Of a stretch of 12,717 nucleotides of DNA, positions 1-12,717 are shown piece by piece. The stretch is from Gammaproteobacteria bacterium HGW-Gammaproteobacteria-3. GTDB lineage: Bacteria > Pseudomonadota > Gammaproteobacteria > Methylococcales > Methylomonadaceae. Numbering within the stretch: the stretch's first letter is position 1; the number at the start of each line of letters is the position of its first letter. A program made the position numbers and the translations under genes. The stretch is from assembly GCA_002843155.1 (NCBI GenBank), contig PGZD01000079.1:1-12717 (forward strand), in the 5' to 3' direction. Under the pieces are notes generated by a model. The model worked only from the letters and a program-made list of their open reading frames with translations. It ran no database searches and was not told the origin of the DNA.

Positions 1-180
1 TACTATGTATTTCTTTTTCAATTGTGATACTTAATGTCGATGTAAAAATATAGCATATGGGGGCTATCATCCGACATATCAATGCTGACTGAGTACTAGG
101 AGCCTGTCGGACCTCCCAACGGCAAAGTCAGATATTTGGTAAAATAGCAGTCACCGCTGACACCCCCTTCAGGAAAACCC

Positions 181-520
181 ATGGCCCGATTCATCCAATA
201 CGACCGTAACCAATACTACCTGCTGCCGCCGTCGGTGGATGAATGGCTGCCCGAAGATCACTTCGCCCGGTACATCGTCGAAGTCATCGATCAACTGGGT
301 TTGTCGAAGCTGACCGGCCGCTATTCGCGCAGCGGTTCCGAGGCCTATCATCCGGCGTTGCTGCTGGCCTTATTGGTTTACGGCTATGCCACCGGCACCT
401 TCTCCAGTCGCAAAATAGAAATTGATTTTGTCGGTTTAACCGACCGAGTGCAATTTGACCACAGGCCCTGGAGTGCTTATAAAAACAGGATTGGCGACTT
501 GACGCAGTTGACGCCGGTTT
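181..520 (+). mobile_element. Truncated IS1182/IS5-superfamily transposase remnant; only the N-terminal InsH-like (DUF772) domain survives and no catalytic DDE region is present
   Basis: ORF 181..639 begins MARFIQYDRNQYYLLPPSVDEWLPEDHFARYIVEVIDQLGL...GSEAYHPALLLALLVYGYATGTFSSRKIE. This is the characteristic N-terminal signature of IS1182/IS5 transposases (YDRNQ..LLP, LPEDH.AR, YGY..G..SSRKIE). Recognisable similarity fades after about aa 80-110. The rest of the ORF is non-transposase sequence and overlaps the opposite-strand GGDEF gene. No DDE domain, second ORF or terminal inverted repeats were identified. Confidence 0.6.
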
Positions 521-2250
521 ATAAAAAAACTGTTGCCGTCGATTTTTTTGGCCAATTTTTTGGCTTCCGACGCCAGATCGGCTATCTCGACATGCGATTG
601 GCATTGGCTGGTTGCCAACGGGTCCACCAAACCCACTGACAGGCTCAGGAGCGGAAAAAAAACTGACTGGCCTTGCCGGTTTTCACTGGTAATGCCGCCC
701 GCTTTGACATCCGCCTCGTTATAAAAAGAAGGGGCGACGCTTTTGAATGTGTCCAGAATATCCTGGCAACGTTTCAGCCAATCCGGGCGGGTTAAAATGA
801 CAATGAAATCATCGCCGCCGATATGCCCGACTGTGCCAGATTCCGGCGTTATATGTTGGTTCAGCGTGTCGGCGACGGCTTTGATAATATCGTCACCGGC
901 GCTGTAACCGTAGGCATCGTTAAACGGCTTGAAGTGATCCAGATCAAAATAGGCGATGGCAAAAAAACTGTTCTGGTTGAGCAGTCTGTTGATCTTTTCA
1001 TTCATCGGCACATTGCCGGGCAGCAGGGTCAGCGGATTGGCGTGCTTGGCATTTTGAATCTGCTGGCGCGTTATTTCCTCAAGCAGGTCGAGCAAGGTGC
1101 CGACGCCTGCGTATTGGCCGTTATCGGTAATGATAAAAGCTTGATCGCTGCGTATGGCGGCAGTCACTTGTTGGCTGACTTTTTCCAGCGGCGTGTTGGC
1201 GTCAACCAGCAAGGGAGCGTGTTCAATAAATGATTTTATCGCCTGCTTACCGTACAACTCCAGACCATAACGGCTTGAAAACAGTTTGCTCAGGAATTTT
1301 TCGCGGCAAATAAGCCCTGTGGCCTTGCCGTTATCGACCAGCGGCTGGTTTTGTAATTGTGTGTTTTGATGAAACAGTGTCATGACGTCACTGATTGCAG
1401 TTTGTGCCGAAACCGGAACAATCCATTGGCTGATATCGGCTGCTATTTTGTTGTGTTGATCGATCTGCATTGTATGGGCTGAAACGAACAGGCCGGGACC
1501 GATTGTGGTCAGGGGCTGTGCAGCGGGCCTTGCAAAATAAAAACCCTGGGCGTGAGTGATGCCGAGTTTTTCAATGGCCTGGTATTCGGCCTTGATTTCG
1601 ATGCCTTCGGCAATCACTTTGCAGTTCATGGCTTGGGCGATGGCTTGAATGGAGCGGACAAAATTCAATTTGACCGGGTCTTGATGCAAACCCTGGATAA
1701 AATGTTTGTCGATTTTGACATAGTGGGGGCGTAGTTCGGACCAAAGTCTGAGGCCGGAATAACCGGCGCCCAAATCATCGAGTGCGATTTCAAATCCCAT
1801 ATTTTGGTAATGACTGACGGCTTCACGCATCAAATCGTAATCATCAGTGGGTTGATGTTCGGTGAGTTCGATAATGATGGAATGCGGGGCAATATTGAAT
1901 TGTTCAAGCAACCTCAGAGTTTCACCTTTTTTGAAGTCAGGCTCCAGCAGCACCGAAGGGCTGGCATTTAAAAATAATTTGGCGTCAAAGGCCAATTCGG
2001 CAAAGCGCTTGAGCGTGATTTCACGGCAAACGAACTCCAGTTTGGCTTGCAGGCCAAAGCGCCCGGCGGTATCGAAAAGATTGAACGGACTGTGCAGCGA
2101 GCTGTTTGAAGGGCCACGAATCAAAGCTTCATAACCGATGATTGTTTGTTGATGCAGCGAAATGACGGGTTGAAACACGGGCTTTAATAATTTACCATCA
2201 ATGATTCGAATCAACTCGTTATGTAAAGAAGTTATGTTCATTGGGGGCAA
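436..2250 (-). CDS. c-di-GMP turnover protein with N-terminal EAL phosphodiesterase domain, central CBS pair and C-terminal GGDEF domain (EAL-CBS-GGDEF)
   Basis: 604-aa ORF. The EAL domain carries YEALIR (nt about 2122-2130), DDLGAGYSG and EGIE motifs (aa about 25-245). The middle region (aa about 265-395) looks like CBS repeats. The GGDEF domain (aa about 415-578) carries FDLDHFKPFND and a variant active-site motif GGDDF (nt 805-819). The annotated start at 2250 is TTG; an in-frame ATG lies at 2241, and neither has a convincing SD. Confidence 0.9.
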   Translation of the reverse strand: MPPMNITSLHNELIRIIDGKLLKPVFQPVISLHQQTIIGYEALIRGPSNSSLHSPFNLFDTAGRFGLQAKLEFVCREITLKRFAELAFDAKLFLNASPSVLLEPDFKKGETLRLLEQFNIAPHSIIIELTEHQPTDDYDLMREAVSHYQNMGFEIALDDLGAGYSGLRLWSELRPHYVKIDKHFIQGLHQDPVKLNFVRSIQAIAQAMNCKVIAEGIEIKAEYQAIEKLGITHAQGFYFARPAAQPLTTIGPGLFVSAHTMQIDQHNKIAADISQWIVPVSAQTAISDVMTLFHQNTQLQNQPLVDNGKATGLICREKFLSKLFSSRYGLELYGKQAIKSFIEHAPLLVDANTPLEKVSQQVTAAIRSDQAFIITDNGQYAGVGTLLDLLEEITRQQIQNAKHANPLTLLPGNVPMNEKINRLLNQNSFFAIAYFDLDHFKPFNDAYGYSAGDDIIKAVADTLNQHITPESGTVGHIGGDDFIVILTRPDWLKRCQDILDTFKSVAPSFYNEADVKAGGITSENRQGQSVFFPLLSLSVGLVDPLATSQCQSHVEIADLASEAKKLAKKIDGNSFFINRRQLRQVANPVFISTPGPVVKLHSVG

Positions 2251-2366
2251 TCTATTAAAGTTTCAAGTTGTTAGAGCATAATATTTAAATGTTACACAAT
2301 AATTACAGACATAAGACGATTAAAGCTTTAGCCGGGTTGTCAACTGGGCCGATTGACCAGTAAGTT

Positions 2367-2395
2367 TTGCCTTATTCTTAAGTTAGCATTAAAAT
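2367..2395 (+). promoter_or_regulatory. Candidate sigma70-type promoter for the downstream six-gene operon: TTGCCT (-35, 2367-2372), 17-nt spacer, TAAAAT (-10, 2390-2395)
   Basis: Read directly in the AT-rich divergent intergenic region. The predicted transcription start near 2402 would give a 5' UTR of about 50 nt before the ATG at 2453. This is a sequence-pattern match only. Confidence 0.3.
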
Positions 2396-2452
2396 CAATC
2401 GCACTTAGACGGTAAGCAAAATAAACAAGCTGAATTGATAAGGCCGATAAAA

Positions 2453-4771
2453 ATGCCCGATACTTCTAAGAATAGTGGGGAAAACCGAGCGCCGATCCAG
2501 CTTGAATTGCTTGCGGCTAAAACCCGGCAGACGCTCAACTGCACGTTTAACCAGGCCTGTCGGCTGGGCAGTGCCAAGAGCAATGATGTTGTTATTGCCG
2601 GGGAAACCATTTCAGCCCATCACGCCAGAATTTTTGTCACCGACGATGGCGCTGTTTTCATTGGCGCCTGCGAGGGCGCCGCAGTTGCCGTCAACGGCAC
2701 GGTCGCCGATAAGCCTTTACTAGTAACCGCCGGCGATTGGGTGCTGTTGGGTTCCACTCCTTTCCAGGTCAAATTTAACAGCATCCCTCAGCCCCTTGTC
2801 GAGGTTGGTGACGCTTCTTCCCAACACATTGATTTATCGGGCAAGTCTGTATTGACCGTAGGTCGATTGCCGCAATGCGATATCGCCATCGCGTCGCCGC
2901 TGATTTCCCGTGAGCACGCCCGTTTGGTCAGGGCGGCGGACGGCTGGTTTATCGAAGATAGCGGCAGCACCAACGGCACTTTCCTCAATGCTGTGCGTGT
3001 TCTGGGCAGGCAAGCGCTAAAAGCCCATGATTGGCTAAGCTTTGCCGCTTTCGAGTATCAATTTGACGGACAGCGCATTATCCCCGGCAATCAAGCCGGG
3101 CAAGTCAATATCGAAGTGTATCGCTTGAGCAAAGAAGTCAGGGACGCATCGGGCCAAACCAAGCGCTTGCTCGATGATCTCAGTTTCGCCATCCGGCCGG
3201 GCGAATTTGTCGGCATTTTCGGCACCAGCGGTTCCGGTAAATCGACTTTGCTGGATGCCCTGAACGGCCGCCGCAGGGCTTCTTCCGGTGATATTTTATA
3301 CAACGGCACCGACTTGTATGGGGCTTTCGATCTGTTTCGCGCAGCCATCGGCTATGTGCCGCAACAAGACATTGTGCATCGTAAAATCATCATGCGCCAT
3401 GCCTTGAAATTTACCGCTAAATTGCGCTTGCCGCCGGACACTTCCGATGTCGAAATGGATGATAATGTGCTCAAGGTGCTGGAAAAAGTGGGGCTGGCAG
3501 AAAAAGCCTCATTGGCGGTGGACACACCTACGCCTTTGAGCGGTGGCCAGTTGAAGCGCGTCAGTCTGGCGGTGGAATTGGTCGCCAATCCCAATGTGCT
3601 GTTTTTGGATGAGGTAACCAGCGGCCTGGATGCCGGTACCGATAAAAAAATGATGCAACTGTTCCGGAGTCTGGCCGAAGACAAGAAAACCGTGATTTGC
3701 GTGACTCACACCCTGGAAAATATCGATACCTGTCATCTGGTGTTATTGCTGCATCAGGGGCGGCTGGTTTTTTTCGGCCCGCCGCAGGCCGTGGTCGGCT
3801 ATTTCGGCATGAAGCGTTTGTCCGATGTTTATGAACTGCTCGAAAGTCAGGTGGCTTCTTATTGGGCCGATAAATACCAGGCCTCCAGTTTTTATCACAC
3901 CTATGTCGCGCAGCGCTTGAACTTTTCCGGGCAGCGCACGGACGGCGCGACGCAAACAAACAGTGCACAACCGTCAGGCAAACCCGTTTCGCAAAGCTTG
4001 CGCCAGACCAGAACATTAATATTGCGTTATTGTGAGCTGATGCTGTCGGATCGAAAAAACCTGCTGATATTGGTATTGCAGGCGCCGTTGATTGCCCTGA
4101 TTATCGGTCTGGTGTTCGAAATGGACGCGCAATTGGCATTGCGGGCGGCCAAACAAAGTCAGATTCTCTTTATTCTGGTTTTATCGGCAATCTGGTTCGG
4201 ATGCCTGAATTCGGCGCGGGAACTGGTCAAGGAACTGCCGATTTATATCCGTGAACGCTCGGTCAATTTAGGTCTCGGGCCTTACATTGCCAGTAAACTG
4301 ATACCGTTATCGTTGCTTTGTTTACTGCAATGTCTATTATTGTTGGGTGTCATTGCCCTGTTGATCGACGTGCCGGGCAATTTTCCACAGCGCTTGTTGA
4401 TTTTGTTCGCATCGGGCATGGCGGCCACGACCATGGGTCTTTGCGTCAGCGCCTTTGTCAATTCCAATGACAAGGCCGTTGCCACCGTACCGATACTGCT
4501 GATTCCGCAGGTGATTCTGTCCGGCGCCGTGGTAACGCTTGAAGGCGCGGGGCTTTGGATAGCCAAGTTGAGCATGATTTCGTATTGGTCTTTTGATGCG
4601 ATGAAAGCGACGCTCAGCGAAGAAGTCAGAGCCGTCAAGGATTTTACCGGGAAAGCGCTGGTGCCCATTGCCGGAAGTTTTGGTCTGGATTTATTGGCGA
4701 TTGCCGCACTGGGGCTGTTTTTTCTGTTGGCAACAGGCATCGGGCTTAAACTCAAGGATACTAAAAAATGA
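2453..4771 (+). CDS. Tandem-FHA ABC transporter: two N-terminal FHA domains fused to an ABC ATPase (NBD) and a C-terminal ABC-2/ABCG-type six-helix membrane domain (half-transporter)
   Basis: FHA1 lies at about nt 2558-2776 (GETISAHHARIF...GDWVLLGSTPFQVKF). FHA2 lies at about nt 2850-3070 (LTVGRLPQCDIAIASPLISREHARL...GSTNGTFLN). Walker A GTSGSGKS is at 3221-3244. The ABC signature is LSGGQLKRVSLAVEL and Walker B is VLFLDEVTSGLD. A Ser/Thr-rich linker RTDGATQTNSAQPSGKPVSQS separates the NBD and TMD. Hydrophobic helices run from about nt 3990 to 4760. The probable start is ATG 2453 (AAGG 9 nt upstream); the track ORF begins at an in-frame TTG at 2435. Confidence 0.9.
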   Translation: MPDTSKNSGENRAPIQLELLAAKTRQTLNCTFNQACRLGSAKSNDVVIAGETISAHHARIFVTDDGAVFIGACEGAAVAVNGTVADKPLLVTAGDWVLLGSTPFQVKFNSIPQPLVEVGDASSQHIDLSGKSVLTVGRLPQCDIAIASPLISREHARLVRAADGWFIEDSGSTNGTFLNAVRVLGRQALKAHDWLSFAAFEYQFDGQRIIPGNQAGQVNIEVYRLSKEVRDASGQTKRLLDDLSFAIRPGEFVGIFGTSGSGKSTLLDALNGRRRASSGDILYNGTDLYGAFDLFRAAIGYVPQQDIVHRKIIMRHALKFTAKLRLPPDTSDVEMDDNVLKVLEKVGLAEKASLAVDTPTPLSGGQLKRVSLAVELVANPNVLFLDEVTSGLDAGTDKKMMQLFRSLAEDKKTVICVTHTLENIDTCHLVLLLHQGRLVFFGPPQAVVGYFGMKRLSDVYELLESQVASYWADKYQASSFYHTYVAQRLNFSGQRTDGATQTNSAQPSGKPVSQSLRQTRTLILRYCELMLSDRKNLLILVLQAPLIALIIGLVFEMDAQLALRAAKQSQILFILVLSAIWFGCLNSARELVKELPIYIRERSVNLGLGPYIASKLIPLSLLCLLQCLLLLGVIALLIDVPGNFPQRLLILFASGMAATTMGLCVSAFVNSNDKAVATVPILLIPQVILSGAVVTLEGAGLWIAKLSMISYWSFDAMKATLSEEVRAVKDFTGKALVPIAGSFGLDLLAIAALGLFFLLATGIGLKLKDTKK

Positions 4772-4793
4772 TGTGCAACGAGGCCGTGACAAG

Positions 4794-6338
4794 ATGAACG
4801 AAACCCTAGCGGAAGCCAGTCGCACCTGCCCTAAATGCGGCCATCGGGACGCGACCGAAAAAATAGAGGCGCATAAATACCGCTGTTCGGGATGTGAATA
4901 TGAAATGGCGCATATCGATACCGCGCCTAATGGCGCTATCCGGGGCATTTTCGGTTGGTTGAAAACGGTCGATGAGGTGATCGATTCACGTTATAAAATC
5001 CAGATGGTGCTGGGCAAAGGCGGGTTCGGCGCGACTTATCTGGTTGAAGATCAGCGCGTCAGCGGCAAACGCTGGGCGCTCAAGGAAATTCCGGAAATGC
5101 TCTTCGATGAATACGAAGTGTCGCTGCTGAGCGGCCTGGATCATCCTTCGATTCCGATTATCGTTGATCGTTTCAACGAAAATGGCATGGTGTATCTGGT
5201 ACTGAAATTCGGCGGCAGCCGCACGCTCGCCACGGAATGTAAACAACACAACAGAATCGTTTTTCCGAAGCTCAAAAACTGGGCTATCCAGATAGCCGAA
5301 GTGCTTGGCTATCTGCATTCACGAAATCCGCCGATCATTCACAGGGATTTAAAGCCGGAAAATGTCTTGCTCGATGATGAAGATCGCATCATGCTGATCG
5401 ATTTCGGTATCGCCAAGGAAGCATCACCTACCGAAATGACCCGCACATTAGGCCGCGCGGCTTCCATCGGCTTCAGTCCGCCGGAGCAGGTGATGGGCAC
5501 GGGCACCGACATACGCTCCGATATTTATTCCCTCGCGGCTACCGTTTATTTTGCCGCGACCGGCCAGACGCCTGTCGCCGCGCATGAACGTGTGTCCGGC
5601 AAAGCGCTGATAGAACCCAAACAGATTGCCACCGAATTACCCGATGCCGTCAATGCGATGCTGTTGAAAGGGCTCAACCTCAATGTCAACGAACGCCCGC
5701 AAACGGTTGCGGAATTTATCGGCGTTTTCAGTGATGACCTGCCGTCGGCGACTGAGGCGATGTTGTCCGGCAAAACCGTGCAAATCTCGGAGCTTCAATT
5801 CGGTCCGGTTATCAAGACGGCATTGAATCCTTCGACGCCGCTGACCCGGATGAATTCCGCCGCTGTCCACGCTGAAAAAAAAGCGGGTCTGAAGTTCGGT
5901 TTGATTATCGGAGCTGTTATGCTTCTGGCCGCTATGACTGGTGGCGCTTATTGGCTGTTAAATAAAGATGAAACGGCAACGCCACTGCAAGAGGTCGCCA
6001 GCCCGGAAGCGCAAACACCGCCCGTAAGCCCGGCGCAACCTCAACTGGCGACTGTTGACACGCAATCGCCCAAAGCCGCTGCAACGGGCGGGGACGGAGC
6101 GGATAACGCCGGACTCTCGGCCATGGACATTTTAAACAAGCGCAGACAAACGCAGGCGGAGCCGAAGCCGGAACCGGTGGTCAATAAAGCCGCGCAACAG
6201 CTCGATTCGACACGGACGGCACAAAAAACCGTAGTGCCGAAACCAAAATCCAAGCCTAAACCGGTCGCCAGAGCGAAGTCCAAGGAAGATAATTCAGGTT
6301 GGGTGATTATTCCGGGCCAAACCCAAAAAATACGCTGA
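4794..6338 (+). CDS. Hanks-type Ser/Thr protein kinase with N-terminal C4 zinc ribbon, single TM helix and Pro/Lys/Ala-rich low-complexity C-terminal tail
   Basis: The zinc ribbon is CPKCGH-x16-CSGCEY. Kinase motifs are the Gly loop GKGGFG, WALKEI (VAIK lysine), HRDLKPENVLL, DFG and SPPE (APE-like), spanning about nt 4990-5700. The hydrophobic segment LKFGLIIGAVMLLAAMTGGAYWLL is at about nt 5890-5960. The tail has PKPEP/KPKSKPKPVARAKSK repeats. The ATG at 4794 lies 22 nt after the upstream stop. The longer track ORF from 4668 overlaps the ABC gene and is rejected. Confidence 0.9.
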   Translation: MNETLAEASRTCPKCGHRDATEKIEAHKYRCSGCEYEMAHIDTAPNGAIRGIFGWLKTVDEVIDSRYKIQMVLGKGGFGATYLVEDQRVSGKRWALKEIPEMLFDEYEVSLLSGLDHPSIPIIVDRFNENGMVYLVLKFGGSRTLATECKQHNRIVFPKLKNWAIQIAEVLGYLHSRNPPIIHRDLKPENVLLDDEDRIMLIDFGIAKEASPTEMTRTLGRAASIGFSPPEQVMGTGTDIRSDIYSLAATVYFAATGQTPVAAHERVSGKALIEPKQIATELPDAVNAMLLKGLNLNVNERPQTVAEFIGVFSDDLPSATEAMLSGKTVQISELQFGPVIKTALNPSTPLTRMNSAAVHAEKKAGLKFGLIIGAVMLLAAMTGGAYWLLNKDETATPLQEVASPEAQTPPVSPAQPQLATVDTQSPKAAATGGDGADNAGLSAMDILNKRRQTQAEPKPEPVVNKAAQQLDSTRTAQKTVVPKPKSKPKPVARAKSKEDNSGWVIIPGQTQKIR

Positions 6339-6450
6339 GACACGATTTGGCGTTGGACCATCAAGGATTTAATGAATATCGGGGGCTGAAGTTTTCAAAC
6401 CCGATTTTCAGGGATGAAAGAACTTTTCAATAATTTAAGAGGGGGTTGTC

Positions 6451-7614
6451 ATGATTATGCGTTTCAAACAAAGGCTGTCGGCTGCAAATACAGGAGGCAG
6501 AGGAGTGGGCGCCGGGTTGTTGACGGTGCTGATTCTGGTTCAGGCCGTGCTGTTTTCGACGGCGGCGAATGCCGGAGGCTACGGCTCTGCGGCACTGGGC
6601 AGTTATGGGGTAAAAGTATACCGGGTCAATTCAGCCCTGTATCCTTTTGTCCAGCTTTATATCAGGACTTTCGATCAAAATATGCAGCCGTTGGTAAATC
6701 TCAACGAACTGAACATCGGTCTGATGATTAAAGGCAAGTCCTATGATCCGACTAAACGCCAATACGGCATTCAAACCTTGCGTCGGCGCAGTGAGGCGAC
6801 GCGTTCCGTATTGGTGCTCGATGCCAGTAAATCCATGGTGGGACCTGCGTTTGAAACGGCTTTGCGGGCGGCGGCCCGCTTTATCGACAGCAAGCGGCCA
6901 CAGGATGAAGTCGCGGTACTCGCCATTCGCGATACCAAGGAGGGCTATGAACTGGTGTCGGAATTCGAACGTGATAGCGGCGCTTTGGCAAGAAGGCTCG
7001 CCGATATTAAAGTCGATGGCATGAACAGCCGTATTTACGATTCCGTCGGAGCAAGCATACAAATGTGCGGCATGTCCTCGCAAGGTTCTTCCGTCGATCC
7101 TTCGGCCGATAATTTTATCGCCTCGTGTTCGATCGTGGTCTTTTCCGATGGTCGGGATGAGGGCAGTGCGCTGTCACGCGAAGAGCTGAATGCAAGGATT
7201 ACCGCGTTGCCGATTCCCGTTCCGGTTTATTCGCTGGCCTATGGCGCTAATTCCGTTCAATATTTCAGAAACCTGGAATCCATTTCCAAAAATTCATTCG
7301 GTATCTATTATTCGTTGGGTGAAACCTATGACCGAATGCAGCGTGTCGTCGAAGAAATCCAGAATATTCTGCAAAGCGACTATGTCGTGACTTTCCGTTC
7401 CTATCTTCCGGTTGACGGCGAGCAGCACGCTTTTAAAGTGGGCGTTGAATACCCCACCGGCAGCGGAAAATATTACTATGACAAAGGCGAATTCGAAGCG
7501 ATAGAGCCGCCGCCCATTCAAGCAATTGATAATGCCCTGCAACTGCTGGAACAAAAAATTCCGGCCTTAGCGGACAACGACCCCTATTACAAAAGACCGG
7601 CGCCGGGTCAATAG
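6451..7614 (+). CDS. Secreted von Willebrand factor type A (VWA) domain protein with intact MIDAS motif
   Basis: A strong RBS GAGGGGG lies 6 nt upstream of ATG 6451. The N-terminus MIMRFKQRLSAANTGGRGVGAGLLTVLILVQAVLFSTAANA is signal-peptide-like. The VWA fold spans about nt 6810-7240, with MIDAS D-A-S-K-S (LVLDASKSM) and downstream T and D (VVFSDGRDEG). The C-terminal region of about 120 aa has no obvious family. Confidence 0.85.
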   Translation: MIMRFKQRLSAANTGGRGVGAGLLTVLILVQAVLFSTAANAGGYGSAALGSYGVKVYRVNSALYPFVQLYIRTFDQNMQPLVNLNELNIGLMIKGKSYDPTKRQYGIQTLRRRSEATRSVLVLDASKSMVGPAFETALRAAARFIDSKRPQDEVAVLAIRDTKEGYELVSEFERDSGALARRLADIKVDGMNSRIYDSVGASIQMCGMSSQGSSVDPSADNFIASCSIVVFSDGRDEGSALSREELNARITALPIPVPVYSLAYGANSVQYFRNLESISKNSFGIYYSLGETYDRMQRVVEEIQNILQSDYVVTFRSYLPVDGEQHAFKVGVEYPTGSGKYYYDKGEFEAIEPPPIQAIDNALQLLEQKIPALADNDPYYKRPAPGQ

Positions 7615-7638
7615 TCTTAAACTAAGGAGAATGGGAAA

Positions 7639-8256
7639 ATGAATCAACAATTGGCAAGAACAACGGTGAGCGCGATCATTTGCGCGAGTTTGCTCACCGG
7701 TTGCGCAACTACACAGGAAAACCAGCAAGCCTGGGGAGCCGGGTTGGGCGCGATTACCGCCGGATTGGCCACGGGATTGGCCACCGGTAATGTCGGTTAC
7801 GGGATTGCCGCTGCGGTAGGCGGCGCGGCCATCGGATGGGGCGCGGTCAAGCTGGCGCAATATAACTCCGAACAGGTGCGCAGCGCTTCTCAGGACCAGG
7901 CCTTGTATGGTTTCACGCCTTCATCGAACGCGACGCTGGTCAAACTACACAAAGGTACGGCGTCTCCCGATACGGTAGCGCCCGGACAGCAGGTGCAAAT
8001 TGCCAGCGATTATTCGTTAGCGGTTCCTGAAGCTCAAAATATGACAGCGGTGCAGGAAAGCTGGACCCTAAAAAAAGATGGTCAAGTTCTTTTTCAGGCC
8101 GACCCGCAGAATGTACAGCGGACAGCCGGGGGGTATGCCGTCAATGCTACCATCCCGATACCCAAAAACGCTTCGGCCGGTACCTATGTCGTTGAAACCC
8201 GCGTGCAGGCAGGCACCAGCAGTGATTTCAACCAGGCCGTCTTTGTCGTTCAGTAA
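7639..8256 (+). CDS. Lipoprotein with N-terminal glycine-zipper region (SlyB/17-kDa-antigen-like) and a C-terminal beta-rich domain of unknown function
   Basis: RBS AAGGAG lies 9 nt upstream. The lipobox is LLTGC (SAIICASLLTGCATTQ). The glycine zipper is GAGLGAITAGLATGLATGNVGYGIAAAVGGAAIGWGAV. The gene is 24 nt downstream of the VWA gene. Confidence 0.8.
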   Translation: MNQQLARTTVSAIICASLLTGCATTQENQQAWGAGLGAITAGLATGLATGNVGYGIAAAVGGAAIGWGAVKLAQYNSEQVRSASQDQALYGFTPSSNATLVKLHKGTASPDTVAPGQQVQIASDYSLAVPEAQNMTAVQESWTLKKDGQVLFQADPQNVQRTAGGYAVNATIPIPKNASAGTYVVETRVQAGTSSDFNQAVFVVQ

Positions 8257-8260
8257 CAGG

Positions 8261-8959
8261 GTGTCGTCAGGCGGGCTATGCTTGATGGTCTGCGCATTCG
8301 GTTATGCCGAACCCGCAGACGCCATTTGCGCCGGTGAAGTCAGCCGGTCAATGGCCGCCGCCTTGCGCATTGAGCAGGAATGGCCATTGAGACCGAGTCA
8401 GGACAGTATCACCCGTTATTTGCAAAATCTGGGAGAGCGTTTGCTGCCTCGCGGCGGTTCCTGGTTAAAGTGGCTTAGGGCGGATGACTGGCCGGCTTCC
8501 GGCTGGTTTTTTTTTACCGTTAGGGATCGTGCGATCAATGCGTTTTCCATTGGCAACGGGCGCATTTATCTGACCGACGGCAGTTTTGATTTTGTCGATA
8601 ACGAAGCTGAATTGGCGGCTATCGTTGCTCATGAAATAGGGCATCAACTGGCCGGACATTTCTGCCAAGCCACGGACCGCACCGGTCGTGAACAAAATTC
8701 CCTGGGTTCTCTGGTGCAGGTTGTCGATATCGAAAAAGAAATGGAAGCCGATGCCATTGCGTTGAAACTTTTAAGTTCGGCCGGTTTCCCGCCGCAGGCC
8801 TTACTGAAAATCATCAGCCGCTTACCGCTGACCGGCAATAGCGCGCAGCAGCGTTTAAGATTGGATAAGTTAAACGAAAAACTGCAAGACGCAAATGTTT
8901 CGCCGCTATTTTCCAGTTCCCGGGTGTTTTTACAGCTCAAAAAGTCATTGCCTCGATAA
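8261..8959 (+). CDS. M48-family zinc metallopeptidase (HExxH plus E-x-EAD third ligand; BepA/YcaL/LoiP-like). Start uncertain
   Basis: Motifs are AIVAHEIGHQLAGH (HExxH) and EKEMEADAIALKLL (M48 EMEAD motif). Candidate starts are GTG 8261 (5 nt after the lipoprotein stop, suggesting translational coupling), TTG 8282 or ATG 8285. The track ORF from 8078 overlaps the lipoprotein gene in another frame and is rejected. The N-terminus (LCLMVCAFGYA) is only weakly signal-peptide-like. Confidence 0.75.
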   Translation: MSSGGLCLMVCAFGYAEPADAICAGEVSRSMAAALRIEQEWPLRPSQDSITRYLQNLGERLLPRGGSWLKWLRADDWPASGWFFFTVRDRAINAFSIGNGRIYLTDGSFDFVDNEAELAAIVAHEIGHQLAGHFCQATDRTGREQNSLGSLVQVVDIEKEMEADAIALKLLSSAGFPPQALLKIISRLPLTGNSAQQRLRLDKLNEKLQDANVSPLFSSSRVFLQLKKSLPR

Positions 8960-8978
8960 CATCAAGGCATGAGCGTTT

Positions 8979-9725
8979 ATGAAATTTAAATTTTTTAAAA
9001 GATCGAGTCAAAAATCATCCTGTCCACTTGTGCAAGTCAGCGCTCTTTCTCATCCGGGACGTGTCCGGGATAATAACGAAGACAGCTTTATACTGTTGCC
9101 CGATTGGGGAGTTTGGGCCATTGCCGACGGCATGGGCGGTCATCAGTGCGGCGAAGTCGCCAGCGCCATCGGCTTGATGGCCTTGCAGCGATCGCTCGTA
9201 GCCGGTGACAATCTGGTGCATTCGATACAAAATGCCCATCAGGCAATCAAAAAGCAAGCCGAGCAGGACACTACAAAAAGTGGCATGGGTACGACGCTGG
9301 TGGCGGTACAAATACACGGGGAAAGTTATCGGGTGGCTTGGGTCGGCGATAGCCGGGCCTATTTATGGCACAATGGCTTGAGGCAATTGACCCGGGATCA
9401 TAGCTATGTGCAAATGCTGCTGGAGCAAGGGCTGATCGATGAGGCCGACGTCCTGACACATCCTTATAAAAATGTCATCACGCAGGCTTTGGGTAGCCTG
9501 GATAAGGAGTCGGTTCAGGTCGAGACGATAGAGGAAAAATGGAAGTCAGGCGCTAACTTGCTGCTGTGCAGCGATGGCTTGAGCAGTCAGTTAAGCGACT
9601 CAGAGATTGCGGCCATTCTGGCAACGGATTGCTGTTTGGAGCAAAAAGCCGGGCAGCTTTTGACACGGGTCTTGGCTAACACGGCTGAAGATAATATCAC
9701 ACTGATCTTATTGGCCTTGCCATGA
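8979..9725 (+). CDS. PP2C-family Ser/Thr protein phosphatase (Stp/PrpC/PppA-like)
   Basis: Motifs are VSALSHPGRVRDNNEDSF, WAIADGMGGHQCGEVAS, GMGTTLVAV, VGDSRAYLW, NVITQALGS and LLCSDGLS, the canonical metal-binding Asp/Gly motifs of bacterial PP2C. The gene is 19 nt downstream of the M48 gene. Confidence 0.9.
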   Translation: MKFKFFKRSSQKSSCPLVQVSALSHPGRVRDNNEDSFILLPDWGVWAIADGMGGHQCGEVASAIGLMALQRSLVAGDNLVHSIQNAHQAIKKQAEQDTTKSGMGTTLVAVQIHGESYRVAWVGDSRAYLWHNGLRQLTRDHSYVQMLLEQGLIDEADVLTHPYKNVITQALGSLDKESVQVETIEEKWKSGANLLLCSDGLSSQLSDSEIAAILATDCCLEQKAGQLLTRVLANTAEDNITLILLALP

Positions 9726-9755
9726 GTCAAGCCGGACTACAAGGATGTTTTGCGT

Positions 9756-10682
9756 TTAAACACATTTCGATATATCCACGCCGGTTTTGTCCAACAGTTC
9801 CCGGCGTAGCTTTTCCGCTTCCGCCACTTTTTGCATCAAGTCCGGTTCCGGACAGTGTTTATCAGTGAAGCGTCTGATACCGCCCGTTTTTCTCTCGTTG
9901 ATAACTTCAACGATGGTCTTCCAGCCAATATCCTTATCATCATTGGCAAAAGCAAACACTAAAGCAAGATCGCATACATTGTTGATCAGTCTGGGTACAC
10001 CGGCGGTGTAATAAAAGATGGCGGCTGACGCCGATTTTTTAAAAATCGGTGTTTGTCTGCCGGCAATGCGCAGTCTGTGCTCGATGTATTGCTCGGTTTC
10101 TTCAAAATTAAGGGGCAAAAGATGATATTCAATGGAAATACGTTGGGCGAACTGTACGAGCTGAGGCTCGTTCAGTTTATCGACCAGTTCGGGTTGTCCG
10201 ACTAAAATCAACTGCAACAGTATTTCTTGCGTTACATTAATGTTGGAGAGCAGCCGGAGTTCTTCCAGTGTTTCGATTTCCATGTTCTGGGCTTCATCGA
10301 CGATCAGGACGACGCGGCGCTTTTTTTGACCTTGTTCGTGGAGAAATTTGACAAAGAGCTGATAACGTTCGGCTTTGTTATTAGTGTTGTGTTCAATATT
10401 GAAAGCCGCCAGAACCCAGGTCAGCAAGTCGCCAAAAGAGCTATGGGTGTTGGTAATGATGCCCACAGTGCACTGTTTTTCAATTTTGTTCAACATGCAG
10501 CGGATTAAAGTGGTCTTGCCTGAACCTATTTCACCGGTAATCACGGTAAAGCCTGCGTGGCTCATAAGTCCGTACTCCAGGGTGGTTAAAGCTTTTCTGT
10601 GTTTAGGGCTTAAAAATAAAAACTCCGGATCGGGAATCAGAGAAAAGGGCTTTTTTTTCAGTCCAAAGAATTGAGTGTACAT
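9756..10682 (-). CDS. ExeA/GspA-family AAA ATPase, short form with cytoplasmic ATPase domain only (MshM / PEP-CTERM-associated ATPase-like)
   Basis: Family signatures are MYTQFFGLKKKPFSLIPDPEFLFLSPKHRKAL, Walker A GEIGSGKTT, Walker B VVLIVDEAQN, ILVGQPEL and AGVPRLINNVCDLAL. No TM segment and no peptidoglycan-binding C-terminal domain are present. I prefer the ATG at 10682 (AAGAGA-like RBS upstream) over the track start at 10700. The gene converges on the PP2C gene across a 30-nt gap. Confidence 0.85.
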   Translation of the reverse strand: MYTQFFGLKKKPFSLIPDPEFLFLSPKHRKALTTLEYGLMSHAGFTVITGEIGSGKTTLIRCMLNKIEKQCTVGIITNTHSSFGDLLTWVLAAFNIEHNTNNKAERYQLFVKFLHEQGQKKRRVVLIVDEAQNMEIETLEELRLLSNINVTQEILLQLILVGQPELVDKLNEPQLVQFAQRISIEYHLLPLNFEETEQYIEHRLRIAGRQTPIFKKSASAAIFYYTAGVPRLINNVCDLALVFAFANDDKDIGWKTIVEVINERKTGGIRRFTDKHCPEPDLMQKVAEAEKLRRELLDKTGVDISKCV

Positions 10683-10934
10683 GCGTTTTTCTCTTACCAA
10701 CTGTGATGAATCATGGAAAAATGCTGATAGTCTATCGGTTAAGTTTTAACTGTTCCTGAATCGAACAGTAGATGATGAATGGAAACACACAGGAGTCCCA
10801 TGATTTTGAGTTAACAGCTTTTTCATTATAGCGTATTCAGTCAGGCCATGCCCTCAGGATAAGGTGTGATTTATGGGCTTAAAAGTGTTGCCATCTCATT
10901 TTTTAGCGCCTCAAGATACTGCAACCGGCAAAAA

Positions 10935-11588
10935 TCATCCAAAAAGTTGCTTTATCAGAGCAGTTACGCTTATCAGCAAATCCTGTTTAGTGTTGTCGAG
11001 TGCGTAGTTATTTTCATAGGTGGAAAAATCTATATTGGCCCGGCTTTGCTTTTTCTTTTTTTGGCTGTGTCGCCGTGCTTGTAATAATTGGCCGCCCGCT
11101 CTTTTCCATTCCATAAGATGAGTGATTTCACCGCTATCGAGCCAGATGCCATGCGCCGGACAACGGTCTATAATAACGCCGCTGCGGTGACCAAAATTAA
11201 TGCGGCTCATGAAGTTTTGGCATACCGGACATTTGATATACTTTGTTTTCTGCTGAGCCTGAAAACGGTCGGCATTGATGTTGACCAGATGTTTGCGGTT
11301 GATAGTGAACGTTGCAGCTACCGAACTTTCCAAAAACCGTTCTATTTCATCTGGATCAAAAAATAAACCGTAACAGCTCCCGCAGCGTTCGATCAAAAAT
11401 TCTTTTTGTGGATCGAGGCTGATAGTTTGTAAAGCTTCATCGCAATGCGGACAGATGCGATTTGAAGCATCGTTGTATAAAGCGTAATCGAACTTGCCGG
11501 TCAGATCAACATCATTGCGCACACCGCAATAACGACATCGATTGGTATTGGCTAAAAGTGGTGCGGAACAACTGTTGCAGCGCGCCAT
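10935..11588 (-). CDS. Zinc-ribbon protein with an N-terminal CxxC..CxxC pair and two zf-TFIIB-type modules (YdjG-like)
   Basis: The N-terminal ribbon is CNSC..CRYC. Module 1 is CPHC..CGSCYGLFFDPDEIE and module 2 is CPVC..IDRCPAHGIWLDSGEITHL, matching the zf-TFIIB pattern CPxC-x(15-20)-CxxCxGxWxDxGE. The C-terminus is basic (KKKKQSR). The start ATG at 11588 lies 3 nt after the stop of the upstream SPFH gene. Confidence 0.8.
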   Translation of the reverse strand: MARCNSCSAPLLANTNRCRYCGVRNDVDLTGKFDYALYNDASNRICPHCDEALQTISLDPQKEFLIERCGSCYGLFFDPDEIERFLESSVAATFTINRKHLVNINADRFQAQQKTKYIKCPVCQNFMSRINFGHRSGVIIDRCPAHGIWLDSGEITHLMEWKRAGGQLLQARRHSQKKKKQSRANIDFSTYENNYALDNTKQDLLISVTALIKQLFG

Positions 11589-11591
11589 GGC

Positions 11592-12605
11592 TCACCAACT
11601 GTCGAGGATGTTTTTTTTCCGGGCACTGTATTCATCAACGGTTATCAATCCGGCATCGTGCATTTTTTTCAATTCGAGCAGTTTTTTCATCAGATCGGTT
11701 GCCTCTTGTCTCGATTCGACCGAAATACCTTTGGATAAGGATTGCGCCATGCTTTGGCCCAAACCCATGCCGGCCCCCATGCCCATGCCTAAACCGGCGC
11801 CACCGCCTTCATTTCGAGCCGCTTCGAGCATTGCTTCAAGTTGCTGCAATTGGGCATAATTAATGCCAACGGCTTGAGCCGCCTGGGCTTCTGCGGTCAG
11901 GTCGGCGATGCGGTTAATGCGTCTTAAAGTATCATCGTCAAACTGGGTGCCTTCAATTCGAAAATCAGTCAGCTTAAAACCCAGCTCGTGAAAAACGCTG
12001 GACAGTTTGTTTTGCATACCGTGTCCGATTTCTTCACGGTTGGCGTCAATATCGGCATAGCTAAATTTATTTTCCGCAAGATAGTCAGCCAGCGGGTGTA
12101 GAATGCGCGCAGACATAATGTTGCGGAAATCTTCGTTATAAAAATCGTTTTGACTACCGACGATGTGGGTAAAAAAATTGATCGCATCCTGAATCCGGTA
12201 GCTGTAATTCCCGAATGCCTTTAAGCCTATGGGAAACCGGTATTTTGGGTCTTCATATTTTATGGTTGAGGTAGTACCCCATTTTTGATCAAGCTGCGTT
12301 GTTTTTTTGAAGAAATAAATGCCGACTTTATGTTCACTTTCAAAAAACTGCATGAATTTTTTGACCGTGGTCCAGAAGGGGATATTAGCCGTATTCAGCT
12401 CAATCAGACCTTCTTCCTGAAGCACGGCTTTTACCTCTCCTTCGTAAACGAAAATACAGCCCTGACCTGGACCTACAATCAGTTTGGAAGCGTTTTTGAT
12501 TTCATCGCCATTCTCCGTCCATCGCTGAAACAATGCGTCGGGATGCGGGCTATGCCATTCAATAACCGAACGAAGTTGTCGTTTGATGCCGTCAAAAAGC
12601 GCCAT
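11592..12605 (-). CDS. SPFH/Band_7_1-family protein with Gly/Met-rich linker and C-terminal SHOCT domain (YdjI-like)
   Basis: The N-terminus MALFDGIKRQLRSVIEWHSPHPDALFQRWTENGDEIKNASKLIVGPGQGCIFV matches the YdjI-type SPFH family signature (VIEW...D.LF.RW...EIKN.SKLIV.PGQ). The linker EGGGAGLGMGMGAGMGLGQS is at nt 11754-11810. The SHOCT-like tail is QEATDLMKKLLELKKMHDAGLITVDEYSARKKNIL. I prefer the ATG at 12605 (GAGG 7-8 nt upstream) over the track start at 12653. Confidence 0.85.
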   Translation of the reverse strand: MALFDGIKRQLRSVIEWHSPHPDALFQRWTENGDEIKNASKLIVGPGQGCIFVYEGEVKAVLQEEGLIELNTANIPFWTTVKKFMQFFESEHKVGIYFFKKTTQLDQKWGTTSTIKYEDPKYRFPIGLKAFGNYSYRIQDAINFFTHIVGSQNDFYNEDFRNIMSARILHPLADYLAENKFSYADIDANREEIGHGMQNKLSSVFHELGFKLTDFRIEGTQFDDDTLRRINRIADLTAEAQAAQAVGINYAQLQQLEAMLEAARNEGGGAGLGMGMGAGMGLGQSMAQSLSKGISVESRQEATDLMKKLLELKKMHDAGLITVDEYSARKKNILDSW

Positions 12606-12717
12606 GTTTAGCCTCGCTATTAAGTTGAATCGTACAGAGGCCATGCTGAGCAAAGGAATAGCCTCTCAAAAGAATTGGTTTTATAATGAAAAAAAGTATA
12701 GTCAAAATTTGCAGGAG

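Follow-up and report, generated by a model that had tools for sequence, protein, structure and literature searches.

Six adjacent genes in a 12,717-nt stretch of DNA from Gammaproteobacteria bacterium HGW-Gammaproteobacteria-3 (contig PGZD01000079.1; hereafter the window) form an undescribed cassette, whose universal core comprises a VWA protein, an FHA-ABC transporter, a Hanks-type kinase and a lipoprotein. It is conserved in methanotrophs and nitrifiers as well as in purple sulfur bacteria and sulfate reducers. A literature search found no prior description of it, in keeping with an earlier note on this DNA, which had not recognised the arrangement as a described system. We hold with moderate confidence that these genes encode a trans-envelope Ser/Thr phospho-signalling module controlling an ABCG-like exporter, in which phosphothreonine (pThr) sites of an envelope-sensing kinase would dock the exporter.

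Gene content and conservation of the cassette

Positions 2453-9725 of the window hold six co-directional ORFs on the + strand (Table 1), with products of 772, 514, 387, 205, 224 and 248 aa. The same genes are called publicly on identical metagenome contigs, in agreement with the six genes described in the earlier note. A Pfam run confirmed every domain that had been assigned there: the ABC protein matches FHA in two stretches, followed by ABC_tran and ABC2_membrane, the kinase matches Pkinase (118 bits), and the VWA protein, the protease and the phosphatase match VWA_2, Peptidase_M48 and PP2C/PP2C_2, respectively. Catalytic motifs are intact in the kinase, the phosphatase, the ABC protein and the M48 protease, as is the MIDAS of the VWA protein. 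By predicted topology, the kinase domain, FHA domains, nucleotide-binding domain (NBD) and PP2C lie in the cytoplasm, and the VWA protein, lipoprotein, M48 protease and kinase tail in the periplasm.

The gaps between the genes are, in order, 22, 112, 24, 28 and 19 nt, the fourth shrinking to 4 nt if the M48 gene starts at GTG 8261; the range of 5-112 nt given previously is close to these values. The single promoter proposed for the cassette corresponds to a match that is present, at only 9/12, inside a 202-nt AT-rich region separating the cassette from a divergent EAL-GGDEF gene. A comparable promoter-like match lies at 6405-6434, within the 112-nt gap between the kinase and VWA genes, and one transcript is therefore a candidate only.

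Table 1. Features of the cassette, with positions counted along the window.
Feature	Position	Strand	Description
Candidate sigma-70-like promoter	2367..2395	+	TTGCCT-17-TAAAAT; 9/12 consensus match only, not statistically distinctive
FHA-FHA-NBD-TMD half-transporter, 772 aa	2453..4771	+	ABCG/White-like; ABC_tran then ABC2_membrane (Pfam)
FHA1, degenerate	2525..2767	+	Gly-Arg replaced by G-S/N; conserved Ser gone; only NG and GDW invariant
FHA2, canonical pThr-binding FHA domain by signature	2849..3052	+	G137 R138, S152, H155, S172-T173-N174-G175 invariant
Bitopic Hanks-type Ser/Thr kinase, 514 aa	4794..6338	+	Zinc ribbon, kinase domain, juxtamembrane linker, one TM helix, disordered periplasmic tail
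Zinc ribbon	4827..4895	+	Kinase N-terminus; C12-x2-C15...C31-x2-C34, then conserved E-L-A-H-L-D-x-A-x-N-G motif
Proposed autophosphorylated FHA2 docking site	5772..5786	+	Juxtamembrane K-T328-V-Q-I; Thr conservation in orthologs
C-terminal Trp motif	6294..6335	+	S-G-W-V-I-I-P-G-Q-T-Q-K-I-R; conserved end of periplasmic tail
Periplasmic VWA protein, 387 aa	6451..7614	+	Signal peptide with A-x-A site, N-terminal beta domain, VWA domain, C-terminal beta domain
Lipoprotein, 205 aa	7639..8256	+	Lipobox L-T-G-C22, Gly-zipper helical hairpin, Ig-like beta sandwich
Small periplasmic M48 zinc protease	8261..8959	+	H116-E-I-G-H, G-H-F-C, K-E-x-E-A-D; numbering from ATG 8285
Cytoplasmic PP2C phosphatase, 248 aa, facultative	8979..9725	+	DGMGGH, GDSR, SDGL, DN-T conserved

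A genome scan returned 415 matched stretches encoding a relative of the FHA-ABC protein. Among the 42 genome loci with at least 6 kb beyond the ABC gene, 36 have their genes arranged as ABC > kinase > VWA > lipoprotein > M48 (type I) amid unrelated flanks, and this order spans Methylococcales, Nitrosomonas, Chromatiaceae, Syntrophobacteraceae and Desulfacinum. The earlier note had named an order confined to this genome as evidence against its proposal, and this neighbourhood check shows that the order is not so confined. A second, shuffled order (type II) runs VWA > ABC > kinase > lipoprotein, with or without PP2C and without M48, and is found on contigs of 36-64% GC. The kinase gene lies 3′ of the transporter gene in nearly all loci long enough to show it. 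The six genes as a whole, which the earlier note had treated as one cassette, are not a conserved unit: M48 is limited to type I and PP2C is facultative, occurring in roughly one in three type I cassettes (8/36 genome loci and 8/16 metagenome loci) and in 8 of the 13 type II loci with a lipoprotein gene. No conserved flanking genes were found when the ±10 kb flanks of the loci were compared, no substrate-synthesis genes are conserved near the cassette, and no plasmid copy of it was found.

Conserved sites on the cassette proteins

The half-transporter has TIGR00955 as its best NCBIfam match, and its PDB matches include CDR1, ABCG2 and ABCA; by fold class, a lipid, glycolipid or polymer is a more likely exported substrate than a protein. 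Aligned transporters show no variation in Walker A, signature or Walker B. The protein had been described as a tandem FHA reader, a description that fits its second domain only. FHA2 is canonical and matches both solved Rv1747 FHA domains (6ccd, 6cah) at E about 1e-5; FHA1, devoid of the Gly-Arg pair and the Ser, probably does not bind pThr. The canonical FHA signature (GR..SxxH..[ST]xNG) occurs exactly once in 67/68 type I transporters and twice in all 19 type II transporters. The inter-FHA linker is about 25 residues long and unconserved, with no invariant Thr in the transporter alignment, which also contains no invariant Thr or Ser outside the folded domains. The ST-rich linker phospho-sites suggested by the earlier note are not borne out by this alignment; given the short linker without conserved Thr, the candidate docking Thr is that of the kinase.

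In the kinase, the HRDLKPEN and DFG motifs are conserved, and the TM helix lies at about residue 364. The juxtamembrane linker is unconserved except around Thr328 (consensus [RK]-T-V-x-[VIL]), which is Thr in 57/58 orthologs, followed by Val at +1 in 41/58 and by V/I/L/M at +3 in 48/58. Type I kinases mostly carry one such Thr motif (44/57; mean 1.11 vs. 0.41 in shuffles), and type II kinases two (10/14) or three (3/14; mean 2.14 vs. 0.52 in shuffles). Thr motifs on the kinase and canonical FHA domains on the transporter thus change in number together from one type to the other, a co-variation that is uncorrected for shared ancestry and involves essentially two clades, so that one evolutionary event may account for the contrast. 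The residues after the Thr also differ by type, T-V-x-[VIL] in type I and T-[LVM]-L-x in type II. The zinc ribbon is present in 54/58 type I kinases vs. 0/14 type II kinases.

The periplasmic tail of the kinase is Pro-rich and measures 132 aa in the window, with a median of about 170 aa in orthologs; it contains no Pfam domain and no conserved sequence except its last dozen residues. A Trp within the last 16 aa is found in 47/58 type I kinases and is retained in type II kinases. The Trp motif accompanies the lipoprotein gene, occurring in 51/60 cassettes with that gene vs. 2/6 without it (Fisher p = 0.012, uncorrected for phylogeny). No conserved acidic residue is present in the motif as an obvious MIDAS ligand.

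The VWA protein is the most conserved product of the cassette (58-83% identical across orders) and has a complete MIDAS (D124, S126, S128, S/T193 and D233), a conserved A-x-A site and two invariant Cys. Its assignment to the periplasm follows from the N-terminal hydrophobic helix with this A-x-A site together with the invariant Cys pairs. With its own gene and a signal peptide, it is predicted to be a separate secreted protein, as the earlier note had taken it to be.

The lipobox Cys22 of the lipoprotein is invariant and G-x3-G repeats are present; Ala at +2 suggests outer-membrane targeting. The lipoprotein itself has no Pfam match, its homologs carry Gly-zipper_YMGG (PF13441), and AF2 places a helical hairpin at residues 29-68 with low confidence. 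It shares the lipobox and Gly-zipper hairpin with SlyB/Pcp/YMGG-type lipoproteins, but adds the Ig-like beta sandwich and scores far under the cut-offs of these families. The M48 protease has a public start at 8285 (224 aa), and GTG 8261 yields a better signal peptide (to 232 aa). Like BepA and LoiP, it has HExxH and a downstream Glu; unlike BepA, it is only 224-232 aa long and has no TPR. Its best NCBIfam match is the BepA protease domain (E 1e-15), at 57.5 bits over the protease core only vs. a cut-off of 570. Conservation of an N-terminal Cys and of the GHFC Cys suggests a disulfide between them. The PP2C matches the Stp1/IreP type in NCBIfam at 213 bits, under the cut-off of 230.

Proposed mechanism and rival explanations

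In the mechanism that we favour, the bitopic kinase would autophosphorylate the juxtamembrane Thr328 ([RK]-pT-V-x-[VIL]), and FHA2, the sole canonical FHA domain of the transporter, would dock on the resulting pThr328. Docking would bring the exporter to the kinase and switch exporter activity or clustering, and a phosphate-independent contact between the degenerate FHA1 and the zinc ribbon of the kinase is possible. A PP2C, in cassettes that encode one, would return the switch to its starting state. The periplasmic side would control kinase activity through the Pro-rich tail, which is long enough to cross the periplasm; the probable partners of the Trp peptide are the outer-membrane Gly-zipper/Ig-like lipoprotein, the MIDAS-bearing VWA protein or both, with M48 as a possible modulator in the type I order. 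We infer Thr328 phosphorylation, FHA2 binding and contact of the Trp motif with VWA, lipoprotein or M48 from conservation and co-variation. Envelope damage in P. aeruginosa is sensed jointly by a kinase and a PP2C together with an ABC complex of the inner membrane, a periplasmic protein and a lipoprotein of the outer membrane (PMC7817224), and Fha activates the T6SS by binding pThr on the membrane protein TssL (PMC3953482).

Rv1747 of M. tuberculosis is a two-FHA ABC transporter positively regulated by PknF (PMC3138270). If the cassette worked by the same logic, the kinase would phosphorylate the transporter, FHA binding in cis or trans would activate export by oligomerisation or clustering, and the kinase Thr would be irrelevant or secondary. 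The FHA-FHA-NBD-ABC2 TMD architecture and the adjoining membrane Hanks kinase (gap 22 nt) do match (PMC3138270), as does the canonical FHA2, which resembles the Rv1747 domains, and one report places the Rv1747 phospho-sites T152 and T210 in the inter-FHA linker (PMC8339232). However, the cassette transporter has no equivalent of that disordered linker with regulatory phospho-Thr, its own being short and unconserved, and it lacks an invariant Thr or Ser outside the folds. Type I FHA1 is degenerate, so that two pThr-competent FHA domains, as in the Rv1747/PknF type, are not found in type I, and type II has two canonical ones. FHA number is moreover tracked by the conserved Thr motifs of the kinase, not of the transporter, and we regard the Rv1747-like reading as unlikely. 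Equally unlikely, in our view, is an ATP-driven mechanotransducer of the FtsEX or TagTS kind, in which the ABC protein would not be an exporter and its kinase-gated cycle would act on VWA, lipoprotein and M48, for instance by switching on proteolysis or by remodelling an envelope complex. In Thiorhodovibrio winogradskyi the ABC and VWA genes are adjacent with no kinase, lipoprotein or M48 gene nearby, so that the tie between ABC and VWA may be more fundamental than that to the kinase; the ABC gene also directly adjoins the VWA gene in most type II loci. The strong constraint on VWA, of the kind that several protein interfaces would impose, the lack of conserved substrate-synthesis genes nearby and the description of TagTS as an ABC-transporter-like signalling complex (PMC7817224) are consistent with such a role. 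Known mechanotransmitting ABC systems have the MacB/FtsX fold, however, whereas the TMD here is ABC2_membrane (ABCG/ABCA/Wzm-type), a class known to export lipids, polymers and drugs, and the periplasmic loops of the transporter are short.

It is more doubtful still that the cassette combines two independent units that only happen to adjoin, with ABC and kinase as a cytoplasmic pair and VWA, lipoprotein and M48 (and PP2C where present) as a separate periplasmic operon transcribed from a promoter in the 112-nt gap. This gap is the largest and holds the second promoter-like match, and at one locus (L029) the VWA gene lies apart, beside a second kinase. Yet the halves stay together in two gene orders, across classes and amid unrelated flanks, the kinase Trp motif tracks the presence of the lipoprotein gene, and joint function is compatible with separate promoters. 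Least probable of all is a role in anti-phage defence or inter-bacterial conflict with kinase, PP2C and vWA as the core, as in the triads linked to GTPase-centric conflict systems or in kinase-based defence. Triads of zinc-ribbon kinase, PP2C and standalone vWA do occur inside conflict systems (Kaur et al., 2020; PMC7159879), and the cassette kinase matches the PADLOC kinase models mad6 and PD-T4-6. The PADLOC and NCBIfam matches reflect generic kinase or ABC similarity, however, and VWA, lipoprotein and M48 have no PADLOC match. The hallmarks of conflict systems (PMC7159879) are absent, with no effector diversity, GTPase or MoxR partner, or rapid divergence; VWA identity across orders is high, no plasmid copy was found, and the flanks consist of ordinary housekeeping genes, not defence islands.

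Relation to known signalling systems

In the H1-T6SS pathway TagQRST-PpkA-Fha1-PppA of P. aeruginosa, the VWA domain of PpkA is periplasmic and TagTS is LolCDE-like. The cassette resembles this pathway, a sensor of envelope damage (PMC7817224), by parts list, having a lipoprotein, a periplasmic protein, an ABC protein, a Hanks kinase, VWA, FHA and, in some members, PP2C. It differs from PpkA in that VWA is a separate secreted protein and the kinase ectodomain is a Pro-rich tail, and from the standalone Fha scaffold in that FHA is fused to an ABC2/ABCG-type protein, not a TagTS-like one. It also carries M48, and a PP2C, the counterpart of PppA, is present in the window but in only about one in three type I cassettes. 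No T6SS genes were found in the window or the ±10 kb flanks, in keeping with what the earlier note had stated for the locus, and the parallels it drew to this pathway and to PknF/Rv1747 are apt (PMC3138270, PMC7817224). Compared with PknF/Rv1747, the cassette has the transporter gene first, a degenerate FHA1, a kinase with a zinc ribbon and long periplasmic tail, and, in addition, a periplasmic VWA protein, an outer-membrane lipoprotein, M48 and sometimes PP2C, all in Gram-negative lineages.

Co-occurrence of VWA, Ser/Thr kinase, FHA and PP2C in one operon is shared with Deinococcus DRA0331-0334 and with actinobacterial triads (bioRxiv 10.64898/2026.01.23.701218; PMC7159879). Neither DRA0331-0334 nor the actinobacterial kinase-PP2C-vWA triads include an ABC transporter, a lipoprotein or M48; the Deinococcus operon has soluble FHA proteins and a PP2C with its own FHA-like domain, and the triads are embedded in GTPase systems. 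No GTPase corresponding to a GAP1-N2 core with variable effectors is present in the window or conserved flanks, and the cassette components are highly conserved, unlike the diversifying GTPase-centric conflict systems (Kaur et al., 2020). In Sulfolobus, where the kinases ArnC/D and PP2A belong to the system, ArnA (zinc ribbon and FHA) and ArnB (VWA) form a cytoplasmic complex regulating archaellum expression. The cassette differs in that its VWA protein carries a signal peptide and in that zinc ribbon and FHA sit on the kinase and the transporter, respectively; structurally, the cassette VWA and ArnB are alike in having the VWA fold.

The cassette and its four-gene core

The six co-directional + strand reading frames described in the earlier note at 2453-9725 are present, and the same six genes are called on identical contigs from public metagenomes, their products measuring 772, 514, 387, 205, 224, and 248 aa. 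In gene order these are an FHA-FHA-ABC transporter, a Hanks kinase, a VWA protein, a Gly-zipper lipoprotein, an M48 protease, and a PP2C phosphatase. Pfam agrees with the domain assignments for all but the lipoprotein: FHA (two stretches), ABC_tran, and ABC2_membrane match the transporter, Pkinase the kinase (with C-x2-C...C-x2-C N-terminal of the domain), VWA_2 the VWA protein, Peptidase_M48 the protease, and PP2C the phosphatase. The lipoprotein itself gave no match in a Pfam search; its lipobox Cys is invariant in 34 homologs, and many homologs carry Gly-zipper_YMGG. Catalytic and binding motifs are intact in the transporter (Walker A, signature, Walker B), the kinase (HRDLKPEN, DFG), the phosphatase (DGMGGH, GDSR, SDGL, DN-T), and the protease (HExxH with KExEAD), and the MIDAS of the VWA protein is complete (D124, S126, S128, S/T193, D233). 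An NCBIfam search returned generic matches (ABC, kinase, BepA-core, and Stp1) but no family specific to a protein of the cassette, and an Rfam scan of the window matched no RNA family.

The intergenic gaps are 22, 112, 24, 28, and 19 nt in gene order. The fourth, between the lipoprotein and M48 genes, shrinks to 4 nt when M48 starts at GTG 8261, which is preferred because a signal peptide like that of the orthologs is then restored. The candidate promoter of the cassette, proposed as its single one, is no more than a 9/12 consensus match, and the 112-nt gap 5′ of the VWA gene contains another of its kind. A single transcript for the cassette is plausible. Within the M48 coding region, a GC-rich hairpin of 10 bp with nine U behind it (-18.1 kcal/mol) was rejected as a terminator, its folding being no better than that of shuffles (z = -1.6).

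The cassette genes form a unit. FHA-ABC relatives were searched in one genome per species, where 415 stretches encode one, and synteny was scored in the best 80 of these 415 loci by tblastn and HMMs built from orthologs. Among these best 80, 42 loci extend 6 kb or more past the transporter gene, and 36 of them have the order ABC > kinase > VWA > lipoprotein > M48 (type I). Relatives in Methylomicrobium sp. wino1 (77% identity), Nitrosomonas mobilis (63%), and a Methylobacter MAG (56%) show identical gene order 3′ of the transporter and wholly different flanks. Cultured carriers among the best 80 include Methylotuvimicrobium buryatense 5G, which has the six-gene form (locus L080), Thiococcus pfennigii, Thiorhodococcus drewsii, Imhoffiella purpurea, Thiobaca trueperi, and Marichromatium gracile; MAG carriers include members of Syntrophobacteraceae, Desulfacinum, and Desulfobacteraceae. 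The VWA protein is the best-conserved component across 38 complete loci (median identity to the window 65%), ahead of ABC (54%), kinase (51%), lipoprotein (43%), and M48 (38%). A tblastn search with the VWA protein against a plasmid collection gave no match.

PP2C is a recurrent yet facultative member: its gene lies 3′ of M48 in 8/36 genome loci and in 8 of the 16 sufficiently long metagenome loci, and now and then upstream or on the opposite strand. Lineage-specific insertions were also observed. In Methylomicrobium a gene for a 142-aa, Pfam-less protein separates kinase from VWA, and in Methylobacter three small genes (one Pfam-less, DUF6794, DUF4359) separate M48 from PP2C. Among the closest carriers (L010-L089), type I methanotrophs, Nitrosomonas, and Chromatiaceae, all builders of intracytoplasmic membranes, make up the majority; a group of Syntrophobacteraceae and further sulfate reducers is also present. 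Biology, shared habitat, or sampling may each account for this pattern.

Metagenomes scanned with the VWA protein as seed yielded additional type I cassettes and 17 loci of another order (type II): VWA, sometimes one variable gene, FHA-FHA-ABC (~890 aa), kinase, and Gly-zipper lipoprotein, with or without PP2C. No M48 gene was detected in these 17 loci. The GC content of type II contigs ranges from 36 to 64%, so several lineages are involved. Recurrence of the VWA, FHA-ABC, kinase, and lipoprotein components in a rearranged order is strong evidence of joint function. The universal core comprises these four, in place of the six-gene unit originally proposed, with PP2C and M48 as accessories. 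In Thiorhodovibrio winogradskyi (CP121472.1) a reduced form has FHA-ABC followed directly by the VWA gene; no kinase, lipoprotein, or M48 gene was found within 10 kb, and a GGDEF protein comes next.

FHA domains and the juxtamembrane threonine of the kinase

The transporter had been read as a tandem FHA reader whose ST-rich linker could accept phosphate, and the alignments argue against both points. The second domain (FHA2) is canonical, with G137-R138, S152, H155, and S-T-N-G 172-175 invariant. In the first (FHA1) both Gly-Arg and Ser are missing and only residues with a structural role remain, which suggests a single functional FHA domain in type I. No conserved Ser or Thr was found in the short inter-FHA linker or the NBD-TMD linker; the ST-rich linker was rejected as phospho-acceptor on this ground, and the alignments do not support for the cassette an arrangement like that of Rv1747, whose phospho-sites sit in a linker of the transporter itself.

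The docking site would instead lie on the kinase. A typical FHA ligand is a pThr with a hydrophobic residue at +3, and the juxtamembrane linker of the kinase, otherwise unconserved, holds the motif [RK]-T328-V-x-[VIL]. Thr occupies position 328 in 57/58 kinase orthologs, and V, I, L, or M stands at +3 in 48/58. The number of such motifs follows the number of canonical FHA signatures. Type I transporters have one signature (67/68) and their kinases mostly one Thr-hydrophobic motif (44/57; mean 1.11, shuffles 0.41), whereas type II transporters have two (19/19) and their kinases two (10/14) or three (3/14; mean 2.14, shuffles 0.52). From this conservation and co-variation we infer that juxtamembrane pThr sites of the kinase dock the functional FHA domains of the transporter. 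The N-terminal zinc ribbon differs likewise, being present in 54/58 type I kinases and in 0/14 of type II; in type I, one phospho-dependent contact could have been replaced by a phospho-independent one, possibly between the degenerate FHA1 and the zinc ribbon. Since there are essentially two clades, the type I/type II contrast may reflect one historical event.

The periplasmic components and known systems

In the kinase, a single TM helix leads into a tail (median 170 residues, up to 30% Pro) that is unconserved apart from its last dozen residues; these carry a Trp motif, which takes the form W-x-[IV]-I-P-G-G-x-x-K-T-D or a variant of it. The window kinase ends in the 14-mer SGWVIIPGQTQKIR (S-G-W-V-I-I-P-G-Q-T-Q-K-I-R), and type II kinases retain the motif, e.g., G-G-W-K-V-I-E-N-K-D-R-K-V-N. 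It occurs in 51/60 cassettes with a lipoprotein gene versus 2/6 without (Fisher p = 0.012, uncorrected for phylogeny). Three kinases from cassettes without the lipoprotein (L047, L025, L108) have [RK]-[AI]-[IR]-[KR]-D-F at the C-terminus in place of the Trp motif, and two others (L023, L024) combine W with a terminal D-F/D-I.

The VWA protein carries a signal peptide whose A-x-A site is conserved; two of its Cys are invariant, and its VWA domain, with full MIDAS, lies between N- and C-terminal beta domains (AF2 pLDDT 77). The lipoprotein combines a Gly-zipper hairpin with a confidently predicted Ig-like sandwich, whose structural neighbours are generic only. In E. coli the residue at lipoprotein position +2 directs membrane sorting, and the Ala found there points to the outer membrane. 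The M48 protein is a minimal protease with a signal peptide; it has a conserved pair of Cys and lacks a TPR domain. In the simplest model, the kinase tail would reach across the periplasm, its terminal peptide being read by the lipoprotein and/or the VWA protein, with M48 as a modulator in type I.

A further, and in our view doubtful, reading makes the tail a trans-periplasmic tether. In it, the lipoprotein of the outer membrane and the MIDAS-bearing VWA protein would form a complex to which the Pro-rich tail offers its Trp peptide. The peptide would be released or captured when the outer membrane changes state, when the distance between the membranes shifts, or when M48 cuts, and Thr autophosphorylation would be toggled in turn. 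Juxtamembrane pThr would then recruit the FHA domain of an ABCG-like lipid exporter and adjust envelope lipid supply, as a hitherto unrecognised envelope-integrity pathway. If so, the cassette would stand beside the sigmaE, Rcs, and Cpx responses as their Hanks-kinase counterpart, found chiefly in methanotrophs, ammonia oxidisers, and purple sulfur bacteria, which all build intracytoplasmic membranes.

By the descriptions of those systems, the cassette works most like two known ones and is a member of neither. PknF positively regulates the two-FHA ABC exporter Rv1747 (PMC3138270); in the cassette, FHA1 is degenerate and the transporter has no conserved candidate phospho-site in its linkers. 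In the P. aeruginosa pathway made up of TagQRST-PpkA-Fha1-PppA, a lipoprotein of the outer membrane, a periplasmic protein, and an ABC complex of the inner membrane relay signals of envelope damage to a Hanks kinase, an FHA reader, and a PP2C eraser (PMC7817224), and an Fha domain can bind pThr of the membrane protein TssL (PMC3953482). However, the cassette has no T6SS genes, its VWA is not a kinase ectodomain, and the ABC fold class differs. It is also unlike the archaeal ArnA/ArnB module, which is cytoplasmic (PMC6509490), a Deinococcus VWA-STPK-FHA-PP2C operon, which has no transporter (bioRxiv 10.64898/2026.01.23.701218), and actinobacterial kinase-PP2C-vWA triads, which are embedded in GTPase conflict systems (PMC7159879). 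A defence system was rejected as the main explanation because PADLOC gave only generic kinase and ABC similarity, nothing for VWA, lipoprotein, or M48, and no cassette-specific model. A literature search for the domain combination retrieved the Deinococcus operon and the Kaur et al. triads only; no paper on the cassette was found, and neither NCBIfam nor PADLOC has a model specific to it.

To our knowledge, Gram-negative Hanks-type kinase signalling is well understood mainly for T6SS control, and we know FHA-regulated ABC export essentially from one mycobacterial pair. The cassette is widespread and uncharacterised, and its logic is a variation on known phospho-Thr signalling, not a separate kind; the earlier interpretation holds in its broad lines, with details to be corrected. 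The cassette would bring kinase-gated ABC export to ecologically important groups (methane oxidisers, nitrifiers, sulfur oxidisers, and sulfate reducers) and couple it with a periplasmic arm dedicated to sensing. Should envelope lipids be what the exporter moves, the cassette would represent a new pathway of envelope homeostasis. Testable residue-level hypotheses concern the one invariant kinase Thr, the equality of Thr-motif and canonical FHA numbers, and the C-terminal Trp peptide, and M. buryatense 5G offers a tractable host.

Genes around the cassette

Except for PP2C, no gene up- or downstream of the cassette is conserved among the loci compared, which places the EAL-GGDEF-CBS, AAA_22, double zinc-ribbon, and SPFH-SHOCT genes of the window outside the system. 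Proteins of c-di-GMP signalling flank the cassette in four unrelated contexts (window, Methylomicrobium, Thiorhodovibrio, Methylobacter); this could be chance, because the host genomes are probably rich in such proteins. No exosortase gene was found in the window beside the orphan AAA_22 ATPase. Another SPFH/zinc-ribbon pair (29% identity), adjoined by a DUF2760-HSP70-HSP70 trio, lies 5′ of the cassette in Methylotuvimicrobium/Methylomicrobium; no such pair was seen in other lineages. The short reading frame at the contig edge is possibly an IS remnant.

Locations of features in the window and in loci fetched from other genomes or metagenomes (L numbers)
Feature	Location	Strand	Remark
152-aa ORF	window 181-639	+	weak transposase DUF772 match (E 6e-4); overlaps 3′ end of EAL-GGDEF gene on opposite strand
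EAL-GGDEF-CBS protein	window 436-2250	-	divergent, upstream of cassette
Hairpin and nine U	window 8486-8508	+	within M48 coding region
Orphan AAA_22 ATPase, XrtA/PEP-CTERM-ATPase-like	window 9756-10700	-	299.5 bits on TIGR03015, cut-off 324.5
SPFH (Band_7_1, with SHOCT) and multi-zinc-ribbon pair	window 10935-12653	-	<3 kb from cassette
SPFH/zinc-ribbon pair, Methylotuvimicrobium/Methylomicrobium	L007:7244-9851	+	5′ of cassette
142-aa protein gene, Methylomicrobium	L007:13981-14409		insertion
CHASE8-HAMP-GGDEF-EAL, Methylomicrobium	L007:17969-19987		cassette flank
Three small genes, Methylobacter	L009:16758-18337		insertion
PilZ, Methylobacter	L009:19206-19574		cassette flank
Reduced form, T. 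winogradskyi	L090:7582-11161		FHA-ABC, VWA
GGDEF, Thiorhodovibrio	L090:11615-12508		cassette flank
Divergent six-gene cassette	L091:12146-19908		one instance
Type II loci (17)	L117, L120, L121, L145, L147, L149, L153, L157, L158, L160-L162, L165-L167, L169, L170		example L167:9698-16620

In one divergent six-gene cassette (L091), the next genes after PP2C on the same strand, with nothing between, encode a known periplasmic pair: an alpha-2-macroglobulin of bacterial type (1892 aa) and a PBP1c-type transglycosylase/transpeptidase.

Follow-up and report, generated by a model that had tools for sequence, protein, structure and literature searches.

An FHA-bearing ABCG-type transporter encoded with a Hanks kinase and exported proteins in Gammaproteobacteria, and a conserved kinase threonine as candidate FHA docking site

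The window, a stretch of 12,717 nucleotides of contig PGZD01000079.1 from Gammaproteobacteria bacterium HGW-Gammaproteobacteria-3, carries at positions 2453-4771 a gene for a 772-aa ABC half-transporter with the layout FHA1-FHA2-NBD-TMD, as judged from the open reading frame, its translation, Pfam, an AF2 model and Foldseek; this and all other features described here lie on the forward (+) strand. The product is 100% identical to an annotated protein of a groundwater Gammaproteobacteria metagenome-assembled genome. Pfam recognises two FHA domains, ABC_tran at aa 240-390 (E=1e-28) and ABC2_membrane at aa 517-712, and the AF2 model has a mean pLDDT of 82.9. The ABC nucleotide-binding domain (NBD; aa 216-486, 3098-3910) has intact catalytic motifs, as an earlier note on this DNA had claimed: in 39 orthologues no variation is seen in Walker A (G257-T265), in the signature (L362-Q366), in Walker B and its catalytic Glu (D386-E387) or in the H-loop (H419), and the Q-loop is invariant as well. 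The ABC-2 type membrane domain described in the same note is borne out by the ABC2_membrane match. Its first helix (aa 512-532, 3986-4048; pLDDT 76-87 in the AF2 model, with the Pfam match starting at aa 517) carries the motif RQTxTLxxR, with Q518, L522 and R525 invariant and 96% conservation at T521. The remainder of the ABC-2/ABCG-like transmembrane domain (TMD; aa 533-772, 4049-4768) is marked by hydrophobic segments and high conservation, as well as by its structural match to ABCG2, ABCG25 and ABCG5/8.

The best Foldseek match in the PDB is ABCG2 (8bht; E=6e-27, TM-score 0.80 on the target, ~22% identity), and further matches are ABCG25, ABCG5/8 and ABCG1. In the predicted structure, the NBD-TMD body thus has an ABCG2-like fold. 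Like the ABCG half-transporters ABCG2, ABCG1, ABCG5/8 and AtABCG25, the window protein places the NBD before the TMD; unlike these eukaryotic proteins, which have no FHA domains, it is bacterial and FHA-bearing. It scores 211.5 bits against TIGR00955 ("pigment precursor permease"; cut-off 736), and hence has the ABCG fold yet lies outside this curated eukaryote-type subfamily. The protein is presumably a homodimeric exporter.

The transporter gene is the first of an operon that continues with a kinase, three exported proteins and a PP2C phosphatase; the evidence for the operon is the short intergenic gaps, while a promoter and terminator scan gave weak consensus matches only. The kinase gene (4794-6338) starts 22 nt past the transporter's stop codon and encodes a single-pass membrane Hanks Ser/Thr kinase of 514 aa (Pfam Pkinase, AF2, transmembrane helix prediction). 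It is followed by a periplasmic VWA protein of 387 aa (6451-7614; Pfam VWA_2) with a signal peptide and a DxSxS (MIDAS) metal-binding motif, conserved as DASKS among its orthologues. The next gene (7639-8256) encodes a 205-aa lipoprotein with the lipobox LTGC, whose Cys is present in 30/30 orthologues, and a glycine-zipper region; an orthologue matches Gly-zipper_YMGG. Then comes a small M48 metalloprotease with a HEIGH motif (8285-8959; Pfam Peptidase_M48), whose true start may be the GTG at 8261 and whose orthologues have signal peptides and a conserved Cys. Downstream of it (8979-9725; Pfam PP2C) lies the gene for a cytoplasmic PP2C Ser/Thr phosphatase of 248 aa, which scores 213 bits against the NCBIfam Stp1/IreP PP2C model (cut-off 230). 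Among the ABC, VWA, M48 and lipoprotein products, none matched an NCBIfam equivalog. The window gave no Rfam match at E<=1 and no tRNA match; by these scans, the operon is thus preceded by no recognisable riboswitch or leader RNA. PADLOC, run on all nine window proteins, identified no known defence system and returned only generic kinase and ATPase matches.

To describe the conservation of this cassette, we compared the 27 species-level loci whose downstream sequence was long enough. The kinase and the VWA protein are each present in 26, the lipoprotein and the M48 protease each in 25, and PP2C in 10, being absent from the cassette in the other 17/27. The cassette comprises FHA-ABC, the kinase, the periplasmic VWA protein, the lipoprotein and the M48 protease, and in some lineages PP2C as well. 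Hosts are methanotrophs, nitrifiers (ammonia oxidisers) and purple sulfur bacteria, and the flanks were unrelated in three loci examined gene by gene. A search of representative sequences with the FHA1-FHA2 region was dominated by unrelated multi-FHA proteins and is uninformative on how widely the architecture is spread. A literature search in a limited library found no paper describing the FHA-ABC cassette.

The earlier note had described two complete FHA domains. Both are beta-sandwiches in the AF2 model (pLDDT about 85), but only one appears complete in its binding residues. FHA2 (aa 130-206, 2840-3070) is a predicted canonical phosphothreonine-binding domain, with G137, R138, S152, H155, S172, N174 and N179 invariant and T173 96% conserved. 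The Ser-x-x-His of FHA domains corresponds to Rad53 Ser-85 and His-88, and the Ser/Thr-x-Asn loop to the GSTNGT motif. In the conserved Gly-Arg, the Arg contacts the phosphate (Arg-70 in Rad53; PMC3138270). FHA2 also aligns to both FHA domains of Rv1747 (FHA-1, 6ccd, and FHA-2, 6cah), compared as isolated domains. FHA1 (aa 15-107, 2495-2773), by contrast, has a Pfam match graded "weak", and its PDB sequence matches are kinesin-3 FHA domains only. Aligning the FHA1 and FHA2 family profiles (hhalign, probability 97.7%) places S40 at R138 and G75-A76-A77 at S172-T173-N174. Position 40 of FHA1 is Ser in 88/118 orthologues and Arg in only 6/118, the window protein having G39-S40; position 54 is Leu or Ala among the 118 orthologues and Ser in only 7/118, with the window protein itself keeping S54 and H57. 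Judged by these residues, FHA1 is degenerate across the family, with the Arg replaced by Ser and the Ser/Thr-x-Asn loop lost, and FHA2 alone of the two is predicted to read phosphothreonine. The loss of the Arg, Ser and Asn residues, which the note had named as grounds against its own reading, is therefore true of FHA1 and not of FHA2, which retains them all. The two domains are joined by a short disordered linker (aa 108-129, 2774-2839; pLDDT <50 at aa 112-123), which is Thr-free in the window protein, varies in sequence and length among orthologues, and has no conserved Thr.

Among the closest known systems is Rv1747, which shares the N-terminal FHA-FHA arrangement, the NBD, the six-helix exporter membrane domain and an operon with a Hanks kinase (PMC3138270). 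The two systems differ in several ways. The kinase gene is downstream of FHA-ABC in the window and upstream for Rv1747, and the window operon further contains genes for the periplasmic VWA protein, the lipoprotein, the M48 protease and PP2C. Both FHA domains bind phosphothreonine in Rv1747 (PMC3138270), whereas the binding residues predict this for FHA2 only in the window protein. The Rv1747 acceptor sites T152 and T210 lie in a disordered inter-FHA linker of ~100 aa (PMC8339232, PMC3138270); the corresponding linker in the window protein is the Thr-free one of ~20 aa. The proposal of Rv1747-like kinase control thus gains from the adjoining Hanks kinase, the PP2C and the intact FHA2, while the Rv1747 acceptor sites map elsewhere. 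The view that the window protein is probably an FHA-bearing exporter controlled by a Ser/Thr kinase, much as Rv1747 is, is well supported by this analogy.

The kinase itself offers a candidate phospho-site. It consists of a Zn-ribbon, the kinase domain, a disordered juxtamembrane segment, a transmembrane helix (aa 364-391) and a periplasmic tail, and its invariant residues include the catalytic Lys (K97), HRD (183-185), DFG (203-205) and the activation-loop threonines T216 and T218. Beyond R301, a single residue is invariant: T328 (codon 5775-5777), in a segment that is otherwise variable and predicted to be disordered (pLDDT <50 at aa 317-362 in AF2). Thr occupies this position in 41/42 genome orthologues and 113/113 aligned homologues, within the motif [RK]-T-V-x-[VIL], which reads K-T-V-Q-I in the window kinase and is of the pT-x-x-hydrophobic type. 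The +3 residue is V, I or L in 33/42 genome orthologues and 106/120 homologues, and a hydrophobic residue at pThr+3 is a preference common to mycobacterial FHA domains and kinases (PMC3138270). Seven homologues have no Thr at this position, namely one fragment of 332 aa and six full-length paralogues, and all six of the latter (6/6) lie behind a BBP2-like gene and have no FHA-ABC neighbour. On conservation and disorder, we propose T328 as the putative phosphothreonine docking site of FHA2. Other causes could account for its conservation, such as a contact with PP2C or a 14-3-3-like protein, or regulation of the kinase. The association of the T328 motif with an FHA-ABC neighbour may also reflect a single event in one paralogue clade rather than repeated co-variation. 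Some paralogous kinase modules adjoin exopolysaccharide genes.

The model we favour, with confidence a little short of even, is that T328 is autophosphorylated, that FHA2 of the transporter docks on it and that PP2C resets the system. A periplasmic or envelope signal would be received through the VWA protein, the lipoprotein, the M48 protease and the periplasmic tail of the kinase, and would activate the kinase. The kinase would then autophosphorylate, including at T328 in the juxtamembrane segment, and FHA2 would dock on pT328, coupling kinase to transporter and switching the activity or assembly of the latter; dephosphorylation by PP2C would return the system to its starting state. There is precedent for such docking, as FHA domains recruit the cognate kinase in the Rv1747/PknF pair (PMC3138270, PMC8339232). 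We observe the domain content, the catalytic and binding residues, the predicted topology, the disorder, and the conservation of motif and cassette; what we infer is that T328 becomes phosphorylated and is bound by FHA2, as well as the direction in which regulation runs and the substrate.

The earlier note had placed the phospho-site in the transporter instead, in the disordered linker between NBD and TMD (aa 487-511, 3911-3985; pLDDT <50 at aa 492-509). There the kinase would phosphorylate T496, T500 and T502, possibly also T519 and T521, and FHA binding within or between subunits would gate the transporter. Such a site would be accessible, to judge from the disorder in the AF2 model. The peptide on which the idea was built, FSGQRTDGATQTNSAQPSGKPVSQSLRQTRT, is found at aa 491-521 (nt 3923-4015, where the note gave about 3920-3990), and with 10/31 Ser/Thr it is the richest window of the protein. 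Multiple threonines are phosphorylated in the disordered linker of Rv1747 (PMC8339232), and at the equivalent place of ABCG2 an unstructured cytoplasmic region (aa 354-367) contains the phospho-site T362 (PMC10608301). The low-complexity segment therefore exists as peptide and as disorder, but its last third, from V512 onwards (S513, S515, T519, T521), belongs to the predicted helix that starts the TMD rather than to the linker. T519 and T521 are accordingly less likely phospho-sites, being inside this helix and its conserved RQTxTLxxR motif. The Ser/Thr richness is also less telling than it seems: when the protein is shuffled, 10/31 is attained in 28% of cases, and across 118 orthologues the S+T fraction of the linker (0.22) is on a par with that of both remaining disordered segments (0.21 each). 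At least one Thr occurs in the linker of 109/118 orthologues and none at all in 9/118, and no Thr is positionally conserved among the 118. A T-x-x-hydrophobic motif is present in only 51/118 linkers (0.47 observed vs 0.33 shuffled) and missing from that of the window protein, where T496, T500 and T502 all lack a hydrophobic residue at +3. Moreover, only one FHA domain is predicted to be phosphothreonine-competent. The linker keeps a fairly constant length (21-29 aa in the 118 orthologues) and is best read as a generic flexible tether of ABCG-type transporters; as a specific phospho-acceptor it seems unlikely, on its lack of a conserved Thr and of +3 hydrophobics and its ordinary Ser/Thr content. 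The idea is weak because the conserved kinase Thr is the likelier phospho-site: by its conservation and motif, T328 would more probably be what the exporter reads than would the exporter's own Ser/Thr-rich linker. Position-independent ("fuzzy") phosphorylation at multiple sites in the transporter's disordered segments, the linker included, may nonetheless occur. What the note had observed is thus confirmed in part, and its interpretation supported in part.

Two further arrangements would change the role of T328 or of the transporter. FHA2 might dock instead on pT216 or pT218 of the activation loop, after which the kinase would phosphorylate the transporter or some other target, leaving T328 with another role. 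These threonines are as invariant as T328, and the loop (aa 210-235) is modelled by AF2 with low confidence, i.e. is flexible. Of the two, T216 alone fits the motif, because it is followed by R-T-L, with L at +3, whereas T218 is followed by L-G-R, with R at +3. Nearly all Hanks kinases, with or without an FHA partner, keep their activation-loop threonines, so the conservation seen here carries no specific information. This arrangement also gives no reason for the loss of T328 in precisely those paralogues that lack an FHA-ABC neighbour, and we regard it as quite unlikely. Alternatively, the ABC protein could be an upstream signalling or mechanotransducing part resembling TagTS, with its ATPase cycle controlling the kinase together with the VWA protein, lipoprotein and M48 protease, and with FHA serving just as a tether. 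TagS, however, is a MacB/LolC-like permease, a different type from ABC-2/ABCG. The membrane domain of the window protein is a strongly conserved exporter fold of the latter type, and the cassette encodes no cytoplasmic output protein other than FHA-ABC. What speaks for an upstream role is the component list, which parallels that of the TagQRST-PpkA-PppA-Fha1 pathway of the Pseudomonas aeruginosa H1 T6SS: both comprise an outer-membrane lipoprotein, periplasmic protein(s), an ABC protein, a transmembrane Hanks kinase, VWA, PP2C and FHA (PMC13584744, PMC3224232). We consider this role very unlikely and keep to the model in which FHA2 docks on T328 and the transporter is the output.

The likeness to the Tag/PpkA pathway is one of component type and predicted location. 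In the cassette, the FHA domains and the ABC protein form a single polypeptide, an M48 protease is encoded as well, and VWA is a separate secreted protein, whereas in T6SS PpkA it is linked to the kinase as an ectodomain. No T6SS families were among the Pfam matches within about 10 kb in three loci (L001, L004 and L005). FHA, VWA, Ser/Thr kinase and phosphatase genes also occur together in Sulfolobus (ArnA/ArnB) and Deinococcus (DRA0331-0334) (PMC6509490; bioRxiv 10.64898/2026.01.23.701218). In ArnA/ArnB, the C terminus of the VWA protein is phosphorylated and bound by FHA. We considered the cassette VWA protein as a phospho-target in the manner of ArnB and rejected it because its signal peptide, seen as an N-terminal hydrophobic segment in 30/30 orthologues, should put it beyond the reach of a cytoplasmic kinase and FHA domain.

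More broadly, the cassette may be a self-contained, envelope-spanning threonine-phosphorylation switch, built like the T6SS pathway and with an ABCG-fold exporter as output, in which FHA2, fused to the exporter, docks on T328 of the kinase, FHA1 is a pseudo-FHA domain given over to contacts that need no phosphorylation, and the export of envelope lipid or polymer is controlled by the state of the envelope. We put this whole forward as possible but doubtful. The hint of such control over lipid or polymer export comes from the hosts and from the paralogues next to exopolysaccharide genes.

To our knowledge, work on ABC transport under FHA control has dealt almost exclusively with Rv1747 of Mycobacterium tuberculosis. 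The cassette suggests a different wiring, in which only one of the two FHA domains works and the other is degenerate, the inter-FHA acceptor linker is missing and a likely docking Thr sits on the kinase, and it joins FHA-ABC to a set of periplasmic VWA protein, lipoprotein and protease in environmentally important Gram-negative bacteria. The proposal narrows to one residue (T328), one domain (FHA2) and a unit of five to six genes, which makes the exported substrate and the opening signal directly testable. A close orthologue (78% identity), part of an orthologous cassette, is found in Methylotuvimicrobium buryatense 5G, a species that is genetically tractable.

Six genes on the forward strand of the window form a block, with intergenic gaps of 19-112 nt: the FHA-FHA-NBD-ABC2 transporter (2453-4771, 772 aa), a Hanks Ser/Thr kinase (4794-6338, 514 aa), a VWA protein (6451-7614, 387 aa), a lipoprotein (7639-8256, 205 aa), an M48 metalloprotease (about 8285-8959, 224 aa) and a PP2C phosphatase (8979-9725, 248 aa). 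Transporter and kinase are each 100% identical to an annotated protein of a groundwater metagenome-assembled genome, and among cultured bacteria the nearest are Methylotuvimicrobium species (78% identity). Read from its usual ATG (8285), the M48 gene lacks a signal peptide, unlike its orthologues; an in-frame GTG at 8261 would add VSSGGLCL and give a short hydrophobic N-terminus. Inside its coding sequence, seven consecutive Ts follow a GC-rich hairpin of 10 bp (8486-8518, +); the arrangement resembles a terminator, though it may be there by chance.

Pfam recognises two FHA stretches, ABC_tran (aa 240-390) and ABC2_membrane (aa 517-712) in the transporter. The Walker A, Q-loop, signature, Walker B (with catalytic Glu) and H-loop motifs are invariant among 39 diverse orthologues, confirming the domain order and intact Walker A, signature and Walker B motifs described in the earlier note. 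In the AlphaFold2 model (mean pLDDT 82.9), the two FHA domains form beta-sandwiches ahead of an NBD and a TMD made of helices; exactly three segments (aa 1-11, 112-123 and 492-509) are disordered. In Foldseek, the NBD-TMD body groups with ABCG2 (8bht, TM-score 0.80 on target), ABCG25, ABCG5/8 and ABCG1. Both the gene and its architecture hold up, and are nothing unusual among FHA-ABC transporters.

The FHA domains had been described as two complete ones, which holds for the second but not the first. In FHA2, G137-R138, S152, H155, S172-T173-N174 and N179 are all invariant or nearly so (39 orthologues), and the domain aligns with both FHA-1 (6ccd) and FHA-2 (6cah) of Rv1747, the FHA-ABC exporter of Mycobacterium tuberculosis. 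FHA1, whose family matches that of FHA2 in profile-profile alignment (probability 97.7%), has instead lost its pThr-binding residues family-wide: Ser occupies the phosphate-binding Arg position (Ser in 88/118, Arg in 6/118), G-A-A replaces the Ser/Thr-x-Asn loop, and the Ser of Ser-x-x-His, kept in the window protein as S54, has mostly given way to Leu or Ala in the orthologues (Ser in only 7/118). The counterparts of this Arg and Ser in Rad53 FHA1, Arg-70 and Ser-85, are the pair that contacts phosphothreonine (PMC3138270). The PDB sequence matches of the transporter's FHA1 are kinesin-3 FHA domains only. Judged by these residues and matches, FHA1 is a degenerate FHA fold throughout the family. 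At the end of FHA2 (consensus F-T-G-E-x-L-E-P), 81% of orthologues have Thr as residue 205 (window 3065-3067), where the window protein and its nearest relatives have Asp, which might be phosphomimetic or might mean nothing.

The Ser/Thr-rich NBD-TMD peptide, proposed earlier as a phospho-acceptor, exists (aa 491-521, nt 3923-4015), but its part from V512 on falls in a predicted helix (aa 512-532), which bears the conserved motif RQTxTLxxR and where the Pfam membrane domain starts. The disordered linker proper is aa 487-511, QRLNFSGQRTDGATQTNSAQPSGKP. At 10/31 Ser/Thr the peptide is the richest 31-residue window of the transporter, a value reached by 28% of shuffles of its sequence. Among 118 orthologues, linker length is similar (21-29 aa, median 26) while the sequence varies; no Thr is positionally conserved, and nine linkers have no Thr at all. 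The mean S+T fraction of the linker (0.22) resembles that of the N-terminal tail and the inter-FHA linker (both 0.21; folded domains 0.11-0.15). A T-x-x-hydrophobic motif occurs in only 51/118 linkers (0.47 per linker vs 0.33 in shuffles) and is missing from that of the window protein. The linker is thus not special and makes a weak candidate phospho-acceptor; its properties fit a generic flexible tether, and in ABCG2 the corresponding stretch is likewise unstructured (PMC10608301).

Nor does the parallel drawn with Rv1747 concern this linker, which is never involved in that mechanism. There, the threonines targeted by the kinase PknF (T150/T208, later numbered T152/T210) lie within a disordered inter-FHA linker of ~100 aa, and both FHA domains bind these phospho-epitopes (PMC3138270, PMC8339232). 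The inter-FHA linker of our transporter has about 20 aa and no Thr, with no conserved Ser or Thr among orthologues, so the mechanism is not transferable as it stands. The transporter probably works in the manner of Rv1747/PknF, but with two defining features missing: the long acceptor linker and the two competent FHA domains. Of more interest are the degenerate FHA1, an invariant threonine in the kinase and a conserved envelope-spanning cassette.

The kinase begins with an invariant Cys4 Zn-ribbon (aa 9-55; C12, C15, C31, C34; pLDDT about 90), and its kinase domain is catalytically complete by sequence, with K97, HRD 183-185, DFG 203-205 and activation-loop T216/T218 invariant. Next come a disordered juxtamembrane segment (aa 317-362, pLDDT <50), a single transmembrane helix (aa 364-391) and a mostly disordered periplasmic tail. 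Two small islands of the tail are conserved: S442-A443 with the helix formed by aa 443-451, and, close to the C-terminus, W503. In some orthologues, PKD or FGE-sulfatase domains stand in this place. In the variable juxtamembrane segment, the sole conserved island is [RK]-T328-V-x-[VIL]. T328 is Thr in 41/42 orthologues from species-representative genomes and in 113/113 aligned database homologues, and is the only invariant residue beyond R301. Mycobacterial FHA domains and kinases share a preference for a hydrophobic residue at pThr+3 (PMC3138270).

Seven homologues lack this Thr: one 332-aa fragment and six full-length paralogues. All six paralogues are preceded by a gene for a BBP2-like signal-peptide protein (~405-439 aa) rather than an FHA-ABC gene, and their loci have no VWA gene; the T328 motif thus tracks the FHA-ABC partner. 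These paralogues may form one clade, in which case they represent a single evolutionary event. In loci L087-L091, a BBP2-like protein and a kinase without T328 form a smaller related module, in three cases with a Gly-zipper lipoprotein and M48, which has neither FHA-ABC nor VWA gene and adjoins exopolysaccharide genes (Bac_transf, Poly_export, Wzz, SurA-like). T328 is a better candidate FHA2 ligand than the NBD-TMD linker.

We surveyed the cassette in 27 species-level loci where an orthologous transporter is followed by 6 kb or more of sequence. The kinase and VWA genes each occur in 26, the lipoprotein and M48 genes each in 25 and PP2C in 10; the sole locus not counted for the kinase gives a fused open frame. 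The hosts belong to Methylococcales, Nitrosomonas, Chromatiaceae and Syntrophobacteraceae, with one planctomycete besides. PP2C is included only in Methylococcales and Nitrosomonas; in Chromatiaceae, Syntrophobacteraceae and the remaining loci the cassette stops at M48. A gene-by-gene listing of the neighbours at three loci gives unrelated flanks. Remoter FHA-ABC genes (34-41% identity, mostly planctomycetes) adjoin generic kinases without the periplasmic set. Signal peptides occur in 30/30 orthologues of the VWA protein, whose DxSxS metal-binding (MIDAS) motif is conserved; the lipoprotein has a lipobox Cys in 30/30, and M48 orthologues have signal peptides and HExxH, placing all three outside the cytoplasm. 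The kinase is predicted to span the membrane, with the FHA domains, kinase domain and PP2C cytoplasmic. A limited literature search found no paper describing the cassette, and no defence-system or curated family model fits it.

With these parts, an envelope signal processed by the three exported proteins (VWA, lipoprotein, M48) together with the kinase tail would activate the kinase, which would autophosphorylate at T328; FHA2 would dock on pT328 and switch the ABCG-like exporter, and PP2C would reset the system. We hold this sequence of steps tentatively, at somewhat under an even chance. The linker model of the earlier note, taken in a fuzzy form with no fixed phospho-site in the transporter, is doubtful. 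FHA2 might instead dock on the kinase activation loop, whose threonines are as invariant as T328; we regard this as unlikely. The ABC protein could also act upstream of the kinase, like TagTS in the TagQRST-PpkA-PppA-Fha1 threonine phosphorylation pathway of Pseudomonas aeruginosa. The cassette resembles that pathway in component types and predicted locations only (PMC13584744), and the VWA sensor domain of PpkA is extracellular (PMC3224232). That pathway belongs to the T6SS, however, whereas the cassette lies outside T6SS clusters (Pfam hits within about 10 kb at three loci). We consider this order of action very unlikely.

Many of the hosts (methanotrophs, ammonia oxidisers, purple sulfur bacteria) build internal membranes on a large scale and synthesise hopanoids or sterols. 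Together with the ABCG fold, this invites the speculation that the substrate is a lipid.

Divergent to the cassette lies an EAL-CBS-GGDEF gene (436-2241, -), and in Methylotuvimicrobium (L004/L007) a CHASE8-HAMP-GGDEF-EAL gene lies downstream of PP2C, both linked to cyclic-di-GMP. An AAA_22 ATPase (9756-10682, -) scores 299.6 bits against TIGR03015 (XrtA/PEP-CTERM system-associated ATPase), below the cut-off of 324.5; it may tie the neighbourhood to exopolysaccharide export, and is not kept beside the cassette in other loci. Further downstream are genes for a double Zn-ribbon protein (10935-11588, -) and an SPFH/Band_7_1 protein (11592-12605, -). Methylotuvimicrobium genomes (L004, L007, L041) likewise have a Band_7_1 gene, some 2-3 kb upstream of their cassettes; it could be a recurrent neighbour or a coincidence.

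Follow-up and report, generated by a model that had tools for sequence, protein, structure and literature searches.

A predicted transmembrane Ser/Thr kinase with an N-terminal zinc ribbon in a syntenic six-gene cassette of Methylococcales

Genes of the cassette

The window is a stretch of 12,717 nucleotides from Gammaproteobacteria bacterium HGW-Gammaproteobacteria-3 (Methylococcales; contig PGZD01000079.1). It encodes an FHA2-ABC exporter, a kinase, a secreted VWA protein, a Gly-zipper lipoprotein, a BepA-like M48 protease and a PP2C phosphatase, in this order:

2435..4771, + strand: ABC exporter carrying a pair of N-terminal FHA domains, followed by an NBD and an ABC-2 membrane domain (Pfam FHA, ABC_tran, ABC2_membrane)
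4794..6338, + strand: Ser/Thr kinase of 514 aa with zinc ribbon, kinase domain, TM helix and disordered tail
6451..7614, + strand: secreted VWA protein (signal peptide; intact MIDAS motif D-A-S-K-S; Pfam VWA_2)
7639..8256, + strand: lipoprotein with lipobox L-L-T-G-C, Gly-zipper segment and beta-rich C-terminal domain (sequence, alignment)
8261..8959, + strand: M48 metalloprotease whose BepA-like domain is minimal and has no TPR (Pfam Peptidase_M48; HEIGH, KEMEAD, two invariant Cys)
8979..9725, + strand: PP2C Ser/Thr phosphatase (Stp1-like) without signal sequence (Pfam PP2C)

The exporter is TIGR00955-like, i.e. of the ABCG type, and its true start may be ATG 2453. Its second FHA domain (FHA2; residues ~125-215) is canonical and carries the invariant phospho-Thr-binding residues G-R, S-R-x-H and S-T-N-G-T. 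The first (FHA1) is degenerate, and the linker between the two is ~25 aa long and has no conserved Thr in 11 orthologues. Syntenic exporters occur in 15 loci at 55-78% identity. The VWA proteins of gamma- and betaproteobacterial loci are 67-84% identical, with a MIDAS that is invariant in the alignment. Both the VWA and the ABC proteins are better conserved than the kinase.

Lipoprotein orthologues match Gly-zipper_YMGG under the Pfam cut-off, and the lipobox and Gly-zipper suggest that the protein may reside in the outer membrane. Neither the VWA protein nor the lipoprotein gave a useful match in sequence searches of PDB chains. The M48 protease matches PDB entries 3c37 and BepA (6ait/6sar), and its NCBIfam BepA match (E 2.7e-15) is far under the cut-off. 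Its translation could start at GTG 8261, TTG 8282 or ATG 8285; with the listed start at 8078, the ORF would overlap the lipoprotein gene. The phosphatase scores 213 bits against NCBIfam Stp1_PP2C_phos (cut-off 230) and is syntenic in full-cassette loci.

The six-gene order is identical in Methylotuvimicrobium, Nitrosomonas and Methylococcaceae loci, and Methylotuvimicrobium buryatense 5G is among the carriers of the cassette. The synteny spans two proteobacterial classes and kinase identities down to ~45%. Kinase, lipoprotein and M48 protease form the minimal conserved core, and the genes for FHA-ABC, VWA and PP2C are gained or lost jointly. The intergenic gaps of the cassette hold no terminator-like sites, and the total number of such sites was not above chance. 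Our search of open-access papers retrieved no description of the cassette or of zinc-ribbon Hanks kinases.

Architecture of the kinase

Translation of the kinase ORF gives 514 residues and a stop codon. The start codon, ATG 4794, lies 22 nt past the stop codon of the exporter gene and is preceded by GAGG ~10 nt upstream. A longer form starting at TTG 4668 was discarded; it overlaps the exporter gene and finds no support in the N-termini of homologues. The following features were assigned to the protein:

4818..4961, + strand: N-terminal module (residues 9-56), a C4 zinc ribbon and a conserved beta-hairpin linker (alignment, AF2)
4992..5723, + strand: Hanks-type kinase domain (residues 67-310; Pfam Pkinase) with conserved activation-loop Thr216/Thr218
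5769..5789, + strand: juxtamembrane motif G-K-T328-V-Q-I-S, a candidate phospho-Thr docking site for FHA2 of the transporter
5883..5966, + strand: single transmembrane helix (residues ~364-391; Kyte-Doolittle, AF2)
5967..6335, + strand: periplasmic disordered tail (residues 392-514), including a Pro/Lys-rich spacer at 480-497
6111..6149, + strand: conserved mid-tail helix G-L-S-A-M-D-I-L-N-K-R-R-Q (residues 440-452), a candidate VWA ligand
6294..6335, + strand: C-terminal Trp peptide S-G-W-V-I-I-P-G-Q-T-Q-K-I-R (residues 501-514), a candidate lipoprotein/M48 ligand

The ribbon reads CPKC-x15-CSGC (residues 12-34), and C12, C15, C31 and C34 are four of the five Cys in the protein. An earlier note on this DNA had proposed a CPKC-x16-CSGC ribbon; its two CxxC knuckles are indeed conserved, and the spacing is x15 rather than x16. 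The same note had made the ribbon depend on conservation of the Cys quartet among orthologues. The quartet is kept with fixed x15 spacing in 119 of 120 homologues, the lone exception being N-terminally truncated, and is invariant in a 62-sequence alignment (44-72% identity). Linker residues E37, A39, H40, D42, R50, G51 and F53-G-W-L56 are likewise invariant or near-invariant among the 62 homologues. In the AF2 model, ribbon and hairpin reach a pLDDT of ~94, with strands at 9-11, 18-20 and 39-43. Judging by pLDDT and secondary structure alone, the ribbon may pack on the kinase N-lobe.

Out of 1.84 billion proteins, a profile of the ribbon and linker recovered only 106 representatives, and almost all of these place the module at the N-terminus of a kinase; the module marks ~80-100 clusters. 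It is retained in kinases with quite different ectodomains. The ten long members scanned carry DUF3300, DUF4384 and FGE-sulfatase domains, and PKD occurs in other members; a Rosetta-stone test found no VWA fusion in these ten or in the window kinase. We propose that ribbon and hairpin linker could cap the N-lobe as a fixed structural or regulatory element, whatever periplasmic region is present. Dimerisation or recruitment, the roles suggested in the earlier note, are possible functions of the ribbon. Among curated zinc-ribbon families, the sole match was Cas12f1-like_TNB, at a sub-threshold 20.3 bits (cut-off 26.3).

A metagenome scan was run with the family alignment. Its back-translated patterns were generic kinase motifs, and two of 80 loci (L019 and L020) belonged to the family. 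The remaining loci provided a background frequency for N-terminal ribbons: a short one begins ~9 of these ~78 unrelated kinases (~10%). This background shows that the description of the architecture as unusual was overstated, as do the deposition of the exact window protein in NCBI and the JGI protein names that already point to a zinc ribbon ("S27AE", "RpoP").

The kinase domain itself is canonical, as had been noted before. Pfam Pkinase covers residues 67-268 (E 5e-34) with 118.3 bits, well above the gathering cut-off of 31.7. The catalytic motifs are invariant among the 62 homologues: the Gly loop 73-82 (G74/G76/G77/G79), K97, HRD 183-185 (H183, D185), N190, DFG 203-205 and SPPE 228-231 at the APE-like position. 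The best Foldseek matches are Stk1/PknB of Staphylococcus aureus (9ymt, 4eqm) and PknB and PknA of Mycobacterium tuberculosis (E ~1e-15 to 1e-16), and phmmer likewise names these as the nearest solved structures. The match to the Stk1/PknB PASTA-kinase family NF033483 is confined to residues 61-319 and reaches 138.5 bits against a cut-off of 450, and Pfam and NCBIfam scans of the window kinase found no PASTA repeats. Weak Pfam matches to TCAD9, APH and ABC1 covered only the catalytic loop or low-complexity region and were taken as non-specific. The protein is a bitopic PknB-like Ser/Thr kinase with all catalytic motifs and is predicted to be active.

Exactly one hydrophobic segment was found, in agreement with the single helix described earlier. 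Only one Kyte-Doolittle window exceeds 1.6 (peak 364-382), AF2 models a helix at 365-391 with pLDDT ~90, and a TM segment occurs in ~110 of 120 homologues. Over 109 homologues, the flanks of the segment carry a net charge of +1.65 N-terminally and -0.76 C-terminally. Because of these flank charges, the single TM segment and the ATP-dependent kinase domain N-terminal to it, an N-in/C-out topology is supported, with a cytoplasmic kinase and a tail predicted to be periplasmic. By these sequence criteria, the extracytoplasmic placement of the tail in the earlier note stands.

Conserved motifs outside the kinase domain

The tail comprises 123 residues, with 12% P, 10% K, 14% A and 10% Q. It contains no Pfam domain, and its AF2 pLDDT stays below 50 apart from one short helix. 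The absence of a folded sensor domain was correctly noted for this member. The description of the tail as low-complexity is apt in that it is disordered and contains every one of the strings quoted for it, but it overlooked two conserved short motifs (GLSAMDILNKRRQ and SGWVIIPGQTQKIR). With the juxtamembrane motif on the cytoplasmic side, three short conserved motifs lie outside the kinase domain.

First, the juxtamembrane motif follows the family consensus [K/R]-T-V-x-[I/V/L], in which T328 is at least 90% conserved. In each of the 15 FHA-ABC loci its HMM gives 4.8-23 bits. It stays at or under 2.2 bits in six loci, of which five are confirmed to be without FHA-ABC and the sixth has too little upstream sequence for a decision. 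Second, the mid-tail helix (SAMDILNKRR) matches a simple pattern in 69 of 120 homologues, retains an acidic residue (S-A-x-D/E-I-L) and is modelled by AF2 as a helix at 443-452 (pLDDT ~77). Its HMM scores 15-28 bits in 12 of 14 VWA loci and finds the helix in none of the six loci without VWA. In the other two VWA-positive loci (L013 and L017) the helix is divergent (class C), missed by the strict pattern and unscored by the HMM. Third, the C-terminal peptide GWVIIPGQTQKIR belongs to a family in which Trp lies within the last 16 residues in 103 of 120 homologues, against a background of 0.46% Trp in the rest of the tail. The Trp peptide is kept in minimal loci with only kinase, lipoprotein and M48 protease. 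One kinase (L100) has the peptide, yet neither a lipoprotein nor an M48 gene within 9 kb.

The juxtamembrane motif and the mid-tail helix track the neighbouring genes. In loci without FHA-ABC and VWA both motifs are gone, and the Trp peptide is mostly retained. Kinase P0110 has both genes and both motifs. Its relative P0090, from the same clade and 58% identical to it overall, lacks both genes and both motifs, whereas the window protein, only 46% identical to P0110, keeps both. The loci behind this co-occurrence number ~20 and are not phylogenetically independent, the motif-lacking set amounting to ~2 lineages (a long-N-terminus clade and L019). Because FHA-ABC, VWA and PP2C co-vary, the assignment of each motif to its partner follows compartment logic rather than independent co-occurrence.

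A putative trans-envelope signalling pathway

The cassette points to an uncharacterised envelope-signalling assembly of known parts, with the kinase as its signalling core. The best reading, we infer, is a trans-envelope sensor kinase that would gate an FHA-bearing exporter. The kinase may autophosphorylate the juxtamembrane T328 (K-T-V-x-I/V/L), and the canonical FHA2 of the adjacent ABC exporter would dock at pT328; kinase activity would therefore gate export, and PP2C could reset the system. FHA domains of M. tuberculosis prefer a hydrophobic residue at pT+3 (PMC3138270). On the other side of the membrane, the tail would span the periplasm as a tether and would not act as a bulk polycation. 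The acidic helix in its middle could bind the MIDAS-bearing VWA protein, and its Trp peptide could bind the lipoprotein/M48 module in or close to the outer membrane. A change in the state of the envelope would in this way reach the kinase. The earlier suggestion that the tail binds the VWA protein finds indirect backing in a specific, conserved acidic helix found together with the VWA gene, but not in bulk charge. We give the model as a whole, with ribbon cap, FHA2-gated export and periplasmic tether around a signalling-core kinase in a six-gene envelope cassette, roughly even odds of being right.

The pairing of a two-FHA ABC exporter with an adjoining transmembrane Ser/Thr kinase gene is reminiscent of Rv1747/PknF of M. 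tuberculosis. There, too, the transporter consists of FHA, FHA, NBD and an ABC-2 membrane domain, and a bitopic, PknB-like kinase is encoded next to it. The phosphorylated residues of Rv1747 are Thr150/Thr208, inside the ~100-aa linker between its FHA domains, whereas the window exporter has a short linker devoid of conserved Thr and a degenerate FHA1. The mycobacterial operon furthermore lacks VWA, lipoprotein, M48 and PP2C genes, and the window host is diderm. To our knowledge, PknF has no zinc ribbon.

The H1-T6SS threonine pathway of Pseudomonas aeruginosa (TagQRST, PpkA, Fha1, PppA) matches the cassette almost one to one in component classes, and by class only. The classes in common are a bitopic Hanks kinase, a periplasmic VWA module, a PP2C, an FHA reader, an ABC-type inner-membrane complex, an outer-membrane lipoprotein and a periplasmic partner. 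The pathway senses envelope damage through a signal that is unknown (PMC7817224). The VWA domain is part of PpkA itself (PMC1262709), whereas the window VWA is a separate secreted protein. The FHA domains of the window are instead fused to the ABC protein, and the cassette has an additional M48 protease and an N-terminal zinc ribbon. No T6SS genes were found among the called neighbours within ~10 kb at any locus examined. The cassette may tentatively be viewed as a T6SS-independent trans-envelope threonine-phosphorylation pathway, although we hold this fuller version to be possible rather than probable. In it, the tail would serve as tether and ruler, with plug-in peptides for the VWA protein and for the lipoprotein/protease and a phospho-Thr plug recruiting the FHA of the ABCG exporter. 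The state of the outer membrane would gate export, and the peptides would be gained and lost with the partner genes.

Other explanations account for parts of these data. The tail or its C-terminal peptide could be a substrate or pseudosubstrate of the M48 protease, with cleavage toggling the kinase as in the site-1 cleavage of anti-sigma factors. The protease gene belongs to the minimal core with kinase and lipoprotein, the protein keeps HExxH and the downstream Glu motif and is related to BepA, a periplasmic quality-control protease, and the disordered chain ends in the conserved peptide. On the other hand, neither a cleavage site nor a processed form is known, simple docking explains the conservation of the peptide equally well, and the L100 kinase has the peptide with no M48 gene nearby. 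We consider regulated proteolysis unlikely as the main explanation; it overlaps partly with the preferred one.

It is slightly less probable still that the protein is an ordinary PknB-like kinase whose tail is a mere spacer, whose peptides reflect shared ancestry or self-association and whose neighbours are functionally unrelated. Short or disordered ectodomains are common among bacterial Hanks kinases. Six-gene synteny across two proteobacterial classes at kinase identities down to ~45% argues otherwise, as does the close relative that loses the motifs exactly where the partner genes are lost while distant relatives keep both.

The charge of the tail bears on the earlier idea of a polycation that binds peptidoglycan or polyanions electrostatically, as a bulk Pro/Lys polymer free of specific docking motifs. 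The window tail does contain a basic patch, PKPKSKPKPVARAKSK, with a net charge of +6 over 32 residues, and the ~43 residues ahead of the C-terminal peptide are usually basic in homologues (median +5, lower quartile +3). Whole tails are close to neutral, with a median of +1 (range -11 to +11), and 36 of 107 lie at or below 0. Depending on the clade, the stretch before the C-terminal peptide is rich in Pro/Lys or in E/R/K/A, and 16 members have the E/R/K/A-rich form with <10% Pro; across homologues, Lys accounts for 1-16% and Pro for 2-31%. Conservation sits in the two short peptides and not in composition. Only the stretch ahead of the C-terminal peptide is usually basic, and we think the polycation idea improbable.

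A cytoplasmic stress or anti-phage switch akin to TerY-P (PMC10542128), which like Deinococcus radiodurans DRA0331-0334 co-encodes VWA, PP2C and a Ser/Thr kinase, is hardly credible: the TerY-P kinase also has a zinc ribbon, the Deinococcus operon also has an FHA reader, and the kinase domain matches the defence-system models mad6 and PD-T4-6 as any Hanks kinase would, but the window ribbon is at the opposite, N-terminal end of its kinase, the kinase C-terminus is predicted to be periplasmic, the VWA protein carries a signal peptide, the remaining genes encode envelope proteins (lipoprotein, BepA-like protease, ABC exporter), and nuclease or restriction genes are absent near all loci examined. 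Membership in TerY-P or another defence system was ruled out on the PADLOC result, which gave no match for the VWA protein and one weak match for PP2C, not to the TerY model.

How bacterial Hanks kinases sense without a folded ectodomain is poorly understood. The family offers a compact model, with three short peptides, predicted partners next door and natural variants that lack both partners and peptides. If the trans-envelope sensor reading is true, short linear motifs in a disordered tail can connect a kinase with proteins of the periplasm and outer membrane, and FHA-gated ABC export, known from Rv1747, extends to diderm bacteria. If the assignments fail, the gene is one more annotated PknB-like kinase.

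Two design analogues are found outside kinases. GltJ and ZitP resemble the window protein in having a C4 ribbon at the N-terminus, one TM helix and a flexible stretch in the periplasm; in GltJ the ribbon serves for recruitment and as a protein-protein switch (PMC11135422). GltJ differs in lacking a kinase domain and in its ribbon spacing (C5, C8, C28, C31). Its NCBIfam match to the window kinase is weak (E 1.2e-4) and covers only the low-complexity TM and Pro-rich region, and homology was rejected in favour of analogy. The Glu-Pro/Lys-Pro spacer of TonB spans the periplasm, and such Pro-rich spacers are analogues of the window tail in design, not homologues. Close relatives of the window kinase occur in cultured Methylotuvimicrobium and Nitrosomonas.

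The kinase and its N-terminal zinc ribbon

The ORF at 4794-6338 (+) is genuine and encodes a 514-aa kinase. Its ATG (4794) lies 22 nt past the stop codon of the upstream gene and has a GAGG about 10 nt 5'; a longer start at TTG 4668 is unlikely because homologues begin at the position of ATG 4794. The Pfam Pkinase match spans residues 67-268 (E 5e-34), the full set of catalytic motifs is found, and the closest solved structures in both sequence and fold are Stk1/PknB from Staphylococcus aureus and PknB and PknA from Mycobacterium tuberculosis. The catalytic core is therefore that of an ordinary Hanks kinase.

Four of the five cysteines form the pattern C12-P-K-C15 ... C31-S-G-C34. The earlier note recognized this quartet but miscounted its spacing, which is x15 rather than x16. 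C-x2-C-x15-C-x2-C occurs near the N-terminus of 119 of the 120 best homologues (43-100% identity), and the sole exception is N-terminally truncated; the quartet is thus conserved among orthologues, a point on which the earlier reading had been made to depend. In a 62-sequence alignment, the four cysteines as well as A39, H40, D42, R50, and G51 are invariant, and conservation reaches 90% or more at E37, N46, G47, and F53-G-W-L56. What is conserved is therefore more than a bare ribbon, namely a module of about 50 residues in which the ribbon is joined by a beta-hairpin linker. Its pLDDT in the AF2 model is ~94, equal to that of the kinase core.

A ribbon-linker profile searched against 1.84 billion representative proteins returned 106 matches, 78 of them with an E-value no higher than 1e-10. 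Almost all are N-terminal in proteins of 440-760 aa; short matches resemble fragments. All ten long members scanned are kinases, and the module is thus specific to one modest family. The periplasmic regions of these ten carry DUF3300, DUF4384, or FGE-sulfatase domains, and PKD occurs in other members. The cytoplasmic chassis of ribbon and kinase stays the same between members, and what can be exchanged is the periplasmic region. The ribbon-hairpin module is retained regardless of periplasmic region or gene neighbours and is modelled with the same rigidity as the kinase core; it could be a built-in cap, or a surface for regulation, on the kinase N-lobe. In GltJ (PMC11135422) and ZitP, the N-terminal C4 ribbon of a bitopic inner-membrane protein can be a protein-protein switch. 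Two proteins, P0168 (4443 aa) and P0186 (559 aa), each match the profile in eight separate stretches; they are apparently repeats of ribbon-like units without relation to the kinase family.

To call the architecture unusual, as the earlier note did, was an overstatement. An identical protein is already in NCBI under "Gammaproteobacteria bacterium HGW-Gammaproteobacteria-3", annotated only as a Ser/Thr kinase, and some JGI names bear generic zinc-ribbon labels. Furthermore, ~9 of ~78 unrelated metagenomic kinases open with a shorter C-x2-C-x10-12-C-x2-C ribbon, so it is not in itself rare for a Hanks kinase to start with a ribbon. In eight such metagenomic kinases (L024, L026, L032, L039, L047, L050, L070, L073; 25-31% identical), the short ribbon starts at residue 3-10 and is missed by the family-specific profile.

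A conserved six-gene cassette

The kinase gene belongs to a cassette whose members lie on the same strand with short gaps:

2435-4771 (+): ABC exporter whose NBD and ABC-2 membrane domain are preceded by two FHA domains at the N-terminus
4794-6338 (+): zinc-ribbon kinase
6451-7614 (+): VWA protein carrying a signal peptide; its MIDAS motif, D-A-S-K-S, is intact
7639-8256 (+): lipoprotein (lipobox LLTGC) with a zipper-like, Gly-rich segment; its C-terminal half is beta-rich
~8261-8959 (+): M48 metalloprotease with HEIGH, KEMEAD, and two invariant Cys, nearest to BepA but without its TPR domain
8979-9725 (+): PP2C phosphatase without a signal sequence

The cassette is made of a known kind of parts, namely Hanks kinase, PP2C, and FHA signalling joined to an ABC exporter and periplasmic partners. 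The intergenic gaps contain no terminator-like sites; the 13 found in total are not above chance (10.5 expected). With its listed start (ATG 8078), the M48 ORF shares 179 nt with the lipoprotein gene, in a different frame. GTG 8261 (or TTG 8282, ATG 8285) is likelier because orthologues start just past the lipoprotein stop codon. The mature M48 protein starts near an invariant Cys, for which the invariant Cys in G-H-F-C is a possible partner.

All six genes are found in the same order in Methylomicrobium and Methylotuvimicrobium, including M. buryatense 5G, in Nitrosomonas, and in several Methylococcaceae MAGs, some of which have a few genes inserted ahead of PP2C. The VWA protein (67-84% identical) and the ABC exporter (55-78%) are better conserved than the kinase (45-66%). 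Two loci with extra genes between M48 and PP2C encode a small DUF4359 protein directly before PP2C (L015 12539-13042, L017 16445-16768), without a counterpart in the window.

Tail motifs and their partner genes

The kinase has only one hydrophobic segment (Kyte-Doolittle peak 364-382; AF2 helix 365-391, pLDDT ~90). Across 109 homologues its flanks carry 2.35 K+R on the N-side versus 1.46 on the C-side (net charge +1.65 versus -0.76), and the ATP-dependent kinase domain lies on the N-side. By all sequence criteria available, the tail is therefore periplasmic, in line with the single TM helix and extracytoplasmic tail proposed earlier.

The last 123 residues are rich in P, K, A, and Q, match no Pfam domain, and are predicted to be disordered save for one short helix. 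The strings quoted from this tail by the earlier note all occur in it. Its description as low-complexity does not hold throughout; two short motifs within it are conserved. A mid-tail island, P-S-A-[L/M]-[D/E]-I-L-N-x-[R/K]-R (residues 440-452), is matched by a simple pattern in 69 of 120 proteins and is the only tail part that AF2 models as helical (443-452, pLDDT ~77). At the C-terminus, an alignment reveals a conserved peptide anchored on Trp, in three versions:

Version 1: W-x-I-[I/V]-P-G-x-x-x-K-x-x (GWVIIPGQTQKIR in the window kinase)
Version 2: D-W-G-N-Q-x-x-G-S-F (Nitrosomonas-type clade)
Version 3: W-L-x-D-I-H-P-I-Q-V-K and relatives (third clade)

Trp is present in the last 16 residues of 103/120 proteins, against a background of 0.46% across the remaining tail. 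On the cytoplasmic side of the membrane, a juxtamembrane motif, [K/R]-T-V-x-[I/V/L], is near-invariant; its Thr is T328 in the window kinase.

The suggestion that the tail acts as a polycation is weak, as bulk composition varies (Lys 1 to 16%, Pro 2 to 31%) and net charge has a median of only +1 (range -11 to +11), being zero or negative in 36/107 tails. The only usually basic part is the ~43 residues ahead of the terminal peptide (median +5), which are Pro-rich (at least 20% Pro) in 35 members and E/R/K/A-rich with less than 10% Pro in 16. These sequences are better fitted by a spacer of conserved physical character linking conserved peptides than by a generic polycation. In three Nitrosomonas kinases (L004, L006, L008), an E/R/K/A-rich spacer between mid-tail helix and C-terminal peptide (e.g., EEKLKAEAAARRDRAEREKKLTEERARAAEREKARAAA) resembles a charged single alpha-helix and stands where the window kinase has its Pro/Lys spacer.

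The VWA gene is missing at six loci. FHA-ABC is demonstrably missing from five of these as well, the upstream sequence of the sixth being too short to decide, and PP2C is not found nearby in any of them. Four consist of kinase, lipoprotein, and M48 only (L009, L011, L019, and the P0108 locus), one has a DUF3800 gene between kinase and lipoprotein (L099), and one retains the kinase alone (L100). In the L009/L011/L100 clade, a putative outer-membrane beta-barrel gene lies just upstream of the kinase:

L009 2686-4047: putative beta-barrel, product ends in ...LKF
L011 711-1565: putative beta-barrel, product ends in ...LKF
L100 6525-7742: putative beta-barrel, weak BBP2_2 match

An unannotated gene of similar length (408 aa) occupies this position in the P0108 locus.

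Small HMMs of the juxtamembrane motif and the mid-tail helix were scored on all kinases of known context. The former scores 4.8-23 bits in 15/15 FHA-ABC loci, and none of the six reduced loci exceeds 2.2 bits. The latter scores 15-28 bits in 12/14 VWA-positive loci, the other two (L013, L017) having only a divergent helix, S-S-A-[F/I]-x-E-L-[Q/K]-K-G-L, and the helix occurs in 0/6 VWA-less loci. The terminal Trp peptide is retained in all reduced loci, in divergent form in L019. The contrast is not merely a clade effect, because P0110 (full cassette, both motifs) and P0090 (reduced locus, neither motif) are 58% identical and differ mostly in the juxtamembrane segment and tail, whereas the window protein is only 46% identical to P0110 yet keeps both genes and both motifs; the sample is ~20 loci with roughly two independent loss lineages. 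Since FHA-ABC, VWA, and PP2C are lost together, motifs are matched to partners by compartment: the FHA domains share the cytoplasm with the juxtamembrane motif, and the VWA protein shares the periplasm with the helix. The earlier idea that the tail may bind the adjacent VWA protein gains indirect support through a specific helix that tracks the VWA gene, but not through bulk charge.

Possible signalling route and genomic surroundings

We infer the mechanistic steps that go beyond anatomy, conservation, synteny, and co-occurrence. In the second FHA domain of the transporter, the canonical residues that bind phospho-Thr (G-R, S-R-x-H, S-T-N-G-T) are invariant; the first is degenerate, mostly with G-S instead of G-R, and the short linker between them has no conserved Thr. 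FHA domains of M. tuberculosis, including those of Rv1747, favour a hydrophobic pT+3 residue (PMC3138270), and K-T328-V-Q-I agrees with this preference. Given the FHA2 residues and this preference, we propose that autophosphorylated T328 recruits FHA2, which would couple the exporter to kinase activity, and that PP2C could reset the signal. On the periplasmic side, the VWA MIDAS metal could plausibly be bound by the acidic residue that the mid-tail helix conserves. Because the minimal loci still have the lipoprotein/M48 pair, the terminal Trp peptide is the best candidate for a ligand of that pair, or for its substrate. At ~3 Å per residue, a fully extended tail of ~120 residues would suffice to cross the periplasm.

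The cassette shares nearly its whole list of component classes with TagQRST-PpkA-Fha1-PppA of P. aeruginosa, a pathway that senses envelope damage (PMC7817224). However, its FHA domains are fused to the ABC protein, its VWA protein is encoded by a separate gene rather than fused to the kinase as in PpkA (PMC1262709), no ribbon-kinase family member examined has a fused VWA domain, and no T6SS genes lie near the cassette. Rv1747/PknF likewise combines an FHA-FHA-ABC architecture with an adjacent bitopic kinase, but its phospho-Thr sites are elsewhere and it lacks the periplasmic partners. TerY-P triads (PMC10542128) and the VWA-kinase-FHA-PP2C operon of D. radiodurans have components in common with the cassette. 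A TerY-type identity was rejected: PADLOC finds no TerY-type match, the kinase carries its ribbon at the opposite end, and its VWA neighbour is a secreted protein. The Gly-zipper lipoproteins SlyB and YfgH, and BepA, are envelope-stress and outer-membrane quality-control factors; this likeness fits an envelope-monitoring role, although the Gly-zipper matches of the lipoprotein are sub-threshold. No published description of the ribbon-kinase family or the cassette was found in the limited collection of literature searched.

Downstream of the cassette, on the opposite strand, an SPFH/Band_7_1+SHOCT protein (11592-12653, -) lies beside a protein with repeated CxxC zinc ribbons, including two Zn_ribbon_TFIIB stretches (10935-11588, -). 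Methylotuvimicrobium has a similar pair upstream on the same strand (L001 4898-5995, 6315-7505; L003 4589-5749, 6105-7274); the SPFH proteins are ~30% identical, and the ribbon proteins do not match each other at E 1e-6. An AAA_22 ATPase (9756-10700, -) scores 299.5 bits against the 324.5 cut-off of TIGR03015 (XrtA/PEP-CTERM-system-associated ATPase). GC content drops to ~0.43 over 10.0-11.5 kb versus ~0.52 in the cassette. An EAL-CBS-GGDEF protein (436-2250, -) flanks the cassette, as do EAL and/or GGDEF genes elsewhere (L001 15623-17680, -; L002 15329-17386, -; L015 17250-17753, -), at differing positions and with only ~27-34% identity; given how abundant these genes are, the association may be coincidental. 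In several Methylococcales loci, the few kb preceding the cassette encode large HSP70-like proteins whose N-terminus reads GIDLGTTHTVVA...:

L001 1639-4410: HSP70-like gene
L003 1559-4381: HSP70-like gene
L010 404-3181 (-) and 4237-6264 (-): HSP70-like genes

Follow-up and report, generated by a model that had tools for sequence, protein, structure and literature searches.

The question raised by this locus is what two adjacent genes, one encoding an SPFH protein and the other a zinc-ribbon protein, constitute in a gammaproteobacterium, and whether they are a minimal version of the pspA-ydjGHI operon of Bacillus, as the first-pass annotation supposed. The window, by which we mean the whole stretch of DNA that was analysed (12,717 nt), is taken from contig PGZD01000079.1 of assembly GCA_002843155.1, the MAG Gammaproteobacteria bacterium HGW-Gammaproteobacteria-3. 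The Gram-negative context assigned by the annotation is right, with the source being a gammaproteobacterial MAG and the relatives being all Methylococcales. Both ORFs are real and lie on the minus strand, with the following layout:

11592 to 12605, minus strand: SPFH gene, 337 aa, with a Band_7_1 core, a helical region, a Gly/Met-rich motif and a SHOCT tail (ORF, Pfam, orthologues).
10935 to 11588, minus strand: triple zinc-ribbon gene, 217 aa (ORF, Pfam, family alignment, AF2).
12606 to 12717, minus strand: 5' region of the operon, part of a 117-nt divergent intergenic region toward a hexapeptide-repeat gene outside the window.

The SPFH ORF had been listed as extending to 12653, and such an ORF, with a TTG start, is present, but the true start is the ATG at 12605, because every orthologue is about 337 aa long and begins with MA(L/I)FDGIKRQL, and the gene callers of the parent contig also give 337 aa. 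The zinc-ribbon gene lies 3' of the SPFH stop codon and the junction reads TGA-GCC-ATG, so that the two genes are 3 nt apart as had been claimed. The co-translation that was read into this gap is, however, too strong a term for it; the gap speaks for a single operon, in which the translation of the two genes is plausibly coupled. The locus is a two-gene operon. A GAGG is present 7 nt ahead of the SPFH ATG, the promoter and terminator scan of the locus gave nothing beyond the shuffled expectation, and the Rfam search gave zero matches. Upstream of the pair, the parent contig carries the divergent hexapeptide-repeat gene and then aroE and hemB. Downstream, an AAA_22 ATPase gene follows after 234 nt on the same strand, with a cluster of FHA-ABC, Ser-Thr kinase, VWA, M48 and PP2C genes coming directly after it on the opposite strand, in convergent orientation.

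The SPFH protein, which is a 100% match to an NCBI protein of the MAG (P0001) and has 2283 database relatives, is a member of the Band_7_1 / YdjI (SamI) family. The profile search places it in Band_7_1 (PF13421) with 128.3 bits against a cut-off of 24 (E 4.2e-37), and it shares 26% identity with Bacillus YdjI over 267 aa (residues 8-270, E 2e-29), so that both the family and the YdjI-likeness proposed from the first reading are genuine. The YdjI of this comparison is that of B. tequilensis, a species hit by the published ydjI primer, and it shares 97% identity with the B. subtilis-group cluster. In the AF2 model of the SPFH protein the pLDDT is about 85-92 across most of the core, and Foldseek with this model returns stomatin (4.9e-9), followed by prohibitin, HflK/C, flotillin, erlin and QmcA-YbbJ. 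The protein has no TM helix (KD19 maximum 0.74), and searches with it of NCBIfam and of the PDB sequences gave nothing. Its parts are as follows:

11910 to 12524, minus strand: Band_7_1 (SPFH) domain, residues 28-232 (PF13421 and YdjI similarity).
11736 to 11813, minus strand: conserved Gly/Met-rich motif NEGGGAGLGMGMGAGMGLGQSMAQSL, residues 265-290 (alignment).
11604 to 11681, minus strand: SHOCT-like two-helix tail, residues 309-334 (sub-threshold PF09851, orthologues, AF2).

The Gly/Met-rich stretch was described before as a flexible linker (GGGAGLGMGMGAGMGLG). The stretch is present as described, but it is more than a linker, being a conserved motif of the family: G268, A270, G275 and M286 are invariant in seven divergent SPFH members, with Bacillus YdjI, Ralstonia and GYF-type relatives included. 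In the monomer AF2 model the motif has a pLDDT below 50. For the C-terminal SHOCT domain the outcome is divided as well. In the protein itself PF09851 scores 25.3 bits (E 1.2e-5), just below the Pfam cut-off of 27, but orthologues pass it: PF09851 is listed, in the precomputed annotation, for many SPFH orthologues that are about 70% identical. The Ralstonia relative scores 29.9 bits. In the AF2 model the C-terminal end is a short two-helix hairpin (helices 297-317 and 323-336), with mean pLDDT values of 70-85 for the blocks from residue 301 on. The commonest partner of SHOCT is Band_7_1 (PMC3581485).

The second protein, a 100% match to P0121 with 431 database relatives, had been assigned to the zf-TFIIB family as a tandem zinc-ribbon protein. 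The family is confirmed by the Pfam profile search, in which Zn_ribbon_TFIIB (PF13453) gives 60.2 bits against a cut-off of 22 over two stretches, but the ribbons number three and not two, with an N-terminal CxxC...CxxC ribbon (residues 4-21, DZR-like) that is invariant across the family. In an alignment of 40 diverse members, with identity down to 28%, the metal ligands occupy 12 positions (11 Cys, 1 His), 10 of them invariant and the other 2 present in 90% or more of the members. The elements of this protein are:

11526 to 11579, minus strand: zinc ribbon 1 (C4, C7, C18, C21; all four Cys invariant in the 40 members, with a weak DZR match).
11328 to 11456, minus strand: zinc ribbon 2, zf-TFIIB type (C46, C49, C69, C72), with the following helix (PF13453).
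11109 to 11237, minus strand: zinc ribbon 3, zf-TFIIB type (C120, C123, C143, H146), with the HGIWLDxGE motif and then EWxxAGG (second PF13453 stretch).
11040 to 11075, minus strand: basic tract RRHSQKKKKQSR in a variable charged spacer (present, unconserved).
10938 to 10982, minus strand: C-terminal amphipathic helix DLLISVTALIKQLFG, which is predicted to target the protein to the membrane (alignment, hydrophobic moment).

Ribbon 2 is the best PF13453 stretch (residues 45-87), and here C46, C49 and C69 are the invariant ligands and C72 the one kept in at least 90% of the 40; in ribbon 3, where HGIWLDxGE is conserved, the same holds for C120, C123 and C143 on the one hand and H146 on the other. 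Ribbon 3 also gives the only PDB sequence match, to 8yoz_A (E 2.5e-4), an unnamed 82-aa entry that the literature search found mentioned in no paper. The AF2 model has pLDDT 91 and pTM 0.78. There is neither a TM helix (KD19 maximum 0.45) nor a globular domain beyond the ribbons, which are followed by the charged spacer and a 15-aa helix only. No NfeD match was found by Pfam, the NCBIfam search gave only a far sub-threshold RNA-polymerase match, and structure searches gave zero informative analogues.

With respect to this protein, it can be supposed that it is a nucleic-acid-binding or regulatory factor, which is sequestered at the membrane by the SPFH protein and released on stress, as in PspA-PspF. 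We consider this unlikely. Relatives are named 'Zn-finger nucleic acid-binding protein' by JGI, but this name is an automatic label. The ribbon gene stands solitary in 13 loci, and in Bacillus the loss of SamI leads to global transcriptional changes (bioRxiv 10.64898/2026.02.06.704340). The net charge over residues 165-185 is +7, owing to a basic tract that had been taken as a tail, KKKKQSR, suggestive of membrane or nucleic-acid association. The tract exists, but the spacer that holds it is unconserved in sequence across the family (the 40-member alignment), so that KKKKQSR is rejected as a functional motif, and Pfam finds no HTH or other DNA-binding domain in the protein. The element that is conserved is instead the terminal amphipathic helix, and a terminus that is hydrophobic or TM points to the membrane. 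A hydrophobic or amphipathic terminus is kept in position in about 38 of the 40 members, with a mean best 11-mer hydrophobic moment of 0.62 versus 0.28 in the spacer, comparable to that of the targeting helices of MinD and FtsA. In 9 of 150 family representatives the terminus is of TM-grade hydrophobicity, and one relative (P0376) has a Pmp3 2-TM domain in place of the helix.

We now turn to the Bacillus operon. There, the Band_7_1 protein connects PspA with the membrane by way of YdjG/YdjH, and to our knowledge it is in Bacillus only that the soluble branch of Band_7_1 has been studied. YdjI itself is soluble, its recruitment to the membrane requiring YdjG/YdjH (PMC8581546). The likeness of the window SPFH protein to YdjI/SamI consists in the Band_7_1 domain, solubility with no TM, the Gly/Met-rich segment past the SPFH/helical core and the adjacent partner containing zinc ribbons, while the ribbon protein resembles YdjG/SamG in having N-terminal zinc ribbons, in being the operon partner of a Band_7_1 protein and in its C-terminal membrane anchoring, which for the window protein is predicted. 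Moreover, pspA and ydjH, noted before as not visible in the window, are absent also when the upstream region of the parent contig is inspected: tblastn with PspA, YdjG and YdjH gave zero matches in the window, in 21 kb of the parent contig (L001) and in the 16-17-kb loci of two cultured relatives (Methylomarinum vadi and Methylomonas sp. LL1), and no PspA or YdjH match was found in 80 related loci. Family membership with the same Gly/Met motif, zinc ribbons at the start of both YdjG and the ribbon protein, and the confirmed absence of a nearby pspA are what would be expected if the pair were the core of the Bacillus operon without pspA and ydjH and the ribbon protein were equivalent to YdjG.

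This explanation is nevertheless largely refuted, and we regard it as quite improbable. The ribbon protein has no significant similarity to YdjG by BLASTP (E 0.46), and the two belong to different Pfam families, YdjG having Zn_Ribbon_TF (PF08271) and the ribbon protein PF13453. In the 341 aa of YdjG, the ribbon is followed by a YpeB/NTF2-like globular domain of about 250 aa and then by a TM helix (PMC11237479), both of which are absent from the ribbon protein. The gene order in Bacillus is reversed relative to that of the pair. The C-terminus of YdjI is a zinc ribbon (Zn_ribbon_3), while that of the window SPFH protein is the SHOCT-like hairpin. In addition, ydjI closes an operon that also contains pspA, ydjG and ydjH (TPM domain), three genes that are absent from the surroundings of the window pair, and the partners of YdjI are integral membrane proteins, whereas the window pair has no TM. 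The decisive point comes from six metagenomic loci (L069, L071, L077, L082, L083 and L085), in which the gene that directly follows the triple-ribbon gene encodes a true homologue of YdjG (E 1e-29 to 1e-32 against the Bacillus protein). Because both are encoded together in these loci, YdjG and the triple-ribbon protein are separate components rather than equivalents. Hence neither the description of the ribbon protein as YdjG-like nor that of Band_7_1 plus zf-TFIIB as the conserved core of pspA-ydjGHI can be retained: the pair is related to the Bacillus membrane-stress operon, but it is not a small copy of that operon.

What the pair is can be seen better from its distribution. In 42 of the 55 evaluable metagenomic loci, the gene immediately upstream of the triple-ribbon gene, on the same strand, encodes a Band_7_1 protein, and the pairing holds whether the SPFH tail is SHOCT or GYF_2, with the GYF_2-tailed partners occurring in about a dozen related loci at 26-32% identity to the window SPFH protein. 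In the other 13 loci, with G+C ranging from 0.33 to 0.66, the ribbon gene has no adjacent SPFH gene, and in one relative (L025) the SPFH gene has been lost, so that the ribbon protein would be able to exist alone or to act in trans. No natural fusion of the two proteins was found among 150 ribbon-family representatives. Given the numbers of relatives of both proteins together with the conserved adjacency, the observation is far beyond chance and, as judged from the sequences, the pair is a conserved and widely distributed module across divergent lineages. The hexapeptide-repeat neighbour, conserved only in close relatives, is rejected as a part of this module.

These data also bear on two further explanations. 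An anti-phage or abortive-infection role of the pair, by which the membrane would be disrupted upon infection, is very improbable. Surveys of conflict systems do list SPFH and SHOCT domains, and the kinase and ATPase next to the pair give generic matches to PADLOC models; but PADLOC assigns zero families to the SPFH protein or the ribbon protein, the pair sits among housekeeping genes with order-level synteny, and the orthologues are 55-70% identical, as is typical of core genes. Moreover, viral contigs contain zero full-length members, with single-ribbon fragments only, and no plasmid match was obtained when the ribbon protein was searched by tblastn. Still harder to credit is one larger signalling system made of the pair, the nearby AAA_22 ATPase on the same strand and the kinase cluster directly after it, since Methylomarinum vadi and Methylomonas sp. 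LL1 keep the pair with its small gap but have different downstream genes with none of these neighbours beside it, the AAA_22 protein matches 0 of 80 related loci and the cluster is convergent, and these genes are accordingly rejected as parts of the module.

Other known systems show in what respects the pair differs from what has been described. SPFH/Band-7 proteins with GYF were reportedly noted by Balaji and Aravind in 2007; in about a dozen of the related loci such proteins, with a GYF_2 tail instead of SHOCT, are the partners of the same triple-ribbon family. In stomatin/QmcA-NfeD (YbbK-YbbJ) and HflK/C-FtsH an SPFH scaffold has a dedicated partner, as in the window pair, but there the SPFH proteins are anchored N-terminally by a TM segment or a hairpin and the partners are NfeD or a protease, whereas here no TM is present and the partner is a zinc-ribbon protein. 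The SPFH protein of the Ralstonia solanacearum megaplasmid has the same architecture (Band_7_1, an ARNEGG/Gly-rich segment and a SHOCT tail), but it is only 29% identical to that of the window, and it is accompanied by DUF350, DUF4178 (which has ribbons of its own) and speD, with no triple-ribbon gene. Related proteins, which combine band-7, 2TM and SHOCT, were described by Ravi et al. in 2024, with band-7 + (2TM) + SHOCT proteins occurring in PspA-free polyamine operons (PMC11237479), and the Ralstonia protein is an example of this group.

Based on these results, we propose a model, which we consider somewhat likely, in which a cytoplasmic SPFH scaffold lacking TM segments works with a dedicated three-ribbon membrane-proximal adaptor and serves membrane organisation or envelope stress. 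In the model, the SPFH protein, by analogy with the solved SPFH proteins, would oligomerise at the inner membrane, on the cytoplasmic side, into a ring or cage-like scaffold for which the ribbon protein is the putative membrane-proximal adaptor and the three ribbons a putative protein-binding platform. The C-terminal amphipathic helix of the adaptor, or the TM anchor in some relatives, would hold the complex at the membrane, perhaps assisted by two elements of the SPFH protein, the Gly/Met-rich segment and the SHOCT tail. The terminal helix could alternatively dock on the SPFH protein rather than on lipid. The solitary ribbon genes of the 13 loci, the SPFH loss in L025 and the zero natural fusions count against this model. 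The module would in this way achieve by other means what YdjG/YdjH do for YdjI, and by analogy with Bacillus only, it probably serves membrane organisation or the envelope-stress response, acting perhaps without PspA or perhaps with a PspA encoded elsewhere. More tentatively, we suggest as a possibility that Band_7_1 plus the triple ribbon may form a distinct, widespread and undescribed PspA-independent SPFH system, where a soluble cage is linked to the inner membrane by a tail-anchored or amphipathic adaptor in place of a TM segment, NfeD or YdjG/H, and where Bacillus-type YdjG is an optional third component in some lineages.

[quoted passage not shown] The pair is an uncharacterised module of modest interest: its domains and the SPFH architectures have already been catalogued, no new biochemical principle is demonstrated and the significance is moderate. 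It corrects an annotation error, by which any zinc-ribbon gene beside a Band_7_1 gene is taken as YdjG. In proteobacteria and many uncultured lineages the same SPFH core comes with a different, dedicated three-ribbon partner and with no adjacent pspA. If the adaptor model is true, there would be a second and simpler route by which an SPFH scaffold is brought to the membrane, and the large PF13453 'zf-TFIIB' family would gain its first functional handle.

The pair consists of two minus-strand genes with a gap of 3 nt at their junction (TGA GCC ATG), as the first-pass annotation had observed:

11592..12605, minus strand: SPFH gene, 337 aa, ATG start at 12605 with GAGG before it
10935..11588, minus strand: ribbon gene, 217 aa

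In the mechanical listing the SPFH ORF is longer (11592..12653, TTG start, 353 aa), but the true start is the ATG at 12605 and not the TTG at 12653, because the orthologues are about 337 aa long, those aligned start with MA(L/I)FDGIKRQL and the gene callers of the parent contig give the same product. The SPFH-SHOCT and zf-TFIIB domains that had been assigned are largely recovered with Pfam, with Band_7_1 at 128.3 bits (residues 28-232) and Zn_ribbon_TFIIB in two stretches at 60.2 bits, while SHOCT scores slightly under its cut-off (25.3 versus 27 bits; E 1.2e-5). Since PF09851 is carried by many of the approximately 70%-identical SPFH orthologues in precomputed annotation, and since the region is a two-helix hairpin in the predicted model, we accept a SHOCT-like tail. 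The zinc ribbons, counted before as a tandem pair, are three, with the third located at the N-terminus and its four Cys invariant across the family.

The pairing is widely kept. Of the 80 loci from a metagenome scan with the ribbon-family alignment, the 55 that include 900 nt or more of sequence before the ribbon gene are evaluable, and in 42 of these a Band_7_1 gene lies directly upstream on the same strand. The upstream SPFH proteins fall into two classes. The first is 55-71% identical to the window's, SHOCT tail included; the second is only 26-32% identical, scoring about 350 bits on Band_7_1, keeping the Gly/Met motif and ending in GYF_2, a Band_7_1-GYF architecture known since 2007 (PMC2034487). 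As the ribbon gene is paired with both SHOCT-tailed and GYF_2-tailed proteins, the partnership follows the SPFH core, not the SPFH tail. In 13 loci the ribbon gene occurs without an adjacent SPFH gene, in unrelated contexts. It is also noted that in one close relative (metagenomic locus L025, GC 0.33) a hexapeptide-repeat gene (796-1314, minus strand) adjoins the ribbon gene (1378-1971, plus strand) with no SPFH gene between, which suggests that the SPFH gene was lost and the ribbon gene retained.

In Foldseek the predicted model of the SPFH protein, in which the SPFH fold is shown, matches stomatin (4.9e-9) and then prohibitin, HflK/C, flotillin, erlin and QmcA-YbbJ. These proteins have been solved as large membrane-associated oligomers or cages. 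We propose that the SPFH protein would oligomerise on the cytoplasmic face of the inner membrane, with the ribbon protein serving as its adaptor or co-scaffold, held by its membrane-directed terminal helix, and that further membrane contacts may come from the Gly/Met segment and the SHOCT tail, SHOCT-like domains having been predicted to anchor proteins to the inner leaflet (Ravi et al., PMC11237479). This would parallel the recruitment of soluble YdjI by YdjG/YdjH in Bacillus (Scholz et al. 2021, PMC8581546), but with an unrelated protein.

The ribbon family comprises 108 clusters (50% identity) at E < 1e-30 and 1110 at E < 1e-10 in an exhaustive HMMER search. When 40 members with identities as low as 28% are aligned, twelve metal-ligand positions are present, with C4, C7, C18, C21, C46, C49, C69, C120, C123 and C143 invariant and C72 and H146 retained in at least 90% of the members; the EWxxAGG motif is conserved, a charged spacer is variable and the extreme C-terminus is a short hydrophobic or amphipathic helix. 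The mean best 11-residue hydrophobic moment of the terminus is 0.62 versus 0.28 in the spacer, and versus 0.45 and 0.57 for the membrane-targeting helices of MinD and FtsA. The confident AF2 model of the ribbon protein (pLDDT 91, pTM 0.78) has three ribbons and a long C-terminal helix, and a structure search gave no usefully similar solved structure. Neither window protein has a TM helix, and 9 of 150 family representatives have a C-terminal segment of TM-grade hydrophobicity; in the representative P0376 (263 aa) a Pmp3 two-TM domain stands in place of the terminus. Note also that P0464 (294 aa) ends in a Kdo/WaaP-kinase-like fragment, and P0427 and P0508 in a plain TM helix. That the ribbon protein is rather a sequestered nucleic-acid-binding regulator we consider unlikely, though deserving some weight; the basic KKKKQSR stretch, once read as a membrane or nucleic-acid element, lies in the variable spacer and is not conserved among the 40 members.

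The pair had also been taken for the core of the pspA-ydjGHI operon. Compared with the fetched B. subtilis-group locus, the YdjI likeness holds. YdjI has Band_7_1, a Gly/Met-rich low-complexity segment and a C-terminal zinc ribbon; the window SPFH protein is 26% identical to it over 267 aa (E 2e-29) and shares the motif A-x-N-E-G-G-x-A-G-x-G-M-G...M-A, on which grounds we assign it as a true YdjI-family member. This motif, which aligns and is in part invariant from Bacillus to the window, makes the supposed flexible linker a hallmark of the family. The two proteins differ in the C-terminal module, a ribbon in YdjI and SHOCT in the window. By contrast, YdjG (341 aa) combines PF08271 ribbons with a large globular domain and ends in a TM helix, consistent with Ravi et al. 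2024 (PMC11237479) and Scholz et al. 2021 (PMC8581546); it has no significant similarity to the ribbon protein (E 0.46), and the SPFH/ribbon gene order is reversed relative to ydjG/ydjI, so that the core-operon premise is incorrect. A minimal YdjI/YdjG module, for which the YdjI kinship and the absence of pspA stand but the YdjG identity does not, is improbable.

Both proteins are 100% identical to those of the MAG Gammaproteobacteria bacterium HGW-Gammaproteobacteria-3, and their named close relatives are all Methylococcales (Methylomarinum, Methylomonas, Methylomicrobium). A 34.7-kb JGI contig includes the window sequence at 100% identity; on it a 117-nt gap, a divergent hexapeptide-repeat gene, aroE, an unknown gene, hemB and an MlaC-domain gene lie upstream of the SPFH gene, with no pspA or ydjH. 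Moreover, Bacillus PspA, YdjG and YdjH have no tblastn match in the window, in 21 kb of this contig or in 16-17-kb loci around the pair in Methylomarinum vadi and Methylomonas sp. LL1, which bears out the claim that neither pspA nor ydjH is nearby. In the two latter genomes the divergent hexapeptide, SPFH and ribbon genes are kept as a trio (pair gap 2 nt), and the genes downstream are wholly different from the window's, which are:

9756-10700, minus strand: AAA_22 ATPase, TIGR03015 (XrtA/PEP-CTERM system-associated ATPase) at 299.5 bits, below the 324.5-bit cut-off
2435-9725, plus strand: compact signalling cluster, convergent with the pair

The cluster encodes a 778-aa ABC transporter with two FHA domains (ABC_tran + ABC2_membrane), a Ser/Thr kinase whose N-terminus carries a zinc ribbon, a VWA protein, a lipoprotein, an M48 peptidase and a PP2C phosphatase. 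Around the ATPase there are no PEP-CTERM and no exosortase genes. Because of the different downstream genes in the two relatives, the TIGR03015-like ATPase and the cluster are neighbours, not parts of the module. An anti-phage defence module is very improbable, as PADLOC matches neither protein of the pair; the cluster kinase matches its kinase models mad6 and PD-T4-6 only generically. A link of the pair with the kinase cluster is hardly credible, since the cluster is not kept beside the pair in relatives and the ATPase has no match in any of the 80 loci. Within the cluster, the ORFs of the lipoprotein and of the M48 peptidase (mechanical listing, 293 aa), at 7639-8256 and 8078-8959 on the plus strand, share about 180 nt; the contig gene call for the peptidase is 224 aa, so that the true start of the peptidase is further downstream. 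At the window edge, the beginning of an ORF (181-639, plus strand) that overlaps the 3' end of an EAL-GGDEF gene (436-2250, minus strand) resembles the N-terminus of a DUF772/IS5-type transposase (weakly in Pfam, 20.1 bits against the 23.1-bit cut-off), after which the likeness is lost; the ORF is probably what is left of a truncated insertion sequence.

Eberhardt et al. 2013 (PMC3581485) had already noted that SHOCT is found with Band_7_1 more often than with any other partner. Plasmids and chromids carry 154 relatives of the SPFH protein, most of them on the Ralstonia megaplasmid, where the layout is the same (Band_7_1, ARNEGG/Gly-rich segment, SHOCT); the ribbon protein has relatives neither on plasmids nor, at full length, among viral sequences. 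The Ralstonia locus is as follows:

L008 (locus from Ralstonia solanacearum megaplasmid CP047137.1), 3543-7150: DUF350, Band_7_1-SHOCT, DUF4178, small ORF, speD

Band_7_1-SHOCT is thus common to both loci, whereas the neighbours in Ralstonia are DUF350, DUF4178 and speD. The Ralstonia arrangement is the polyamine operon lacking PspA that Ravi et al. (PMC11237479) described. Its DUF4178 protein has zinc ribbons of its own, N-terminal and central, and Band_7_1 beside such a partner suggests a recurrent SPFH-ribbon theme.

In six metagenomic loci (L069, L071, L077, L082, L083, L085) the ribbon gene is immediately followed by a gene for a true YdjG homologue. These homologues carry two ribbons and a globular domain ahead of a C-terminal TM helix, are 24% identical to Bacillus YdjG over about 350 aa (E 1e-29 to 1e-32 for L071 and L083, the two compared by direct BLASTP) and end as YdjG does, with LLPxWM...G-x-V-x-G-x-x-P...TM. 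In L071, L082 and L083, which have enough upstream sequence and belong to uncultured lineages, there is a three-gene operon, in L083 as follows:

1454-2620: Band_7_1-GYF_2
2628-3320: triple ribbon
3308-4414: YdjG homologue

Since the two are encoded side by side in one operon, the triple-ribbon protein is a component distinct from YdjG.

Overall, the first-pass observation is borne out and its interpretation holds in part. Every domain here is already catalogued, as are both SPFH architectures, and there is experimental work on the Bacillus system; in the searchable literature we found no description of the conserved Band_7_1/triple-PF13453-ribbon dyad, its pspA independence or its coexistence with YdjG. 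Finally, we note that a role in membrane organisation or envelope stress would be an extrapolation from Bacillus, and that the three-gene operon, which has neither pspA nor ydjH, connects the dyad of proteobacterial type with the YdjG component of Bacillus.
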